Shown piece by piece: positions 1-64,000 of a DNA stretch of 64,000 nt. Position numbers and translations under genes: made by a program. Each line of letters begins with the position of its first letter. Within the stretch, counting starts at the first letter, position 1. The notes under the pieces are model-generated. The model had not been told where the DNA came from. It saw only the letters and a program-made list of their open reading frames with translations, and did not search any database. This stretch comes from Nitrosopumilus sp. (lineage in GTDB: Archaea; Thermoproteota; Nitrososphaeria; Nitrososphaerales; Nitrosopumilaceae): NCBI GenBank assembly GCA_965238275.1, contig OZ250186.1:1-64000 (forward strand). Direction: 5' to 3'.

Positions 1-189
1 GATTTCGGTGATCGGATCACTAGAATTTACCAGAGCCCTCAAGTCGGCTCTGTTCAAATATGGTAATCTGATGGATTTACTGTTCAAAAGTGAGATTTGC
101 GGATCTTCTCCAGAATCTTGCAAAATTAACTGTTCTAAGGCGAGCTCACCATATTTGAGCAGAGTCGAGAAAACTTTGATGTTAATCAC
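1..189 (-). CDS. Hypothetical protein, partial (runs off the left edge)
   Basis: GTG at 189 overlaps the stop of the 182-364 ORF. The frame stays open for 63 codons to the window edge (VINIKVFSTLLKYGELALEQ...). Confidence 0.35.
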   Translation of the reverse strand, partial: MINIKVFSTLLKYGELALEQLILQDSGEDPQISLLNSKSIRLPYLNRADLRALVNSSDPITEI

Positions 190-364
190 ACGTCTTGATC
201 CCGTACTTGTACTCGAACAAGTACAGGCCGTAGTCCACGCACTCCATGGAGAGTGCGATGTCTCTCAAGAGATTGGCCGACTTTAGCCTGCCCGCCCTTT
301 CGTCCTCGTCTGCGACCTGACGAAAACGTGCTATCACGCACAGACCTTCCTCGCAGTCCTTCAT
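182..364 (-). CDS. Small hypothetical protein (60 aa), possibly from a mobile element
   Basis: ATG-started ORF with an AT-rich upstream region, apparently coupled to the downstream ORF. No recognisable motif. Confidence 0.35.
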   Translation of the reverse strand: MKDCEEGLCVIARFRQVADEDERAGRLKSANLLRDIALSMECVDYGLYLFEYKYGIKTCD

Positions 365-476
365 GGCATAATGACGGCGTGGTGGGATAAATTGATTCTG
401 TGAGGATTACCTTTTATGTTTACCAGATTACTGCAATCATAATGAATGGTGCAAGCATTCAACGGGAGGCCGCGTA

Positions 477-1030
477 ATGCCGCGTAGAGGCAAAATGATC
501 ATAATTATCGCCGCAGTCCTAGTCGCCGCGTGGTTCGTGGCCATGCAATATGACGTAAGTGACGACGCGGTTGAGCATGATGAGACAATCCAAAATGAGA
601 TGATACCCGTGCATGTGGACATATGGCCTGCGGGCGTGCACCCAAACGCGGTGTGAGGCAAAATAACCCGCATAGTCGACGGCGACACCCTGCATTTCGA
701 CGCCATCGCGTACAGGCTCAGCCTGATTGACACGCCCGAACGCGGGGAAGACGGTGCCTTGGAAGCTACGAAGGCATTGAAGGCGCTTTGCCCCAAGGCA
801 GCACCGCGTATATGGACGAAGACTCCATACAAGCATTCGACAAGTATGGTCGCCACTTGGGGACGGTGTGGTGCGAGGGCAACGGTTATGCCGCGACAGC
901 AGGCGCGTGGCTGCACGAAAACGGCTACCTGGAGAAGTTTTACACCGACTTTTGCGACACTGCCTAGGCCGCAACGCCGGAATGGGCCGAAGTCACTGGG
1001 ATGTGGACGTATTATGACGCGTGCAACTGA
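477..1030 (+). pseudogene. Thermonuclease (staphylococcal nuclease-like) pseudogene with N-terminal membrane anchor
   Basis: Manual translation gives MPRRGKMIIIIAAVLVAAWF..., RIVDGDT, RLSLIDTPE and DKYGRHLGTVW (SNase motifs). Interrupted by in-frame TGA 654-656, a frameshift near 795 and TAG 965-967. Confidence 0.8.
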
Positions 1031-1306
1031 CTGGGATGAGGTTTGGCATCCTGATGACATGCTTATGTGGTGGAGGCTTGATATGCATCCGTAGATCTGG
1101 AAGTACCCGCCTGCATCTAAACAGTTGCTTCTGCGTTCGTATGTGGCAGAAAGGGCCGCCGGTTTTGTGGGCGGCCTGAATGGGCAACAGGAATCAGCAA
1201 CCCCAGATAAGATACATACGCAGCCGAATTGCCATCCGGCTGGTGGTCGTACGGACGCAAAGAGGCCAGCATTTGCATAGTAGTCCGGATTGAATCACAT
1301 CTGGAT

Positions 1307-1331
1307 AAATAAAAAATAAAAAATAAAAAAA
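1307..1331 (-). terminator. Oligo-T terminator of sod
   Basis: Long T-rich tract on the minus strand immediately after the sod stop codon. Confidence 0.6.
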
Positions 1332-1952
1332 TTATTTGGCCTTTGAGAATCTGCTTTCCACTTCGTCCCAGTTTACGACGTTCCACCAGGCTGCAATATA
1401 GACTGGTCTCTTGTTCTGGTAGTTGAGATAGTATGCATGTTCCCAGACATCACATCCCAATAACGGCACCAATCCCTCGGTTCTTGGACTGGTCTGGTTT
1501 GGCATTGACTTGTACTCCACCTTTCCGGATGAAGGATTGTATACCAACCATCCCCAGCCACTTCCCTGGATTACTGCCGTAGTGGATGAGAACTTCTCCT
1601 TGAAGTCAGAAAAGCTTCCAAAGGAATCGTTGATTGCATCTGCAATTGATCCTCCTGGCTCCCCGCCTCCGTTTGGCTTCATGTTGTTCCAAAACAACCT
1701 ATGGTTGTCGTAGCCACCGCCGTTGAAGTTGATTGCACCCCTCTTGTCTTGCGGAACTGAGTTGATATCAGAAAGAATCTCAAGGATGTCCTTCTCTTGA
1801 ATCTCAGCAGGGCATGTATCAAGGGCCGCATTTAGTTTGTCAGTGTATGTCTGATGATGCTTTGTATGGTGAATCTCCATGGTTCGTGCATCAATGTGTG
1901 GCTCTAGCGCGTCGTATGCATAGGGCATTTCAGGAAGCGTGTATTTTCCCAT
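1332..1952 (-). CDS. sod: Fe/Mn superoxide dismutase
   Basis: Motifs [27 protein letters not shown] and DVWEHAYY. Confidence 0.97.
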
Positions 1953-2098
1953 GAGAGTTTTGAAAGCCTATTCCATTTATTGGTTTATGTAAAGGATTGC
2001 CGGGCACGCCACAGTGCCGTTGGGGGGCGTGCCGGTAAAACCGGGCGCGCCGGATACGGGCATTATACGTTTTTACCAGCAGATGCATCAGGGTGCAT

Positions 2099-4147
2099 AT
2101 GAGAATCCTGTTCCTCGTTTTGATCCTCGTGTTCCCGGCAGGCATCATGCTTTTTGAATTGACCCCAGACGGCGGGGACCAGGGCAGAACATATCTGGAG
2201 AACAGCGCCCCGTACATAGGAACAGACGTTCCAAGGGAGGATGGAATTGATGGTACCGGAATCACGGTGGCAGTGATTGACACGGGAGTCGACTTTAATC
2301 ACCCAGATCTGGCAGGCTGGGGCAAGGACGGAAAGGTGGTTGGGGGACACAACTTTATTCAGGGAGACATGCCTCCGTTGGATACCAGCGGCCATGGGAC
2401 CCAGGTTGCCGGAATAATTGCAGCAGACGGGGAGCTGGTCGGAATCGCTCCCAAGGCGCGAATCCTTGCCTACAAGGTATCAGAGGACGGAGAGGGCGTC
2501 TCATCGGATCTTATTGTCAGGGCCATAGGCATGGCAGTCGAAGACGGGGCTGACATAATAAACATCAGCTTGGGGGTGAACAGCACAAATACAAAGATTG
2601 ACCGCGCAGTGAACCAGGCAGTTGAAAACGGCGTCCTTGTGGTGGTGGCAGCAGGAAACGACGGGCCGGAGCCCGAAACCATCGGAAGTCCCGGAGGGAG
2701 CATCAATGCGCTGACTGTCGGGGCCACATACAACAACATCACGACAAGTCTTGTCGCGACACTGGAGATAGGCGAGGAACAGTATACCGTGGTTCCGATG
2801 GCTGGCTCTCCCACTCTTGACGAGCCGATCACCGGAGAGATAGTCTTTGGCGGGTATGGGAAAAGCACGGATCTGAAGGAGGGGGAGGCAGAGGATGCCA
2901 TAGTGCTAGTGGAGAGGGGGAGCGACGTGGAAGGCCAGATGCTGTACTTTTCGATAAAGGAGAAGAATGCCGCCGATGCGGGGGCAAAGGCCCTGATTGT
3001 GTACAACAACGAGTCGGGGCTATTCCTGGGGGAGCTGATTCACGAGTTTATCGAACCTGGGTACGAGCCAAGGATTCCGGTGGTATCAATAGACAGGGAG
3101 GAGGGACTTGAGATCAGGGAGAGGGCAGGCAGTAATGGAGTGATGCACCTTTTTTATAATCCGGACTTTGTAGTGCATTTTAGTTCCAGGGGGCCGGTAT
3201 CGCCGTTCTACGCAAAGCCGGACATCATGGCTCCGGGGGCATACATCAACACCACGCAGAACGGCTCAATGTACAACATTACCAGCGGAACAAGCTATGC
3301 GGCACCGCACGTGGCCGGGGCAGCAGCGCTACTCCTTCAAAAGAATCCCGAACTGGACAACGGCCAGATACGGTCGCTTCTCATGACTACGGTCAAGCCG
3401 GTCTCAAACGCCTACGGGGCGGAGTTTCCCATACAGGATGCAGGCAATGGCAGGCTGAACCTGGCAGGCGCCTACGAGGCAGGCCTCATCATTACGCCAC
3501 CAAACATCGTGACAAGCATGTCGCCATACAGGATGACATCAGAGCACCGGATTGAGATGGTGCCAATCGGCAGCATGCCAGATGACGTCAGCGTAGAATT
3601 CGAGGGATCAGAGTCCATAGAATTTGACCATTCCAGGGACGGGAATGCGCTGCATGTCAAAATGAGCATGGCAGGAGGGGATTTTGGCGATCACGAGGGA
3701 AGGGTGGTTCTCAGCCACGGCCAGACCAGATACAGCGTTCCGGTCCTGATACACTACACCCCAGGCTCGATATCGACAAGCCAGGAGAATCAGAGGCTTC
3801 TCTTTGAGGTTCAGCACCAGGATCAGTGGGACTTTGCAAAGATTTCAGTCATTAACAGCATGGACGGGAGGGTACGCACCGCAACTGCCACGCCGGACAG
3901 GGATGCATCAATTGAGATTTACAGAAACGCAGTATACTGGATAGATGCCAGAATCGTCTCAAACGAGAACGCCTCAGAGGCATACAGCACGGTGACAGTT
4001 GACTGGCTTGCAGAGGATCGTGACGGCCCAGAGCCCATCGACATATCTGCAAGGCACGTCGGGATAATCGTAGTGATCACGGCGGCGGTAGGAATGGCAG
4101 GGGTGGTCAGAAGAAGAACCACTACTATTACGATGATGAAAGGTTAG
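2099..4147 (+). CDS. S8 subtilisin-like serine protease with PA domain, signal peptide and C-terminal membrane helix
   Basis: Catalytic triad motifs VIDTG, HGTQVAG and GTSYAAPHV. PA insert present; both termini hydrophobic. Confidence 0.93.
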   Translation: MRILFLVLILVFPAGIMLFELTPDGGDQGRTYLENSAPYIGTDVPREDGIDGTGITVAVIDTGVDFNHPDLAGWGKDGKVVGGHNFIQGDMPPLDTSGHGTQVAGIIAADGELVGIAPKARILAYKVSEDGEGVSSDLIVRAIGMAVEDGADIINISLGVNSTNTKIDRAVNQAVENGVLVVVAAGNDGPEPETIGSPGGSINALTVGATYNNITTSLVATLEIGEEQYTVVPMAGSPTLDEPITGEIVFGGYGKSTDLKEGEAEDAIVLVERGSDVEGQMLYFSIKEKNAADAGAKALIVYNNESGLFLGELIHEFIEPGYEPRIPVVSIDREEGLEIRERAGSNGVMHLFYNPDFVVHFSSRGPVSPFYAKPDIMAPGAYINTTQNGSMYNITSGTSYAAPHVAGAAALLLQKNPELDNGQIRSLLMTTVKPVSNAYGAEFPIQDAGNGRLNLAGAYEAGLIITPPNIVTSMSPYRMTSEHRIEMVPIGSMPDDVSVEFEGSESIEFDHSRDGNALHVKMSMAGGDFGDHEGRVVLSHGQTRYSVPVLIHYTPGSISTSQENQRLLFEVQHQDQWDFAKISVINSMDGRVRTATATPDRDASIEIYRNAVYWIDARIVSNENASEAYSTVTVDWLAEDRDGPEPIDISARHVGIIVVITAAVGMAGVVRRRTTTITMMKG

Positions 4148-5714
4148 GACCTGCATTTGCAATCTTTGGTGAGGCATCCTTGAACTGTTTAAAGTTTGTA
4201 ACAAACATCTCTGCAAGCCGCTTGGCCGAGGCCAGGTACATCTCCTTGTCATCCCAGGTGTTCATGGGGTTTAGAATCTCGGGCGGAACGCCGTCGACGT
4301 GCACGGGAATGTCCAGGTTGAACAGTTCATCGTGCCTGTACTCCACGTTGTCAAGTGCCCCAGACAGCGCAGCAGTAACCATTGCGCGGCTGTACTTGAT
4401 CGAGATTCTTTTGCCAGTCCCGTACGGCCCGCCCGACCAGCCGGTGTTTACAAGATAGACGACTGCGTTATGCTCGTTGATCTTTTTTCCCAGCAGCCTT
4501 GCGTATACGGATGCTGGCCTGGGCATGAACGGGGCCCCAAAGCATTCCGAGAATACGAATTTGGGCTCCTTGATGCCCCTCTCGGTTCCGGCAAGCTTGC
4601 TGGTATACCCGGACATAAAGTGGTACATGGCCCCCTCCCGGGTCAGTTTGGATACCGGAGGCAGTACCCCCAGGGCATCGGCAGTCAGAAATACTATAAC
4701 CTTCGGGTTTCCCGCCACGCTTGGAGTTACCGCGCCCGGGATGTAGTGGAGCGGGTATGCAACCCGGGTATTTTCGGTAAGGCTGTCATCATCATAGTCT
4801 GACACGCCGTTATTCAACACAACATTTTCAAGGACCGAGCCGTCCCGGATGGCATTCCATATCTCAGGCTCTGCCTCCTGGCTCAGGCGGATGCATTTTG
4901 CATAGCATCCCCCCTCAAAGTTGAATGTGCCGTTATCGGACCAGCCGTGCTCGTCATCGCCCACAAGCCTCCTGTTGGGATCAGTGGACAGCGTGGTCTT
5001 GCCGGTGCCTGACAGCCCGAAGAACAGCACGGTGCCCCCGTCCTCCCCTATGTTTGCAGAGCAGTGCATCGGAAAGACGCCGCGCTCAGGCAGGAGAAAG
5101 TTCATCACGGTAAACATGGATTTTTTTATCTCCCCGGCATACGCTGTGCCGCCGATGAGAACAATCTTCCTGGTCAGATCAACCAGTATGAAGACGTCAG
5201 TCTTGGTTCCGTCAACCTCCGGGACGGCCTTGAAGTCGTTGATGCACATGACGGTAAATTCGGGCTCGTGCCGCTCCAGTTCCTCGTCTGTCGGCCTGAT
5301 GAACAGGTTTCTGGAGAAGAGGCTCTGCCAGACATGGTCATTGATGACACGGATCGGCAGGCGGTTTTTTGGATCCGCGCCCACAAAGCCGTCAAAGACA
5401 AAGAGCTCCCTGCCGTCTACAAATTTTTTCATCTTTTCAAGAATCATCCCGAACCTGTCGCTTGGAAACTGATGGTTGATCTTTCCCCAGTCAACTGTAT
5501 TGCGGGTCACATCATCAAACACGATAAAGCGGTCGTCAGGCGATCGCCCTGTGTACTTGCCGGTGTTTACGGAAATGGCGCCTGCCGTGCTTGTCACGGC
5601 CTCTCCCCTCTCAGTTGCAATATTCACCATGTCCTCCACGGCCAGATTGCGGTGAACCTTGAAGGGGCTGATTCCAAATTCTGCCAATTGGGATGAGAAC
5701 CTGTCAGTAATCAT
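4128..5714 (-). CDS. pckA: Phosphoenolpyruvate carboxykinase (ATP)
   Basis: Motifs TGRSP, GLSGTGKTTLS, GDDEHGW, NFEGGCYAK and NTGW. Confidence 0.97.
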   Translation of the reverse strand: MITDRFSSQLAEFGISPFKVHRNLAVEDMVNIATERGEAVTSTAGAISVNTGKYTGRSPDDRFIVFDDVTRNTVDWGKINHQFPSDRFGMILEKMKKFVDGRELFVFDGFVGADPKNRLPIRVINDHVWQSLFSRNLFIRPTDEELERHEPEFTVMCINDFKAVPEVDGTKTDVFILVDLTRKIVLIGGTAYAGEIKKSMFTVMNFLLPERGVFPMHCSANIGEDGGTVLFFGLSGTGKTTLSTDPNRRLVGDDEHGWSDNGTFNFEGGCYAKCIRLSQEAEPEIWNAIRDGSVLENVVLNNGVSDYDDDSLTENTRVAYPLHYIPGAVTPSVAGNPKVIVFLTADALGVLPPVSKLTREGAMYHFMSGYTSKLAGTERGIKEPKFVFSECFGAPFMPRPASVYARLLGKKINEHNAVVYLVNTGWSGGPYGTGKRISIKYSRAMVTAALSGALDNVEYRHDELFNLDIPVHVDGVPPEILNPMNTWDDKEMYLASAKRLAEMFVTNFKQFKDASPKIANAGPNLSSS

Positions 5715-6166
5715 GGTACCCTGTATATGGGTCAGGGGATTACGCCCCCATGGATGATCATTTCAGGCTCGAGTCTGATCATAAGATATTTCGATTCGAA
5801 TCAAGTTTCCTTATTATCTCTTACGGGAATTGGCAGTGATGGAGAGAATGCGCGTTCTCATACATTCCCATTTTTCTGTCGCGCCATGCCAACCCCAATT
5901 CCAAACAATCCCTTTTACGTGCAGGCCTGCTCCCTCTGCAATCAGCGCGGCCTCCAATTCTTTCACCCTGGTTCTGGGCCTTTCATCCTCTGCGGCCAGT
6001 ATTCTGAACTCCCCGCGCAGGGGCGGATTTACGCATGTGGCAGTTTTCAGACACCACGATCTAAACGGAGGCATGCTCCGGTCAATTTTTTTTTTTCAGG
6101 CACGGATCTGGGCGCGTACAAAGAAATCTCCATAGTTTTATATTATGTCTGTCGGGCCTTGATTTC

Positions 6167-6469
6167 ATGGAATACGTTTACGCAGCTTTGCTTCTTCACA
6201 AGCTGAACAAGGATGTCAACGAAGAAAACATCAGTTCGGTAGTAAGGGCATCAGGTGCAGAGGTCAATGAGACTCAAGTCAAGGCACTTGTTGCAGCATT
6301 GGCCGATGTAAACATTGACGAGGCAGTAAAGGCCACACCTGTCGCAGTTGCAGCAACAGCAGCGGCACCAGCTGCAGCAGAGACTGAAGCTAAGAAGGAA
6401 GAGGAGCCCAAGGATACTGGCAAGACCGAGGAAGCAGCCATGGAAGGATTGTCTTCCCTGTTTGGTTAG
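6167..6469 (+). CDS. rpl12: 50S ribosomal protein L12 (P1)
   Basis: [11 protein letters not shown] start, Ala-rich hinge, acidic tail ending GLSSLFG. Confidence 0.96.
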
Positions 6470-6791
6470 ACCAGCCTTCAACTTGAATATTGTTTTATCT
6501 TGTAATTGTTATGGGCGTATAGCCAACCGGCCATAATCATTTCCCAGCAATAGGCACAGGATCCCGCCTGATGGCATGTGTGGATCCCGGCATGAAAAAG
6601 TCGCGAGGGCGCACTCGTCCCATCATGACAAATCCAAAACCGGCAGGCTGCATAATTTTTTAGAAAAACCAATCCGGATTGACATGATCCGCCGCCGTGG
6701 CGGCAGTTGTCACGGATATGCCAAGAGTCGTTTATACTGAACCCCATGCCGGGCTTGGCTGCTCCCGGAGATGAATCCGGTCATGATGGTG

Positions 6792-7658
6792 CTATCCCGG
6801 GGTATAGTTGTCGGCCTGGTCTGCCAGAGATCTTGCCTTGGAATGTGCCCTTTGAAGGATCTCCTGTTTTGTCTGATCTGTCATAAAGCCGGACTCGACA
6901 GACAGCGAGCGTGCATGCTGTGCGGCGCGTCCGAGTATCTGAGAGACGTTTTCGGGAGTAACGTATGATGCCTCGACCGAAAGCGAGGCTGCCTCATGGT
7001 ATGCCCGTACCAGTTCGTCTTGCACCTTCTCAACATCCACGACAAGATCGTCTTTTGAATACTTGGAGCCATCCTCGAGTGCAGCATAAAGTGATATTCC
7101 GGCCTCAATGGGCTTGATGTCCAGCTTGCCCAGAATCGAGGCCAGTTTCTCGCCGATTACCTCACCCTTGAGAACAGGCGTGCTGTCCTTTGCAATCCAG
7201 ATGGTCCCCTGATCAATCTTGGTTGGGATTCCTGCACCCTTGAACTCTGTCAGCATCGGACCGGGGGCAATTCCGGTATTCTTTGCAGGCACAACCACGT
7301 CGATGCTAGCAACATCGCCTCCCCTTGCTGCCATCATTATTCTGTTCTTGGCCAGCAGTATGTTGAGCTTGAATGGAGACATGTTGGTAAGGAGGAACAT
7401 GCACTGCTCCGTAAGCTCGTCGGCCATGCCGGCAATTCCAGGAACATCAAGCGCCCTGAGCGCCTTTTGTGCGATCTTGTCCTTGACGCTTACAAACTCG
7501 ACATCATCCTTGAGAGTCTTTCGCAGCGGCAGGATCTGTGTGGAGCGTACCTTCTCCATCCTGACAAGGGCCATAACCCGGTATCTGCCGGGAAGGCTCT
7601 GCATCTGCTGATACATCCGGGTCTTTTTTGCCGGATAAGTCGTCCTGTTCTCATGCAT
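6792..7658 (-). CDS. rpl10: 50S ribosomal protein L10 (P0)
   Basis: Motifs NTGIAPGP and GIPTKIDQGTI. Directly downstream of rpl1. Confidence 0.95.
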   Translation of the reverse strand: MHENRTTYPAKKTRMYQQMQSLPGRYRVMALVRMEKVRSTQILPLRKTLKDDVEFVSVKDKIAQKALRALDVPGIAGMADELTEQCMFLLTNMSPFKLNILLAKNRIMMAARGGDVASIDVVVPAKNTGIAPGPMLTEFKGAGIPTKIDQGTIWIAKDSTPVLKGEVIGEKLASILGKLDIKPIEAGISLYAALEDGSKYSKDDLVVDVEKVQDELVRAYHEAASLSVEASYVTPENVSQILGRAAQHARSLSVESGFMTDQTKQEILQRAHSKARSLADQADNYTPG

Positions 7659-8313
7659 GTCTCTTCTTGATCTCCTGTGCCTGTTTTACTGGACTGCCCA
7701 TGGTGGTCTTTACTATAACCCTCTTGATGTTCCTCTCGCCGTTTGGCAGCTTCTTTTCTATTGCGCCAAGAATTGCGTGTGCGTTGACTGCCAGATCCGC
7801 ATCATCCATGGTCTCGTCGCCAATCTTGCACGATAGCGACAGTGACGCCCGCGCCCTTATCTTAATTGACGTGCGGAACCTCTGGAGGAATGCCTCGATC
7901 GGGGCATTGAACGGAACAGGCGTCGGCATCTTTCCCCTGGGCCCTAGCAGCTGACCAAGGGTCTTTCCCACAGTCGGCATGACCTTGGTGTCTGCCAGAA
8001 AAAAGTCGTACTTGTTGATGAACTTTCTTGACTCCCTCTTGTTTATGGCAAACCGGTCCAGATCCTCGGTCCCCACAACCGCGTCTGCGTTGGCCTGCCT
8101 TGCCTTCTGGCCCATGTCTCCTGTGGCCATGACGCATACAGTCGACGGGGAGATGTTTTTTGGAAGCTGCACCACCTCGTTTATGGCAAATCCCTTCTTT
8201 ACGTCAATATCCTTAAAGTTTACAATCAGCTCCACGGACTGCTTGAATCCTCTTGGCTTGCCTGCACTCTTGGCCTCCTTTATAATTTCTGTAAGCTGGG
8301 ACTCTGTAATCAT
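7651..8313 (-). CDS. rpl1: 50S ribosomal protein L1
   Basis: Motifs FKQSVEL, LGPRGKMP and KTTMG. Confidence 0.96.
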   Translation of the reverse strand: MITESQLTEIIKEAKSAGKPRGFKQSVELIVNFKDIDVKKGFAINEVVQLPKNISPSTVCVMATGDMGQKARQANADAVVGTEDLDRFAINKRESRKFINKYDFFLADTKVMPTVGKTLGQLLGPRGKMPTPVPFNAPIEAFLQRFRTSIKIRARASLSLSCKIGDETMDDADLAVNAHAILGAIEKKLPNGERNIKRVIVKTTMGSPVKQAQEIKKRHA

Positions 8314-8419
8314 TACGGTGTGCTTTCTAGGTAGCCTACTTAAAATCGTTAAGATTGTGATTTTTTAAAGTGACGCAGGCCACATGCGACAACGCTGTCG
8401 GCCACATGGTGCCATACAC

Positions 8420-8459
8420 GGGCATCGCGGTGCCTGGGCATCGCGGTGCCTGGGCATCG
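8420..8459 (+). repeat. 16-bp tandem repeat GGGCATCGCGGTGCCT, 2.5 copies
   Basis: Read directly; lies between the divergent rpl1 and Lrp genes. Confidence 0.85.
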
Positions 8460-8577
8460 GATTTTTTCTGTATGCCGTTTTGAAAAATTACATCTTTTAG
8501 GAAGAATACCTATAATTCCTGTCCGATACATCCCAAAACTTACACATATTAAGTCTCCCGGAGAATTTTCAGACAGC

Positions 8578-9033
8578 ATGCCCAAATTCGACGAACTGGA
8601 CATAACACTGCTTTACGAGCTGATGCAGGACGGCTCCGTCTCAATTCCAGTCCTGTCCAGAAAGATGGGGATCAACGCATCGGTCCTGTACAGCCGGATC
8701 AAGAGGATGACCAAGAACGGACTGATCAAAAAGTTTACCATCGAGATAGACGATGCCCTCCTTGGAATAAGCGTCAAGGCCTCGGTTGGAATCAACCGCG
8801 ATCCCAAGCTCAAGAATACAATACATGACAGCCTCATGGATGCCGACGAGGTGGTAGCGATATCAGAGGTCACGGGAAGGTTTGACATGATAATTCAGGT
8901 TTATGCAAAGGATCTGAGCACCCTGCACACCATAGTCATTGAAAAGATTGGAAGGATTCCTGGCATCTACAACACCGAGACGTTTGTAGAGCTGCAAAAG
9001 ACTGACAAGGATCCGCTTTACCTGATTCGGTAG
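8578..9033 (+). CDS. Lrp/AsnC family transcriptional regulator
   Basis: DELDITLL...RIKRM...GLIKKF winged HTH and VTGRFD ligand-binding domain motif. Start refined to ATG 8578. Confidence 0.92.
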   Translation: MPKFDELDITLLYELMQDGSVSIPVLSRKMGINASVLYSRIKRMTKNGLIKKFTIEIDDALLGISVKASVGINRDPKLKNTIHDSLMDADEVVAISEVTGRFDMIIQVYAKDLSTLHTIVIEKIGRIPGIYNTETFVELQKTDKDPLYLIR

Positions 9034-9513
9034 CTATTGGAACTTTGCGTCCCACTTGCCTGCGTTGATCTCGGCAGTGATCTCTTTTGGAGTCATTCCC
9101 TCCACCTTTATCCCCAGGCTGAGGCACGTACCGATGACTGTCTTTGCAACGGACTTTAGCGACGAGGCATATGACTTTTCAAGTTTTGTGTTTGCCACCT
9201 TGATAATGGAGTCCATGGTGACGTCCCCTACCCACTCTGTGCCTGATGTTCCGGAGCCCTTTTGAATTCCTGCATCCTTCATGATGAGGGCTGCAGCCGA
9301 GGGAATCCCTATCTCGATCCTGTACTCCTTGGTGTCGCCGTCCACGATCACAGCGACTGGAACCTTCATTCCCTCAAAGTCCTTGGTCTTGTCGTTGATT
9401 GCCTTGATGACCTGCATGATGTTGACTCCCAACGGACCCAGCGCCGGGCCCAGGGGCGGGCCCGCAGATGCTGCTCCGCCTGTTACCAATGATTCTATTT
9501 TTTGTTCTCCCAT
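9034..9513 (-). CDS. rpl11: 50S ribosomal protein L11
   Basis: Motifs GPPLGPALGPLG and GTCLSLG. Confidence 0.97.
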   Translation of the reverse strand: MGEQKIESLVTGGAASAGPPLGPALGPLGVNIMQVIKAINDKTKDFEGMKVPVAVIVDGDTKEYRIEIGIPSAAALIMKDAGIQKGSGTSGTEWVGDVTMDSIIKVANTKLEKSYASSLKSVAKTVIGTCLSLGIKVEGMTPKEITAEINAGKWDAKFQ

Positions 9514-9548
9514 GTCAGTTCATCCCAGTATGAAAAATTTAATCCTTG

Positions 9549-10007
9549 CTAAGCCTCACTTGAAAGTTTCAGATAGTTTGCATCCACGGTAACAGGCAGC
9601 TGGTACGAGGCATCCAGCAACACCACGGTGGCCTCCTCCTTTTCCACATCTATCCTGGTAATGGTGGCCTTCATTCCCTTGAACGGCCCTCCGGTAATCT
9701 CCACAATGTTGTCTATGGCCAGCTGGGATACAGTTGATCTCTTTATCAGGTATCCTTCAATGTCCTTGAATTCCAGTTCGCCCCTCAGCTGGCCCCGGAT
9801 ATGCCTGACTCCCTCTACTGCCATGTATGCATCGCTTGGATTGACTGCCTCAATAACCACATACCCCTTTAGGTTGTCAACTAGCAGTACGGACTGGATG
9901 TTTATCTTGTTTGACTTGGCCTTTGCCTCCAGCAGCCTCATCACCACCTTCTCCTGCCCCCCGGTGGTCCGTATTGCAAACAGATGTGATCTTATCTCTT
10001 CGGACAA
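9549..10007 (-). CDS. spt5: Transcription elongation factor Spt5 (NusG)
   Basis: NGN domain (RTTGGQE, KGYVVIE) and KOW motif (VEITGGPFKG). Confidence 0.95.
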   Translation of the reverse strand: MSEEIRSHLFAIRTTGGQEKVVMRLLEAKAKSNKINIQSVLLVDNLKGYVVIEAVNPSDAYMAVEGVRHIRGQLRGELEFKDIEGYLIKRSTVSQLAIDNIVEITGGPFKGMKATITRIDVEKEEATVVLLDASYQLPVTVDANYLKLSSEA

Positions 10008-10009
10008 CT

Positions 10010-10183
10010 CTACCTACCAAATGTAATCACGGAAAAGACGAACTGTATGATAAATCCGATGGTCCCGACGCCTGCTATTCCCAGCAGGACCAGTCTGAGA
10101 TGCTGTTGGTACTCATCCTTGTCAGGCTTCTTGGCCATCTTCATGGTGTTGAGCATGTTCTTCAAAGTATACCTAGGGTTCAT
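10010..10183 (-). CDS. secE: Protein translocase subunit SecE / Sec61-gamma (57 aa; below the ORF-track length cutoff)
   Basis: Manual translation MNPRYTLKNMLNTMKMAKKPDKDEYQQHLRLVLLGIAGVGTIGFII... Sits in the secE-spt5-rpl11 order. Confidence 0.92.
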   Translation of the reverse strand: MNPRYTLKNMLNTMKMAKKPDKDEYQQHLRLVLLGIAGVGTIGFIIQFVFSVITFGR

Positions 10184-10222
10184 TGGTGGAAATTAATAGG
10201 GTTGCCTTATATCTCTTAGCTA

Positions 10223-11005
10223 ATGGAGTTGCTGGTAGCATACAAGGACGATCCCGCAGGCCACAACATGGCAAGGTTTCTTGCAGGCAACATGACAAAG
10301 AAGAAGGAGGGGGATGTGTTCTGCGGAAGATACTACGACCTGCTGGTAATTCCAACGCCTGCCATATCTGCAGACTGGCTGGAGGAGAGATACGGCTATG
10401 ACGGGTTTGTGTTCCTCTCAAAGCACGCCTCGGAGGCAGGAGTACCTGCACTTACATGCCACAGTACGGGAAACTTTGCACAGGCACTGTACGGGGGACG
10501 GCAGGGAGAGGTTGCAATCCCGCACCCGCATCTTCAAAAGACGTATCTTCAGACCCTGCAGCAGAACAGGGCCAGGTTTCCCGGCTTTGAGATCACCATA
10601 GAGGCGACGCACCACGGGCCCACCGCGCTGAACAAACCGGCCATATTCATCGAGGTGGGGACCACGGAACTCCAGTGGAATGACGTCTCGCTGTGCAATT
10701 CTGTTGCCGCACTGGTCCACCAGGTAATGTCGCATCCTATCCCGCAATACCCCGTGGCAGTATGTTTTGGCGGAACGCACTATTCTGTAAAATTTACAGA
10801 AGAGATTCTTGAGGGAAGGCACGCGCTTGGAACCGTGGTTCCAAAGCATGCCCTGGAGCATCTTGACGAGAATCTCCTATCACACATTCTTGCGCGAAAC
10901 AGCATGGCGGAGGCTGCCCTGCTGGACTGGAAGGGGCTTGGCGGATACAGGCAAAAGGTTTTTGAGATGCTCAGACACACCGGACTTGAGGTAACAAGGG
11001 TATGA
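10223..11005 (+). CDS. dtdA: Archaeal D-aminoacyl-tRNA deacylase
   Basis: Motifs FLSKH, LTCHSTGNF, EATHHGPT and FGGTHY. Confidence 0.92.
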   Translation: MELLVAYKDDPAGHNMARFLAGNMTKKKEGDVFCGRYYDLLVIPTPAISADWLEERYGYDGFVFLSKHASEAGVPALTCHSTGNFAQALYGGRQGEVAIPHPHLQKTYLQTLQQNRARFPGFEITIEATHHGPTALNKPAIFIEVGTTELQWNDVSLCNSVAALVHQVMSHPIPQYPVAVCFGGTHYSVKFTEEILEGRHALGTVVPKHALEHLDENLLSHILARNSMAEAALLDWKGLGGYRQKVFEMLRHTGLEVTRV

Positions 11006-11301
11006 GTCTTGAAGAACTTGTCTACAAAAGGCTGATGGAGGTTCCCGAGGGCAGGATTACCACATATGGCGAGCTGGCACGGGCAGTCGGACTAAAGAAC
11101 GGACAGAGGCAGATAGGGAGAATAATGAGCAGAAATCCGTACCCGGGGATAGTCCCATGCCACAGGGTGGTAAGGTCTACCGGAGAGGTCGGCGGATACC
11201 TCTACGGCACGGAGATCAAGACTAAGATGCTAAGCCGGGAAGGGGTTGACATTCAGGACGGAAGAATCACGGACATGAAGAACAGCTTCCACAGGTTCTA
11301 A
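11002..11301 (+). CDS. MGMT family methylated-DNA-protein-cysteine methyltransferase (C-terminal domain only)
   Basis: TYGELA and the PCHRV active-site motif. Confidence 0.92.
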   Translation: MSLEELVYKRLMEVPEGRITTYGELARAVGLKNGQRQIGRIMSRNPYPGIVPCHRVVRSTGEVGGYLYGTEIKTKMLSREGVDIQDGRITDMKNSFHRF

Positions 11302-11753
11302 TCGGTTCGTTTCTCTGTAATCTCTTGCATCAGCGTTCTCAGGTGTGCCTTGTTTCGGACAGTGTTCCCGCCCACCCTCTTGTATAATGTCCAAAACTCC
11401 GGATTGGTGATATCCTTTCGGTCCTTGGCAATCTTGAGCAGGCGCCTGAGCGAGCGAACCTTGGCAACGTATACCTCCTTTTTGCCCACACGGGCTCCCT
11501 TGGTGCCCCGCTTTGAGCCCTGGGTGGTCCCTCTCTTGTTTCTCTGCGCCTTCTTGGTATGCGCCCTGCCCCTGGACGTGCCGGTAAACGACTTTATGGT
11601 AATTGTGTTTGCAGTAATCAGGCTCCGGATGTCGCTTCGCGTGATCGCGTCTGCAATGTCACTCAGGTGATCAGAATCAAACCGGATTCTGTGAACGCCA
11701 ACCCCGGTGACCCGTGCTGCCAGCCTCTTCTTGCTGTTAAGATTGATTACCAA
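11298..11753 (-). CDS. rpl19e: 50S ribosomal protein L19e
   Basis: Motifs KKRLAARV, AITRSDIR, SRGR and GSKRG. TTG start inferred. Confidence 0.95.
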   Translation of the reverse strand: MVINLNSKKRLAARVTGVGVHRIRFDSDHLSDIADAITRSDIRSLITANTITIKSFTGTSRGRAHTKKAQRNKRGTTQGSKRGTKGARVGKKEVYVAKVRSLRRLLKIAKDRKDITNPEFWTLYKRVGGNTVRNKAHLRTLMQEITEKRTD

Positions 11754-12141
11754 TTGCACTCACTCTTGCGTTAAAAATTTTGAACTTTTTCTCCACTGCA
11801 CTAACGACAACCTCCCTTCGCTTTCGGGTTCCAACGCCGTGCCCTATTCGGATTCCGTCCTTCTTTGGGTTCAGTCCCTCCAAGTCATTAACATTGTAAA
11901 CCAGATTGTCCGTAAATCCCGACGGATGCAGCCCCTTGGACTCCTTGGGACCGCCATACCCGATCTTTACAAGTCCGGGACGGCCCCTGCTCTTTTGCTT
12001 TCTCTGGTGATGATCGATGCCCTTTGGCTTTCTCCAGCCGGTGGCAAGTCTGACATACCGCCAGCTCTCCGGCCTGACAAACTCGGGGTTGTGCTCCTTG
12101 ACCTCCTGTCTCTTTGCAATCTTCTCCTTGTTGATGGGCAT
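11737..12141 (-). CDS. rpl32e: 50S ribosomal protein L32e
   Basis: Motifs FVRPESWRY, WRKPKGID and GLHPSG. Start refined to ATG 12141. Confidence 0.95.
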   Translation of the reverse strand: MPINKEKIAKRQEVKEHNPEFVRPESWRYVRLATGWRKPKGIDHHQRKQKSRGRPGLVKIGYGGPKESKGLHPSGFTDNLVYNVNDLEGLNPKKDGIRIGHGVGTRKRREVVVSAVEKKFKIFNARVSAIGNQS

Positions 12142-12290
12142 CAGAGTTGTTCTTGAATTTTGAAATAAATACGTATTGAATATGCTACGTACTTGGCATT
12201 CCAAAACCAGGCAGATCCTGAACGAGTGCCACGATACGTCCCGAACAGCAGGCAAACCGTCTGCAGGCTGCACAGACAGGCTGCGCGCGG

Positions 12291-12800
12291 CTAGTACAGA
12301 ATCTTGAGGCTTCGGCACACCGAATAGAGCGTCCGCCTTAGATTCTTGTCAGTGAGGGTCTCCATCCGGTGCCTTAGGACCCTCTTTGCATCGTCCCTTT
12401 CAGTGCCAGGCGGCAGCGAGAGGACCTTGTTCAGGTGTTCAGGCAGCGACTCCCGGATCCAGCTGTCTATCATCTCGTATATCTTGGGGGAGATTAAGTC
12501 ACACTTGTCAGTGTCAAGATCAAGCACTCCGGCAAAATTTTCATGCTCTACCCTGTAAACCAATGCCAGAACCACGTTGTCAGGTGTCGGATTTTCAAGG
12601 ATCTCCCTTGATCGTTCCCCGGTCTTGCCCTGTATCAGCTTGTTTTTGAGGCCCACGGGATTGACAATGACGCCATTGATGCCCACCTTCCTTTCCCGAA
12701 CCTGCGTGACTACTGCAAAGATAAAGTCGTTAAAATCCCCGTTCTTCTTTACGGAAAAGACATGAACGCCTTCCTCCAGCGGGGGTTTCTTACCAAACAT
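12291..12800 (-). CDS. Hypothetical protein
   Basis: 169-aa ORF with host-like codon usage and a TATA-like upstream sequence. Confidence 0.75.
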   Translation of the reverse strand: MFGKKPPLEEGVHVFSVKKNGDFNDFIFAVVTQVRERKVGINGVIVNPVGLKNKLIQGKTGERSREILENPTPDNVVLALVYRVEHENFAGVLDLDTDKCDLISPKIYEMIDSWIRESLPEHLNKVLSLPPGTERDDAKRVLRHRMETLTDKNLRRTLYSVCRSLKILY

Positions 12801-13012
12801 GGATAGGGTTGATTGCGCATTCTATTTAATCTGTTATTCTGTGAAACGGCTTTGTCTTGCTGACGTGCACCGTACCGGTATGGCTTGATGATCCTCATGC
12901 CGCCCATGTTCTGATTTGATGCAAGGCTCAGAACACCATGCCGCTCTCTTCGTGTGGCATGAGCATGGATTCATTGCCCATTGATAAAATATCTATACGC
13001 CAAACAAATCCA

Positions 13013-14278
13013 ATGCGTATGAATCTATGTGTTAGATCCGCCGTCAAGGTAGCAGGACCGGGCATACTGTTTGCAAGTACCGCGATCGGCGTGTCGCACC
13101 TAATCCAGTCTACCCGGGCAGGAGCCGAGTTTGGCCCAATGATCATGATATTTGTGGTTCTGTCGTGCCTCTTGAAGTATCCTGCGTTTGAATACGGGCT
13201 GCGTTATGCAAACGCGACAGGAACCAGCATCATAGACGGGTATCTTAGCCTAGGCAAGACGAAACTCTGGATATTCTTTGGAGCCACCCTGACAACGATG
13301 TTCTTTGTCACCGGCGCCGTGATGTTTGTAACGGCGGGGTTCTTTGCACATCTCTTCTCGATTGGATCCTCGCAGGAGTGGATTACCATAATTCTGTTTG
13401 TCGTATGCGTGTCGATTCTGGCCATAGGGAGGTATGGCGCACTGGACGGCATCATCAAGATCATAGCCATCGTGATGATGGTCTCGACTGTGGCGGCATT
13501 TGCAATTTCCCTGTGGAACGGATCCACGGGGATGGTGGATGGATTTGTGCCTGAAAGCCTGTGGACCGATGCAGGGCTGTTCTTTCTTCTGGCCCTGATG
13601 GGGTTTATGCCTGCCCCGATCGAGGTTTCGGCCTGGACGAGTCTGTGGGCGCTTGCAAGGGCAAAACAAACCGGGTACCGGCCAAGGCTTCAGGAGGCTC
13701 TCTCCGAGTTCAGGGTTTCGTATGCGATCACTGCCGTGCTTGCAGTGATGTTTGTGGTTCTGGGCTCGTACCTCTTTTTTGGATCAGGCGAGGAGCTGTC
13801 CAGCAGTAGCGCTGACTTTGCGCATCAGGTAGTCACGCTGTATACCGAGACGATCGGGCCGTGGAGCAGTCTTGTAATCTCTGCTTCCGCATTTGCCGTC
13901 ATGTTTGGCACGATTCTTGCCATCTTGGACGGATACACAAGATCCGTCAAAAAGGTGATAAGCCTGATGGTGCCCGGTATGGAACAGACGCGTCTCACGG
14001 GCAACTTTATGAACATCACTCTTCTGGTGCTTCTGTCTGCAGGCTCGTCTGTTGTGATATTCGGGTTTGGCAACAACCTTCTGGAACTGGTGGATTTTGC
14101 CACGGTGCTTAGCTTTATCGTGTTTCCGATAATCGCATTCTTTCACATTAGGCTGGTGGGAGGCAGGCATCTTGACAAGGCAGCCCGGCCACACGCGGGC
14201 ATCCGGATTCTCAGCTATGTCGGGGTGGCATTCATGGGCGTCCTTGCTGCAGTATTTCTTTTTGTCCGGTTCCTCTAG
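13013..14278 (+). CDS. NRAMP-like (APC superfamily) membrane transporter
   Basis: GPGILFASTAIGVSHLIQSTRAGA motif and about 11 hydrophobic segments. Start uncertain. Confidence 0.8.
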   Translation: MRMNLCVRSAVKVAGPGILFASTAIGVSHLIQSTRAGAEFGPMIMIFVVLSCLLKYPAFEYGLRYANATGTSIIDGYLSLGKTKLWIFFGATLTTMFFVTGAVMFVTAGFFAHLFSIGSSQEWITIILFVVCVSILAIGRYGALDGIIKIIAIVMMVSTVAAFAISLWNGSTGMVDGFVPESLWTDAGLFFLLALMGFMPAPIEVSAWTSLWALARAKQTGYRPRLQEALSEFRVSYAITAVLAVMFVVLGSYLFFGSGEELSSSSADFAHQVVTLYTETIGPWSSLVISASAFAVMFGTILAILDGYTRSVKKVISLMVPGMEQTRLTGNFMNITLLVLLSAGSSVVIFGFGNNLLELVDFATVLSFIVFPIIAFFHIRLVGGRHLDKAARPHAGIRILSYVGVAFMGVLAAVFLFVRFL

Positions 14279-14401
14279 GGCGTGTCTAATGAGTCTCCGA
14301 ATTCTGCATGCGTCCTCCTTCCAGGCCCGTATTCATTACAAGCCCAGACGACTCTTGCACAGCGTTAGTTCTTAATATTGGAATAAAACAGTCCCACATA
14401 G

Positions 14402-17104
14402 TTGGATAAAAGAGAGGTCCTCAGGGAATTTTCATCAGACTCGGACAGGTACTACAAGGTCAAACTCTTTGAGGAACAGGGCTTTGCACGAAGATCCTGC
14501 GCAAGGTGCGGCAGGTTCTTCTGGACCCTGGATGCAGAAAGGGTCCTGTGCCCGGATGACGCAGAGGATACGTACTCGTTTATCGGGGATCCGCCCACCT
14601 CCAAAAGATTTGACTACACGCAGGCATGGAGGCAGGTGGAGGAATTCTTTGTAGAAAACGGACACACGTCAATCAGCAGGTATCCGGTGGTCTGCAGATG
14701 GCGCGACGACCTGTACTTTACCATTGCGTCGGTTGTAGACTTTCAGAGGGTTATGGGCTCAAAGGTCGTGTTTGAGTTTCCGGCAAATCCCTTGGTGGTT
14801 CCCCAGACGTGCCTGCGTTTCAAGGATCTCGAAAATGTCGGGGTTACCGGAAGGCATTTTTCAAGCTTTTGCATGATCGGGCAGCACAGCATTCCCAGCC
14901 TCGGGGGATACTGGAAGGACGAATGCATCGACCTTGACTTCAGGCTGCTTACAGACAGGTTCGGCATAAAAAGAGAGGAGGTAGTCTTTGTAGAGGACGT
15001 GTGGGTCGGGGGCGGTTCCTTTGGTCCGTCACTGGAGTACTTTGTCCGTGGGCTGGAGCTGGGAAACGCCGTCTTTACGGAGTTTCAGGGGGAGCTTGGA
15101 AGGCACACGGTACTTGACCAGAGGATCATAGACATGGGGGCCGGTCTTGAGAGGCTGGCATGGATAACCACAGGAACGCCGACTGCATACGACTGCTGTT
15201 TTGGTCCGATCAACCAGAGGCTCTCAGAGATGATTGGGATTGATCCAGACTCGGAGGTACTGCGGGCATACTTTACAGAGGTTGCAAAGTCGCTGGAGAA
15301 GTTTGATCTGAATGATGCCAGGGCCCGCGCAGTGAGGGCTGCAGGACTCACAGGCGACATGGCAGACAGGGTGATCGCCCCCATCGAGGGCATGTATCTG
15401 GTTGCGGACCATCTCAGGACGCTGGTCTTTGCAGTGGCAGACGGGGCCCTCCCAAGCAATGTCGGAGGGGGGTACAACCTGAGAATGATGCTGCGCAGGA
15501 TCAGGGCCGCCGTCGACAGGCTCAATTTCAGACTGGACATAGACGAACTGATTGACCTTCATGTGGACTATCTCATGGATACCTACGGCGAGCTTGACTC
15601 GAAACGGGACGACATCAAGAAGATTCTGGGGATAGAGTCAGAGAGGTATGACGGATCCAAGGCCAGCATGAAGAAGAAGGCAGGCAAGGTGCTCAAAAAG
15701 GGCACGCCCACCGTGGATGAGCTTGTCAGGCTGTACGAGTCAGACGGAATAACGCCAGAGTATCTCATGGAGATGGGCGTGATTGACACGGTTCCGTCTG
15801 CATTATACGCCAAGATCTCCGATCTGCACCAGTCAGCCAAAAGGGACAAGGCAGAGAGCCTTCCACTGGACGGGCTGCCCGAGACGGAGACGCTCTTTTA
15901 CGGAGACGATCCTGCAGAGTTTGACGCAACGGTACTCAAGGCCTGGGATGACTGTGTGGTACTTGACAGGACATCGTTTTATGCAAGGGGCGGAGGCCAG
16001 GAGCCTGACCATGGAACGGTGGCAGGATTCAGGGTGACTGACGTGAGCAGGCACGGGAGCATCATCGTACACAGGCTGGAAGGGGGAATTCCCGGGAAAG
16101 GCCAGACTGTCAGGTGTGCGGTGGACTCTGCAAGAAGGGGAGCCATAACTAAAAACCACACCAGCACGCACATACTCAACGCATCATCAAGGGGAATCCT
16201 GGGTTCGTGGGTGTGGCAGCACTCGGCATTCAAGGACAGCGATCACGCAAGGCTCGACATCACGCACCATTCGTCTCTTACCCCCGCGCAGGTACGGCAG
16301 ATAGAGGACGAGGCCAACGGCATGGTGGTACAGAATCTTCCCGTATCAATAGAGTGGCACGACAGGGGGACAGCCGAGCAGAGGTACGGATTCAGCATAT
16401 ACCAGGGCGGGGTGGTTCCGGTAAAGGCAGTCAGGATCGTATCGATCGGCGACAGGGACGTGGAGGCGTGCGGAGGAACCCATGTCAGAAGTACTGGGGA
16501 GATAGGCCTCATCAAGATCACAAAAACCAAGAGGATTCAGGACGGGGTGGTAAGGATTGAGTTTGTGTCCGGGGATGCGGCTGCAGAGTATGCAAGGGAG
16601 CAGGAGTCAAGGAGACGCGCCAAGCAGCAGGAGGATGCCCAAAGGAGGCAGCAGGAGCTGCAAAGGGAGCAGGACAGGAGGAGTTCAAGGGAGATGATTC
16701 CGGAGCTGCTAAGGCAGATATCGGAGTGCCGGCCCGATACGGCCATAAACGGAATATTCGTGATGGGCCAGTCAAGGGTGTGCATGACATGGCACGAACA
16801 GTATGACGAGTACTTTCACATGAACTTTGGCAAGAGGCTGACAAAGAGTCTTCCAGACTCGGCATATGTGGGAATATTCGAGTCCGGGCCCACCATCAGG
16901 GTAATGGTGCACTCCGGGGAGAGGGCCGCAGGAACAATAAACGCAGGCGCCATAGCAGATGCAGTGGCCAGGATTCTGGGGGGCGCAGGCGGAGGGGACG
17001 CGGCATTTGCCCAGGGAGGCGGAAAGGACACATCTAAAAAAGACGCGGCAATAGACATGGCAAGATCAATGATTCAGGGAAAGGCAGCAGCATGGGCAAG
17101 ATGA
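14402..17104 (+). CDS. alaS: Alanine-tRNA ligase
   Basis: RWRDDLYFT, DMGAGLER, editing motifs HTSTH and CGGTH, C-terminal GGAGGG. Confidence 0.97.
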   Translation: MDKREVLREFSSDSDRYYKVKLFEEQGFARRSCARCGRFFWTLDAERVLCPDDAEDTYSFIGDPPTSKRFDYTQAWRQVEEFFVENGHTSISRYPVVCRWRDDLYFTIASVVDFQRVMGSKVVFEFPANPLVVPQTCLRFKDLENVGVTGRHFSSFCMIGQHSIPSLGGYWKDECIDLDFRLLTDRFGIKREEVVFVEDVWVGGGSFGPSLEYFVRGLELGNAVFTEFQGELGRHTVLDQRIIDMGAGLERLAWITTGTPTAYDCCFGPINQRLSEMIGIDPDSEVLRAYFTEVAKSLEKFDLNDARARAVRAAGLTGDMADRVIAPIEGMYLVADHLRTLVFAVADGALPSNVGGGYNLRMMLRRIRAAVDRLNFRLDIDELIDLHVDYLMDTYGELDSKRDDIKKILGIESERYDGSKASMKKKAGKVLKKGTPTVDELVRLYESDGITPEYLMEMGVIDTVPSALYAKISDLHQSAKRDKAESLPLDGLPETETLFYGDDPAEFDATVLKAWDDCVVLDRTSFYARGGGQEPDHGTVAGFRVTDVSRHGSIIVHRLEGGIPGKGQTVRCAVDSARRGAITKNHTSTHILNASSRGILGSWVWQHSAFKDSDHARLDITHHSSLTPAQVRQIEDEANGMVVQNLPVSIEWHDRGTAEQRYGFSIYQGGVVPVKAVRIVSIGDRDVEACGGTHVRSTGEIGLIKITKTKRIQDGVVRIEFVSGDAAAEYAREQESRRRAKQQEDAQRRQQELQREQDRRSSREMIPELLRQISECRPDTAINGIFVMGQSRVCMTWHEQYDEYFHMNFGKRLTKSLPDSAYVGIFESGPTIRVMVHSGERAAGTINAGAIADAVARILGGAGGGDAAFAQGGGKDTSKKDAAIDMARSMIQGKAAAWAR

Positions 17105-20040
17105 CGGGCAGGGACGACACAGGGGACAAAAAAAGGATATCAAGGGAGGCCAGATCACAGTATTCCACAAGGAGGATAGACTGGCCGGCCATCGAGGCCA
17201 AATGGAGGAACGAGTGGGACCAGTCCAGACAGTTTGAGGCCGACCCGGACCAAAGGCCAAAAAAGTTCATCACGGTGGCATATCCGTACCCGAACTCCCC
17301 GCAGCACGTGGGGCACGGCAGGACATACACGCTTGCAGACATCCATGCAAGGTTCTACAGGATGAAGGGATACAACGTGCTGTTTCCAATGGCGTTTCAC
17401 TATACCGGAACCCCGATACTGGGCATGGCAAGAAGGGTCGAGGAGGGCGATGCGGATCTTATAGACAACCTGAAGAACCTGTACGGCGTCCCCGAGGATG
17501 CAATCAGCGGATTTGCAGAGCCGGTAAGGATTGCAGACTACTTTCACGAGGAGATCAGAACCGGAATGATAGAGATGGGATACTCTATCGACTGGAGGCG
17601 GGAGTTTACCACCATCGATCCCGTGTATAGCAGGTTCATCCAGTGGCAGATCAGCACGCTAAGGGACAAGAACCTGGTCATCCAGGGATCCCATCCGGTC
17701 GGCTGGTGCCCGAGGGATCAGAACCCGGTATCGCAGCACGACACGCTTGGAGACGTGGAGCCGGACTTTACAGAGTATGCCCTGATCAAGTTCAGGCTTG
17801 GAGAGTACGTCATACCTACTGCAACGCTGAGGCCCGAGACCATATTCGGGGCGGTAAACCTGTGGGTCAACCCGGGCATAACATACAAGAAGATCACCGT
17901 AGACGGTGAAAAATGGATTGTAAGCCAAGAGTGTGCATACAAGCTGGAGTTTCAGGACAAGACAGTCTCATACGACGGGGAGATCAGCGGCTCGGAGCTT
18001 GCAGGCAGGTCAGCAAGCATGCCTCACAGGGACGAGTCGGTAGTGATGCTTCCTGCGGGGTTTGTCCAGAGCGGGACAGGCACAGGCATGGTCATGTCGG
18101 TTCCTGCGCATGCGCCGATTGACTACCAAGCACTTGAGGATCTCAAGGAGTCAGAGGAATGGGGGGCTGCAGCATCCGGAATCACCCCCAAGTCCATCAT
18201 AGAGGTTGACGGGTACGGGGAGATGCCCGGCGTCGAGGTAACTCGGAGGATGGGCATTACAGACCAGAACGATCCAAGGATCGAGGAGGCCACAAAGGAG
18301 GTCTATGCCGCAGAGTTTTACGGCGGGAGGCTGAGGCAGAACGCCGGTGAGTTTTCAGGGCTTCCAGTAGAGCATGCAAAGGATCCCGTAAGGGACTGGC
18401 TCAGGGAGAAGGGATATGCAGACATGATGCTGGAGCTGACAAACACGCCGGTAAGATGCAGGTGCGGGGCAGAATGCGTAGTCAAGGTTCTCAACAACCA
18501 GTGGTTTCTAAACTATGCAGACGCGCAGTGGAAGGAGTCGACTACAAGGTGCTTTGAGTCCATGAGCATACTTCCCCAGGAGATAAGGCCCGAGTTCAAC
18601 TATGTCATAGGGTGGCTTCGCGAGAGGGCCTGCGCAAGACAGCACGGCATGGGAACAAAGCTGCCGTGGGACAAGGACTGGATCGTCGAGAGCCTCTCGG
18701 ATTCTGTGATATACATGGCATACTACGTCATAGCCAAGTTTGTAAACGACGGGGCCGTATCCGCCGAAGCCCTGACAGGGGGGGAGTTCTTTGACTACAT
18801 ATTTCTGGGCAGGGGCCAAGCAGATGCAGTCTCGGAGGCCACGGGAATTCCGGAGGATACCGTCAGGAAGATCAGGGACGAGTTCATGTACTTTTATCCG
18901 GTCGACTCCAGGCACTCGGGCCGCGACCTGGTTCCAAACCACCTGACCTTCTTTGTCATGAACCACATAGCAATATTTCCAGAGAAGCACTGGCCGCGCC
19001 AGATCGTAGTTAATGGCTCGGTCCTGATGAACGGCTCCAAGATGTCAAAGAGCATGGGGAATATCATTCCGCTGCGCAAGGCGATCCAGGAGTATGGTGC
19101 AGACCCCATCAGGCTGGCAATAGTCATATCAGCAGAGCTTCTCCAGGATGCGGACTTTAACATGGAGGCAGTATCCGGGATACAGGGCAGGCTGGAGGCA
19201 TTCCATCACGAGTGCGCCGTGCTCAAGGCAGTAGAGATTGGAGGCACGGAGGCAGAGGACAGGTGGATACTGTCCAGGCTGCAGAGCATGATTAATCATG
19301 CGACCGAATCAATAGAGAAGATGAGGGTGAGGGAGGCCCTGCACGGCGTCCTGTTTGGGTTCGAGTCCGAGATGGGATGGTATGCAAGGAGGACTGCGGC
19401 AAAGAACAGAAGGAACGAGGGGGTGCTTTACAGGATACACTCCGTGCGCGTTGCGATGCTCTCGCCGTTTGCCCCGCACGTTGCAGAAGAGATGTGGGGG
19501 ATGCTTGGCCATGCCGGTCTTGCCTCGAGATCCCGGTGGCCCGAATTCATGCCAGGGGAGGTGGATCCTGTAGCGGTCCAGTCAGAGGATCTGCTCCGGT
19601 CCACAATGGAGGACATTGCAAAGATTCTCAAGGTGACCAAGATTACGCCCAAAAGGGTGACAGTGTACACTGCAGGCCCCCTCAAATCCAGGGCGTACCG
19701 TGCCGTCCTGGGCATGATTCTTGGCGGGCAGACCGGCATGGGCCCAATCATGAAGAGCCTTGTTGCAGATTCTGAGACATCAGGGATAAAGAGGAATCCC
19801 GACTTTGTGCAAAAGGCGATCAAGGACATACTCTCAGATCCTGTCCAGATAAGGAATGCCAGGATGGAGTCGGGGGAGTTTGATGAGAAGGCATTCCTCT
19901 CAGAAGAGCTTGCAGGGCTTGCAGGGTTGGAGCTTGGCACCAAGATCAGGGTGTTTTGTGAGACGGATGCAGGCATTGATGACGCCAAGGGAAAGGCAAG
20001 GCACTCAAGACCGTTCAAGCCGGCAATCCTCATCGAGTAG
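17092..20040 (+). CDS. leuS: Leucine-tRNA ligase (archaeal type)
   Basis: YPYPN..HVGH (HIGH), TLRPET, ESLSDS and KMSKS. Confidence 0.97.
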   Translation: MGKMTGRDDTGDKKRISREARSQYSTRRIDWPAIEAKWRNEWDQSRQFEADPDQRPKKFITVAYPYPNSPQHVGHGRTYTLADIHARFYRMKGYNVLFPMAFHYTGTPILGMARRVEEGDADLIDNLKNLYGVPEDAISGFAEPVRIADYFHEEIRTGMIEMGYSIDWRREFTTIDPVYSRFIQWQISTLRDKNLVIQGSHPVGWCPRDQNPVSQHDTLGDVEPDFTEYALIKFRLGEYVIPTATLRPETIFGAVNLWVNPGITYKKITVDGEKWIVSQECAYKLEFQDKTVSYDGEISGSELAGRSASMPHRDESVVMLPAGFVQSGTGTGMVMSVPAHAPIDYQALEDLKESEEWGAAASGITPKSIIEVDGYGEMPGVEVTRRMGITDQNDPRIEEATKEVYAAEFYGGRLRQNAGEFSGLPVEHAKDPVRDWLREKGYADMMLELTNTPVRCRCGAECVVKVLNNQWFLNYADAQWKESTTRCFESMSILPQEIRPEFNYVIGWLRERACARQHGMGTKLPWDKDWIVESLSDSVIYMAYYVIAKFVNDGAVSAEALTGGEFFDYIFLGRGQADAVSEATGIPEDTVRKIRDEFMYFYPVDSRHSGRDLVPNHLTFFVMNHIAIFPEKHWPRQIVVNGSVLMNGSKMSKSMGNIIPLRKAIQEYGADPIRLAIVISAELLQDADFNMEAVSGIQGRLEAFHHECAVLKAVEIGGTEAEDRWILSRLQSMINHATESIEKMRVREALHGVLFGFESEMGWYARRTAAKNRRNEGVLYRIHSVRVAMLSPFAPHVAEEMWGMLGHAGLASRSRWPEFMPGEVDPVAVQSEDLLRSTMEDIAKILKVTKITPKRVTVYTAGPLKSRAYRAVLGMILGGQTGMGPIMKSLVADSETSGIKRNPDFVQKAIKDILSDPVQIRNARMESGEFDEKAFLSEELAGLAGLELGTKIRVFCETDAGIDDAKGKARHSRPFKPAILIE

Positions 20041-20042
20041 GG

Positions 20043-20103
20043 GCCGCCGCCGCCGCCGCCTGCTGCTGCTGCTGCCGCCGCCGCCGCCGCCGCTGTTGCC
20101 GCC
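20043..20103 (+). repeat. Compound GCC/GCT microsatellite
   Basis: (GCC)6 T (GCT)4 (GCC)6 GCT GTT (GCC)2, directly after the leuS stop. Confidence 0.9.
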
Positions 20104-20375
20104 AAAACACACCACCGGCCGTAAAACAGGCCAATGCCGGAGGCCATGCACGGTTTCCCCGGATTGCCGATTTTGTGCAGAACGGTTTGGAGGTGGGGCG
20201 TGCACGCAGCTGAATTCCAGAATGAGGCAATGCGGGGGATGCGGCACGGGAACAAAAACCGAGGGGATCGCCTGGAAGGAGGCCCGGCAGGGCCAAGGCA
20301 CAAGGGGACAGGCGGTCTGCAGACACGGGGACAGGTTACATGACAGGCCATGGAACAGCTGCAGGTCTTGCCACA

Positions 20376-20984
20376 TCATGCAGGAAAAGAGTCCTCGAGT
20401 ACGACCTCAGAGAGCGGGAGTTGCCCGCCCCGGGGCGACGGCTCCATCCGTTTCTTTCCAACCACCACCATCATGGCAATTGCGTGATCGTCGGGAAGAT
20501 TGATCAGGTTTCCTACGGCGTCGTAGTCGAATCCCTCCATCGGGCACGTATCATACCCCATGGATCGTGCGGCAAGCATGATCGTCTGGGAGGCGATTCC
20601 GCAGGAACGCATTGCCTTGTCCCGCTGCAGTCCGGGCTTTCCGGAATAGGATCTTCTGATGGATGCCACCTTTGCGTCGCGCTGTTCTGGAGGGATGCTC
20701 ATCCAGTATCTCTCAGGATTCCTGTCCCAGGCATTCAGGTCGGCACAAACGATGATGACCAGTGATGCCTCAGAGACCTGCGGCTGGTTGTATGCCATCC
20801 GGCAAAGTTCGTCCTTGAGCGGCTGCCCGGTCACCGTCACAAACCTCCAGTGCTGTATATTGTACGACGTGGGGGAGAGCAGCGCCAGCCCCAAAAGGCA
20901 GCCTATCTCGTCCTGCGTCATCTTGTGGTTCCTGTCAAACCTTTTGACGGCACGCCTCGTTCTGATGGCCTCAAATGTATCCAC
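20376..20984 (-). CDS. Nitroreductase family protein
   Basis: Motifs AIRTRRAVK, SPTSYNIQHWRF and GYDTCPMEGFD. Start refined to GTG 20984. Confidence 0.92.
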   Translation of the reverse strand: MDTFEAIRTRRAVKRFDRNHKMTQDEIGCLLGLALLSPTSYNIQHWRFVTVTGQPLKDELCRMAYNQPQVSEASLVIIVCADLNAWDRNPERYWMSIPPEQRDAKVASIRRSYSGKPGLQRDKAMRSCGIASQTIMLAARSMGYDTCPMEGFDYDAVGNLINLPDDHAIAMMVVVGKKRMEPSPRGGQLPLSEVVLEDSFPA

Positions 20985-21407
20985 ATCGTATGGCAGTGAG
21001 ACGCTAAATTTAATTTTATTACCTGCAGGATCAGCCAGGCTGCGTACTTCGTACCTGTCATGGGTCACCCGCACGCAGAATACCTGCCAAGACCCAACAT
21101 CTGTCTCATGCAGCACATATCCCCGACAGAATGCATGCAGCCATCCGTTGGAAAATGAAAATCCGGGCAGAGACGACATGCCGGACACAAATAATTTAAA
21201 ATAATTATTCCTGAAAATAAAATCCAAGGAAACTATGTTTTTTGTATAATAACATGGTGGTGGCTGCCGTCCTGTGAAATGTCATATACAGACACCAAAT
21301 CATCCTCAAAGTCATACCGGACCATGGAGATGGGACGGCAGGCAAGTTTTACGCGGTGCCATACGATTTACAGAACATTATTAGACAGGATTGAACCACA
21401 GGGTATC

Positions 21408-22421
21408 GTGAAGATAGCGGTAATGGGAATGGGAGTGGCAGGATCCTATCTCATGGCCAGGCTCAAAGACTCCGAACACGAGATTGTAGGGTACGAGAGG
21501 ATGCCAGAGGAGAGGCACGACTCAATATGCGCCTGGGGAACCATCAAGCCGGTGCTTTCAGAATTCTGCAGCAAGGTCGGCAGGGACTTTGAGGATTTTA
21601 TGATTCACGATGGAAAAAGCATGCACGTCAAGATGAACAGCAGCGTAAAGTTTGACATAGGGCTGCACGGACTTTGCACGTATGACAAGCTTGGGCTGAT
21701 CAAGGACTTTATCAAGGATTCCAAGGTGATTTATGGCGTATCCCCCAAGCTGAAGGAGCTTGATGCAGAGTACGACATGATAGTGGACTGTACAGGATTT
21801 CACAGGGTTTATCTGCCAAGACTCAAGGAGGACTTTTTTTTGCCGACCTACGAGTACAAGGTAGAGTACGAAGATGGCGTCCCGTATGACGACTTTTACA
21901 TTGAGCCGTTCCCAGGAATGTCCGGATACTTTTGGTACTTTCCGCTGGGAGAAAAATGGGCGCACATTGGCGCCGGTGACTATAGAAAGAACCACGTCAA
22001 GGCAACAGACGAATTTCTAAAGAAACACGGGGGCAAGGTGATCAAGACAAAGGGCCGTCCAATCAGGCTGGCCACCCCGAACAGGTGCAAGCCGTTTTAC
22101 AACGGCAAGGTGGTAGGGGTTGGCGAGTCGATTGGGACGGTGTACGCACTGCTCGGCGAGGGAATAATCCCGTCAATGCAGTGCGTTGAGATCTTTTTGA
22201 AGAACATGCACGACTTTGCCGCATACGAGAGGGCAGTCGACGAGCACTACAAGGTGTATGGAAAGGTCTTCAACTTTGTAAGGGCAAAGATACACAAGGA
22301 GTTCAGCTTTATAAGATCACTGCCGGACTTTTTGGCAATATTCAGATACATGAAAAAGCACGAGGACAGGTTTGGAATGGACATCAAGATAGCGGACCTA
22401 GTCAAGGTCGCCAAGGCCTAA
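21408..22421 (+). CDS. NAD(P)/FAD-dependent oxidoreductase, geranylgeranyl reductase-like
   Basis: GMGVAG Rossmann motif, GYFWYFP and VGESIG..LLGEGI. Start refined to GTG 21408. Confidence 0.85.
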   Translation: MKIAVMGMGVAGSYLMARLKDSEHEIVGYERMPEERHDSICAWGTIKPVLSEFCSKVGRDFEDFMIHDGKSMHVKMNSSVKFDIGLHGLCTYDKLGLIKDFIKDSKVIYGVSPKLKELDAEYDMIVDCTGFHRVYLPRLKEDFFLPTYEYKVEYEDGVPYDDFYIEPFPGMSGYFWYFPLGEKWAHIGAGDYRKNHVKATDEFLKKHGGKVIKTKGRPIRLATPNRCKPFYNGKVVGVGESIGTVYALLGEGIIPSMQCVEIFLKNMHDFAAYERAVDEHYKVYGKVFNFVRAKIHKEFSFIRSLPDFLAIFRYMKKHEDRFGMDIKIADLVKVAKA

Positions 22422-22449
22422 CCAAGGCCTAACCAAGGCCTAGCCAAGG
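22411..22449 (+). repeat. 11-bp tandem repeat CCAAGGCCTA(A/G), about 3.5 copies, spanning two convergent stop codons
   Basis: Read directly. Confidence 0.85.
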
Positions 22450-23144
22450 GCAATTGAGCCAAACCCTTCCCTGCCGGTACGGACAGAGGCCATGTTGTAG
22501 TCGTAAATTATCCCAGAGTATTCCTTGAACTCGCCATTCATGGGTTCCAGGGAGTCTGCAAGATAGAATCCCGGGCAGTCTCCGGTAAACTGGTATGTGG
22601 CATGTACTCGCGCCATCCCCTTCTCGTTTTCCAGCCAAGTTGAGAACGGATACAGGTAGCACACGCCCGGCCTGTCCGGATGCATGCTGCACCCGCCCTT
22701 CTCGTCAAGGAACCTGCACGGGATGTGCGTTCCGTCATCCTCGGCAGTCTCGTCTGTCTTTCTCTTCAGGTTGATTGTAGTCATGACAGTTGCCTGCCCC
22801 GAGGGGCCATGCTCCTGATATGTTGTCGTGACGGTCTCGTTTCGTATAAAGTCCGACGTCCTTTGGTACTTTAATCCCCTGCCAATCGTAATGAGATCAT
22901 CGGAGGTCAGCGGAAGCCTGCCCTGCCGGTTGCAGCAGTTGTGGCAGTCAGGCCAGAAACACTTCCACAGGACGTACCTTTTCTCAGAGTTCAGGTATGG
23001 TACGTGAAAGACGACCCTGCCTGCCCGAACCGGCCGGTCAGACACGTCAGTGATCTTGCCCAGTACGAAATTCCGCAGGATTGGGTCCACGTCCCAGTCC
23101 TTTTCCAACAGATCAAGTGATTTTTGGATCTCGCTTTGAGACAA
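22440..23144 (-). CDS. YkgJ family cysteine-cluster (Zn/Fe-S) protein
   Basis: Motifs C.WPDCHNCC, CRFL and CSMHPDRPGVCYLYPF. Confidence 0.85.
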   Translation of the reverse strand: MSQSEIQKSLDLLEKDWDVDPILRNFVLGKITDVSDRPVRAGRVVFHVPYLNSEKRYVLWKCFWPDCHNCCNRQGRLPLTSDDLITIGRGLKYQRTSDFIRNETVTTTYQEHGPSGQATVMTTINLKRKTDETAEDDGTHIPCRFLDEKGGCSMHPDRPGVCYLYPFSTWLENEKGMARVHATYQFTGDCPGFYLADSLEPMNGEFKEYSGIIYDYNMASVRTGREGFGSIALG

Positions 23145-23225
23145 CAAAAAGCATTGCACGCAGATGTTATTAACGTTGATGAACAAAACATAAAATTGCA
23201 TGTATCCGGAGGAAACCAATACTTC

Positions 23226-23305
23226 CGGACGCGATATTCATCACTTGCCTGTTTGTCAACGGCATTTTCCCTTTTTGGTGGGCATTTTGGGCACGAATAT
23301 CTGCA
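23226..23305 (-). pseudogene. Highly decayed TnpB-like C-terminal fragment
   Basis: Across frameshifts it reads approximately IF.CPKC....ENA.DKQAS.NIA, resembling the TnpB zinc-ribbon/RuvC-III motif CxxC...AD.NA..NI. Confidence 0.4.
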
Positions 23306-23506
23306 AGGGCGTCAGAAAAAAACCACAAAAGCTGCTGCTGCCGCCGCCTCAAACAGCAGGCGTGATGTATTTGTGCATGCAGTTCCCCGGAATCATCACA
23401 AATACGGACGGTAAACAAATAGCGATGCCAAAAATCAGAATATATCCATTATCCGACAGTTCCCAGATAGTATAAAATAAGTAGGAGTAAATTACGCATA
23501 AATGCA

Positions 23507-23732
23507 ATGGTAGACGAGATCCCGACGTAAATAATGAGACAGCAACAGGGGCAAGCCTGTCATGCTTAGACTGAGAAACAAAAAGACCATACGGGGCATC
23601 CTGAAGGAATTTGACATCCACATGAATATGACGCTGGATGATACCGAGGACATCTCAGATGAAAAATCCATACTTATCGGAAATGTTCTGTTGCGCGGCG
23701 ACAACATCATGGCAATATCATTCCCAGAGTAG
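23507..23732 (+). pseudogene. Sm-like (LSm) protein, disrupted at the 5' end
   Basis: Sm1 and Sm2 motifs (GILKEFDIHMNMTL, LLRGDNI) are intact from 23538. The N-terminus MVDEIPT ends in TAA 23528-23530 and is in a different frame. Confidence 0.8.
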
Positions 23733-24106
23733 GCACCGCCGGAAAGGCAGCAGTCGTTGAACAAATCATTTTGGCATGACGCGTGTTGCAGTACAGATGC
23801 GGTTAATTCATCAATATTGATACCTGGTGACAGATGATCCTCAGCAGCAGGCTCCGCGCAAAACATGCAGGCGGGATTTTGCAGTCATGCAGGCCAGCGG
23901 ATTGGTTCGTCGTCTGGCTGGAATGCGTATTTTCATGCCATGGCCCCATCGTTTCACGAGGCTGGGATGCAATCTTCCCCGGATCCGTCCGGCCTTTGCT
24001 TTTCCAAGGATCCCATTCCATGACCCTGTCAGTACACGAATCAGGCATAAACCACACAAATAGAACAAAAACCTATAAAGACCCATCAAGACGGTTCACA
24101 TTAGGA

Positions 24107-24421
24107 ATGAGTAGGATTCTGGAAAAATCATTAAAGGATGCCCGCAAGGAAGACCGGCTTACCATGGGCTCCAGACAGGTCCTAAACTCCGTAAAAGACT
24201 CCAAACTGATCATACTGTCCCGGTCTGTGGACGGCAAAACATCCGACAAGATCAGATCAGATGCAAAGGGACAAGAGATACCACTGGTGGACTTTCAGGG
24301 AACGTCAGTCGCACTAGGGAAGCTGTGCGGCCTGCAATTTAGGATATCAACAATATCATTCACATCCATAACCAATGACAGCATCAAGGCAATCCTTAAT
24401 GAGTCACAGGCAGGAGCCTGA
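24107..24421 (+). CDS. rpl30e: 50S ribosomal protein L30e
   Basis: L7Ae-family signature GTSVALGKLCG. Precedes nusA-rps12-rps7. Confidence 0.88.
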   Translation: MSRILEKSLKDARKEDRLTMGSRQVLNSVKDSKLIILSRSVDGKTSDKIRSDAKGQEIPLVDFQGTSVALGKLCGLQFRISTISFTSITNDSIKAILNESQAGA

Positions 24422-24490
24422 GATGACTGGCGCACCACCCAACAAAAGCCCAAATGAGACGGTTGTTTTCGGAGTAAAAAAGGAATTCCC

Positions 24491-24955
24491 ATGACACAGG
24501 CAATCAAGCTTACCACCGATCAGATGCGCATGATGTCCCTGTTCCAGAACGTCACGGGCGCGACTGCACGCGACTGTGTCGATGACGAGAAACAGAACAG
24601 GGTAATCTTTGTAGTCAACACGGGCAAGATGGGCCTTGCGATAGGCAAGGGGGGCACCCACATAAAATCACTCCAGAACATAATCAAGAGGAACATAGAG
24701 CTAGTCGAGTTCGAAGAGGATCCTGCAAAGTTTCTTGCAAGCCTTCTCAACTCCAAACTTGTCTCAGAGGTAAGGATAAGCACGCGGCTTGACGGAACAA
24801 AGCAGGCAGTGGTCATAGTGGATCCAAGAAAGAAGGGAATCGTGGTAGGAAGGGACGGAAGGAACGCCGAAAAGGCAAGGCTCCTTGCAAAGCGATATTT
24901 TGATATAACCAGCGTATTAATCAACAGTCCTGAAAAAGCGACAATGGAGTTGTAG
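24491..24955 (+). CDS. nusA: Archaeal NusA
   Basis: Two KH GxxG motifs (AIGKGG, VVGRDG). Confidence 0.95.
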   Translation: MTQAIKLTTDQMRMMSLFQNVTGATARDCVDDEKQNRVIFVVNTGKMGLAIGKGGTHIKSLQNIIKRNIELVEFEEDPAKFLASLLNSKLVSEVRISTRLDGTKQAVVIVDPRKKGIVVGRDGRNAEKARLLAKRYFDITSVLINSPEKATMEL

Positions 24956-24958
24956 TGT

Positions 24959-25396
24959 ATGAGGAAATCACCCCTAGGATTATTCGCAGGCAGAGTTTTG
25001 ACTACCAAGAAGAAGAAGCAGCGGTGGGCGATATCGACCTACAAGAGGAGGGAGCTTGGAATTGACAAAAAGGCGGATCCGCTTGGCGGCTCCCCGCAGG
25101 CCAAGGGCATCGTACTGGAGAAGGTCGGAATTGCCGCAAAGCAGCCCAACTCGGCCGTACGAAAATGCGTCCGCGTCCAGCTGATCAAAAACGGCAAGAC
25201 TGTTACTGCCTTTCTGCCGCGCGACGGCGCAATGAACTTTATTGACGAGCACGACGAGGTCCACATACACGGAATGGGCGCAACGCAGGGAGGCGCAATG
25301 GGAGACATTCCGGGAGTCAGATTCAAGGTATTCAAGGTAAACGGGACGTCGCTTCACGAGCTGGTCATCGGCAAGAAGGAGAAACCGAGGAGATAG
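24959..25396 (+). CDS. rps12: 30S ribosomal protein S12
   Basis: Motifs [15 protein letters not shown] and [10 protein letters not shown]. Confidence 0.98.
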
Positions 25397-25402
25397 GCAA
25401 CC

Positions 25403-26002
25403 ATGGCAGAGACAAAGAACATGCTGCTGTTTAGAAAATGGGACATGACAGACATCGAGGTAAAGGATCCCGGACTAAAGACTGCAATCTCGCTTCGAAA
25501 ACAGATCCTGCCGTACACGTACGGCCGCTCTGCCCTCAAGAGGTTCAACAAGGCCGACGTCAACATTGTCGAGAGGCTTATCAACAAGACGATGCACTTT
25601 GGCAAGAGGTATGCCAAGAACACAGGCAGGATGACTGGCAAAAAGGCAAACGTCATGAACACCGTAAAGACTGCATTTGACATCATAGCCCTGAAGACAG
25701 GAAAGAATCCAGTCGAGGTTCTGGTGCGGGCAGTGGAGCATTCTGCGCCCAACGAGGACACCACCAGGATAGTCTACGGAGGCACGGTATACCATGTGTC
25801 AGTCGATGTCGCCCCAATCCGAAGGGTCGACCTGGCCTTGAAGTTCATATCAGATGCAATAAAGGAGAGCACGTTCTCCAACCCGAAGCCCATCGAGGAG
25901 CACATGGCAGAGCAGCTGATCATGGCATCACAGAATGATCCTTCCGCCCACTCCGTAAAGAAGAAGAACGAAGTGGAACGCATAGCACAGGCCTCAAGAT
26001 AG
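25403..26002 (+). CDS. rps7: 30S ribosomal protein S7
   Basis: Motifs IVERLIN, VDVAPIRR and ERIAQASR. Confidence 0.97.
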   Translation: MAETKNMLLFRKWDMTDIEVKDPGLKTAISLRKQILPYTYGRSALKRFNKADVNIVERLINKTMHFGKRYAKNTGRMTGKKANVMNTVKTAFDIIALKTGKNPVEVLVRAVEHSAPNEDTTRIVYGGTVYHVSVDVAPIRRVDLALKFISDAIKESTFSNPKPIEEHMAEQLIMASQNDPSAHSVKKKNEVERIAQASR

Positions 26003-26035
26003 GACACCCCCACACATCTCAATATAAAACACCAG

Positions 26036-26138
26036 TAGCCCGAGGCAGATTCGAACTGCCGTCTCTGCCTATCCACTCATGAGATCCAGAGGGCAGAATC
26101 CTTGATCTAAAATTATTTGACCGCTAGACTATCGGGCT
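26036..26138 (-). tRNA. tRNA-Gln(CTG) with two 15-nt introns (D-loop and anticodon loop)
   Basis: Acceptor stem AGCCCGA/TCGGGCT (A1-U72), anticodon stem CTGCC/GGCAG around CTG, T arm GGCAG-TTCGAAT-CTGCC. Length 103 nt = 73 + 2 x 15. Confidence 0.9.
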
Positions 26139-26421
26139 ACCAAGATGTTGTCCCATTCATTGGAATATAATTATTTGCAGTTTTCCCGGAGGCGGGGGGG
26201 GGGGCTCGAGCAGACGGATCAGCAGAGGCGCGCCCCGTACGCCGCCATGCAGGGCCGGCAGAAAAAAAACTGTCCGGAGCCGGCGGCATGGCCTCAAAAG
26301 GCAGATTTCACAGAGGACACACATCCTGGGCATCGGTGCAGCATGAATATCATTTCTGCAGAATGTGATGCCAGGTTGCAGGGCATTATTATGGCAGTTT
26401 GCACTTTTCCCCTCAGGGGTA

Positions 26422-29400
26422 TTATTTCTTTGAGACCTTCATGTACAAGTCGACTGTCCCGCTTCCTATCGGAATGTTGCTGCCCACGATCACGTTCTCG
26501 GTGATTCCCTTGAGCTGCTCGACTTCCCCCCCGAGGGCCGCATGCGCTATGGTGGGGACGGTAATCTCAAAGGCGGCCCTTGCAAGGACGCTGTCCTTTG
26601 TTCCTGCTATTCCGTGCCTTCCTATCTGCTGCATGTATCCGCGGGAGCACATCAGGTCAGAGACCAGCATGATGTACCTGTTGTCAACCTCAAGTCCCTG
26701 ATCCTCAAGGGTGTTGTTAAGCTCGTTGATCAGCGCGTTTCGGGCGGCCTCTATTCCCAGGGTGCCTGCAATTTCAAAGACGTTGTTGGTTCGGATGTTT
26801 TTCTTGTCAATCCCGGACACTGCAAGAAGTTTTGCCATGTTTGAGCCGGTAGTCTGTATGACCCACTCGTCGCCCTTTTGTACCAGGGTGACGCGCTCAA
26901 TGTCCGGAACCCCCTTGACGGTGGTATTGAGTATCTTGTTTCTTATTGCGATCACAGTTGCAGTGTCAGATTCCTCCACCAGCTTCAGCGCCAGCATCTC
27001 CCCGGTAACTGTCATCTTGAACTTCTTGTTGGATGCCAGGGATGCCTCGACGCCCTCTACGGTGCAGCCCCGATCCCTGAGCCTCTTTGCGTCCAGAACC
27101 AGCTTGATCTCCGTGGAATAGTCGGTGTCGTGGTAGGCAATCAGGGAGCTTATCTTGGTCTGCAGGACGTTCTTTGCAATCTCGATTGCCTTTTCCCTTG
27201 AGTTTTTGGATTCCTCGTCAAGGTAGATGTCCATCGTGGGGGTGACCGGCTTTTTTCTTGCGTCGACTAGTTCGATGAGCCTTGGAAGGCCGAGTGTGAC
27301 GTTTCTCTCCTTGATTCCTGCAAAGTGGAACGTTCTGAGCGTCATCTGCGTGCCGGGCTCGCCGATTGACTGGGCAGTGATTATTCCGACTGCCTGTCCG
27401 GGCTCCACCTGCGCCTTGTTGTACAGCGAGAGTCCCTTCTTGCACACGGCCTCGGCGCCTTCCCTGCTCAGTTCTGACTTGTGCAGTGCCTCAGTTACAA
27501 GCGTGGTGAGTCGCGGATTAAATGTCGAGGTGTACTTTTCTACAAGGCCGTCAATCTCGTCCTTTGTGGCGCCGTCTCCGGTATTCACTATGGTCTGGGA
27601 CTCGATGAGCCTGTTGATGTTGAACGCCTCGCCGTGATCGCTTTTGGCCACGTCGATTCCGTCCTCCCCGTAGAGGAACTGGACTATGTGGCCGTGCGGA
27701 TCCCTTACGGTCCCGTCATATTCAAGCCGGATGTGCTCCAGGGCGTTGATCAGCCTGCGCTGCATGTAGCCGCTCTGCTGGGTTCGGACCGCAGTGTCCA
27801 CCAGCCCCTCGCGTCCTCCCATGGCATGAAAGAAGAACTCCAGCGCCGAGAGCCCCTCCCGGTAGTTGGACTTTACAAACCCATGGGCGTCGGGATTCTT
27901 GTCGTGCTCCCGGTAGTGGGGGAGTGCGCGGTTGTCATACCCGTCGTGCAGCCTGTTTCCCCTTCTTGACTGTTGGCCGAGTGCGCCTGCCATCTGGCCC
28001 ACGTTGAGCGAGGAACCCCTTGCGCCGGTGGTGGCCATGATCTTTCCGGCGTTGCTCACATCAAGCGAGTCGTTTGCAGTGGAGCCGGCCTTGTCCCTTG
28101 CCTTGCCCAGTTCGTTTACAATGTATGCCTCGAGGGCTTCTTCGGGTCTCATTCCCCTTGTAAGCTTGAGTGTTCCGTTCTCGTACTGTTCAGTCAGATC
28201 CGCCACAACGTTATAGGTTCCCTGGATGTCGTCAAGTATCTGCTGCCTGTCCTTTTCAGGCACCTCCAAGTCGCCAAAGCCGTAGCTGAATCCGTAGTGG
28301 GTGATGAACTGCTTTACCATGATCAGAATCGAGTTGAGGAACTTTTTGCCCACGTCGTTGCCATAGTCCTTTGCTATCCTGTGCAGCACGCTTTCAGGCT
28401 CTTCTGCGCCGATTGACGTCTTGTCGATTACGCCGCTGATCAGCTGCCCGTTCTTGATTACGACGTCGTTTTTGGGACCCTTGATTCCCTTGGACCACTT
28501 TGATGTAATGACATAGTTGAAGTCCTTGGGGAGGAACAGCGAGAAGAGCTGCTTGCCGGTGTATGCGGGGCCGTCTGGTGTTGTCGCGCCGGGTTCGGGA
28601 AGCCTGCCGGGATAGCCTCCAAGCATTGCAAGGTTTGTAAACTCCTGGGGGGTGAGCGTCGTGCCGTCCTTGGTCAGAAGATATGCGCCTGTAACAAAGT
28701 CCCTGAGTGCTCCGATTATGGGGCCGCCGTACCGGGGCGAGATCAGTTGATCCTGCACCCTCATCAGCAGGATGGCCTCCGCCCTTGCCTCCTCGCTTTG
28801 TGGAACGTGAAGGTTCATCTCGTCGCCGTCAAAGTCTGCATTGTATGGCGGGCATACTGACGGGTGCAGCCTGAATGTCTTTCCAGGAAGCACCTTGACA
28901 TAGTGTGCCATGATGGACATCTGGTGGAGCGAGGGCTGCCGGTTGAACATTACGATGTCGCCGTCTGCAAGGTGTCTTTCTACAAGGTATCCCATCTCGA
29001 GGGTCTCGGCGATTATCGAGCGGTCCTCTACAAAGTCCAGGCGTATCTTTACGCCGTCTGGCCTGACGATATAGTTGACGCCGGGAAACGTGTCAGGCCC
29101 GTTAGTCACAAGATCCTTCATCCTCTCGATGTTCCACGATGTCACAATCTCAGGGATGGTAAGCTTCATGGCCACGGTCCTTGGAACCCCGACCTCGGAT
29201 AGATCCAAGTTGGGATCAGGGGAGATGACGGTTCTGCTTGAAAAGTCCACCCTCTTTCCCGACAGGGATCCTCTGAACCTTCCCTCCTTCCCCTTGAGCC
29301 TCTGGGTAAGGGTCTTGAGGGGACGGCCGGAGCGGTGGTGTGCCTGCGGGATTCCGGATACCTCGTTGTCAAAGTATGTGGTGGTGTGGTATTGGAGCAG

Positions 29401-30210
29401 GTCCACCAAGTCCTGAACTATCAGCGGCGGCGTTCCTGCCTCCTTGCTCTCCTTGAGTCTCTGGTTGACCCTGATGATGTCGACCATCTTGTGGGTCAGA
29501 TCGTCCTCGGAGCGTATTCCAGTCTCCAGTATTATTGACGGCCTTACCGTGACAGGAGGCACAGGCAGTGCCTGAAGCACAAACCATTCTGGCCTGGCAG
29601 TGGCAGGGTCATACGACATCAGATCCAGATCATTATCAAGAATCTGCGAGAACCTCTCACGGATCGTGATTGGGAGCAGTCTGTGCTCGCCGATGTCTGC
29701 CTTTTCCACGAATATGGTGGGCTTTGTAAAGATCAGCTCGTACTGCGTCTTGCCACAGTGCGGGCACTCCTTGGCCTTCTTTGCCTTTTCTATTATCATC
29801 TCAGGAATGCGTTTTTGCGATATTACGGCATATCCTGCACGCTTGTCCTTGATTCGCCTGAACTCGTCTAGAACATCTTGGGGAACCTTGAGCCTGGCGC
29901 ATGAGCGGCATGTGGACTGCAGCAGCTTGTAGATGTTGTCGATGAATGCAATGTGCAGTACCGGCTCTGCGAACTCTATGTGCCCAAAGTGTCCAGGACA
30001 CCGCGCAGCAGTATTCCCGCATGTGAGGCACTTTTGGCCCGGCTCCAGTGTTCCAAGCCTGCCGTCCATGAGCCCCCCCTGAACAGGCATCCCGTCCTCG
30101 TCATACGTCTCGGGGGCGGTAATCTCGGCAACAGAATACTTTCTAATCTCGGTAGGAGACCAGACAGAGAACCTGATTCCGTTGATTGATTTTATAGCTT
30201 GAATCGACAT
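26422..30210 (-). CDS. rpoA: DNA-directed RNA polymerase subunit A, fused A'+A''
   Basis: CPGHFGH, NADFDGD, TQMTLRTFH and RAAFE all in one 1262-aa ORF. Confidence 0.98.
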   Translation of the reverse strand: MSIQAIKSINGIRFSVWSPTEIRKYSVAEITAPETYDEDGMPVQGGLMDGRLGTLEPGQKCLTCGNTAARCPGHFGHIEFAEPVLHIAFIDNIYKLLQSTCRSCARLKVPQDVLDEFRRIKDKRAGYAVISQKRIPEMIIEKAKKAKECPHCGKTQYELIFTKPTIFVEKADIGEHRLLPITIRERFSQILDNDLDLMSYDPATARPEWFVLQALPVPPVTVRPSIILETGIRSEDDLTHKMVDIIRVNQRLKESKEAGTPPLIVQDLVDLLQYHTTTYFDNEVSGIPQAHHRSGRPLKTLTQRLKGKEGRFRGSLSGKRVDFSSRTVISPDPNLDLSEVGVPRTVAMKLTIPEIVTSWNIERMKDLVTNGPDTFPGVNYIVRPDGVKIRLDFVEDRSIIAETLEMGYLVERHLADGDIVMFNRQPSLHQMSIMAHYVKVLPGKTFRLHPSVCPPYNADFDGDEMNLHVPQSEEARAEAILLMRVQDQLISPRYGGPIIGALRDFVTGAYLLTKDGTTLTPQEFTNLAMLGGYPGRLPEPGATTPDGPAYTGKQLFSLFLPKDFNYVITSKWSKGIKGPKNDVVIKNGQLISGVIDKTSIGAEEPESVLHRIAKDYGNDVGKKFLNSILIMVKQFITHYGFSYGFGDLEVPEKDRQQILDDIQGTYNVVADLTEQYENGTLKLTRGMRPEEALEAYIVNELGKARDKAGSTANDSLDVSNAGKIMATTGARGSSLNVGQMAGALGQQSRRGNRLHDGYDNRALPHYREHDKNPDAHGFVKSNYREGLSALEFFFHAMGGREGLVDTAVRTQQSGYMQRRLINALEHIRLEYDGTVRDPHGHIVQFLYGEDGIDVAKSDHGEAFNINRLIESQTIVNTGDGATKDEIDGLVEKYTSTFNPRLTTLVTEALHKSELSREGAEAVCKKGLSLYNKAQVEPGQAVGIITAQSIGEPGTQMTLRTFHFAGIKERNVTLGLPRLIELVDARKKPVTPTMDIYLDEESKNSREKAIEIAKNVLQTKISSLIAYHDTDYSTEIKLVLDAKRLRDRGCTVEGVEASLASNKKFKMTVTGEMLALKLVEESDTATVIAIRNKILNTTVKGVPDIERVTLVQKGDEWVIQTTGSNMAKLLAVSGIDKKNIRTNNVFEIAGTLGIEAARNALINELNNTLEDQGLEVDNRYIMLVSDLMCSRGYMQQIGRHGIAGTKDSVLARAAFEITVPTIAHAALGGEVEQLKGITENVIVGSNIPIGSGTVDLYMKVSKK

Positions 30211-30211
30211 A

Positions 30212-33200
30212 TCAGACCTTCTCCTTTATCAGCAGCCGTGGGGCTATGTTGAGACTCTGCATCTCCTGCAGTAGCAGTTTGAAGGCGTATGCAACAGACA
30301 CCGACGAGACCTTGGCCTTGTCGCCGCAGACCCTGCAGACATACTTGCGCTGCTTGACATCATGGTATGAGACCAGCCCGCACCTCTCGCAGATGAACAC
30401 GTCTGACTTGTCAGACTCGTCTAGCAGCCTGTCCTTGAGGATCATCGAGGCGCCGTATGCGATAAGGCAGTCACGCTCCATCTCACCGAACCTCAGACCG
30501 CCGCCCCTGGCCCTGCCCTCGGTGGGCTGCTTGGTCAGCATCTGAACCTGGCCCCTGGCCCTTGCATGGATCTTGTCGGCCACCATGTGGTGGAGCTTTT
30601 GATAGTATACCACGCCAATAAAGACCTCTACGGGGAACGCCTTTCCGGTTCTTCCGTCATACATTATCTCCTTGCCCGAATACTGGAAGCCGTGCGCATC
30701 CATGACCTCCTTGACCTCGCTCATCTTCTCGCCTACAAAGGCAGAACCGTCAAACCTGCTTCCGCGCAGGGCAGCTGACTTGCCGCAGATTGACTCCATC
30801 ATCATCCCCACAGTCATTCTTGACGGGAACGCATGCGGATTGATAAGCACGTCAGGCGATATTCCGTCTGCAGTATACGGCAGATCCTCTGCCTCTGCCA
30901 GTATTCCAAGCACGCCCTTCTGCCCGTGTCGGGATGCAAACTTGTCGCCAATCTCAGGAACCCTCATGTCCCTGGCCCGGATCTTGTACATCTTTCCCCC
31001 CTCGTTCGACTGGGTCATGACAACAGTATCGACCACTCCGGTCTCAGACGGCCTGACCCCGATGGATGTGTCCCTCCGGTATGGGCCGGCCGACTCGAAC
31101 TCGCGGTACTCCTCCATGAACCTTGGAGGGCTGGTCTTGCCAATCAGAATGTCGCCGCCCTTGACTATGGATTCGGATGCGACTACGCCGTCCTCCTCGA
31201 GCAGCTTGTATGCGCGCTCGCCCTTGTACCCGCGTATGTTATCCTCGGCGTTGGGTATCTCAAAACTGTCGCGCATTCCGCCGGGGTACTGCTTTGCCTC
31301 GGCATCATAGATTCTGTAAAAGAACGTCCTTCCCAGGCCCCTGTTCACAGATGCCTTGCTGAGTACGATTGCATCCTCGATGTTGTAACCGTCAAACGGA
31401 AGCACCGCGACGACGCAGTTCTGGCCTGCGGGCCGCTCCTCAAGGCCCAGAAGCTTCATGGCCTTTGTGTTGACTATGGGGGTCTGCGGGTACAGCATAA
31501 AGTGCTGCCTGACATACGTGCTGGTGTTCATCATGGGTGTGGAGAATCCAAGGCTCTGTTTTGCCATTGCAGACTCGTACGTGTTTCTTGGAGACTGGTT
31601 GTGTTCCGGATATGGGATGATGGATGCCCCTGCGCCCAGTATGGCAGACGGGAACACCTCCAGGTGCGTGTGGCCTGCCAGATCATCCTCGCTCAGGGCA
31701 ACGTAGCAGTTCTCCTCCTCGTTTGCGTCGATCATCTCAAGTACGCCCATCCTCAGCAGATCAGCCCACGAGAGCAGTTTTTTTGATATCTTGTCAAGCA
31801 GGTTCTCCGTGAGCAGCGGCACATCGTCCTTTACTATTATCAGGGGCCGCAGTACGCGTCCTGCGTTGCAGTTGATGTAGATTCTCGTGGTGGATCCTGC
31901 AATCTCGGACTTGTGGAAGGACACCCCCACATGAGGATGAATCTTGGAGTCCCTCCTGAGATCCCGAAGGGATGCGGCCAGATGGTTGCCGTCCCTGTAA
32001 TACCCGATAAGCCGTCCGTCGACAAACACGCGGGTTCCGTCCTTCTTAAGGTCGTCTTGTGCCTCAAAGAAGTGGACAGTGCCCAGATCGTACAGCTTTT
32101 CGATTATCTCCTCAGACGGAATGTTTACAGATATGATTCCAGACAGTGCCAGGTTCTTTACAAGTCCGCAGTTGGAGCCCTCTGGCGTCTCGCTGGGACA
32201 GATCCTTCCAAAGTGGGTGGCATGCAGATCCCTGGCCTCAAAGTTTGGCTGCGTCCTGCTGAGTGGCGACTGGATTCTTCTAAGATGGCTTATGGTGGAT
32301 AGATAATTGGTTCTGTCAAGCAGCTGGGTCACGCCGACGCGGCCCCTGCCCCAGTTTCCAGTTGCAATGGCGTTGTTGAGCTTGTCTGTGATTATTCCAG
32401 GGCGTATTGCAGCTGCGACTGCGTTGATTCCGCGCTTCTGTCCGGACCGCTCCAGCTGGTACTTCATGTCCCGGATAAGATTCCTAAAGGCGGTTCTGAA
32501 CAGGTCTGCCAGCATCTGGCCTGCAAACTTGATTATCTTGTTACCGTAGTGATCCTTGTCGTCAGGGGAGATCCAGCCAAGCCTCAGCTCAAGCAGCTTG
32601 CATGCCGCCTCGCCTAGAAACTGTGCCTTCTCCTTCCTGTTCTCAGGATGCTTGCCCAGATGCGGCAACAGCCCCCAGTCAAGCAGGGTCTCTGTACGTT
32701 TTATCTGAAACTCTTCAAGCATCCCCGGCGCAATCCTCTTGCTGATGTAGACTATTGCATCCTTGGATGTCAGGACATCGTTTGCCTTCTCAAAGGAGCC
32801 CTCCAGCTGATCCTGAAGCTCGTCTACCAATGAGACCACTCCTGCAATCTCCTTGTCAGATTCCAGCCCGAGCGCCCGCATCAGGGTGATTACGGGTATG
32901 TCGACGGGGGATCCTGGAATTCTGGCCACGAGCAGTCCGTCATTCTTCATGACAAGTTCCAGCTTTGCCCTGTATCCTATTATTGAAGAGTATACCTTGG
33001 CCTTGAAGACCGTGTTTCCGCCTACAGTCTCCCTGTCCACGATTATCTTGTTGTATGAGAGATCCTCAAGCCCGACTATCACCCGCTCAGAGCCGTTGAT
33101 GATAAAGTAGCCGCCGGGATCGTTTGGATCCTCGCCGTGTTCTACCAGCTTCTGGGTGGAGAAGTTGTGCAGGATGCAGGCATGTGACTTTGCCATGACT

Positions 33201-33559
33201 GGAACATCGCCAATATGGACAAACTTTGATTCCAGTACCTTTCCGTCCTCAACGACGCTGGCCTCCATCATTACCGGTGCAGCGTACGAGACGTTTCTCA
33301 GTCTTGCCTCGGCAGGGGTGATGTGCGTGATGGAGCCGTCAAGCTCCATCATTCTTGGCTTTTGAAGCCTTACCTTCTCCAGTTGAATCTTGTACGGATA
33401 CTCGGCATTCTCTATGTCTATCTGGGATACCTCGTCGATTATACTCTGAAGGCCCCGCTCCAGAAACTCGTCAAACGAGTTGAGGTGCTGTCTGGCGATA
33501 CCCTCCCGCTTCAGGATGTCCTGGATTATCGGCCAGCGCTTGGTTGACGGGTCCACCAT
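30212..33559 (-). CDS. rpoB: DNA-directed RNA polymerase subunit B (unsplit)
   Basis: Motifs GYFIINGSE, GDKFASRHGQKG and RFGEMERD. Confidence 0.98.
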   Translation of the reverse strand: MVDPSTKRWPIIQDILKREGIARQHLNSFDEFLERGLQSIIDEVSQIDIENAEYPYKIQLEKVRLQKPRMMELDGSITHITPAEARLRNVSYAAPVMMEASVVEDGKVLESKFVHIGDVPVMAKSHACILHNFSTQKLVEHGEDPNDPGGYFIINGSERVIVGLEDLSYNKIIVDRETVGGNTVFKAKVYSSIIGYRAKLELVMKNDGLLVARIPGSPVDIPVITLMRALGLESDKEIAGVVSLVDELQDQLEGSFEKANDVLTSKDAIVYISKRIAPGMLEEFQIKRTETLLDWGLLPHLGKHPENRKEKAQFLGEAACKLLELRLGWISPDDKDHYGNKIIKFAGQMLADLFRTAFRNLIRDMKYQLERSGQKRGINAVAAAIRPGIITDKLNNAIATGNWGRGRVGVTQLLDRTNYLSTISHLRRIQSPLSRTQPNFEARDLHATHFGRICPSETPEGSNCGLVKNLALSGIISVNIPSEEIIEKLYDLGTVHFFEAQDDLKKDGTRVFVDGRLIGYYRDGNHLAASLRDLRRDSKIHPHVGVSFHKSEIAGSTTRIYINCNAGRVLRPLIIVKDDVPLLTENLLDKISKKLLSWADLLRMGVLEMIDANEEENCYVALSEDDLAGHTHLEVFPSAILGAGASIIPYPEHNQSPRNTYESAMAKQSLGFSTPMMNTSTYVRQHFMLYPQTPIVNTKAMKLLGLEERPAGQNCVVAVLPFDGYNIEDAIVLSKASVNRGLGRTFFYRIYDAEAKQYPGGMRDSFEIPNAEDNIRGYKGERAYKLLEEDGVVASESIVKGGDILIGKTSPPRFMEEYREFESAGPYRRDTSIGVRPSETGVVDTVVMTQSNEGGKMYKIRARDMRVPEIGDKFASRHGQKGVLGILAEAEDLPYTADGISPDVLINPHAFPSRMTVGMMMESICGKSAALRGSRFDGSAFVGEKMSEVKEVMDAHGFQYSGKEIMYDGRTGKAFPVEVFIGVVYYQKLHHMVADKIHARARGQVQMLTKQPTEGRARGGGLRFGEMERDCLIAYGASMILKDRLLDESDKSDVFICERCGLVSYHDVKQRKYVCRVCGDKAKVSSVSVAYAFKLLLQEMQSLNIAPRLLIKEKV

Positions 33560-33810
33560 TATGGCTCCACCACGTATCTGTAATAGAAACTTTGACCGGC
33601 AGTGTGACTCTTTCTGGTGATCTTTATCACGTCGCCTGGCTTTACGCCCAATCCCAGGATTGCAGGATCGTTGACTAAGATTAGCGGCAGTTCTGTGGGC
33701 TTGCAGTTGTACTTTCTTAGAATCTCCTCGGCCTCCTGCTTTGAGATGATCTCATGCTTTGGGACATAGATGTGATCGGGAACCAGGATCGGATTCTTCT
33801 TAGACACCAA
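33559..33810 (-). CDS. rpoH: DNA-directed RNA polymerase subunit H
   Basis: Motifs HIYVPKH, LP.I...DP and YYRYV. Confidence 0.97.
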   Translation of the reverse strand: MVSKKNPILVPDHIYVPKHEIISKQEAEEILRKYNCKPTELPLILVNDPAILGLGVKPGDVIKITRKSHTAGQSFYYRYVVEP

Positions 33811-34281
33811 CTGTAAAATCCCCCATACGTAACACTAAAGATGGCAACAATACACACAAACTGTCAGCTTTCGGTTTTCTGATCAATATATATCTAATCT
33901 GAGGTGCAGACGCAAGCGGCTAGGTTTACGTCTAATTCCAATGTTGCAGACATCGAACTGAGACAGTTGCGTGGCAGATTGTGAGATACATATGAAAATC
34001 CTGCTCAGAAGGCATGCCAGGTCGCACGGCAGGGCATGTGGCCACCATGTGCAGGTATGGATTGACGATCCCGTCTCCATTCCCCCAGATGGGGTCAGGC
34101 GGGCTGATGCCAAGACAGAGCATGCCAGACACAACAGGAGACACGGCAACTCGTAACGGCCACAAGCAGATTGCAGTTGTCGTATGGAGCCGGAGGGTGT
34201 GGTTTGTATGAAAAAAATTTTTACCTTTTGTCAATAATATTTTTTGTAACTTTAAATAGTGTGAATTTACGCCTTAAATTG

Positions 34282-35115
34282 ATGAAAACTCATCTATCGG
34301 TGTTTGCCTTATCTGCAATTTTAGTTGTGAGTATTGGTATGGCACCAGCATTTGGACAAGTTCAGAGTGCAATTGTGGTTGCCACAGACAAGGAAGCCTA
34401 TATGGGCGGCGAGGTAATCATGATATCAGGCACGGTCAGGGATCAGTTTCCAACAGACGTATCTGTAACAGTGAAGGCACCCAACGGAAACGTTGTGTAT
34501 GTTGACCAGGTACCTGTAGGTTTAGACAGAACTTTCAGCGCCGAGTTTACTGCAAGCGGACTGACTAATAGCAATGGCACATACACAATAACTGTCCAGT
34601 ACACAGACGTTCACTCAGCATCAGCATCATTCGAGTTGACCGATGTCATGGTTGAGGTCGAAGGCGTAACAGTTGGGCCCAGCGAAGGAACGGTTCCGGT
34701 CACAGGCAATGAAGAGCTTTTGGTCGGATACGAGCTTAGCACAGGCGACATACTAAGCATCACGCCCAACCCGGAAGACAGTGCACTGGAAATAGCCATT
34801 GATACAATAGAGGACGGTACGCTGACAATCACCATACCCAGAACGGTGGCAGATGCCAAGAACGCTGACGACACAGACGCCCAATACTTCGTCCTAATTG
34901 ACGGATCCGAGGTGGACGAATTTGAGGAGACAGTAACGGACGAGTCAAGGACGCTTACTATCGAGTTCTATGCAGGAGCCGAGTTGATTGGGATATACGG
35001 CACCTTCGTAATTCCGGAGTTCGGTACGATTGCAGCCATGATTCTGGCAGTTGCAGTAGTGGCCATCATTGCAGTATCTGCAAGGTCAAGACTCAGCATC
35101 ATTCCAAGATACTAG
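34282..35115 (+). CDS. PEFG-CTERM surface protein 1
   Basis: Signal peptide, Ig-like TDK..Y..GE domain, then IPEFG, a membrane helix and a basic tail. Confidence 0.92.
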   Translation: MKTHLSVFALSAILVVSIGMAPAFGQVQSAIVVATDKEAYMGGEVIMISGTVRDQFPTDVSVTVKAPNGNVVYVDQVPVGLDRTFSAEFTASGLTNSNGTYTITVQYTDVHSASASFELTDVMVEVEGVTVGPSEGTVPVTGNEELLVGYELSTGDILSITPNPEDSALEIAIDTIEDGTLTITIPRTVADAKNADDTDAQYFVLIDGSEVDEFEETVTDESRTLTIEFYAGAELIGIYGTFVIPEFGTIAAMILAVAVVAIIAVSARSRLSIIPRY

Positions 35116-35136
35116 ATTTTATCTTCTTCTTTTTAT

Positions 35137-35580
35137 TTATAGCAGCGAGCGAAAGTTCGTGCAAACAGATCTCTCTGTAGCATGTCCTGATGCTCTTTCC
35201 GGCGCTCTGTCAGACCTTCCAATATTGTAGTCGTTGCCGGGTCCAAGCCGACCTGTCGAATTGTTCATTCCAGAACCATCCGATCCGTGATCCTCGCGCC
35301 TTGTGACGACCTTGACACCCGCAATGGTGCCTCCACAATTCCCGTGGGCTTGGCCGCCAGTCTCCTCCGTATGGAGACAGTCATTATCCAAAATGTTTTT
35401 TGCCGCGTTCTTGTCGGCATGGTGGCACCATCCGCATGAGATGCAGACCAATGATTCGCCGTTCCTGGACTTCTTGTCCACTACCCCAGCACAGTAGGTG
35501 CAGGGACGCCCACTTCCGCATTGGTAATGCAGTGCCCCAAAAGCCGGTTTGAGCGTCATTACGCGCCGGACCGTCATCAC
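35137..35580 (-). pseudogene. TnpB (IS200/IS605/IS607-type) C-terminal remnant
   Basis: CTYC...CISCG..HHADKNAAKNIL zinc ribbon plus RuvC-III. The N-terminal RuvC motifs are missing. Confidence 0.8.
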
Positions 35581-35677
35581 GTGATGGCTGTACTAGGAAG
35601 CATGCCTGGCTGCAAGCCGGTTTTGCAGGATCGGGGAGTGTGATACATAAATACCAATACAGAAATATAAAATCAAG

Positions 35678-36520
35678 ATGAATTTCAGACCCTCAACAAG
35701 ATCGGCTGCAGTAGTCATACTGACGCTGTCGCTGATTTCGATGACCTTGGTTCAGCAGAATGCATTTGCCCAAAACGACGGAATGTCCATTTCTGTAATG
35801 GCAGACAACGGAGCAGAATCGTTTACAGTCAATGGCATGACGACTTTAGACACCACGGATGTGACCATCAAGGTAACATCACCAAACCGCAATTTGGTTG
35901 GCGCCGCACAGATTACGCCAGATTCTAATGGAGAGTTTGCAGAAGAATTCAGAATCGGTCCTTCATGGAATGAGGACGGATTCTATAAGATTCTCGTCAC
36001 GCAAAAATCCCCGACGTACGAACTGGACACAGTCATCGAGATAAGAGACGGAGTGGCGCTGAAGACGCTGGAAAACGAGTCCAACATAGTACCCCTGTTT
36101 GAACCAGGCATGATCGATACAATGCCGGCCGGGATAACACTCAGCGCAGAGGCAGATGTCGGATCCACTGAGATCGTGATTACGGGAACAACTGACAGGC
36201 TAAGTCAGGACGTTTCCCTGACAGTCACTGCGCCAAACGGAAACGTGGTTACAGCTGATCAGGCATCGCCCACACTGGACGGAAAGTTCAGTGCGATGCT
36301 GATTACCGGCGGACCGTTATGGACACAGGATGGCATGTACACAGTAACAGCACAACAGTTCAATGACGAAGCATACACTGACACAGTCATGGTGGATATC
36401 CTAGACGGAGTCATAGTGCCTGAGTTTGGTACCATTGCAGCCATGATCCTGGCAGTCTCGATAGTGGCCATCATTGCAGTATCTGCAAGGTCAAGACTCA
36501 GCATCATTTCAAGATACTGA
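35678..36520 (+). CDS. PEFG-CTERM surface protein 2
   Basis: Signal peptide, two similar Ig-like repeats (V..PN.N.V, W..DG.Y) and a VPEFG tail. Confidence 0.92.
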   Translation: MNFRPSTRSAAVVILTLSLISMTLVQQNAFAQNDGMSISVMADNGAESFTVNGMTTLDTTDVTIKVTSPNRNLVGAAQITPDSNGEFAEEFRIGPSWNEDGFYKILVTQKSPTYELDTVIEIRDGVALKTLENESNIVPLFEPGMIDTMPAGITLSAEADVGSTEIVITGTTDRLSQDVSLTVTAPNGNVVTADQASPTLDGKFSAMLITGGPLWTQDGMYTVTAQQFNDEAYTDTVMVDILDGVIVPEFGTIAAMILAVSIVAIIAVSARSRLSIISRY

Positions 36521-36526
36521 TTCATA

Positions 36527-36544
36527 TTTTTTTATTATTTTTTT
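36527..36544 (+). terminator. Oligo-T terminator
   Basis: T-rich tract right after the PEFG gene 2 stop. Similar tracts follow genes 1 and 3. Confidence 0.6.
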
Positions 36545-36930
36545 AGTATTGGCCAGCTGGATGCTGCCACACCGCAGGGCATACTACGGGTTGATGGATC
36601 CGCCTTCGGCCCATCAGGCGTAAGCAGAGACCACAAGTAACGCTCTTGCTGGCACAATGCCACTTCAAGCAACATGATGCCATCAAGAGACGCGGTGAGC
36701 CGACAGAGATTCCATCATGCCTCAAAAGGAATGGGATAAAGGCCAACCCCGGAGGGAACCGCAGCTGCATCAGAAAGGACAATGGAGTACAGTCCATTCT
36801 GGCGGCGTACTCGACACATGGCGTCTGTAAGTTCGATGTCTGCAGCATTGTGGAATTAGACGTGAGCCTAACCGCCTGCCATAATTTCCCTTTAAATACA
36901 TAAATAGGGATAACAGTATCGCAAAATAAG

Positions 36931-37782
36931 ATGAACAGCCGCACACCATTTATGCTATTAGCGATTTTAGCTGTAGTTGGTACCTTAACCATATCATCGG
37001 CATATGCCCAAGAAGGCTCACAGGCATGTGTAGATTGTGAAGAGGATCTAAACGAGGCCATACTGATAGTCAACACGGCAGTATCAATCCATACAGACAA
37101 GACAGAGTACGACACAGGTGACATTATACAGGTATATGGCGGGGTAGCAAACATATCTCCGGATTTCGAGATCACGGTCCAAGTCAAAAACCCGCTCAAT
37201 TCCGTAGTCGGTGTTGCACAGCTTAAGGTGGCAGAGGATGCTACATATGAGACATCATTCAACACAGCAGGCAGTATATGGCAGTATGAAGGGACATACA
37301 CCATCGACGTATACTACGGAAGCGAGGTAAAGAACAACAGTGTACGGATTGAACTGGGAGGAGACAGTATGATGATGGAAGTAGAGGACTGTTCTGCTGA
37401 AGAGGTGATGATTGTCGGGTATTGTATGACAGGCAGCATCTCCGGCGGAGCCATAACAGACTCTTCTATCAATCAGGAGGACAATTCCATCATAATCAAC
37501 ATCGATGCAGAAGAAGACGGAACACTGATGCTAGTCATCCCAAATGAAGTTCAGGAAGGCATATTCCTGATATCTGTTGATGGAGAAGAGTGGGATGATG
37601 TCAGCATAGACGACGGCAGCATAACAGTCGAGTTCTTGGCAGGCGCAGAGATGATTGAGATATTTGGATCCCACGTAATTCCAGAGTTTGGTACGATTGC
37701 AGGCATGGTTCTAGCAGTGGCAGTAGTTGCCATAATTGCAGTATCTGCAAGGTCAAAACTCAGTATCATGCCAAAATACTAA
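36931..37782 (+). CDS. PEFG-CTERM surface protein 3
   Basis: Signal peptide, acidic Ig-like domains and an IPEFG tail. Confidence 0.92.
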   Translation: MNSRTPFMLLAILAVVGTLTISSAYAQEGSQACVDCEEDLNEAILIVNTAVSIHTDKTEYDTGDIIQVYGGVANISPDFEITVQVKNPLNSVVGVAQLKVAEDATYETSFNTAGSIWQYEGTYTIDVYYGSEVKNNSVRIELGGDSMMMEVEDCSAEEVMIVGYCMTGSISGGAITDSSINQEDNSIIINIDAEEDGTLMLVIPNEVQEGIFLISVDGEEWDDVSIDDGSITVEFLAGAEMIEIFGSHVIPEFGTIAGMVLAVAVVAIIAVSARSKLSIMPKY

Positions 37783-37974
37783 CTCTTTATTTTTTCATTT
37801 TTACATTCCCCGATACGAGATGTTGTATCGTCATGCCATAGGCTGATATGCATCATCACCCAGGATAGCCGCCCCAAATACAGGTCTGTTCAGTCGGGAT
37901 TCAGCAAATCGCAGCAGCAGCAGCAGCTGCTGCTTGACAGTAAAAGAGATATACAAACATGCCCTGTAAACCAT

Positions 37975-38826
37975 GTGAAAAGTAACGTGTTTTATGTCGT
38001 AGCAATACTGCTGCTTGCAGTATCAGTAGTACTGCTTACAGCCTCAGCAGGCAGTGCCGAGGCACAAGAGCGACAAGTTACAGTAAAGACAGATACCGGC
38101 CACTACGACGAGGGCGATACCATAGTAATCTCCGGAAGTGTCGGAACCGTCATACCAGACACGCCTGTCATATTACAGATATTCGCAAGGGGCAACGTCC
38201 TGATAGACGTTGCACAGGTTCTGGTGGCACAGGAGGACAAGAGCTACTCGCACATCATCATCGCAGAAGGCGACAAGTGGAACAGGGGAGGAGATTATAC
38301 AATCAGGGCCTCATACGGAAAGGAAGGAATTGCAGAGACCACGTTTAGGTACTCCCCGGAATCAATACCAGAGTCTACTACGGGTATCTTTGAAGTAGAT
38401 GCCGGAAGCTACGGAACCTTTGATGTAGAGTATACCATCAGGGGCGGCACGCTCAGCGACATAACTGTGGATTCGCAAAATCTTGGCATAGTGATACGGA
38501 TAGAGACGATTGACGAGGGCTCCATCACCATGAATCTGCCAAGGGAGTTCATAGGGGCTGAAAAGCAGAGCGGGAGGGACGAGGCGTTTATCGTCCTAGT
38601 CGATGAAGTGGACACCAAGCCTGATGAAACCATAGTGGAGGAGGATTCAAGGACGATAACAGTCGACTTTGTGCAGGGCAATTCAAGGATTGACGTGATC
38701 GGAACATACGTGGTTCCGGAGTTCGGGGCCGCAGTCATGATGATGATGATTGCCTTGGGCGCAGGCATGGCAGTTACAGTCCTGGCCGTAAGGGGCAGGA
38801 CGGCACTACTGCAGTTTAGCCGGTAA
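37975..38826 (+). CDS. PEFG-CTERM surface protein 4 (divergent tail)
   Basis: Signal peptide, TD..Y..GD domain, VPEFG and a membrane helix. Confidence 0.9.
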   Translation: MKSNVFYVVAILLLAVSVVLLTASAGSAEAQERQVTVKTDTGHYDEGDTIVISGSVGTVIPDTPVILQIFARGNVLIDVAQVLVAQEDKSYSHIIIAEGDKWNRGGDYTIRASYGKEGIAETTFRYSPESIPESTTGIFEVDAGSYGTFDVEYTIRGGTLSDITVDSQNLGIVIRIETIDEGSITMNLPREFIGAEKQSGRDEAFIVLVDEVDTKPDETIVEEDSRTITVDFVQGNSRIDVIGTYVVPEFGAAVMMMMIALGAGMAVTVLAVRGRTALLQFSR

Positions 38827-39979
38827 AGGAGTATTTTTCCTTGAACGGTGAGACTGCACGCAGCTCCCTGACGACTCTTTTGAGAATCTCTATTGCCTGC
38901 GCCATCTCGTCCATGGTGTTAAAGATCCCCACAGTCAGCCGCAGGGAACCGGCGATCTGCTCGCGGGAGAATCCCATCGCCTGCAACACGTGCGAGGCCT
39001 TTTGGACGTTGACAGAGCAGGCAGAACCAGTCGATGCTGCAACCCCGTACTCGTCAAGCTTGATTATCATGTCCTCCCCGTTTACGCCAAGAAACGTAAA
39101 ATGGGCATTGCTTGCCAGTCTTGACGCGGGATCCCCGTTCAAGGTGACGGCAGGAATTTCATCCAGAACCCCCCCGACCAGGGCGTCCCGGAGTCCCTTC
39201 AGATATGCGATGTTGTCATGCAGGTTCTCCCGGGCAATCTCGCACGCCCTGCCAAACCCCGCGATTCCTGCCACATTCTCGGTGCCGGAACGGAGTCCGT
39301 GTTCCTGTCCCCCTCCCAGAAGCAGAGGATCGATCCGGATGCCGTCCCTTATGAACAGCGCACCGACCCCCTTGGGGCCGTGGATCTTGTGAGAGGAGAT
39401 TGACATCAGATCAACGCCAAGCGCCCGGACGTCTATCGGGGTCTTGCCGACTGCCTGGACGGCATCGGTGTGGAACAGAATTCCGCAGTCGTGGCAAATC
39501 CGGACAAGTTCGGATATTGGCTGAATGGTTCCGACCTCGTTGTTTCCAAACATGACAGAGACCAGGCGCGTCCTGTCAGTTATCCGATCCCGGAGATCAG
39601 ACGGGCTGATCACGCCGAACCTGTCCACCGGAAGGTATTCCACATCAAAGCCCTCATTCAGGAGCATTCTGCACGGCTCCAGAACAGCGTCATGTTCGAC
39701 TGAGGATGTTATGATGTGGCAGGAGGGTTCCCGTGCGGCCACGCCCCTTATGGCAGTATTGTTTGATTCGGTACCGCCAGACGTGATTAGGATCTCGGAT
39801 GGCTTGGCGTTAATCAGCGCTGCAATCTGTCCCTTTGCCTTTCTGACTGCCCTGCGGGCAGTCCTTCCGTGCCGGTGTATCGATGACGGGTTGCCGTACT
39901 GTTCTGCCAGGTACGGCATCATCGAGTCCAGTACGTCCCGGTGGACCATGGTCGATGCTGCGTTATCCAGATAGATCAA
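38816..39979 (-). CDS. iscS: Cysteine desulfurase (IscS/NifS group I)
   Basis: Motifs YLDNAA, GNPSS, SSHKIHGPKG, RSGTEN and STGSAC. Confidence 0.95.
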   Translation of the reverse strand: MIYLDNAASTMVHRDVLDSMMPYLAEQYGNPSSIHRHGRTARRAVRKAKGQIAALINAKPSEILITSGGTESNNTAIRGVAAREPSCHIITSSVEHDAVLEPCRMLLNEGFDVEYLPVDRFGVISPSDLRDRITDRTRLVSVMFGNNEVGTIQPISELVRICHDCGILFHTDAVQAVGKTPIDVRALGVDLMSISSHKIHGPKGVGALFIRDGIRIDPLLLGGGQEHGLRSGTENVAGIAGFGRACEIARENLHDNIAYLKGLRDALVGGVLDEIPAVTLNGDPASRLASNAHFTFLGVNGEDMIIKLDEYGVAASTGSACSVNVQKASHVLQAMGFSREQIAGSLRLTVGIFNTMDEMAQAIEILKRVVRELRAVSPFKEKYSFTG

Positions 39980-40773
39980 TCCGCAATCACGTTGATCTTC
40001 CCAGGCGCGTACCCATCCGGATCAACTGCGACCCGTGTAAATCCAATCATCATCAGTCTTTTGGTGATCTGCCTCAGGACTTCCCCCTGAAATACAGGCA
40101 CCATGGTCTTGTCCACCTCGATCATTGCAGAGCCGCCAAGATCGCGAACCCTGACCTGTCTTGCCACCGTCATCTGCCGGATGATAGTCTCAGCAAACTC
40201 AATCCGGGTCAGCCTCTCGGCAGTCACCCTCTGACCCCAGGGTATGCGTGAGGCAAGGCACGAGTTTGAAGGTTTGTCGTGTATGGACAGCCCTACAGAC
40301 GCTGCCGCCTTGCGTATCTGCAGCTTGGAGATGCCAAGATCCGCAAGCGGGCTCAATATGCCGTTCTGCCTCAGTGCCTTGATTCCGGGTCGGTATTCCC
40401 CCATGTCGCCTGCATGGGTCCCGTCAACGATGGTCGTGATATGGTGCTGCCTGGCCAGTGCGCCCAGACGCGTCCCCAGATCCATCCTGCAGTGAAAGCA
40501 TCGGGAGGAGTCGTTCCGGACAAAGTCCTCGTTTTCAAGCTCGTCATACTCCAAAATAACATGCCGAATTCCAATCTCAGAACAGACCCGCCTGGCATCT
40601 TCCAGCTCGTCCCTTGGGAGTGTCTTGTAGTCGGCAGTCACGGCAAGCGCCATGCTGCCAAGCCGTTGGTGTGCAGCATACGCAACAAGGGCGCTGTCAA
40701 CTCCTCCGGACAGCGCAACCATTGTCCCGGACCTGCCCCCAAACCACCCAACAAGATCATCAAGATGTGTCAT
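39976..40773 (-). CDS. larE: Nickel-pincer cofactor sulfur transferase LarE
   Basis: SGGVDS PP-loop, RCFHC, RPG, SCLASRIP and QVRVR. Confidence 0.93.
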   Translation of the reverse strand: MTHLDDLVGWFGGRSGTMVALSGGVDSALVAYAAHQRLGSMALAVTADYKTLPRDELEDARRVCSEIGIRHVILEYDELENEDFVRNDSSRCFHCRMDLGTRLGALARQHHITTIVDGTHAGDMGEYRPGIKALRQNGILSPLADLGISKLQIRKAAASVGLSIHDKPSNSCLASRIPWGQRVTAERLTRIEFAETIIRQMTVARQVRVRDLGGSAMIEVDKTMVPVFQGEVLRQITKRLMMIGFTRVAVDPDGYAPGKINVIAD

Positions 40774-41990
40774 GCCCCGGCTCCCTCAATCTCCCTTCGT
40801 ACTAACGACTCGGTCTCTTTAATTGGTTTGCCGACTGCCTCAGATATCCGCTTCAGATCATCAAACTCTATCTTAAAGTCGGTTCTTCCCTTGAACGTGG
40901 ATCTTTTGAAGACTACCTGGAATGAGCGTCCCTCCACGGATACGTGTGTGTTGTGGATCGTGCGGGAAACTACAAACCGGGCGGATTCAGAGATCCGCAC
41001 TCCCAGGGTGCCAGTCTCCAGCACCATTGTATCGACAATCCGCTCAACGTCCTCATCCCTGCATATGACAGATATCAGGTTTGTTGGCCGGCCCTTCTTG
41101 GTTGTTCCAGGGCAGATGGATGCATCCAGCGCCCCGTCCTTCATGACCCTTTCAATCATGTTTCCCAGAACCTCTCCGGAGACATCATCTACGTTTGTCT
41201 CAAGAATCTTTACAGTGTCCATGCCAAGGCTGCCTGTCGTGCCCCTGACAACCTTCAGGACGTTTGCAAATCCTGCAAAGTCCTTCTGGCCTGCACCATA
41301 ACCTACGGATGCAACCTTCATCGGGGGGTAAAACTCTGCGGATCTGTCTGCCAGGCTTGCCAGTATGCAAGCACCTGTGGGAGTGGTGGTTTCGCCACCG
41401 GCAGTATTTCCCATGATTGTAAGATCCGAGCCCCTGAAAATCTCAAGTATGGCACCTGCCGGATTGGACGTGGTTCCGTGCGAAAACGTCACAGAGCCTC
41501 CACCTACTGCTATCGGAAGGCATACAATCTCCTCATCGAACATGCCCAGGCTCTCCAAGGCTACTGCCACCCCCACTATGTCAGCCACGGTGTCAAAGCT
41601 GGATGCCTCGTGAAGATGGACAGAGTCCCCCCCGGTCCCGTGTATGCCGGATTCTGCCCGTATCAGGGCGTCTATGCAGGATACTGCAAATGACTGCGCA
41701 TCACTGGAGATTTCCAGTGTGTCGACTGAATTGGCCACGGCCGTCCTCATGTCAGCGCCGGTTCTCTCCTGCACATTCTCGTCCACATCCAGAACAAGGC
41801 CCACTGCCTGAATCCCGTTCTTTTTAATGCGACGGAACCGAATCTCCCGAATCGACGAGCCGGGCAGAAACCCCTCGGATCTTCTTATCGCGTCAATTAT
41901 GCGATCCTCGTCTGCCCCAAGATCCACCAGGGAACAGAGCATCATGTCGCCGGATACGCCGGCAATCTGGGGATCAATTACGACTACCAT
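40770..41990 (-). CDS. larC: Nickel-pincer cofactor nickel insertase LarC
   Basis: Motifs GVSGDM, VHLHE, TPTGA, ETNVDD, KKGRP and ETGTLGVR. One uninterrupted ORF. Confidence 0.94.
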   Translation of the reverse strand: MVVVIDPQIAGVSGDMMLCSLVDLGADEDRIIDAIRRSEGFLPGSSIREIRFRRIKKNGIQAVGLVLDVDENVQERTGADMRTAVANSVDTLEISSDAQSFAVSCIDALIRAESGIHGTGGDSVHLHEASSFDTVADIVGVAVALESLGMFDEEIVCLPIAVGGGSVTFSHGTTSNPAGAILEIFRGSDLTIMGNTAGGETTTPTGACILASLADRSAEFYPPMKVASVGYGAGQKDFAGFANVLKVVRGTTGSLGMDTVKILETNVDDVSGEVLGNMIERVMKDGALDASICPGTTKKGRPTNLISVICRDEDVERIVDTMVLETGTLGVRISESARFVVSRTIHNTHVSVEGRSFQVVFKRSTFKGRTDFKIEFDDLKRISEAVGKPIKETESLVRREIEGAGA

Positions 41991-42204
41991 AGTAGAGACC
42001 GCCAAAAATGATTATTAAACCCGTCTGATACAGGACCGCTCCCACCACAGGCATGCGGCATCAGACAGCCACCATTGGTCTGAATCCTGCATGGGGGAAT
42101 CGTGCAGGGACACGGATCGTGCTGCCTGAACGGGGCTGCAAGGAATGCTGCTGATGCTGATGGATGTCATTAGGTTTAATTACGCATGCCTGAATGACAA
42201 TTCC

Positions 42205-43122
42205 ATGATTACCATTATTGGCTCCGGAAAGGTTGGCGGAGACGCGGCAATGTTTTCTGCATTGAAGCGTCTGGATGATCAAATCCTGCTGCTGGATCTA
42301 GTCAAGGGGCTTCCGCAGGGGGAGGCCATGGACATAAACCATATGCTCTCAGAGCAGGGAATCGACGTGGAGGTAAAAGGCTCCAACGACTTTGCAGACA
42401 TGAAGGGCTCAGACATTGTAGTCGTGGTTGCAGGCTCTGGAAGAAAACCCGGAATGACAAGAATGGATCTGCTAAAGATTAACGCATCGGTGGTAAGGAG
42501 CGTGGTAGGCGAGATCAAAAGGCATGCACAGGACGCCATGATAATCCCGGTGACCAACCCCTTGGACCCAATGGCATACATTGCATACAAGAATTCCGGA
42601 CTCGACAGGAGCAGGGTGATTGGAATGGGCGGAATGCTTGACCTGTCCAGATTCAAGCAGTTCATACACGAGGCCACAGGATACTCCCGCGACTCCATAA
42701 GGGCGCTGGTAATAGGGGAACACGGCGAGAACATGCTTCCCCTGCCAAGGTTCTCATCAGTGTCAGGAATTCCGCTCTCAGACATACTCTCAAAAGAGGA
42801 GATGGACGGCCTGGTCCTCGATACAAGGCAGGTTGCAGCAGAGGTCATATCACTCAAGGGCGCCACGGTGCACGCTCCGGGAAACGCCATATCCACCATA
42901 ATCGAGTCAGTCAAAAATGACGCAAGGCGGGTAATTCCGGTTGCAGCATACCTTGACGGAGAGTACGGCCACTCGGATGTCACAATCGGGGTGCCGGCAG
43001 TAATAGGAAGGGACGGCATCAACAAGATTATCGAGCTTGACCTGAATGACGAGGAGAGGCGGGTCTTTGATAACGGGGTCGGGAGCGTCAAGGACGCCAT
43101 CCAGGCAGTAGTAGGAGACTAA
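42205..43122 (+). CDS. mdh: Malate dehydrogenase (LDH-like)
   Basis: Motifs [16 protein letters not shown] (Arg typical of MDH), TNPLD and GEHG. Confidence 0.95.
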
Positions 43123-43155
43123 GCCTTTTTTTACCAATACAGGACAAGACCAACG

Positions 43156-43965
43156 TTGGATCTGTACGAGATTCTTGAATCACTCAAGGCGGGAAACATG
43201 TCAGTGGACGAGGCAGTCAGGATGATCTCGCTGCACTCCATAGAAGAGATCGAGGGGTTTGCAAAGATCGACATAGGCAGACAGGCCAGGAGAGGCGTCC
43301 CGGAGGTGATCCTTGCAGAGACAAAGGAGCCGGACCAGACAGAGGAGATCATCAGGAGGACCCTGGAAAAGACCGACTCGGTACTGGTATCAAGGATTAG
43401 GAAGGAGGATCGCCCAAGGATCATCGCGCTGGCAGAGGAGCTCAAGGTCATGACAAACATCGGAAGAAGCTCGTCTGCCATACTGCTATTCAAGAGGCCC
43501 ATAATGCCCGGCAACGGAAAGGTCGGAATAATCACTGCAGGTACTTCTGACATCGGGGTTGCAGAGGAGTCCAGGCTCATGTGCGAGGCAATGGGGTGCA
43601 GGTACATTACAAGCTATGACGTGGGGGTTGCAGGAATCCAGAGGATCTTTCCGGTCCTCAAAGAGATGGTCAGGGAGGACGTGGACTGCATCATAGTGGC
43701 TGCAGGAATGGAAGGCGCGCTGGCCACGCTTGTCTCGTCCATGGTGGACATACCTGTTATCGGGGTTCCGACCTCCGTGGGATACGGATACGGCCAGAAG
43801 GGGATGGCTGCCCTGGCCTCGATGCTTCAAAGCTGCTCATCAGGGCTGTCCGTGGTAAACATAGACAACGGAATTGCAGCAGGCGGAATAGCTGCAAACA
43901 TTGCAAACAGGGCCGCAAGAAGAGGCACAAGACAAGAAGAGGGGGACGGGACCGATGCACCGTAG
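43156..43965 (+). CDS. larB: Nickel-pincer cofactor biosynthesis protein LarB
   Basis: Motifs AGTSDI.VAEE, DVGVAG, AGMEGAL, PTSVGYG and VVNIDNG. Confidence 0.94.
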   Translation: MDLYEILESLKAGNMSVDEAVRMISLHSIEEIEGFAKIDIGRQARRGVPEVILAETKEPDQTEEIIRRTLEKTDSVLVSRIRKEDRPRIIALAEELKVMTNIGRSSSAILLFKRPIMPGNGKVGIITAGTSDIGVAEESRLMCEAMGCRYITSYDVGVAGIQRIFPVLKEMVREDVDCIIVAAGMEGALATLVSSMVDIPVIGVPTSVGYGYGQKGMAALASMLQSCSSGLSVVNIDNGIAAGGIAANIANRAARRGTRQEEGDGTDAP

Positions 43966-44172
43966 TAACAGGCATGGGGGCATTCTGCACTGCACGCACA
44001 TTGTCTGACCGGACTGCCTCAAGGACGTCCGTACATCATTTGCATCCCGTCCCGTTCCACGCAACAGTGTGTTTTTGAGCGGATTGGCATCCGGATTCAC
44101 AGGCGTGGAGGAACCGCCGGGATTCCGGCATCCTCGTAAATGATATATATCATCTTCAACGAATTGTGATAG

Positions 44173-45753
44173 TTGTCTGGAAAACGCATCGTTCTTACTG
44201 CTGATCGTAGTCTCATGACAAACTACCGCGGAAACTTTCTGTACGGATTTATCGCATGCGGCCCATACGAGGTTCTCCCGGAATGGGTCTTTGACAAGGT
44301 CTTCTGCCCATCAGTCGAGACAGACAAGGTCACCGGCCAGGTCAAGGTCGCCCAGGTGGGACTGAGAAGGGTGGAGAGCTCGCTGATTCAGGGAGGATAC
44401 AAGAGGGAGGACGTCTTTATGGCACACCCCGAGATGCTGCACAAGTCAGTGGGGCCAGACACCAAGGTTCTTGGAATCAACGTCATGGATCCGCTTGGAA
44501 TGGCTCCGGTTACCACCACGATGTCCCCGGAGAAGCTCTCCTATGTCGCAATGAAGTTCAAGAAGATGTGTGCCGAGATCATCCAGCTGAAGAAAAAGTA
44601 CGACTTCAAGGTGGTGGTAGGAGGGAACGGCGCATGGGAGCTTGCAAAGTCAGACAGGATGAAGATTCACGGGATTGACACGGTAGTCGTAGGGGAGGCC
44701 GACGAGCTTGCAGTGGATCTGTTTCAGGATCTGGAAAAAGACGATGCCCCCGAGCTCATGCACTGCTTTGTAAGAAATCTTGAAAACATACCCACAATCG
44801 AGGGCCCCACAATCAATTCGCTTATCGAGGCGATGAGGGGCTGCGGGAGGGGATGCGACTTTTGTGATGTAAACAAGAGATCAAAGAAGGATCTCCCGCT
44901 GGACAGGCTGCAGCACGAGGCCAAGATCAACCTTGATTACGGATTTGACTCAATCTGGCTGCACTCAGACGAGATGCTGCTTTATGGATGCGACAACAGG
45001 GACTTTATTCCAAACCGGGACGCAATAACTGACCTGTGGAAGGGACTCAAGTCGCTCGGGGCAAACTTTATCGGAACCACCCACATGACGTTTTCGGCAG
45101 TTGCAGCAGACCCCACCCTGATGCACGATATCGCACACATCAACAAACAGCACGAGACGGGAAGATGGCTTGCAACCAACCTCGGAATAGAGACAGTCTC
45201 CCCTGCAATGGTAAAGAAGCATCTTGGAGTCAAGACAAGGCCGTTTTCTCCAGACGAATGGGGGAGCGTTGTAAGGGAGGGGGCAAACATTCTCAACAAA
45301 AACCACTGGTTTCCGGCAGCCACCATAATCATAGGCTGGCCTGACGAGACTCCAGACGACATCCAGTACACCATAGACATGATGAGAGACTTTAGGGAGA
45401 TGGACTTTAGGGGGCTTGTCGCTCCGCTGCTCTATCAGGACTTTAGCGAGAAGAATTCGATGCACTTTGGAAACCTCAACGGGGCACAGTTTACGCTGTT
45501 TTGGAAGTGCTGGGAGAACAACCTGAGGGTAATCAACGACATCATTCCAATCATCCTCAGAAACAAGACGTACGGGCCCCCAATGAAGGTATTCATGTAT
45601 GGGATCCTCAAGGCAGGCACATGGGCGATAATGAGATACCTCAGGGGCCTGTGCAAGGATCTCTTCAACGGCAGAACCCCTGATGAGATTGTCAACAAGT
45701 ACGCAAGGAGCCTCTCCGTATCTGCGCCCAAAATCCAGACAAAGAAATTATAG
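44173..45753 (+). CDS. Radical SAM protein with B12-binding-like N-terminal region
   Basis: CxxxCxxC motif (RGCGRGCDFC), VVVGGNG and GEAD. Confidence 0.9.
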   Translation: MSGKRIVLTADRSLMTNYRGNFLYGFIACGPYEVLPEWVFDKVFCPSVETDKVTGQVKVAQVGLRRVESSLIQGGYKREDVFMAHPEMLHKSVGPDTKVLGINVMDPLGMAPVTTTMSPEKLSYVAMKFKKMCAEIIQLKKKYDFKVVVGGNGAWELAKSDRMKIHGIDTVVVGEADELAVDLFQDLEKDDAPELMHCFVRNLENIPTIEGPTINSLIEAMRGCGRGCDFCDVNKRSKKDLPLDRLQHEAKINLDYGFDSIWLHSDEMLLYGCDNRDFIPNRDAITDLWKGLKSLGANFIGTTHMTFSAVAADPTLMHDIAHINKQHETGRWLATNLGIETVSPAMVKKHLGVKTRPFSPDEWGSVVREGANILNKNHWFPAATIIIGWPDETPDDIQYTIDMMRDFREMDFRGLVAPLLYQDFSEKNSMHFGNLNGAQFTLFWKCWENNLRVINDIIPIILRNKTYGPPMKVFMYGILKAGTWAIMRYLRGLCKDLFNGRTPDEIVNKYARSLSVSAPKIQTKKL

Positions 45754-46071
45754 GCTGGCCAGTGCCGCGTCTGCTATCGTGTTTCGTTTCGGAGTCAGGC
45801 ACACAAAATAGATCTTGTCTGCACGCTCGATTGAGGTGACCTTCTTGTAGGATTTTGTGGATACGGAAAACTCGTATATTCCGGGCTCAAGGGAGCCGCT
45901 TGCATATATCATCAGATAGGTATCCACGGTGGAAGAGCTGATCGGGATAAACGACATGACGTATCCCTTGTATGAGTTGATTGGCATCGTATTCTTCATT
46001 GGCGGTGCGGCCGAGGCCATGTACATAAAGATGTCCTCAAGTGTTTCAAATTCCTCGTATTCAATATGCAT
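45748..46071 (-). CDS. Hypothetical protein (107 aa)
   Basis: MHIEYEEFETLEDIF... The longer ORF-track version is readthrough from the IS66 end. Confidence 0.8.
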   Translation of the reverse strand: MHIEYEEFETLEDIFMYMASAAPPMKNTMPINSYKGYVMSFIPISSSTVDTYLMIYASGSLEPGIYEFSVSTKSYKKVTSIERADKIYFVCLTPKRNTIADAALASL

Positions 46072-46106
46072 GGTATGCGATAAGCGGTCTGAATATAATA
46101 ACCTAG

Positions 46107-47886
46107 GTAACAGTTTCGCTTTTTGAAGTGGCCTGCCTAACAGTGGAGCGGGTGCAGCCTTTCCCTTACCGTGAAATCTTTTTTCCCGTGATGCACCGCG
46201 CGTGTCGTAAGACGATGCCTCAACTGTCTCCAGAGGACGAGTGGACCAAGTGATTAAAGAAGCTGTTTCCGCTGATCCTGTCAGTTGCCAGCAGCGTGAA
46301 CAGGATCGAGTTGGCATCCATGCCCTTCTGGGAGCGGTTTCCGCCCCCGTCGCTCCTTATGGCCACGAACCTCCGGTTGACCCTCTCCACTGCGTTGTTG
46401 TCAGGCTCGATGCCGTCCACGTGCAGGCAGGTGGTCATAAAGTATCCCTCCCGGGGGTTCCTCTTCTTGTGTCTGGCGATGGTGCCGTGCCCATCGTCTG
46501 CAAACGGTTCGTTCATCAGCCCGCGCAGCTCCGCGTCTATGCAGTGGGCCGCGACGATCCTCGTGTGCCCGTCTTTGATCCTGGATGCGCGATAAATCTT
46601 ATCGTGGATTGCCGACAGCCTGTCCAGAAACTTTGGAACGTCACCTTTGGGGTTGGTCAGGACGTCCTTTTGCACCAGGCGTTCCTGATGCCACACGCAC
46701 ATCTGGCGGCACGATCCCACGTGGAGCCATCCTGCATACGAGTCCTGCGTTATGGTTCCGCCGTAGTCCGGGAGTGTGTGGCAAAGCGTCTTGATGTCCC
46801 GAGAGCCGGTCACCTCCACGAGGCAGGCGTCTTTTGCCAGGGCCACTATCCCGTAGCCGCGTTTGCCGCCCAACGGCCAGTGGAATTCGTCTGCGTTCAG
46901 GTGTGGCGCCTCTAACACGCGCTTTCTTACAGAATCACGCTCCGGTGCCATGCGCTCTGCCTGCCTGATCTTGCCGCGGTATGCAGACGGGCGCGAGATT
47001 TTGTGCCCCCACGCGTCACTGCCAAATTCTGCGGCCCTGGCATGCGACAAACCGTTCATGTTCAGGGACGTCATGGCCGCATCAAAGTTTGATGAACGGC
47101 GCGCGTGTTTTGCCACGCCGGGAACCCTTCCAGAGACCTGTTTTTTGCACCCGCGGCACCAGCGCCGCTTGATGACGTACCTGACGTTTTCCAGTATGAC
47201 GCGCATGACAGTCACGATGCGATCGTACCTGTCAGTCACGTCCGAAAGATTGTCGTTGCCACAGTCGGGACATTCCTTGCAGTCGATCTCCTCGACGCGG
47301 TCGACGCGTTTTGGCCTGCAGTTGATGGTGGGTTTTTGCCCCTTGGGCCTGCCGGCCTTCCTTGGGCCTGCCTTTTTCTTGGCCACGGTGGGGATGTTGA
47401 TCCTGTTGGCCTTGGCGTTAAGCTCCCTGTTGGCCTTGGCGTACCTCTTGTTGTCCTCTGTGAGGGATGAGACGAGTGCCTGCAGTCCCTCGATCTCCTT
47501 GCAGCCGGTACATGGTCTGCCTGCAACTTCGGCAGCAGCAGCAGCAGCAGCCTTCGGGATCTTGCCTGCCAAACCGATCGTATCGCCAAGCACCCTTGCC
47601 CAGAACCGGCAGCACCTGCATCCTGATTTCATGCACGCCCCTGCATCCGGTGGGATTTGTGGTAAGGGCAAGGAGGGCTCGTGCGTTGCCTTAAATTCTT
47701 CCACCTCCAAGCATGTCTGGCGTGCCGATTCCTTCATTTGCAATTCTCGAAGGGATTGGCACCCACTCATATTTGGATCGCGACGGCCTAACTTTGTCGT
47801 CCCGAGCACGAAATCATTAGATTCATTCCCGGCACCATGGATGTCCGCTAGGCCATCGGGGGCACTTCAAAAAGCGAAACAATTAC
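46107..47886 (-). mobile_element. Complete single-ORF IS66-family insertion sequence (1780 bp)
   Basis: 24-bp terminal inverted repeats GTAA(CA/TT)GTTTCGCTTTTTGAAGTG. Perfect 8-bp target duplication TAACCTAG at 46099-46106 and 47887-47894. Confidence 0.95.
46220..47809 (-). CDS. IS66 family transposase (TnpC-like)
   Basis: Coiled coil, GRPKGQK, CPDCG zinc finger, ADE, QD.Y, QMCVWH and PDNNAVER. Start may be ATG 47770. Confidence 0.92.
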   Translation of the reverse strand: MLGTTKLGRRDPNMSGCQSLRELQMKESARQTCLEVEEFKATHEPSLPLPQIPPDAGACMKSGCRCCRFWARVLGDTIGLAGKIPKAAAAAAAEVAGRPCTGCKEIEGLQALVSSLTEDNKRYAKANRELNAKANRINIPTVAKKKAGPRKAGRPKGQKPTINCRPKRVDRVEEIDCKECPDCGNDNLSDVTDRYDRIVTVMRVILENVRYVIKRRWCRGCKKQVSGRVPGVAKHARRSSNFDAAMTSLNMNGLSHARAAEFGSDAWGHKISRPSAYRGKIRQAERMAPERDSVRKRVLEAPHLNADEFHWPLGGKRGYGIVALAKDACLVEVTGSRDIKTLCHTLPDYGGTITQDSYAGWLHVGSCRQMCVWHQERLVQKDVLTNPKGDVPKFLDRLSAIHDKIYRASRIKDGHTRIVAAHCIDAELRGLMNEPFADDGHGTIARHKKRNPREGYFMTTCLHVDGIEPDNNAVERVNRRFVAIRSDGGGNRSQKGMDANSILFTLLATDRISGNSFFNHLVHSSSGDS

Positions 47887-48110
47887 TAACCTAGGGCGTA
47901 TTTGCCCGCCGGCATGTCCTGAGTCCCACCCCATGAATCTACATGCGGCGCAGGCATCATTCCTCCCGACAGACCCAGTGCAGTCTCTTCCCCCCCCCCG
48001 TGTCTGCTCCCCTTCGGTCATGGGTGTGGGACACGGCATGTCTAGAAACGGTGCAAGGGCCAGGCAGGCGTCATGCAGAATAATCGTTCACGCGCAGAAG
48101 GCTGCCTGAT

Positions 48111-49118
48111 TTACAGCCTAGATCTTACCTTCTTGTGAATAGTAAATCCCACCATCGCAGGTGCTGCAACATACATGGCCAGATTCAGCGCAATCACAGA
48201 TATGCCCAGTCCCAGCACTTGGGCCTCAGAGCCGCCGTCGGCAAGAGTCATGATTGACAGCGTGGAGACCATCGGAGTGATAAACGCCCGAACCGCATCC
48301 CGGAAGAGCGGGTTCTCTCTTTCCAAGTCAGCTATGGTTGGCGAGAAGGAATAGTACAACTGGTTGAAACCCGCCATGAATGATGCGCCAGAGGCAGTAC
48401 CCATCACGGTGTTATCCCTTATCTCCCTCAGGATCTGAACCTGTGGTGCAAGTTCGGTGCCGTACGCTGCAGTCGCAATCAGGCATCCGCCGGGAGGATC
48501 ATCATCTGGAATTTTTTCACAGACTCCATCTACAAGTTGAGTGCCGGTTCCGCATATGTTCTCTGGTGGTGGTGGGGGTGGTGGGGGAGGTGGAGGTGGG
48601 GGAGGTGGCGGAGTTGGTTCTGGGTCTGGGTCAGTCACAGGCGGGGGTGCAACCACTGGTGGCTCTGGCGGGGGTGCAACCACTGGTGGCTCTGGCGGGG
48701 GTGCAACCTTTGTTGGGGGAGGTGGCTGGTCGGATGCAGAGTATGCAATTGTCGCCTCACCGGCAGCTGCGCGGCCAAATGTTACCAAAATTTGATAATC
48801 GCCACTCTTCCATTTGTCGCCTTGTGCGACAAGGCGGTCTGTAAAGGTGCCGTCAGATTCCAGCTCGGTCTGCGCAATATGTACAAGATTATTGGTGTCG
48901 ACGTTCCTTATCTGAATGGTAATAGCATCGCCTCTATCATTGTCACTATCTTTAATGGAACCGCTAATTACAATCGTATCACCTGTACCGTACCCAGACG
49001 AGTCGGTGGTGACTGTCAGAGGCGGGATGTCGTGTTCGTCAGCAAGCACTCCCACGGGGATACCGTATGAAAGTATCGACACGGCCAACAATACAACGAA
49101 AAACATGCCGGACTTCAT
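48111..49118 (-). CDS. CFI-box-CTERM surface protein with proline-rich linker
   Basis: Signal peptide, Ig-like domain, poly-Pro, CGTGTQLVDGVC, GGCLIATAAYGTELAPQVQILREIRD and a membrane helix. Confidence 0.92.
   Translation of the reverse strand: MKSGMFFVVLLAVSILSYGIPVGVLADEHDIPPLTVTTDSSGYGTGDTIVISGSIKDSDNDRGDAITIQIRNVDTNNLVHIAQTELESDGTFTDRLVAQGDKWKSGDYQILVTFGRAAAGEATIAYSASDQPPPPTKVAPPPEPPVVAPPPEPPVVAPPPVTDPDPEPTPPPPPPPPPPPPPPPPENICGTGTQLVDGVCEKIPDDDPPGGCLIATAAYGTELAPQVQILREIRDNTVMGTASGASFMAGFNQLYYSFSPTIADLERENPLFRDAVRAFITPMVSTLSIMTLADGGSEAQVLGLGISVIALNLAMYVAAPAMVGFTIHKKVRSRL
48640..48708 (-). repeat. 27-bp coding tandem repeat, 2.5 copies (VAPPPEPPV)
   Basis: GGCGGGGGTGCAACCACTGGTGGCTCT repeated exactly. 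Confidence 0.9.
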
Positions 49119-49173
49119 CTTGGAATTACTGACGCTACGAGGTTATTTATGTATTTAATGGGTCGGTTCACGC

Positions 49174-50229
49174 TGTATTGTAACGAAATTATGTCCGCCC
49201 CCCTTTGGTGGCTGTTTATCCATGGACATCCGCCTCCATCCAGTTTGGGTTGGTAGCTCTTGTGGATTCGTCTGCTGCCTTGTCATGGAACGCCTTGAGA
49301 GGCGTCTGGCAATTATCTATGTCAAGTGACCAGTGCAATCGTCTCTCGTTGTAGAATGTGATGAAATCTTCCAAGCTGTCGTGCCGTCCTACCTCGTCCT
49401 CAATGGTTCGGTGGAACCGCTCTAGCTTGCCGTTGGTCTGGGGGTGGTATGGCCTGGAGTTGATTAGGTGTATGTCAAGATCCAACAGCTCGTTTTCAAA
49501 GATGGTGGGTCTCCAGGATCCCTTTGGCGTGCCCCTTCGAACTCCCACAAAACACGAACCGTTATCGGACAGGATGGATGACGGGACGCCAAATGCTTGG
49601 ACGGCCTGCCTGAGCACCTGCACGGCGTTCTGGCCGGTAGCCTCATCAAACAGGCCAAACCCTGTCACGCATCTTGAGGCGTCGTCCAAGTACGTGATCA
49701 GGTTCAGATCCTTCATGCGGTAGTCTTTCATCACGTGCCAGTCCGTGTGCCACATGGAGTTTGAGTGAAGGCGTTCGTACCTTACCCACTTGCGTTTCTT
49801 TGATTTGGTGGGGCACGGTTCCACCAACCCGTGTTCCTTCATCACCTTGTATACGGTCCGCCCGCTTATGTTTTGATGCCTCAGTGCCTTGGCAACACGT
49901 CCCACACCAGCACCCTCGTTCCCATACGCATCCAGCACCCGCCTGACATCCTCATCGGATATCTTGGCAGCTGGTCTGCCTGCGCTCTTGATGACAGGTA
50001 ATGATCCTGTCGCCTCGTACAGGGACCAGAGGCGGCGCACATGACGGGTGCTTATCCCCACACCGTCTGCTATCTTTGTGTTGGATGTCCCTTTCTTCTT
50101 CTCGCGGATGACGTACTTGATTTTGGCATCATCAAGTTTGGTCGGCATTGGTCGTCCTGATCGGTGCAGCCTAATGAAGTCATGCAGGGTGCGTCGAAGA
50201 ATAGGTGGACATAATTTCGTTACAATACA
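49174..50229 (-). mobile_element. IS481-family element A (1056 bp)
   Basis: 26-bp terminal inverted repeats TGTATTGTAACGAAATTATGTCC(G/A)CC. 15-bp target duplication TGGGTCGGTTCACGC. Confidence 0.95.
49216..50148 (-). CDS. IS481 family DDE transposase A
   Basis: HTH, WHTD, SDNGSCF and PYHPQTNGKLERFH. Confidence 0.94.
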   Translation of the reverse strand: MPTKLDDAKIKYVIREKKKGTSNTKIADGVGISTRHVRRLWSLYEATGSLPVIKSAGRPAAKISDEDVRRVLDAYGNEGAGVGRVAKALRHQNISGRTVYKVMKEHGLVEPCPTKSKKRKWVRYERLHSNSMWHTDWHVMKDYRMKDLNLITYLDDASRCVTGFGLFDEATGQNAVQVLRQAVQAFGVPSSILSDNGSCFVGVRRGTPKGSWRPTIFENELLDLDIHLINSRPYHPQTNGKLERFHRTIEDEVGRHDSLEDFITFYNERRLHWSLDIDNCQTPLKAFHDKAADESTRATNPNWMEADVHG

Positions 50230-50246
50230 TGGGTCGGTTCACGCCC

Positions 50247-51320
50247 TCTATTGTACCGAAATTAGGTCGTCCTAATTTTAGACGTACTGCAAAGGAATAC
50301 TTTGTCCTTTATCGGTCAAGAAAACCGTTGATAAAACGCCTGACTGCAAAGACAATCAGATACGCAGTCACACAGTGCAGGAAAGGCCAAAAGACGTCCC
50401 AGATTGCCAAAGAGATAGGAGTCTCACAAAGGCACGTTCAGCGACTGTACGCCCGGTTCTGCAGGACAGAATCCCACCACGTTCCAATGCCAGCGGGAAG
50501 AAAGCCCATACGGGCCACCGAAGACGAGATACGGCGGGTTCTGGACATGCACGCACGGGAACCGGTAGGCGTGCTGCGCACGGTAGGAAATCTCAAAACA
50601 GACTGCGATATAAGCTACAGACGGGCATACAGGATCATGAAAGAGCATGGTTTGGTAACGCCCTCGGCTGCAAAGTCAAAGAAGAGAAAGTGGGTCCGTT
50701 TTGAGAGGAAATACTCGAACGCAATGTGGCATGTGGACTGGCACGTCATGAAGGATCCGCGCTTCAGGGGCCTCAACCTGATAACGTACCTGGATGACTC
50801 ATCCAGATGCATAGCAGCAGCACAGATGTTCACCGAGGCCACCTCTGAGAACGCGGTGGCCGTGCTGCGAAAGGCGATCGAGACGTTTGGAACACCTGCC
50901 ACCATACTGTCTGACAACGGCTCATGCTTTGTAGGCGCGGCAGGCAGGCACAAGAAAGGAAAAGATGGCCGGAGAAGGAAGGCAGCTGCAGGATCATGGC
51001 AGCCCACCGCCTTTGAGGCCGAGCTGCTGGACCGCGGAATTGAACTGATAAACACCCGGCCGTACCATCCACAGACCAACGGAAAGCTGGAGCGGTTCCA
51101 CCGCAGCATAGAGGAAGAGATTTACCATTACGAGTCGCTGTCCGACTATGTCCAATACTATAATGAGCGAAGGCTGCACTTTTCACTTGACATGGCAAAC
51201 CGTGAGACACCGCTCAGAGCGTTTTCCGCAAGAAAGGCCACAGATGAGATCAGAAAAGACAACCCCCAATGGATGGAGGTAGACACTGATGAGTAGGCGA
51301 CATTATTTCGGTATACTACA
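50247..51320 (+). mobile_element. IS481-family element B (1074 bp)
   Basis: Imperfect terminal inverted repeats (TCTATTGTACCGAAATTAGGTCG / TGTAGTATACCGAAATAATGTCG). 15-bp target duplication GGTCGGTTCACGCCC. Confidence 0.92.
50328..51296 (+). CDS. IS481 family DDE transposase B
   Basis: HTH, WHVD, SDNGSCF and PYHPQTNGKLERFH. TTG start inferred inside the element. Confidence 0.93.
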   Translation: MIKRLTAKTIRYAVTQCRKGQKTSQIAKEIGVSQRHVQRLYARFCRTESHHVPMPAGRKPIRATEDEIRRVLDMHAREPVGVLRTVGNLKTDCDISYRRAYRIMKEHGLVTPSAAKSKKRKWVRFERKYSNAMWHVDWHVMKDPRFRGLNLITYLDDSSRCIAAAQMFTEATSENAVAVLRKAIETFGTPATILSDNGSCFVGAAGRHKKGKDGRRRKAAAGSWQPTAFEAELLDRGIELINTRPYHPQTNGKLERFHRSIEEEIYHYESLSDYVQYYNERRLHFSLDMANRETPLRAFSARKATDEIRKDNPQWMEVDTDE

Positions 51321-51586
51321 GGTCGGTTCACGCCCGGATCCGTGCCTGAAAATTGACCAGAACACGTATCTGTTCATACCGTTACAAGCTGAATCGTAGT
51401 GCTCTAAAACCACCCCATTGAAGAATCCTAGCACGTGCGAGAAGACCAGAAAGACATGGGTTGGGCGTGTTCAAATTGGGACGAGCCCACATTGGCCGTA
51501 GTCATGTGGGATTACCGGTTTTGAAGGATGCGGGCCGGTCCTGCCGGCTGCATCAGGCAGGAGATGCCGGCTGCATGAGGGACAGA

Positions 51587-54500
51587 TCATATCCGGATTA
51601 TGCCGTTTCTAATCATATACTGGACTGACTGCACAAACTCCTCGTCAGATATCTGGCCGCCTGCCCACAGCCCGGCAGTGTGTCTGACCCAGTCAGGAAC
51701 AACAGTCTCTGATGCTCCGGTGCCAGGTTCGTCAATAATTCCCATGGCAATCATGTGTCGTACCCCGTCAACAAACCCGTCGTGGGATGAGGCCCCCGAT
51801 GACCAGCCTAAGACGCCGTCTCGTACCCAGTCCGGAATCACGTCAGATATTACGGAAAGCAGCAGGGTTCCAACATCATCGCCCCCATACGAGAGGCTGA
51901 TGGTGTACTGTCCTGACAGTGAATTTGTAGTCACGGTGATGACTGAGCGGTAGTTTCCGTTCTCGGTCGTGGGTATTCTAAAGGTATCAACTGTCTTGTC
52001 AGGATTTGTGACCGTTATGGACAGGGGTGCGCCGCCATTGCTGCCTCCGACGCTTCCGGACATGACCACCTTGTAGACTGAATTTCCATCCTGCAGCGAT
52101 ACGCGGTCATGGCTCAGCATCGGAGGAACCGGAATAGAGTCCGGACGTGCGGCGGCGGGAGGAACCGGAGTGGCGGATGCCGGCGGCCGATCCAGACTAA
52201 AGATGTTTTGGTTTCCAGAGGCGTCCTGTGAGTCGTGGTATATGAGGTCAATGCTGCCTCCGCCAGGAGATATCAGTTTTGAACCGGTCTTGTCGCATAT
52301 CCAAGAGGGCATCGCAAAGGAGCCCTCAAAGACTCCCGTGCTGGGGCCTGTCTCGGACAGGACAAATCCGGTGGATGCCAGTCCTCCATGCTCCACACCA
52401 TCCACCATGCAACGCTGGTAGCGGACGTTCTTGATCTTGACTTCCAACAGGGTGTGACCGTTTAGCCCGACCGTATCCACGCCGGGCGAGGCAGGATCAT
52501 CAATGACACGGTATGCATCCCTTCGGTCACTGGATGTGTTCAGATCAGGATCCACCAGCCTGACTGTAACAGGGTGGCCAAACCTCAAGGATTGTGGCGA
52601 ATAGGAGACTTCTCCGTTGTGCGTCTGTATGCCAACCTCCGAGGACAGTATCGTTATCTCCACCAGGGCCAGATCAGAGTAGTTGATGACAATCCTGTCA
52701 TTTCCGGATACGGCAAGCACCACGTCGCTGCCGGTCGGAACTATCCTGTCTGCGATTTTGGCACCCAGTCCGGCAGGATCTGCAATCACGTATTCAAGGG
52801 AACCGCCAAAGCTGCCGGGATTATTCCGGTCCTCTTCCAGCTCCATCCTATACACGGCATTGCCGATTACATCGTTCCTGACAACTCCAAATGAAAAAAA
52901 GTCCAGAACTATAGGTTGGCTGGAGGACGCAGGGGTAATCCTGCCGCCGGCAGACGGACCAAGATCAATTACGGCAAAGACGGCATCACCACCACCACTC
53001 CTTGAGGAGATCTGCTGTATCACAGAAGGGTCGATCAGGAGAAGCTGCTGCGGTGATGACATGTCCCCCGGACTTACCACGGGTATGGGGCTTGTATCCG
53101 AAAGGCTTCCGAAGGACAGACTGATGCCGGTGTTTGAAAAGTCACCAACGCCCAGTTCTTCAAGCGATCTCAGGTCAAGGTTTATCCAGCTGGAGCCGTC
53201 CTCGGATACGGCCAGCAGGCTGTTTAGCGAATCAGCAGAGAATCCAAGATTTACAGATATCTTTTCAAACTCACGTATTGCATTTGGGGCATCCAGGTAA
53301 AGCCGGGCAGAGAACGGATCAGGGACAGATGATGGAACCGCGTCTCCCCCGACAACGGGGGCGCTGCTGGATTCATACAGTCTGAGATTGCCGGCATTCT
53401 CAAGGGTCAGCGGCGAGCCAGTCTTTATGGTGGGAATGGCGGCAGATGCCCGGGATACCAGAAGATCGTCGCTGGCAGCGGTACTGAGATTCTGGTCAGA
53501 GTCGATCAAAAGTACTGGTATCTTGGTTCCAGGCCTTGACTCCCCGACCTCTATGGTAATAGGAGGCTTGGTGGAAAGCAAGGCAGTGGATGAGCCGGTC
53601 AGCACAGAGATGGTATCGTCATTGTATTGGATGTATCCTGGATGGCCTCTGGGCGCAGTATCGGACACGCCCAGGTTTGAGATCTTGTCCCGGTCATAGT
53701 TGACAAACATGCCGGAGTTGGGCTTGTCTTCTACAAGCGTAATGATATCAGGGGATGCAAAGACTGATGGCTGAATCCCATTGGGTTTGAACTCCAGTAT
53801 CCTTCCGGGATCAATCTCCATGAATCCATTGTCCTCAAATCCCAGCCTTTTCAGGGAAGGATAGAGATCTTTCGGGTCGTCGGCAGCGCTGCCGCCCCTC
53901 CGGTCAAAGGCATGATAGAATACCATTGGGGACGAGTCGACCTGGAAGGTCCACGAGTCCCAGTCGGTAGGATCCTGGTTCAGCTGGATGTCAGAGACGA
54001 ATACAAACACCTCGGAGCCTGCCGGATGCAGCTCCCTGTCAACCTCAGCTGTGATGCCGGGAATCTCGTCGTACCGCAGGGTCACCTGCTGCTGGCTGCC
54101 TGCCGGCTCGTACCGTATGGTTACATCTTTTGAAAATGAGAACAGCTGTATGACCGGCCATGCATCAGGGTCTAGGCCGGTCTGGCCGGTAGGAACATTA
54201 TCATTCTGGTTTATTGCAGGAGGCCTGCGCACCACGTTAATATCGTTTGAGCCGGTAGGAGGCCCGGTGCACTTGGAGGTAATGGAGCCGGTTGTAGAGC
54301 CAAGCCCGCCTGAACTGGGCACAAAGAATCCTTCAGAGTCAGAAAAGGATACCCCAAACACGTCACTGTCAGTGGAACTGCTACAGAGCACCCCGAAATC
54401 CAGGCCTGTCCCTGCACTCTCAATAGGCACAGTCCGGTCTGCTGCCATCGCGCCTTGTGTGTTTGCAAAATACGCATGCCAGGCCCCGTTGGATGCCTGC

Positions 54501-54724
54501 GTCATCTGCAGCCTGTCGCCGTTGACAGTCACGTTGGGCACCACTTCAGGCTCACTGGTCCCATGCAGGTTTGGGTCAGACACAACCACCTCGACTACCA
54601 TGGATCCGGCAAAATGATTATCAAATGCAGGATTCTCAGCAGAGACTGACAGGTATGGATTCGAGTCCGCATACGCGTCTGCAACAAACGGCACAAGCAA
54701 CAGAACCGCAAGGTACGCCCACAT
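51587..54724 (-). CDS. Large secreted S-layer-protein-like paralog with C-terminal (I/V)PDWVR repeats
   Basis: Signal peptide. LSVSAEN..F.N...G..VVEVVV.D and ETGPSTGVFEG motifs resemble thaumarchaeal S-layer proteins. Two PDWVR repeats. Confidence 0.8.
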   Translation of the reverse strand: MWAYLAVLLLVPFVADAYADSNPYLSVSAENPAFDNHFAGSMVVEVVVSDPNLHGTSEPEVVPNVTVNGDRLQMTQASNGAWHAYFANTQGAMAADRTVPIESAGTGLDFGVLCSSSTDSDVFGVSFSDSEGFFVPSSGGLGSTTGSITSKCTGPPTGSNDINVVRRPPAINQNDNVPTGQTGLDPDAWPVIQLFSFSKDVTIRYEPAGSQQQVTLRYDEIPGITAEVDRELHPAGSEVFVFVSDIQLNQDPTDWDSWTFQVDSSPMVFYHAFDRRGGSAADDPKDLYPSLKRLGFEDNGFMEIDPGRILEFKPNGIQPSVFASPDIITLVEDKPNSGMFVNYDRDKISNLGVSDTAPRGHPGYIQYNDDTISVLTGSSTALLSTKPPITIEVGESRPGTKIPVLLIDSDQNLSTAASDDLLVSRASAAIPTIKTGSPLTLENAGNLRLYESSSAPVVGGDAVPSSVPDPFSARLYLDAPNAIREFEKISVNLGFSADSLNSLLAVSEDGSSWINLDLRSLEELGVGDFSNTGISLSFGSLSDTSPIPVVSPGDMSSPQQLLLIDPSVIQQISSRSGGGDAVFAVIDLGPSAGGRITPASSSQPIVLDFFSFGVVRNDVIGNAVYRMELEEDRNNPGSFGGSLEYVIADPAGLGAKIADRIVPTGSDVVLAVSGNDRIVINYSDLALVEITILSSEVGIQTHNGEVSYSPQSLRFGHPVTVRLVDPDLNTSSDRRDAYRVIDDPASPGVDTVGLNGHTLLEVKIKNVRYQRCMVDGVEHGGLASTGFVLSETGPSTGVFEGSFAMPSWICDKTGSKLISPGGGSIDLIYHDSQDASGNQNIFSLDRPPASATPVPPAAARPDSIPVPPMLSHDRVSLQDGNSVYKVVMSGSVGGSNGGAPLSITVTNPDKTVDTFRIPTTENGNYRSVITVTTNSLSGQYTISLSYGGDDVGTLLLSVISDVIPDWVRDGVLGWSSGASSHDGFVDGVRHMIAMGIIDEPGTGASETVVPDWVRHTAGLWAGGQISDEEFVQSVQYMIRNGIIRI

Positions 54725-54878
54725 GGGTGCAATTTACATCACGCCACAAATAACGGTATCGTGAATTCAGGGCACGCGGATATGGCCCGCACGTGAGACA
54801 GTAACCATACATGTGCAGGGCGTATGTCAGGGCCTCAAAAATCAGAGTCAGGCAGCACGAATCTTGGAATTCTCAAAT

Positions 54879-56255
54879 ATGTCTTATGACCTTGAAACAC
54901 AGATGTCTGTCAAAAGGATCAGGGTTCTGCAAATCTCGTTTCTGGCCATATTCTCGGCGTTCCTGGTGGAACTGGTCCTTGGCCTGATATCCAACAGCCT
55001 GGCATTCATAACAGACAGCATCCACGCGCTGCTTGACGCCGTGGTCACGGTAATACTGCTTCTTGCCGCAAGAATGGCGCTCAGGCCTCCTGATGCCGAA
55101 CACACCTACGGACACGGAAAGATAGAGTCTCTCGGGGGGCTGTTTGGCGGAATAGCCATACTCCTGATAGCCTGCTTCTTCATATACGAGTCACTCAACC
55201 GCCTGCAGCGTCCCCCTCCGGAGATCCTGCCGGGCATCCTTGCAATAGCTGCCGGGGTCTACACGGTTGGAATCGACCTGTTTCGAATATTCCTGCTCAG
55301 AAGATCCATCAGGGAGACTGGGGGCTCGACTGTCAAGGCAGACTACTACCACGCAGTCATGGATCTCGGCTCCACTACAGTCGCAATAATCGGAATAGTC
55401 CTGGTGTCATACGGACTGTACCAGGGAGACTTTGTGGCAGCACTCATCCTGGGCTGCCTGCTGGCAGCACTGAGCATAAAGCTGATCCACAAAACCGCAA
55501 TGGAGCTGACAGATGCAATCTCGCCTGAGATGGTAGGGGATGCCAGGAGAATCGCCTCAGGGACAGACGGGGTAGTCAGCGTGGGCCAGGTGCTCATGAG
55601 AAGATCCGGGGATGTGATATTTGCCGACATAACCGTATCGCTGAGGGGCGATACAAGCTTTGAGAAGGCCCACGAGATAAGCAGCAACGTGGAGAGAAAC
55701 GTAAAGGAGAGGATACCGACTGCCTCCACAACGGTCCACTTTGAGCCAAACTGGAGCGGGGTGCCCATGAACGCAAAAATTCTTGATGTTGCAGGCAACG
55801 CGAACGGGGTAATGGGGGTGCACAACATCAGCACATACAAGACAGGCCAGGGAATATTCTCCGACCTGCACGTAATGGTGGACAGCAAGATCAGCCTCTC
55901 AGAGGCGCACAGGATATCGGAGATTGTTGAGGAGGACATCTGCCGGGCCGTCCCGGGGATCAGGCACGCGACCATCCATCTTGAACCGTTTGTGAAGGTA
56001 CCCGAGGACTTCAACTTGGAGGACACAGGAACTGCAGAGCAGATCAGGGGCATTCTGGAAGGATACCCCCAGGTAACGGGAATAGGCAGGATTGTATCGC
56101 TCAAGTTCGGGGGAACCCTCAGGATAGACATAGACTGCTCCTTTGACGGGGGGCTGTCAATTGAGAGCGTGCACGACGTCACAACGGAGATTGAGCACAG
56201 GATAAGGACGGGGATCAAAAACTCCGTAATAACCATCCACCCGGAACCGGGTTAG
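54879..56255 (+). CDS. Cation diffusion facilitator transporter with three C-terminal dimerisation domains
   Basis: DSIHALLD, HTYGHGKIE and three (V/I)H.EP repeats. Confidence 0.92.
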   Translation: MSYDLETQMSVKRIRVLQISFLAIFSAFLVELVLGLISNSLAFITDSIHALLDAVVTVILLLAARMALRPPDAEHTYGHGKIESLGGLFGGIAILLIACFFIYESLNRLQRPPPEILPGILAIAAGVYTVGIDLFRIFLLRRSIRETGGSTVKADYYHAVMDLGSTTVAIIGIVLVSYGLYQGDFVAALILGCLLAALSIKLIHKTAMELTDAISPEMVGDARRIASGTDGVVSVGQVLMRRSGDVIFADITVSLRGDTSFEKAHEISSNVERNVKERIPTASTTVHFEPNWSGVPMNAKILDVAGNANGVMGVHNISTYKTGQGIFSDLHVMVDSKISLSEAHRISEIVEEDICRAVPGIRHATIHLEPFVKVPEDFNLEDTGTAEQIRGILEGYPQVTGIGRIVSLKFGGTLRIDIDCSFDGGLSIESVHDVTTEIEHRIRTGIKNSVITIHPEPG

Positions 56256-56325
56256 CAGATAACCCAACATCATCTCGTACCCTTGCCTGCCCAAACCCCG
56301 GATGACATCTGTCGGATTTGAATTC

Positions 56326-57378
56326 CTATGAATCGTTTGTCAGCAGGCGGACATTCTGCACCACTTGGGAGTATGTGGACCGAACATCCTCCTCGTCCTT
56401 TGCGCCCACAATTATTGCGGATCCTCCTTCCATGATCTGTATTGTGACTGAGTTTAACAGTATGGTGGCTCCCATCTCGCTTTGGGATTGTATCGTGGCA
56501 GGCTGCTCCAGGCCGGCAAGTACGTCACTCAGCTGGATGGCATGGGGCGGCGCCACTGCATACGTTCGCTTGCCCATATCACGGCCGCACAGCTCCTCGA
56601 CTGAGATCTCTTTGATGGCATCTGCTGCCCTGTGTCTCTTGTCCCCGCATACGCCGCATTCCTGCACACGCTCCACATTGGTGTGGGTAAATGCCATCGA
56701 TGACATATCCACATGCAGTATTCTGTTGCTCAACGCAGGGGAATTCCCAGTCATTACCGATATTGCCTCTGCCACCTCAATGCTGCTTATCATGCCCAGT
56801 ATCGCCGGATGCACCCCCTCAATACCACACGAGGGCACCATCTCGTCTGAGAGCCCTGGAAACACGCAGTTGTAGCACGCAGAGTCAGGCATCACGCTGA
56901 ATACCTGTCCGGAAACCCCGACGGCACCACCCGTGACAAACGGAATGGACTGATCCACACATGCCACGTTCAGTGCGTAACGTGCGGATACGGAATCAAG
57001 TGCGTCTATAACCACATCGGACCCCTTTACTATGCTAGGCGCCGAGGCATGGTTCACGGATGCCGGTATGGCCTGAACCTTGCAGGAGGCATTCATCTCG
57101 CGCAGCCGCTTGGCGGCCACTTCGACTTTTGGCTCCCCCACATCCTCATCCCGATACAATACCTGCCTGTGCAGGTTTGTCAGGTCTATCGTGTCCCTGT
57201 CCACCACACGGATATTCCCCACGCCCATGGAGACCAGTCTCTGCAGTATTGGGGTGCCAAGGCCGCCTGCGCCCACGACTGTCGCCGTGGAATGCTTTAG
57301 CTTGATCTGCCCCTCATATCCTATCTCGTCTAGCATGATCTGGCGGGAATACCTCTGGGTGTCGGTCTGGTTTAACAT
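56326..57378 (-). CDS. ThiF/MoeB family adenylyltransferase (E1-like)
   Basis: Motifs RYSRQ, GAGGLG, NLHRQ, CYNC and CGVC. Confidence 0.93.
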   Translation of the reverse strand: MLNQTDTQRYSRQIMLDEIGYEGQIKLKHSTATVVGAGGLGTPILQRLVSMGVGNIRVVDRDTIDLTNLHRQVLYRDEDVGEPKVEVAAKRLREMNASCKVQAIPASVNHASAPSIVKGSDVVIDALDSVSARYALNVACVDQSIPFVTGGAVGVSGQVFSVMPDSACYNCVFPGLSDEMVPSCGIEGVHPAILGMISSIEVAEAISVMTGNSPALSNRILHVDMSSMAFTHTNVERVQECGVCGDKRHRAADAIKEISVEELCGRDMGKRTYAVAPPHAIQLSDVLAGLEQPATIQSQSEMGATILLNSVTIQIMEGGSAIIVGAKDEEDVRSTYSQVVQNVRLLTNDS

Positions 57379-57551
57379 CAGTGATTCATGGCACGATAGT
57401 TATTATAAATATAATGCCCACGCCGAAAACAGACAATTCTGCAGAGGGTTCGGATGGCAGTAGGCCTCTTAGCCATGCGATGGCAAACCGTCCCGACTGC
57501 CAGCGCAATCCCGAACCAGAATATACGATGTTTGGCTTTTGGGTCAGATGA

Positions 57552-58761
<1,210 letters not shown>

Positions 58762-58772
<11 letters not shown>

Positions 58773-59829
58773 AGGTCTTCTCCTGGGAGTCGGGAGGAAC
58801 ATCTTCCTCCTCCTCTGGGACGTCCCTTACAAGAAAGAGCCCCACCCAGCCCTTCTCGGAGAACTCTACCTTGTGTGCGTGAAACAGGTACGGCCCCGGA
58901 TAGTCGTACTCGAACTCCATTATCCCCCGCTCAGTCTGCGACAGCGTTATCATGTCAGTGTAAAACGACGGGACGGTATCGGTTCCGGTGGGGTAGTAGT
59001 GGTACAGGTTTCCGTGCAGGTGGAAGTTGTTTATCGGATCAAACTCCACCATATTAACCACATACACCCGGATCAGCTGGCCTGCATCAATCTGGATTGG
59101 GTGGTGCTGGTAGTAGAACGGGATGGTGTTTGCAGCATAAAAGTTGTTCTCGCCGTCAAAGTCGGTGTCCATGCCGTTTAGCACCATCACCATCTCGTCT
59201 GCAGGCTCCCTTGCCTCCTTGGGATCCACTATGAACACGCCGTACAGGCCGTGTATGATGTGCTCCTCTAGCGGCATCACGTGACAGTGGTACGGATGGA
59301 CCCCGACTGGGCCTGCCTCAAACTCGTAGGTGAACTGTCCCCCGCCCCGTCCCACGATCTCAAAGACGCCGTCCATCACACTTGGATGGATTCCGTGGAA
59401 GTGTATGGTGTGCTCCCGGGAACCGTTGTTGATAAAGTGGATCCGCACCAGATCGCCCTCGGTGGCCCTTATCGTCGGGCCCGGCACGGTTCCGTTAAAC
59501 GTCCACACGTTATAGAATACGCCCGGCGAGATCTCCTGGATTTGATCGTCGCGGGCTACTATGGTGTACTCCCTGACTGTCTGCCCGTCTGCAGACACGG
59601 AGACATCCCCGTACTCAAAGTTGCGCAGGAACTCGTCCGGGTCAAACTCCACGGTGGAGACAGTGTAGACCGGATCCAGCACCTCCCCGGTAGTCTTGAT
59701 TACCGCGCCCTGGTGTGTCACAAACGTCTTTTGCGGCGTACTTGCCTCGCCGATCATCGGGAGCAGTGTCGCTGCGGCAACTCCTGCAATCACAACCAGT
59801 GACAGCATCATGGCAGTGGAGCGGCGCAT
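58762..59829 (-). CDS. Two-domain multicopper oxidase
   Basis: HTIHFHG and YHCH...H...L (type 1 site in domain 1). FHLHG and FHAH without Cys in domain 2. N-terminal signal or anchor. Confidence 0.93.
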
Positions 59830-59861
59830 CACGGTATGGAGGACAAATTCTTTATTTAAAT

Positions 59862-59894
59862 TTAACACAAGCTAATTTTTTTAGACTGGGCTAA
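59862..59894. promoter_or_regulatory. Tandem DtxR/MntR-like operator boxes next to the oxidase TATA box
   Basis: TTAA-N6-CTAA (59862-59875) and TTAG-N6-CTAA (59881-59894), upstream of a metal-uptake operon. Confidence 0.6.
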
Positions 59895-59963
59895 CTTTTT
59901 GCAAAACTACGTTTACCTCGGGATTTTCATGGGGGTTTTTAAGGAAAGTGTGCTTGCAGGACG

Positions 59964-61325
59964 ATGACCTCGCGCAAAAAACCCAAAAAAACGGACTACA
60001 TGCTCAAGTTTGCCACCGTGGTGTACTGGCTGGGGCAGCTCAACGAGAGCGGCTTCAGGAACCACGCCGACGCGCGCTCTAGTACCAAAAGCGTGTACCT
60101 GTCGTACCTGACGCAGTTCGACGGATGGGTGGCAGGACGCGTGTTCGACGTGCGCGCCCAGACCGTCGCGGGCGGCAGCATAATCCACGAGACCGTCCAA
60201 AAGTCATTCGCCGACGTGGAGAAACTGTTGCGCTTCGGGGAGGAAGGCAACGAGAAGGAGGTAAGGAAGATCATCAGCCAGTACCTGGCAGAATTGCGGC
60301 GCACGAACCTGGCACGTTCCACCATATCCGGCAAGTGCGCGGCGATAAAGTCGTACTTTGACGTGCACGACGTGATTACCAACGTCAGGCTCAACGGGCG
60401 CAAGAACAAGAAATACGAAGTCACGCGGGGGCCGGAGCTGGAGCTGGTCGAGTTCTACAAGATAATGACTGTCGCCAAGATGAATCCCATGATGCGCGCC
60501 ATGCTGCTGGTAAAGTTCCAGGCGGGGCTGGACTCGTCGACCCTTGCAGACAGGTTCAACTTTTACGCGTACAAGCAGATAGCCGGGTGGTGCGGAACCG
60601 CGGACCACAAAAAGTGGGATCTTGGCAAGTGCCCGATCCCGATAGAACTGGTGCGCGTGAAGACGGGCATCGAGTTCACCACATTCATAGACCGGGACGC
60701 GCTGGCGGCGCTCAAGTATTACCTGGCATGGAGGGAAGAGCGCCACGGTCCGCACGATCCCAAGGAACCGATATTCGTCACCACCAAAAACAGGCCGATA
60801 CACCCGGAAGGGGTTTCGGACGCGTTTGGGAGGATGGCCGCCTCTTCCGGAACGCAGAAGCGGCTGGCGCGCGGAATACTCAAGCTAAAGTCGCACGGGG
60901 TTCGCCGCCTGCTCAAGAGCCTGCTCATGGCATGCGGGTGCGCCGCGTGGGCGGCCGACCACGTCATTGGACACGCGCCCAAGGACGCGTATGAAGGTCC
61001 GGCGGACCTGTTCCCGAAGGACCTGAGGAGGGAATACGCCAAGGCGTCGCACAGGATCAACGTGCTCTCCAAGGCCGCCTCGAACATAGACGATCCCGAA
61101 CCGGCAGACGCCGCGGAGAAGGCGCTGAAGGCAAGCGAGGCCAGGGTGGAGGAATTGGAAAAGAGGGTCAACGAACTGACGGAGGCAAACGCCAAAAAGG
61201 ACGCCAGAAGCGCCGATGCCGAGTCCAAGCTCGACATGGTGGTAAGGGCGATAATCGACGCGTCAAGCGAGCACGACGGAGACTTCCGCCAGAACCTCAA
61301 GGACAGGCTCGGCGGGCTGCCTTAG
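59964..61325 (+). CDS. Tyrosine recombinase/integrase with atypical box I and a C-terminal coiled coil
   Basis: SAM-like region, RVKT, HGVRR, IGH and Y. Box I reads GLDSSTL. Confidence 0.88.
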   Translation: MTSRKKPKKTDYMLKFATVVYWLGQLNESGFRNHADARSSTKSVYLSYLTQFDGWVAGRVFDVRAQTVAGGSIIHETVQKSFADVEKLLRFGEEGNEKEVRKIISQYLAELRRTNLARSTISGKCAAIKSYFDVHDVITNVRLNGRKNKKYEVTRGPELELVEFYKIMTVAKMNPMMRAMLLVKFQAGLDSSTLADRFNFYAYKQIAGWCGTADHKKWDLGKCPIPIELVRVKTGIEFTTFIDRDALAALKYYLAWREERHGPHDPKEPIFVTTKNRPIHPEGVSDAFGRMAASSGTQKRLARGILKLKSHGVRRLLKSLLMACGCAAWAADHVIGHAPKDAYEGPADLFPKDLRREYAKASHRINVLSKAASNIDDPEPADAAEKALKASEARVEELEKRVNELTEANAKKDARSADAESKLDMVVRAIIDASSEHDGDFRQNLKDRLGGLP

Positions 61326-61761
61326 CGTGCCTCGACTCCAACGCGGCTCTCAATCTGCAAGAGACGTGATAATTGCGGGTTATTCTGCGCGAACGCGATG
61401 CTTGCCCGATGTCGCCGGACACGCGCAGGAAGTCCCGCATGGAATGCCGAAACAAATACCTGAAGATCTATTTCACGGATCTATATTTAGCCCACTCGTA
61501 TCATTCTGTCACAATTGTAACAACGATATCTTGGCGGTACGTTTGCAAACATCTGGTACGTGTCGCAATCACTACAGTATAGTCGAATCATGTAGTATTA
61601 TGCATGTATGGAGTTAATAATGATTTAGGGCATTTTAACAAAATTGATCCGGATGTATTTGTTCAACCAAAGCATCCCCTCAAAATTTGGCTACGTCCCC
61701 ACAAATCAACAGAACCCGCATCTTGGATCTAGAATATTACACAGGACCAAATTCCAGGTTC

Positions 61762-61899
61762 TGTTAACTTGTCGGCACTTGGGCAGCGGATGTTAACCGT
61801 TGGCACCTGAACGCAGACTGTTAACCGTTGGCACCTGCTCAGGCACGCCGTACGTTGGTTGGGTGATGCCAGAATATGGGTGTTAACCGTCGGTACCTG
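61762..61899 (+). repeat. Four iteron-like 19-bp direct repeats, consensus TGTTAACCGTTGGCACCTG
   Basis: Copies start at 61762 (degenerate), 61791, 61819 and 61881 (2 mismatches). Confidence 0.85.
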
Positions 61900-62193
61900 T
61901 CGGCATGATGGCGGCGCAGGCGCGGAGCATGGCCGGAAAGTGGCACTCTTGTGAGGTCTTGATCTGCAAGCCTGTCCAGACTTGGCATGACAGCAGAGCA
62001 TACCTGGAAAATGGCAATCCGCTAGCAAACAGATGCTGGGCGTGCATGGGGTACTCAAAGCGCGATGTCAGGCCATGTGTCGCACGCAGACATGCGTGGA
62101 CATCACCAGAATGATTCCGTCCCCTGTCTGGATGCACTTGTCTTACCGGTGTCGATTCAGAGACGCTGCATCTGGATCAGATTCAACACGCTG

Positions 62194-63075
62194 CTAAAAA
62201 TTGTAAAACGATTTTACCGAATCAACCATGGTGTCAAAACTAAAGTCACCCCCAAACGCGGTCTCTTCCAAACTTGTCCTCTTTCCTGTGTTCTTGAGCA
62301 TTGCGTCGAGCTGACTTATGCATTCGGCAGCATGGGATCGCGGATTTGAGTTGGGTTTTGTGCATTGTTTCTTAAACAATCCACGCACCTTTTTCATGTC
62401 CGGGTCGTTGTTCTTGAGCATCCTGAACGCGTCATACGCGTCAAAGTGGTTTCTCTGCCTCCCGCTTGAACCTATGATGAATAATTTCGTGGCAAGTTGT
62501 TCCTCCAAGGAGAGGTGTGTTACTTTGGGCTGCTCAAGCCCCAGCAACTCCAGATCGACGATCGTGTCTATCGGACCATATACCGGCTCATCAAAGACGC
62601 GGCATGTCTTGCACACTTCGATCTTTGGGATTTCTTTTATCTTGTACCGGCCCAGCGACTCTCGGTATCCCATTTTGATAAAACGCCACCTCTGGCTGTC
62701 CTGGGTGATTTTGATCGGCGTCGTGCATCCCCTCGACAACCCATACTGTATAATGTCGTCCTTCAGGCCACGCACGTGTCTAAAGGTGAACCCACCACGG
62801 CTATTGGGATCAAAATCCGCGTCAAACGAGAACCTGTGATCTGCCAGCGGCACGGCGCTCCTGACAGACAGCCCGCCCTTCAAGCTGAGTCTTTCTTTGT
62901 AATATCCGTCTTTCATGGCAGTGATCATGTACAGCATATCCAGCACGCACACTTCGGACAGGATGAATGGCGCGAATTCTTGCCTTGCAAACCGCTCATG
63001 GTACTCGTCTTTGACAATAGACAACGGATCGTCCAAGTTGATCAGTCTGTCATCAATAAAGAAAAAAATTCCCAA
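62194..63075 (-). CDS. AbiEii-family nucleotidyltransferase toxin
   Basis: LKGG...RFSFDADF motif, EE..A.K and R..FD.YD helix. Confidence 0.85.
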   Translation of the reverse strand: MGIFFFIDDRLINLDDPLSIVKDEYHERFARQEFAPFILSEVCVLDMLYMITAMKDGYYKERLSLKGGLSVRSAVPLADHRFSFDADFDPNSRGGFTFRHVRGLKDDIIQYGLSRGCTTPIKITQDSQRWRFIKMGYRESLGRYKIKEIPKIEVCKTCRVFDEPVYGPIDTIVDLELLGLEQPKVTHLSLEEQLATKLFIIGSSGRQRNHFDAYDAFRMLKNNDPDMKKVRGLFKKQCTKPNSNPRSHAAECISQLDAMLKNTGKRTSLEETAFGGDFSFDTMVDSVKSFYNF

Positions 63076-63078
63076 CTC

Positions 63079-63852
63079 TCAATTGCCGACAGCGCGGACC
63101 TCCTGTCTGTATGGCACTCCGTCCACCCACCGTGCCCGACAATCGTCTGCTTGCATGACAGACACGCGTCCAGGGCGCCTTTCAAAATACTTGCTCTTTT
63201 GCACGATGGCACCCATCAGGCCCACCAGCGGCGCGTGCGTGAATATGTGCATCTCTGCAGGACCCACCGGCGACCCGGACTCGTAGTGCTGTAGCCGACG
63301 AGCGTGCGGGCCACCCACGTACGAGGGTATCATTCTGAACAGGGCAGCGACGTCTCCGCTGGCGTCGATCCATGCCTTGACGGACTCCATGTATTCTTCA
63401 AGCCACGCGCGCGCCGATCCATCTTCTGCCGTTGCCGTAAAGTCTGTGACATTCACGAGACCAACATGCTCCATCCTCTTCAGTGCCAAGTATACCGCCT
63501 TCCTGCTAAAGTGCATGTCCTTTGCCAAATCTGCGGCCCTTCTGGGCGGACCGGTGGCAAGCACCAAGAAGAGGGCGTATGGGATTCTGTTTCCAAGTAC
63601 CTTAATCTGCGTACGGTTCACGCGCAACGGCATCGTTGACACGTGCAGGTTCGGGGGGCTCTCCACAAACGTACCGCGACTGCCTATGGTGCCTTCGTCT
63701 CTGAGCTTTGATTTAATTTGGTAGAAATACTTGCTGTATTTGGCATACCCCATCTTCGTGCCCATTTCTGGCGGCTTCTTCTGGGTCAGCAGGTGCCTCA
63801 TCTTGTAGATTCTTCGGATGGTATCGGCGTGCCGTATCTGTTCGTATAACAT
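63079..63852 (-). CDS. Winged-HTH protein, putative cognate type IV antitoxin
   Basis: AADLAKDMHFSRKAVYLALKRMEHVGLV HTH. Ends 3 nt before the toxin start. Confidence 0.7.
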   Translation of the reverse strand: MLYEQIRHADTIRRIYKMRHLLTQKKPPEMGTKMGYAKYSKYFYQIKSKLRDEGTIGSRGTFVESPPNLHVSTMPLRVNRTQIKVLGNRIPYALFLVLATGPPRRAADLAKDMHFSRKAVYLALKRMEHVGLVNVTDFTATAEDGSARAWLEEYMESVKAWIDASGDVAALFRMIPSYVGGPHARRLQHYESGSPVGPAEMHIFTHAPLVGLMGAIVQKSKYFERRPGRVSVMQADDCRARWVDGVPYRQEVRAVGN

Positions 63853-63867
63853 ATGTGTAATAAGTAG

Positions 63868-63891
63868 ACCGAACTAATATAAAGATTCGGT
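63868..63891 (-). promoter_or_regulatory. TATA box enclosed by inverted repeat ACCGAA-N12-TTCGGT (putative autoregulatory operator)
   Basis: TTTATA on the minus strand about 25-30 nt before ATG 63852, inside a perfect 6-bp inverted repeat. Confidence 0.5.
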
Positions 63892-64000
63892 ACAGAAAAG
63901 AAACATACGTGATCCTGAAAGTAGCATGCACTTTCTTGGCCCCCGAATGAGTGGCGTAGAATCGCGATACGCGATCAGTCAGCACTGACGTTAGATATGT

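Follow-up and report, generated by a model that had tools for sequence, protein, structure and literature searches.

In the 64,000-nucleotide stretch of DNA analysed here (the window), from a marine archaeon that oxidises ammonia, two different IS481-like insertion sequences, A and B, are stacked at one 17-bp site. Our preferred explanation, held with moderate confidence, is that the second element landed on the flank beside the tip of the first, and that such tip-abutting insertion is recurrent in this clade and independent of the target sequence. The features of the region are as follows.

48111-49118, minus strand: putative surface protein gene, 335 aa, intact (open reading frame list; orthologue in the congeneric genome G017, 71% DNA identity)
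49139-49160, minus strand: TATA-like motif, GAGGTTATTTATGTATTTAATG on the plus strand (22 nt conserved in G017)
49159-49173, no strand: outer 15-bp target duplication of element A, TGGGTCGGTTCACGC (sequence)
49174-50229, minus strand: element A1, IS481-like insertion sequence, 1056 bp (ends and duplications)
49216-50148, minus strand: A transposase, 310 aa, N-terminal HTH and rve DDE core (Pfam rve, 5.4e-14, and rve_3)
50230-50246, no strand: 17-nt spacer between A and B, equal to the original empty site TGGGTCGGTTCACGCCC (empty-site contigs join through the same sequence)
50247-51320, plus strand: element B1, IS481-like insertion sequence, 1074 bp (ends and duplications)
about 50328-51296, plus strand: B transposase, about 322 aa from a TTG start (Pfam, NCBIfam, alignment with A)
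51321-51335, no strand: outer 15-bp target duplication of element B, GGTCGGTTCACGCCC (sequence)
51587-54724, minus strand: putative surface protein gene on the other side, 1045 aa, intact (open reading frame list; orthologue in G017)

The anatomy suggested by the first-pass annotation, two IS481 elements at one 17-bp site with 15-bp duplications offset by 2 nt, matches the coordinates and sequences, and the opposite orientations of A (minus) and B (plus) agree with the strands of both the elements and their transposases. The inner copy of TGGGTCGGTTCACGC occupies positions 50230-50244, the left copy of GGTCGGTTCACGCCC occupies positions 50232-50246, and both duplications are exact. The terminal inverted repeats of A are 26 nt long (49174-49199 and 50204-50229, TGTATTGTAACGAAATTATGTCC...) with complementarity of 96%, while the ends of B, TCTATTGTACCGAAATTAGGTCG and TGTAGTATACCGAAATAATGTCG (the latter given as the reverse complement), are imperfect inverted repeats matching at 15 of 20 nt. 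Both ends of A begin with TGT, and those of B begin with TCT on the left and with TGT on the right; TGT is also the start of the IS3 and IS481 ends (bioRxiv 10.1101/2022.12.17.520857). The 13-nt core occurs three times in the 2,216,668-bp genome, even if one mismatch is allowed, and all three places belong to this array (array 1). Hence the array is more than a chance arrangement.

The A and B transposases are 54% identical, and both contain the Pfam domains rve, rve_3 and HTH_21/23/28/29. The start of the B protein is placed, by alignment with A, at a probable TTG codon at about position 50328; the listed start of this open reading frame, 50205, was rejected, as it falls within element A. Residues D136, D195 and E243 are invariant in the alignment of six paralogous transposase families, and their position suggests a catalytic role. 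The top NCBIfam match of both proteins is IS481 (NF033577), ahead of the runner-up families (86 and 73 bits) by more than 100 bits, but the scores, 195 bits for A and 188 bits for B, are lower than the curated cutoff of 224. Thus the earlier assignment to IS481-type DDE elements is retained in the form "IS481-like". A and B are independently mobile, intact IS481-like insertion sequences, each with one HTH and rve DDE transposase and terminal inverted repeats of about 24 nt starting with T(G/C)T. Among the 120 transposase relatives listed of 821 found, one bore a name, plain "transposase".

The 335-aa protein is hydrophobic at both termini and rich in proline between them, which suggests a surface protein, with no family found in the Pfam scan; for the 1045-aa protein Pfam yields a weak MG2 match only, below the cutoff. 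The TATA-like motif, a candidate promoter element, extends right up to the first repeat copy and shares the initial 2 nt of that copy. The orthologous IS-free intergenic region of G017 keeps the same 22 nt, and the similarity ends directly after TTTAATG. The sequence, the open reading frames and the comparison with G017 all agree with the initial observation that the array lies just in front of the TATA-like motif and does not disrupt the surface-protein gene. A comparable TATA-like motif is seen upstream of a paralogue near 36.9 kb.

The empty site TGGGTCGGTTCACGCCC, initially a reconstruction, is real, being present in contigs of all four public runs examined. In each run, one contig links 49160 to 51321, so that exactly 2160 bp (1056 + 1074 + 15 + 15) are absent, and the flanks of the X3 and X4 contigs show no differences. 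In G017, the two neighbouring genes are adjacent with no IS between them. At this site, the contig pieces listed for the four runs show the empty allele only: array 1 itself was not seen, nor was an allele with A only or B only, although contigs cannot exclude one. No circle junction is present among the loose ends listed, contigs being prone to drop rare forms.

Both elements have other copies elsewhere in the genome. The A copies (A2 and A3 whole, A4 in two pieces, A5 a 291-nt piece) are 96-99.9% identical over the aligned part, and the B copies are 100% (B2) or 99.9% (B3 and B4 each) identical. The duplications of A2, A3, B2, B3 and B4, which are ATCCGGAACAATGTT, CGTCTGCAAAATCAG, CTCTCAGCACCTTCT, CTGACGGTGTTGGGG and CTTTCAAGCGGTTCC, respectively, are unrelated. 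Since different 15-mers flank other copies, the 15-mers are, as had been assumed, true target duplications and not the element ends. Ten further copies from four sister families in the same genome also have unrelated duplications. The duplication length is 15 bp for A, B, E, F and C2 and 16 bp for subfamily D, and the C1 flanks also match over 16 nt. The range reported for the IS481 family is 2-15 bp (PMC10045372, in the part available), in agreement with the earlier remark that 15 bp is at its upper end, and the 16 bp of subfamily D just exceeds it. A4 has no matching duplication, and the own duplication of E2 matches at 13 of 15 nt.

From other Nitrosopumilaceae 79 loci were fetched, 68 of them at least 8 kb long. 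Thirty of these 68 have no clean ends by the criteria we applied and were excluded from the counts; the other 38 have clean inverted repeats and an exact duplication, of 15 bp (n=23), 16 bp (n=11), 14 bp (n=3) or 17 bp (n=1). The duplications of these 38 insertions, again, are unrelated in sequence. No target consensus emerges across 34 sites, with no position exceeding 0.35 bit. There is a weak symmetric preference for T outside each cut: at positions -5 to -2 it is the base in 45-50% of half-sites (background 30%). The GC content is 48% in the duplications and 38% in the flanks. Thus the proposal of a site-specific archaeal IS481 subgroup is not supported, given the unrelated duplications, the absence of a consensus in the 34 sites and the occurrence of other arrays on unrelated sequences (below); that the other A and B copies lie in unrelated flanks and yield no consensus is the very outcome named in the first-pass annotation as refuting it. 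The analogy with casposon and CRISPR-style integration fails as well, as there is no shared target, and the resident tip, not the 17-mer, appears to be the common factor. At the level of annotation, a 15-mer in three copies around two elements does not indicate an attachment site.

Arrays of the same shape do recur, as had been expected, in this genome and in other Nitrosopumilaceae. A scan for 12-mers occurring exactly three times identified three IS arrays in this genome (arrays 1 to 3, at positions 49161, 690109 and 1567915) with unrelated targets. One more triple 12-mer, at 35075, 36480 and 37742 in the window, was rejected: it stems from a C-terminal tail conserved among three paralogous genes for surface proteins and is not an IS array. 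Seven further junctions of two IS481-like ends were found in other Nitrosopumilaceae genomes, ten junctions in total. For the family scan, we applied the pattern rc(IR)-N{1,31}-IR to 401 genomes, permitting spacers of 1-31 bp. It was found at eight places in seven genomes, with spacers of 13, 14, 15, 15, 15, 15, 16 and 17 bp, and the reversed pattern, used as a control over the same 401 genomes, had no matches. The IUPAC pattern misses the junction of array 1, since the left end of B is outside the pattern; array 1 and locus L050, both with a spacer of 17 bp, were found by other routes. Hence the spacers are 13-17 bp in all ten junctions, eight of which come from a scan permitting 1-31 bp. Outside this genome the junctions are rare, seen by the pattern scan in six of the 400 other genomes sampled.

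All ten junctions pair two different elements, in the IRL-IRL (one), IRR-IRL (five) or IRR-IRR (four) orientation, and six of the ten are full triple repeats. Both elements have exact duplications in arrays 1 and 3, L044, L098 and L104, while in L012, L035, L099 and L050 the spacer is the duplication of only one of the two elements. Among the triple-repeat candidates in the 79 loci from other genomes, L044 is the sole real one; L039 was rejected as an AT-rich chance match and L087 as a tandem 785-bp duplication. Comparison of flanks among the fetched loci, in search of abutment to other repeats, gave a few one-sided matches (L014, L029, L030, L059), none of which could be confirmed as an element tip. 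By our arithmetic, about 45 IS481-like tips, 5 positions and 18 insertions in 2.2 Mb yield some 0.002 junctions expected by chance, compared to three observed. No paper describing the IS481-type elements of the Nitrosopumilaceae or their tip-abutting arrays was found in open-access text.

If the duplication of a newcomer holds tip nucleotides of the resident, the resident came first. This is the case for six insertions, the number of such nucleotides being 1-7. The duplication of D3 includes 1 nt of F2, that of A2 includes 1 nt of E2 (the order here is by parsimony), that of the IS in L104 includes 2 nt of a 234-bp MITE, those of E2 and F2 include 3 nt each of a short element, R, and that of E3 includes 7 nt of K, an IS4/IS5-type element. 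The newcomer window is offset from the resident tip by -7 to +2 nt, and in three cases (R twice, K once) the resident belongs to an unrelated family. E2 and F2 occupy the same position relative to R at two unrelated loci, and in arrays 2 and 3 the R-proximal element was inserted first. Six of 19 insertions sit at tips.

R itself is 61 bp long, with terminal inverted repeats matching at 13 of 16 nt, IS66-like termini and 8-bp duplications. The repeats and the duplications fit a MITE, which is how we read it, and, with no Rfam match for R, it was rejected as a recombination site or an RNA. Out of 101 genomes of the genus it is found in one, namely this genome. An apparent IS tip 15 bp from R at 2146283 was not counted: the element there is of the IS66 family, with an 8-bp duplication, and its tip is 23 bp away. 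Four of the 19 IS481-like copies are nested within other repeats, and there is a three-element cluster at 687-693 kb.

The following scheme may account for array 1. The first insertion, of A or B in either order, would have occurred in an ordinary intergenic site by the promoter-like AT-rich motif. The second element would then have taken as its 15-nt window the flank adjoining the first element, at a distance of 2 nt from the tip, so that nearly the same 15 nt were duplicated again, giving the repeat-IS-repeat-IS-repeat structure, in which the spacer is roughly as long as one duplication. In this clade the cuts in the target are staggered by 15 nt, or by 16 nt in one subfamily, and neither A nor B recognises the 17-mer. 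The recurrence on unrelated targets and the absence of a consensus indicate that the common factor is apparently the resident tip. We infer from the end-state sequences that the tip itself may attract the incoming transposition complex. The attracting feature could be a transposase sitting on the inverted repeat of the resident, by analogy with IR-targeting in IS30 and IS911, or the bending or nicking of element tips by transposases. Junctions of two different elements are presumably the only ones to persist, since like-end junctions would be reactive and short-lived. The scatter of offsets, -7 to +2 nt, counts against a strict molecular ruler.

The partners being all different and some residents (R, R and K) being unrelated, simple recognition of related inverted repeats is also disfavoured. 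A broader and more tentative reading, which we regard as possible but doubtful, is that this archaeal IS481-like clade lands on resident tips of any family via structure, a nick or a bound protein, the 15-nt stagger being set against the tip and recognition needing no sequence. If so, it would be a family-independent route to safe havens, forming element nests in compact genomes and sparing genes.

The strongest alternative, in our opinion rather unlikely, is a structural hot spot that is used again, with the resident playing no part. The hot spot would be a GC-richer 15-nt core with T-rich or TATA-like flanks, where bound promoter factors might bend the DNA; after the first insertion, one window copy would still adjoin the favoured outer flank and be hit by a second element. 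The symmetric T preference outside the cuts, the GC-richer duplications and the TATA-like motif abutted by array 1 are consistent with that, and in the xrs arrays formed by IS1202-family elements successive insertions are described as driven by a fixed external site (bioRxiv 10.1101/2022.12.17.520857, in the part available). Moreover, in arrays 2 and 3, L044 and possibly L098 the two windows share exactly the boundary on the AT-rich outer flank, which re-use of a favoured flank explains equally well, and it is on the resident side, not on the flank side, that the 16-nt window of D3 is extended. However, the preference is far too weak for a second hit to be likely: summed over 55 positions it amounts to a few bits before correction, and the approximately 2 bits left, by our estimate, after small-sample correction correspond to the order of 10^5 equally good sites. 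Apart from R, which adjoins arrays 2 and 3, no common motif links the outer flanks of the six arrays, and on the flank side the two windows are displaced by 2 nt in both array 1 and L104. Finally, the identical placement of E2 and F2 by R at unrelated loci and the insertion of E3 on the tip of K point to the resident.

That the junctions arose by rearrangement (one-ended or cointegrate-type events, recombination between copies) or by an assembly error, and not by simple insertions, seems improbable. The duplications of only one partner in L012, L035, L099 and L050, the absent duplication of A4, the 13 of 15 nt in E2 and the sole presence of the empty allele in the four runs could be accounted for in this way. 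On the other hand, exact 15-nt duplications of both elements in array 1 are the signature of two simple insertions, and the same holds for exact duplications of both partners in array 3, L044, L098 and L104. The E2-A2 junction of array 2 was recovered independently as a loose end in run X4, and offset duplications are not something that an assembler would be expected to generate.

Still less probable is neutral accumulation, with random insertions surviving in harmless places beside or inside mobile elements. The genome is compact and IS-rich, and selection would explain the nested copies and the 687-693 kb cluster, but not the spacers of 13-17 bp when 1-31 bp were permitted, nor the offsets within a few nucleotides of the tip; by our arithmetic, even with all intergenic and IS DNA (about 370 kb) treated as neutral, the tip windows comprise less than 1% of it, yet contain 6 of 19 insertions. 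The model of the first-pass annotation, in which the 17-mer or its consensus is a specific attachment site regenerated at each insertion, is almost certainly wrong: although the windows of A and B overlap within a single 17-mer and are indeed retained on both sides after duplication, the 13-nt core is found nowhere else in the genome, the duplications of the five A and B copies, the ten sister-family copies and the 38 insertions elsewhere are unrelated, none of the 34 sites' positions exceeds 0.35 bit, and the other arrays lie on unrelated sequences.

The harm done by a mobile element depends on its choice of target. For a 2.2-Mb genome with almost no non-coding space, insertion at a resident tip, as in the explanation we prefer, is nearly harmless, and it would explain how these symbiont-type archaea carry so many insertion sequences. 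Targeting of inverted repeats has been worked out for a few bacterial elements, with duplications of 2-3 bp; an archaeal, 15-bp, cross-family version would widen this picture and provide a way to test how targets are measured by the long-stagger transposases of IS481 and IS1202.

Among known systems, the closest by family are ISMac4 and ISA0963-1, archaeal members of the IS481 family, and IS481EU, elements of parabasalids (PMC10045372). All have an IS481-related DDE (rve) transposase and duplications of 15 or 15-16 bp, similar to the present elements; the TGT...ACA termini are shared by the A/B-type elements and IS481EU, for which they are stated, and the archaeal hosts by ISMac4 and ISA0963-1 (PMC10045372, in the part available). 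Tip-abutting arrays are not mentioned for these three in the available part of the same source (PMC10045372). Unlike the IS481 equivalogs, the transposases considered here score below the NCBI cutoff; the comparison with ISMac4 and ISA0963-1 is by description only.

IS30 inserts beside its own inverted repeats, producing unstable IR-IR junctions, and has been likened in this respect to the targeted transposition of IS911 (PMC9333248, in the part available). As in IS30, the newcomer lies beside a terminal inverted repeat of the resident and the spacer equals the duplication length, 2 bp for IS30 and about 15 bp here (PMC9333248). At that, IS30 uses its own inverted repeats in the IRL-IRR arrangement only (PMC9333248), while here the elements are different, the orientations are mixed (1, 5 and 4), some residents are unrelated, and the newcomers carry full duplications.

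The ISAba32 subgroup of the IS1202 family, whose transposases are distantly related to those of IS481, forms tandem arrays with the same direct repeat between elements, including arrays of two different IS, ISAba54 and ISAju2 (bioRxiv 10.1101/2022.12.17.520857, in the part available). Its insertion at XerCD sites (xrs) one direct-repeat length from a fixed feature and its same-repeat arrays resemble the present case, but the anchor is a host recombination site, the insertion is oriented and the repeats are 5-6 bp (bioRxiv 10.1101/2022.12.17.520857). Here, unlike the xrs arrays, there is no shared external site, the orientation is mixed, the repeats are 15-16 bp and a tip of another mobile element seems to serve as the anchor; moreover, the order of insertion in arrays 2 and 3 is the reverse of the one in the xrs model. 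IS4321 and IS5075 of the IS1111 family insert into the terminal repeats of Tn21-type transposons; they are sequence-specific, have a transposase of a different type and are not known to create a duplication. Thus they, too, target the end of another mobile element, whereas in the arrays described here the tips are many and unrelated, and 15 nt are duplicated.

Array 1 consists of two insertion sequences separated by the 17-mer TGGGTCGGTTCACGCCC:

49174-50229, element A, 1056 bp; terminal inverted repeats of 26 nt, 96% complementary; TGGGTCGGTTCACGC at both flanks; 310-aa transposase on the minus strand
50247-51320, element B, 1074 bp; imperfect inverted repeats; GGTCGGTTCACGCCC at both flanks; transposase on the plus strand, start placed by alignment with A

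The layout of elements, repeats and strands was checked on the sequence and is correct as described in the first-pass annotation, which was also right about the IS481 identity, the duplication length and the empty site. The ORF listed for B begins at 50205, within A, and hence the real start was put at TTG 50328. In B and in the sister family D, the transposase frame runs open through the left inverted repeat and on into the flank (window 50205-50330; locus L005 549-640), and read-through from outside could lengthen both proteins; the true starts would lie at a TTG or ATG, roughly 80 nt within the element. Both array 1 transposases contain rve, rve_3 and HTH domains, and they are 54% identical. 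The best NCBIfam family is IS481 (195 bits for A and 188 for B, curated cutoff 224), outscoring the next family by more than 100 bits. Since it scores best by far, yet under the curated cutoff, we call the elements "IS481-like".

Four public sequencing runs, all represented by assembled contigs, were compared over 48600-51900. In each of them one contig joins 49160 to 51321, skipping exactly 2160 bp, and 13 letters at the joint fit both sides. The flanks are identical to the window in X3 (3145-bp contig) and X4 (2613-bp contig) and have 7 and 14 differences in X1, while the X6 contig is just 185 bp. As the 31-mer running from the left flank through the 17-mer into the right flank is absent from the array allele, these contigs reflect real empty-site DNA. 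Among the listed pieces of the four runs, no joint skips a single element and no piece spans the A–B junction, absence not being demonstrable from contigs. Loose ends in the runs include the E2–A2 junction of array 2 (see below) and several flanks foreign to this genome. Over window 49174-51322, loose ends of X1, X4 and X6 at the tips of A and B run into flanks absent from this genome. Thus A and B are polymorphic in nature, occupying other sites in related populations, and hence transposition is recent and ongoing. In the congeneric genome G017, both neighbouring genes are adjacent (71–73% identity) with no IS in between; the motif GAGGTTATTTATGTATTTAATG is kept, and the similarity ends directly after it. 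The remark that the insertions lie by a TATA-like box and leave the gene intact is therefore reasonable, the promoter being putative.

The source genome is a single contig of 2,216,668 bp (52.7% GC), of which the window forms the initial 64 kb, and where the 13-nt repeat core is found only at the three places of array 1, even with one mismatch tolerated. Further copies of A and B have the following duplications:

690124-691179, A2, ATCCGGAACAATGTT
1349065-1350080, A3, CGTCTGCAAAATCAG
129122-130195, B2, CTCTCAGCACCTTCT
1079227-1080300, B3, CTGACGGTGTTGGGG
687169-689691, B4, CTTTCAAGCGGTTCC

These duplications are unrelated; A4 lacks one, and A5 is a fragment. The sister families C, D, E and F, four in number, have related ends and transposases 37–60% identical to that of A. 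Their duplications are of 15 bp, 16 bp in family D, and one copy of C, C1, likewise has a 16-nt match. As the copies carry differing duplications, the 15-mers are true target duplications on unrelated targets. The proposed site-specific, self-regenerating attachment site is thereby refuted by copies in unrelated flanks, the very observation that the first-pass annotation had named as contradicting it.

Searching public genomes yielded 575 encoded relatives. The 79 loci retained come only from MAGs of Nitrosopumilaceae, Nitrosopumilus and Cenarchaeum, except one record labelled just 'Thaumarchaeota archaeon'. Recognisable inverted repeats with an exact duplication were seen in 38 of the 68 loci of at least 8 kb, the duplication being 15 bp (23 loci), 16 bp (11), 14 bp (three) or 17 bp (one); the 30 loci failing the criteria for ends or duplication were excluded from these counts. 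Duplications of 15 bp are already on record for the IS481 family: PMC10045372 gives 2–15 bp, mostly 6 bp, for the family, 15 bp for the archaeal ISMac4 and ISA0963-1, and 15–16 bp for IS481EU elements. When tabulated, 34 sites whose 15-nt duplications are exact show no target consensus, every position having at most 0.35 bit. Half-sites folded on each other (29 sites, those abutting another IS excluded) show, before any multiple-comparison correction, a weak bias towards T two to five positions beyond each cut (-5 to -2; 45–50% vs 30% background) and a GC content of 48% in the duplications and 38% in the flanks. We estimate that about 2 bits are left after small-sample correction, not nearly enough for one site to become a recurrent target.

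The genome was scanned for 12-mers occurring exactly three times at IS-like spacings. Three IS arrays emerged, array 1 being that of the window:

Array 2: AACATTGTTCCGGAT, A2, AACATTGTTCCGGA, E2 (691194-692627), AACATTGTTCCGGTA
Array 3: TGCTGCGATCACCAT, F2 (1567930-1570787), TGCTGCGATCACCAT, D3, A+TGCTGCGATCACCAT

The 16-nt duplication of D3 includes the terminal A of F2, where the original site has T, hence F2 was resident before D3. The first T of E2 forms part of A2's 15-nt duplication; if E2 was inserted before A2, a single 1-nt deletion suffices, and the reverse order takes further steps, so that parsimony, which is not proof, favours the former. Array 2 belongs to an IS nest (locus L001, genome 687169-692627), in which B4 is split by E1 and, after 432 bp, A2 and E2 follow end to end, then the repeat R, with a tRNA gene 0.3 kb beyond it. 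The window itself contains an IS66-family element (Pfam DDE_Tnp_IS66) at about 46107-47889, ORF 46220-47809 on the minus strand, 0.3 kb from a surface-protein gene; it has about 14 genome copies at 93–99% identity, one of them nested within F2.

Such k-mer scans also produce a false array-like signal, as the shared 3' ends of three paralogous genes (window 34171-35115, 35678-36520 and 36931-37782, all on the plus strand) mimic an IS triple repeat. Their nearly identical C-terminal hydrophobic tails end in ...IAVSARSRLSIIPRY and are candidate archaeal sorting signals reminiscent of PEFG-CTERM. The scan is dominated by a pair of very long coding regions with internal repeats (genome ~897000-904000 and 1255000-1269000), presumably encoding giant surface proteins.

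The common outer flank of arrays 2 and 3 is the 61-bp repeat R, present in 8 copies:

window 33915-33971, plus strand
window 36820-36879, minus strand
genome 692640, 987899, 1006371, 1008855, 1567867 and 2146280

With terminal inverted repeats matching in 13 of 16 nt, 8-bp flanking duplications (e.g. TGCCGGAT) and ends similar to those of the genome's IS66-family elements, R is a MITE-like repeat. Among 100 further genomes from the genus, none had a copy, and Rfam gave no match. In the window, two paralogous surface-protein genes lie between the two R copies, which are inverted relative to each other. E2 and F2 occupy an identical position, the 15-nt duplication ending, with the boundary as we call it, 3 nt inside the same R tip. 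E3's duplication takes in 7 nt of the tip of K, an element of 1355 bp that encodes a DDE_Tnp_1 (IS4/IS5-type) transposase and whose 14 copies (genome 1903114-1904470, locus L118, and 13 further places) are 98.5–100% identical; K is probably the genome's most active element. E1 is nested in B4, and B2, C2 and F1 in other repeats. In total, the 19 IS481-like copies examined yield six insertion events at tips and four nested ones. By our arithmetic, granting up to 300 tips × 10 positions, chance would give about 0.03 tip events; with IS481-like tips only, the expectation is about 0.002, against three seen.

The 79 loci were screened by the triple-repeat scan, for two transposases (two hits in 16 loci), and by a weight-matrix scan for ends (174 end-like matches, two facing pairs at most 60 bp apart). 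These routes gave junctions at L044 (perfect triple GAGATCTTGACTCGT), L012 (17-nt spacer), L035 (15) and L050 (17). An IUPAC pattern, reverse-complemented end - N{1,31} - end, applied to 401 genomes of the family, matched 8 places in seven genomes, and the reversed-pattern control none. All eight spacers are within 13–17 nt, with 1–31 permitted: 14 and 15 in this genome, 15 at L044, L035 and L099, 16 at L098, 17 at L012 and 13 at L104. The array 1 junction was missed because the left end of B is outside the pattern. L098 is an additional full triple, and L104 is a triple with a 234-bp MITE as the resident, the duplication of the newcomer, CATGCCAAGTGCACG, including the final two nucleotides of the MITE; at L012, L035, L099 and L050 the spacer is the duplication of one partner only. 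There are ten distinct junctions (spacers 13, 14, 15, 15, 15, 15, 16, 17, 17, 17), each between two different elements, in the orientations IRR-IRL (five), IRR-IRR (four) and IRL-IRL (one).

Hence array 1 is one instance of recurrent tip-abutting insertion by archaeal IS481-like elements, a behaviour for which we found no published description in open-access text. In the end state, the 15-nt window of the newcomer lies -7 to +2 nt from the resident tip, and the spacer is therefore about one duplication length. This geometry would follow from standard DDE chemistry. One strand transfer would hit the bond cleaved by the resident's own transposase, or one close to it, and the other would fall some 15 nt further out, on the strand bearing the resident's 5' end. 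The main rival explanation is re-use of a favoured flank, supported by the AT-rich-side window boundaries shared in arrays 2, 3 and L044 and with the TATA-like motif at array 1; however, the low information content of the target sites and the R and K tip cases weaken it. We favour tip-directed target capture, signalled possibly either by cross-binding to the inverted repeat or by a tip that is bent or nicked. Like-with-like junctions are absent, perhaps since active IR–IR junctions are unstable.

Such instability is described for IS30 in PMC9333248, which also compares IR-targeting to the targeted transposition of IS911. Like the elements considered here, IS30 inserts beside a resident inverted repeat; its own spacer is 2 bp (same source). 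A further parallel is provided by the xrs arrays of the IS1202 family, with a 5-bp repeat and including two different IS with the same repeat between them; the circle junction spacer in that family equals the direct-repeat length (bioRxiv 10.1101/2022.12.17.520857). Unlike both IS30 and the IS1202 arrays, the arrays described here share no external site, the orientation is free, and the partners are different elements, even of unrelated families.
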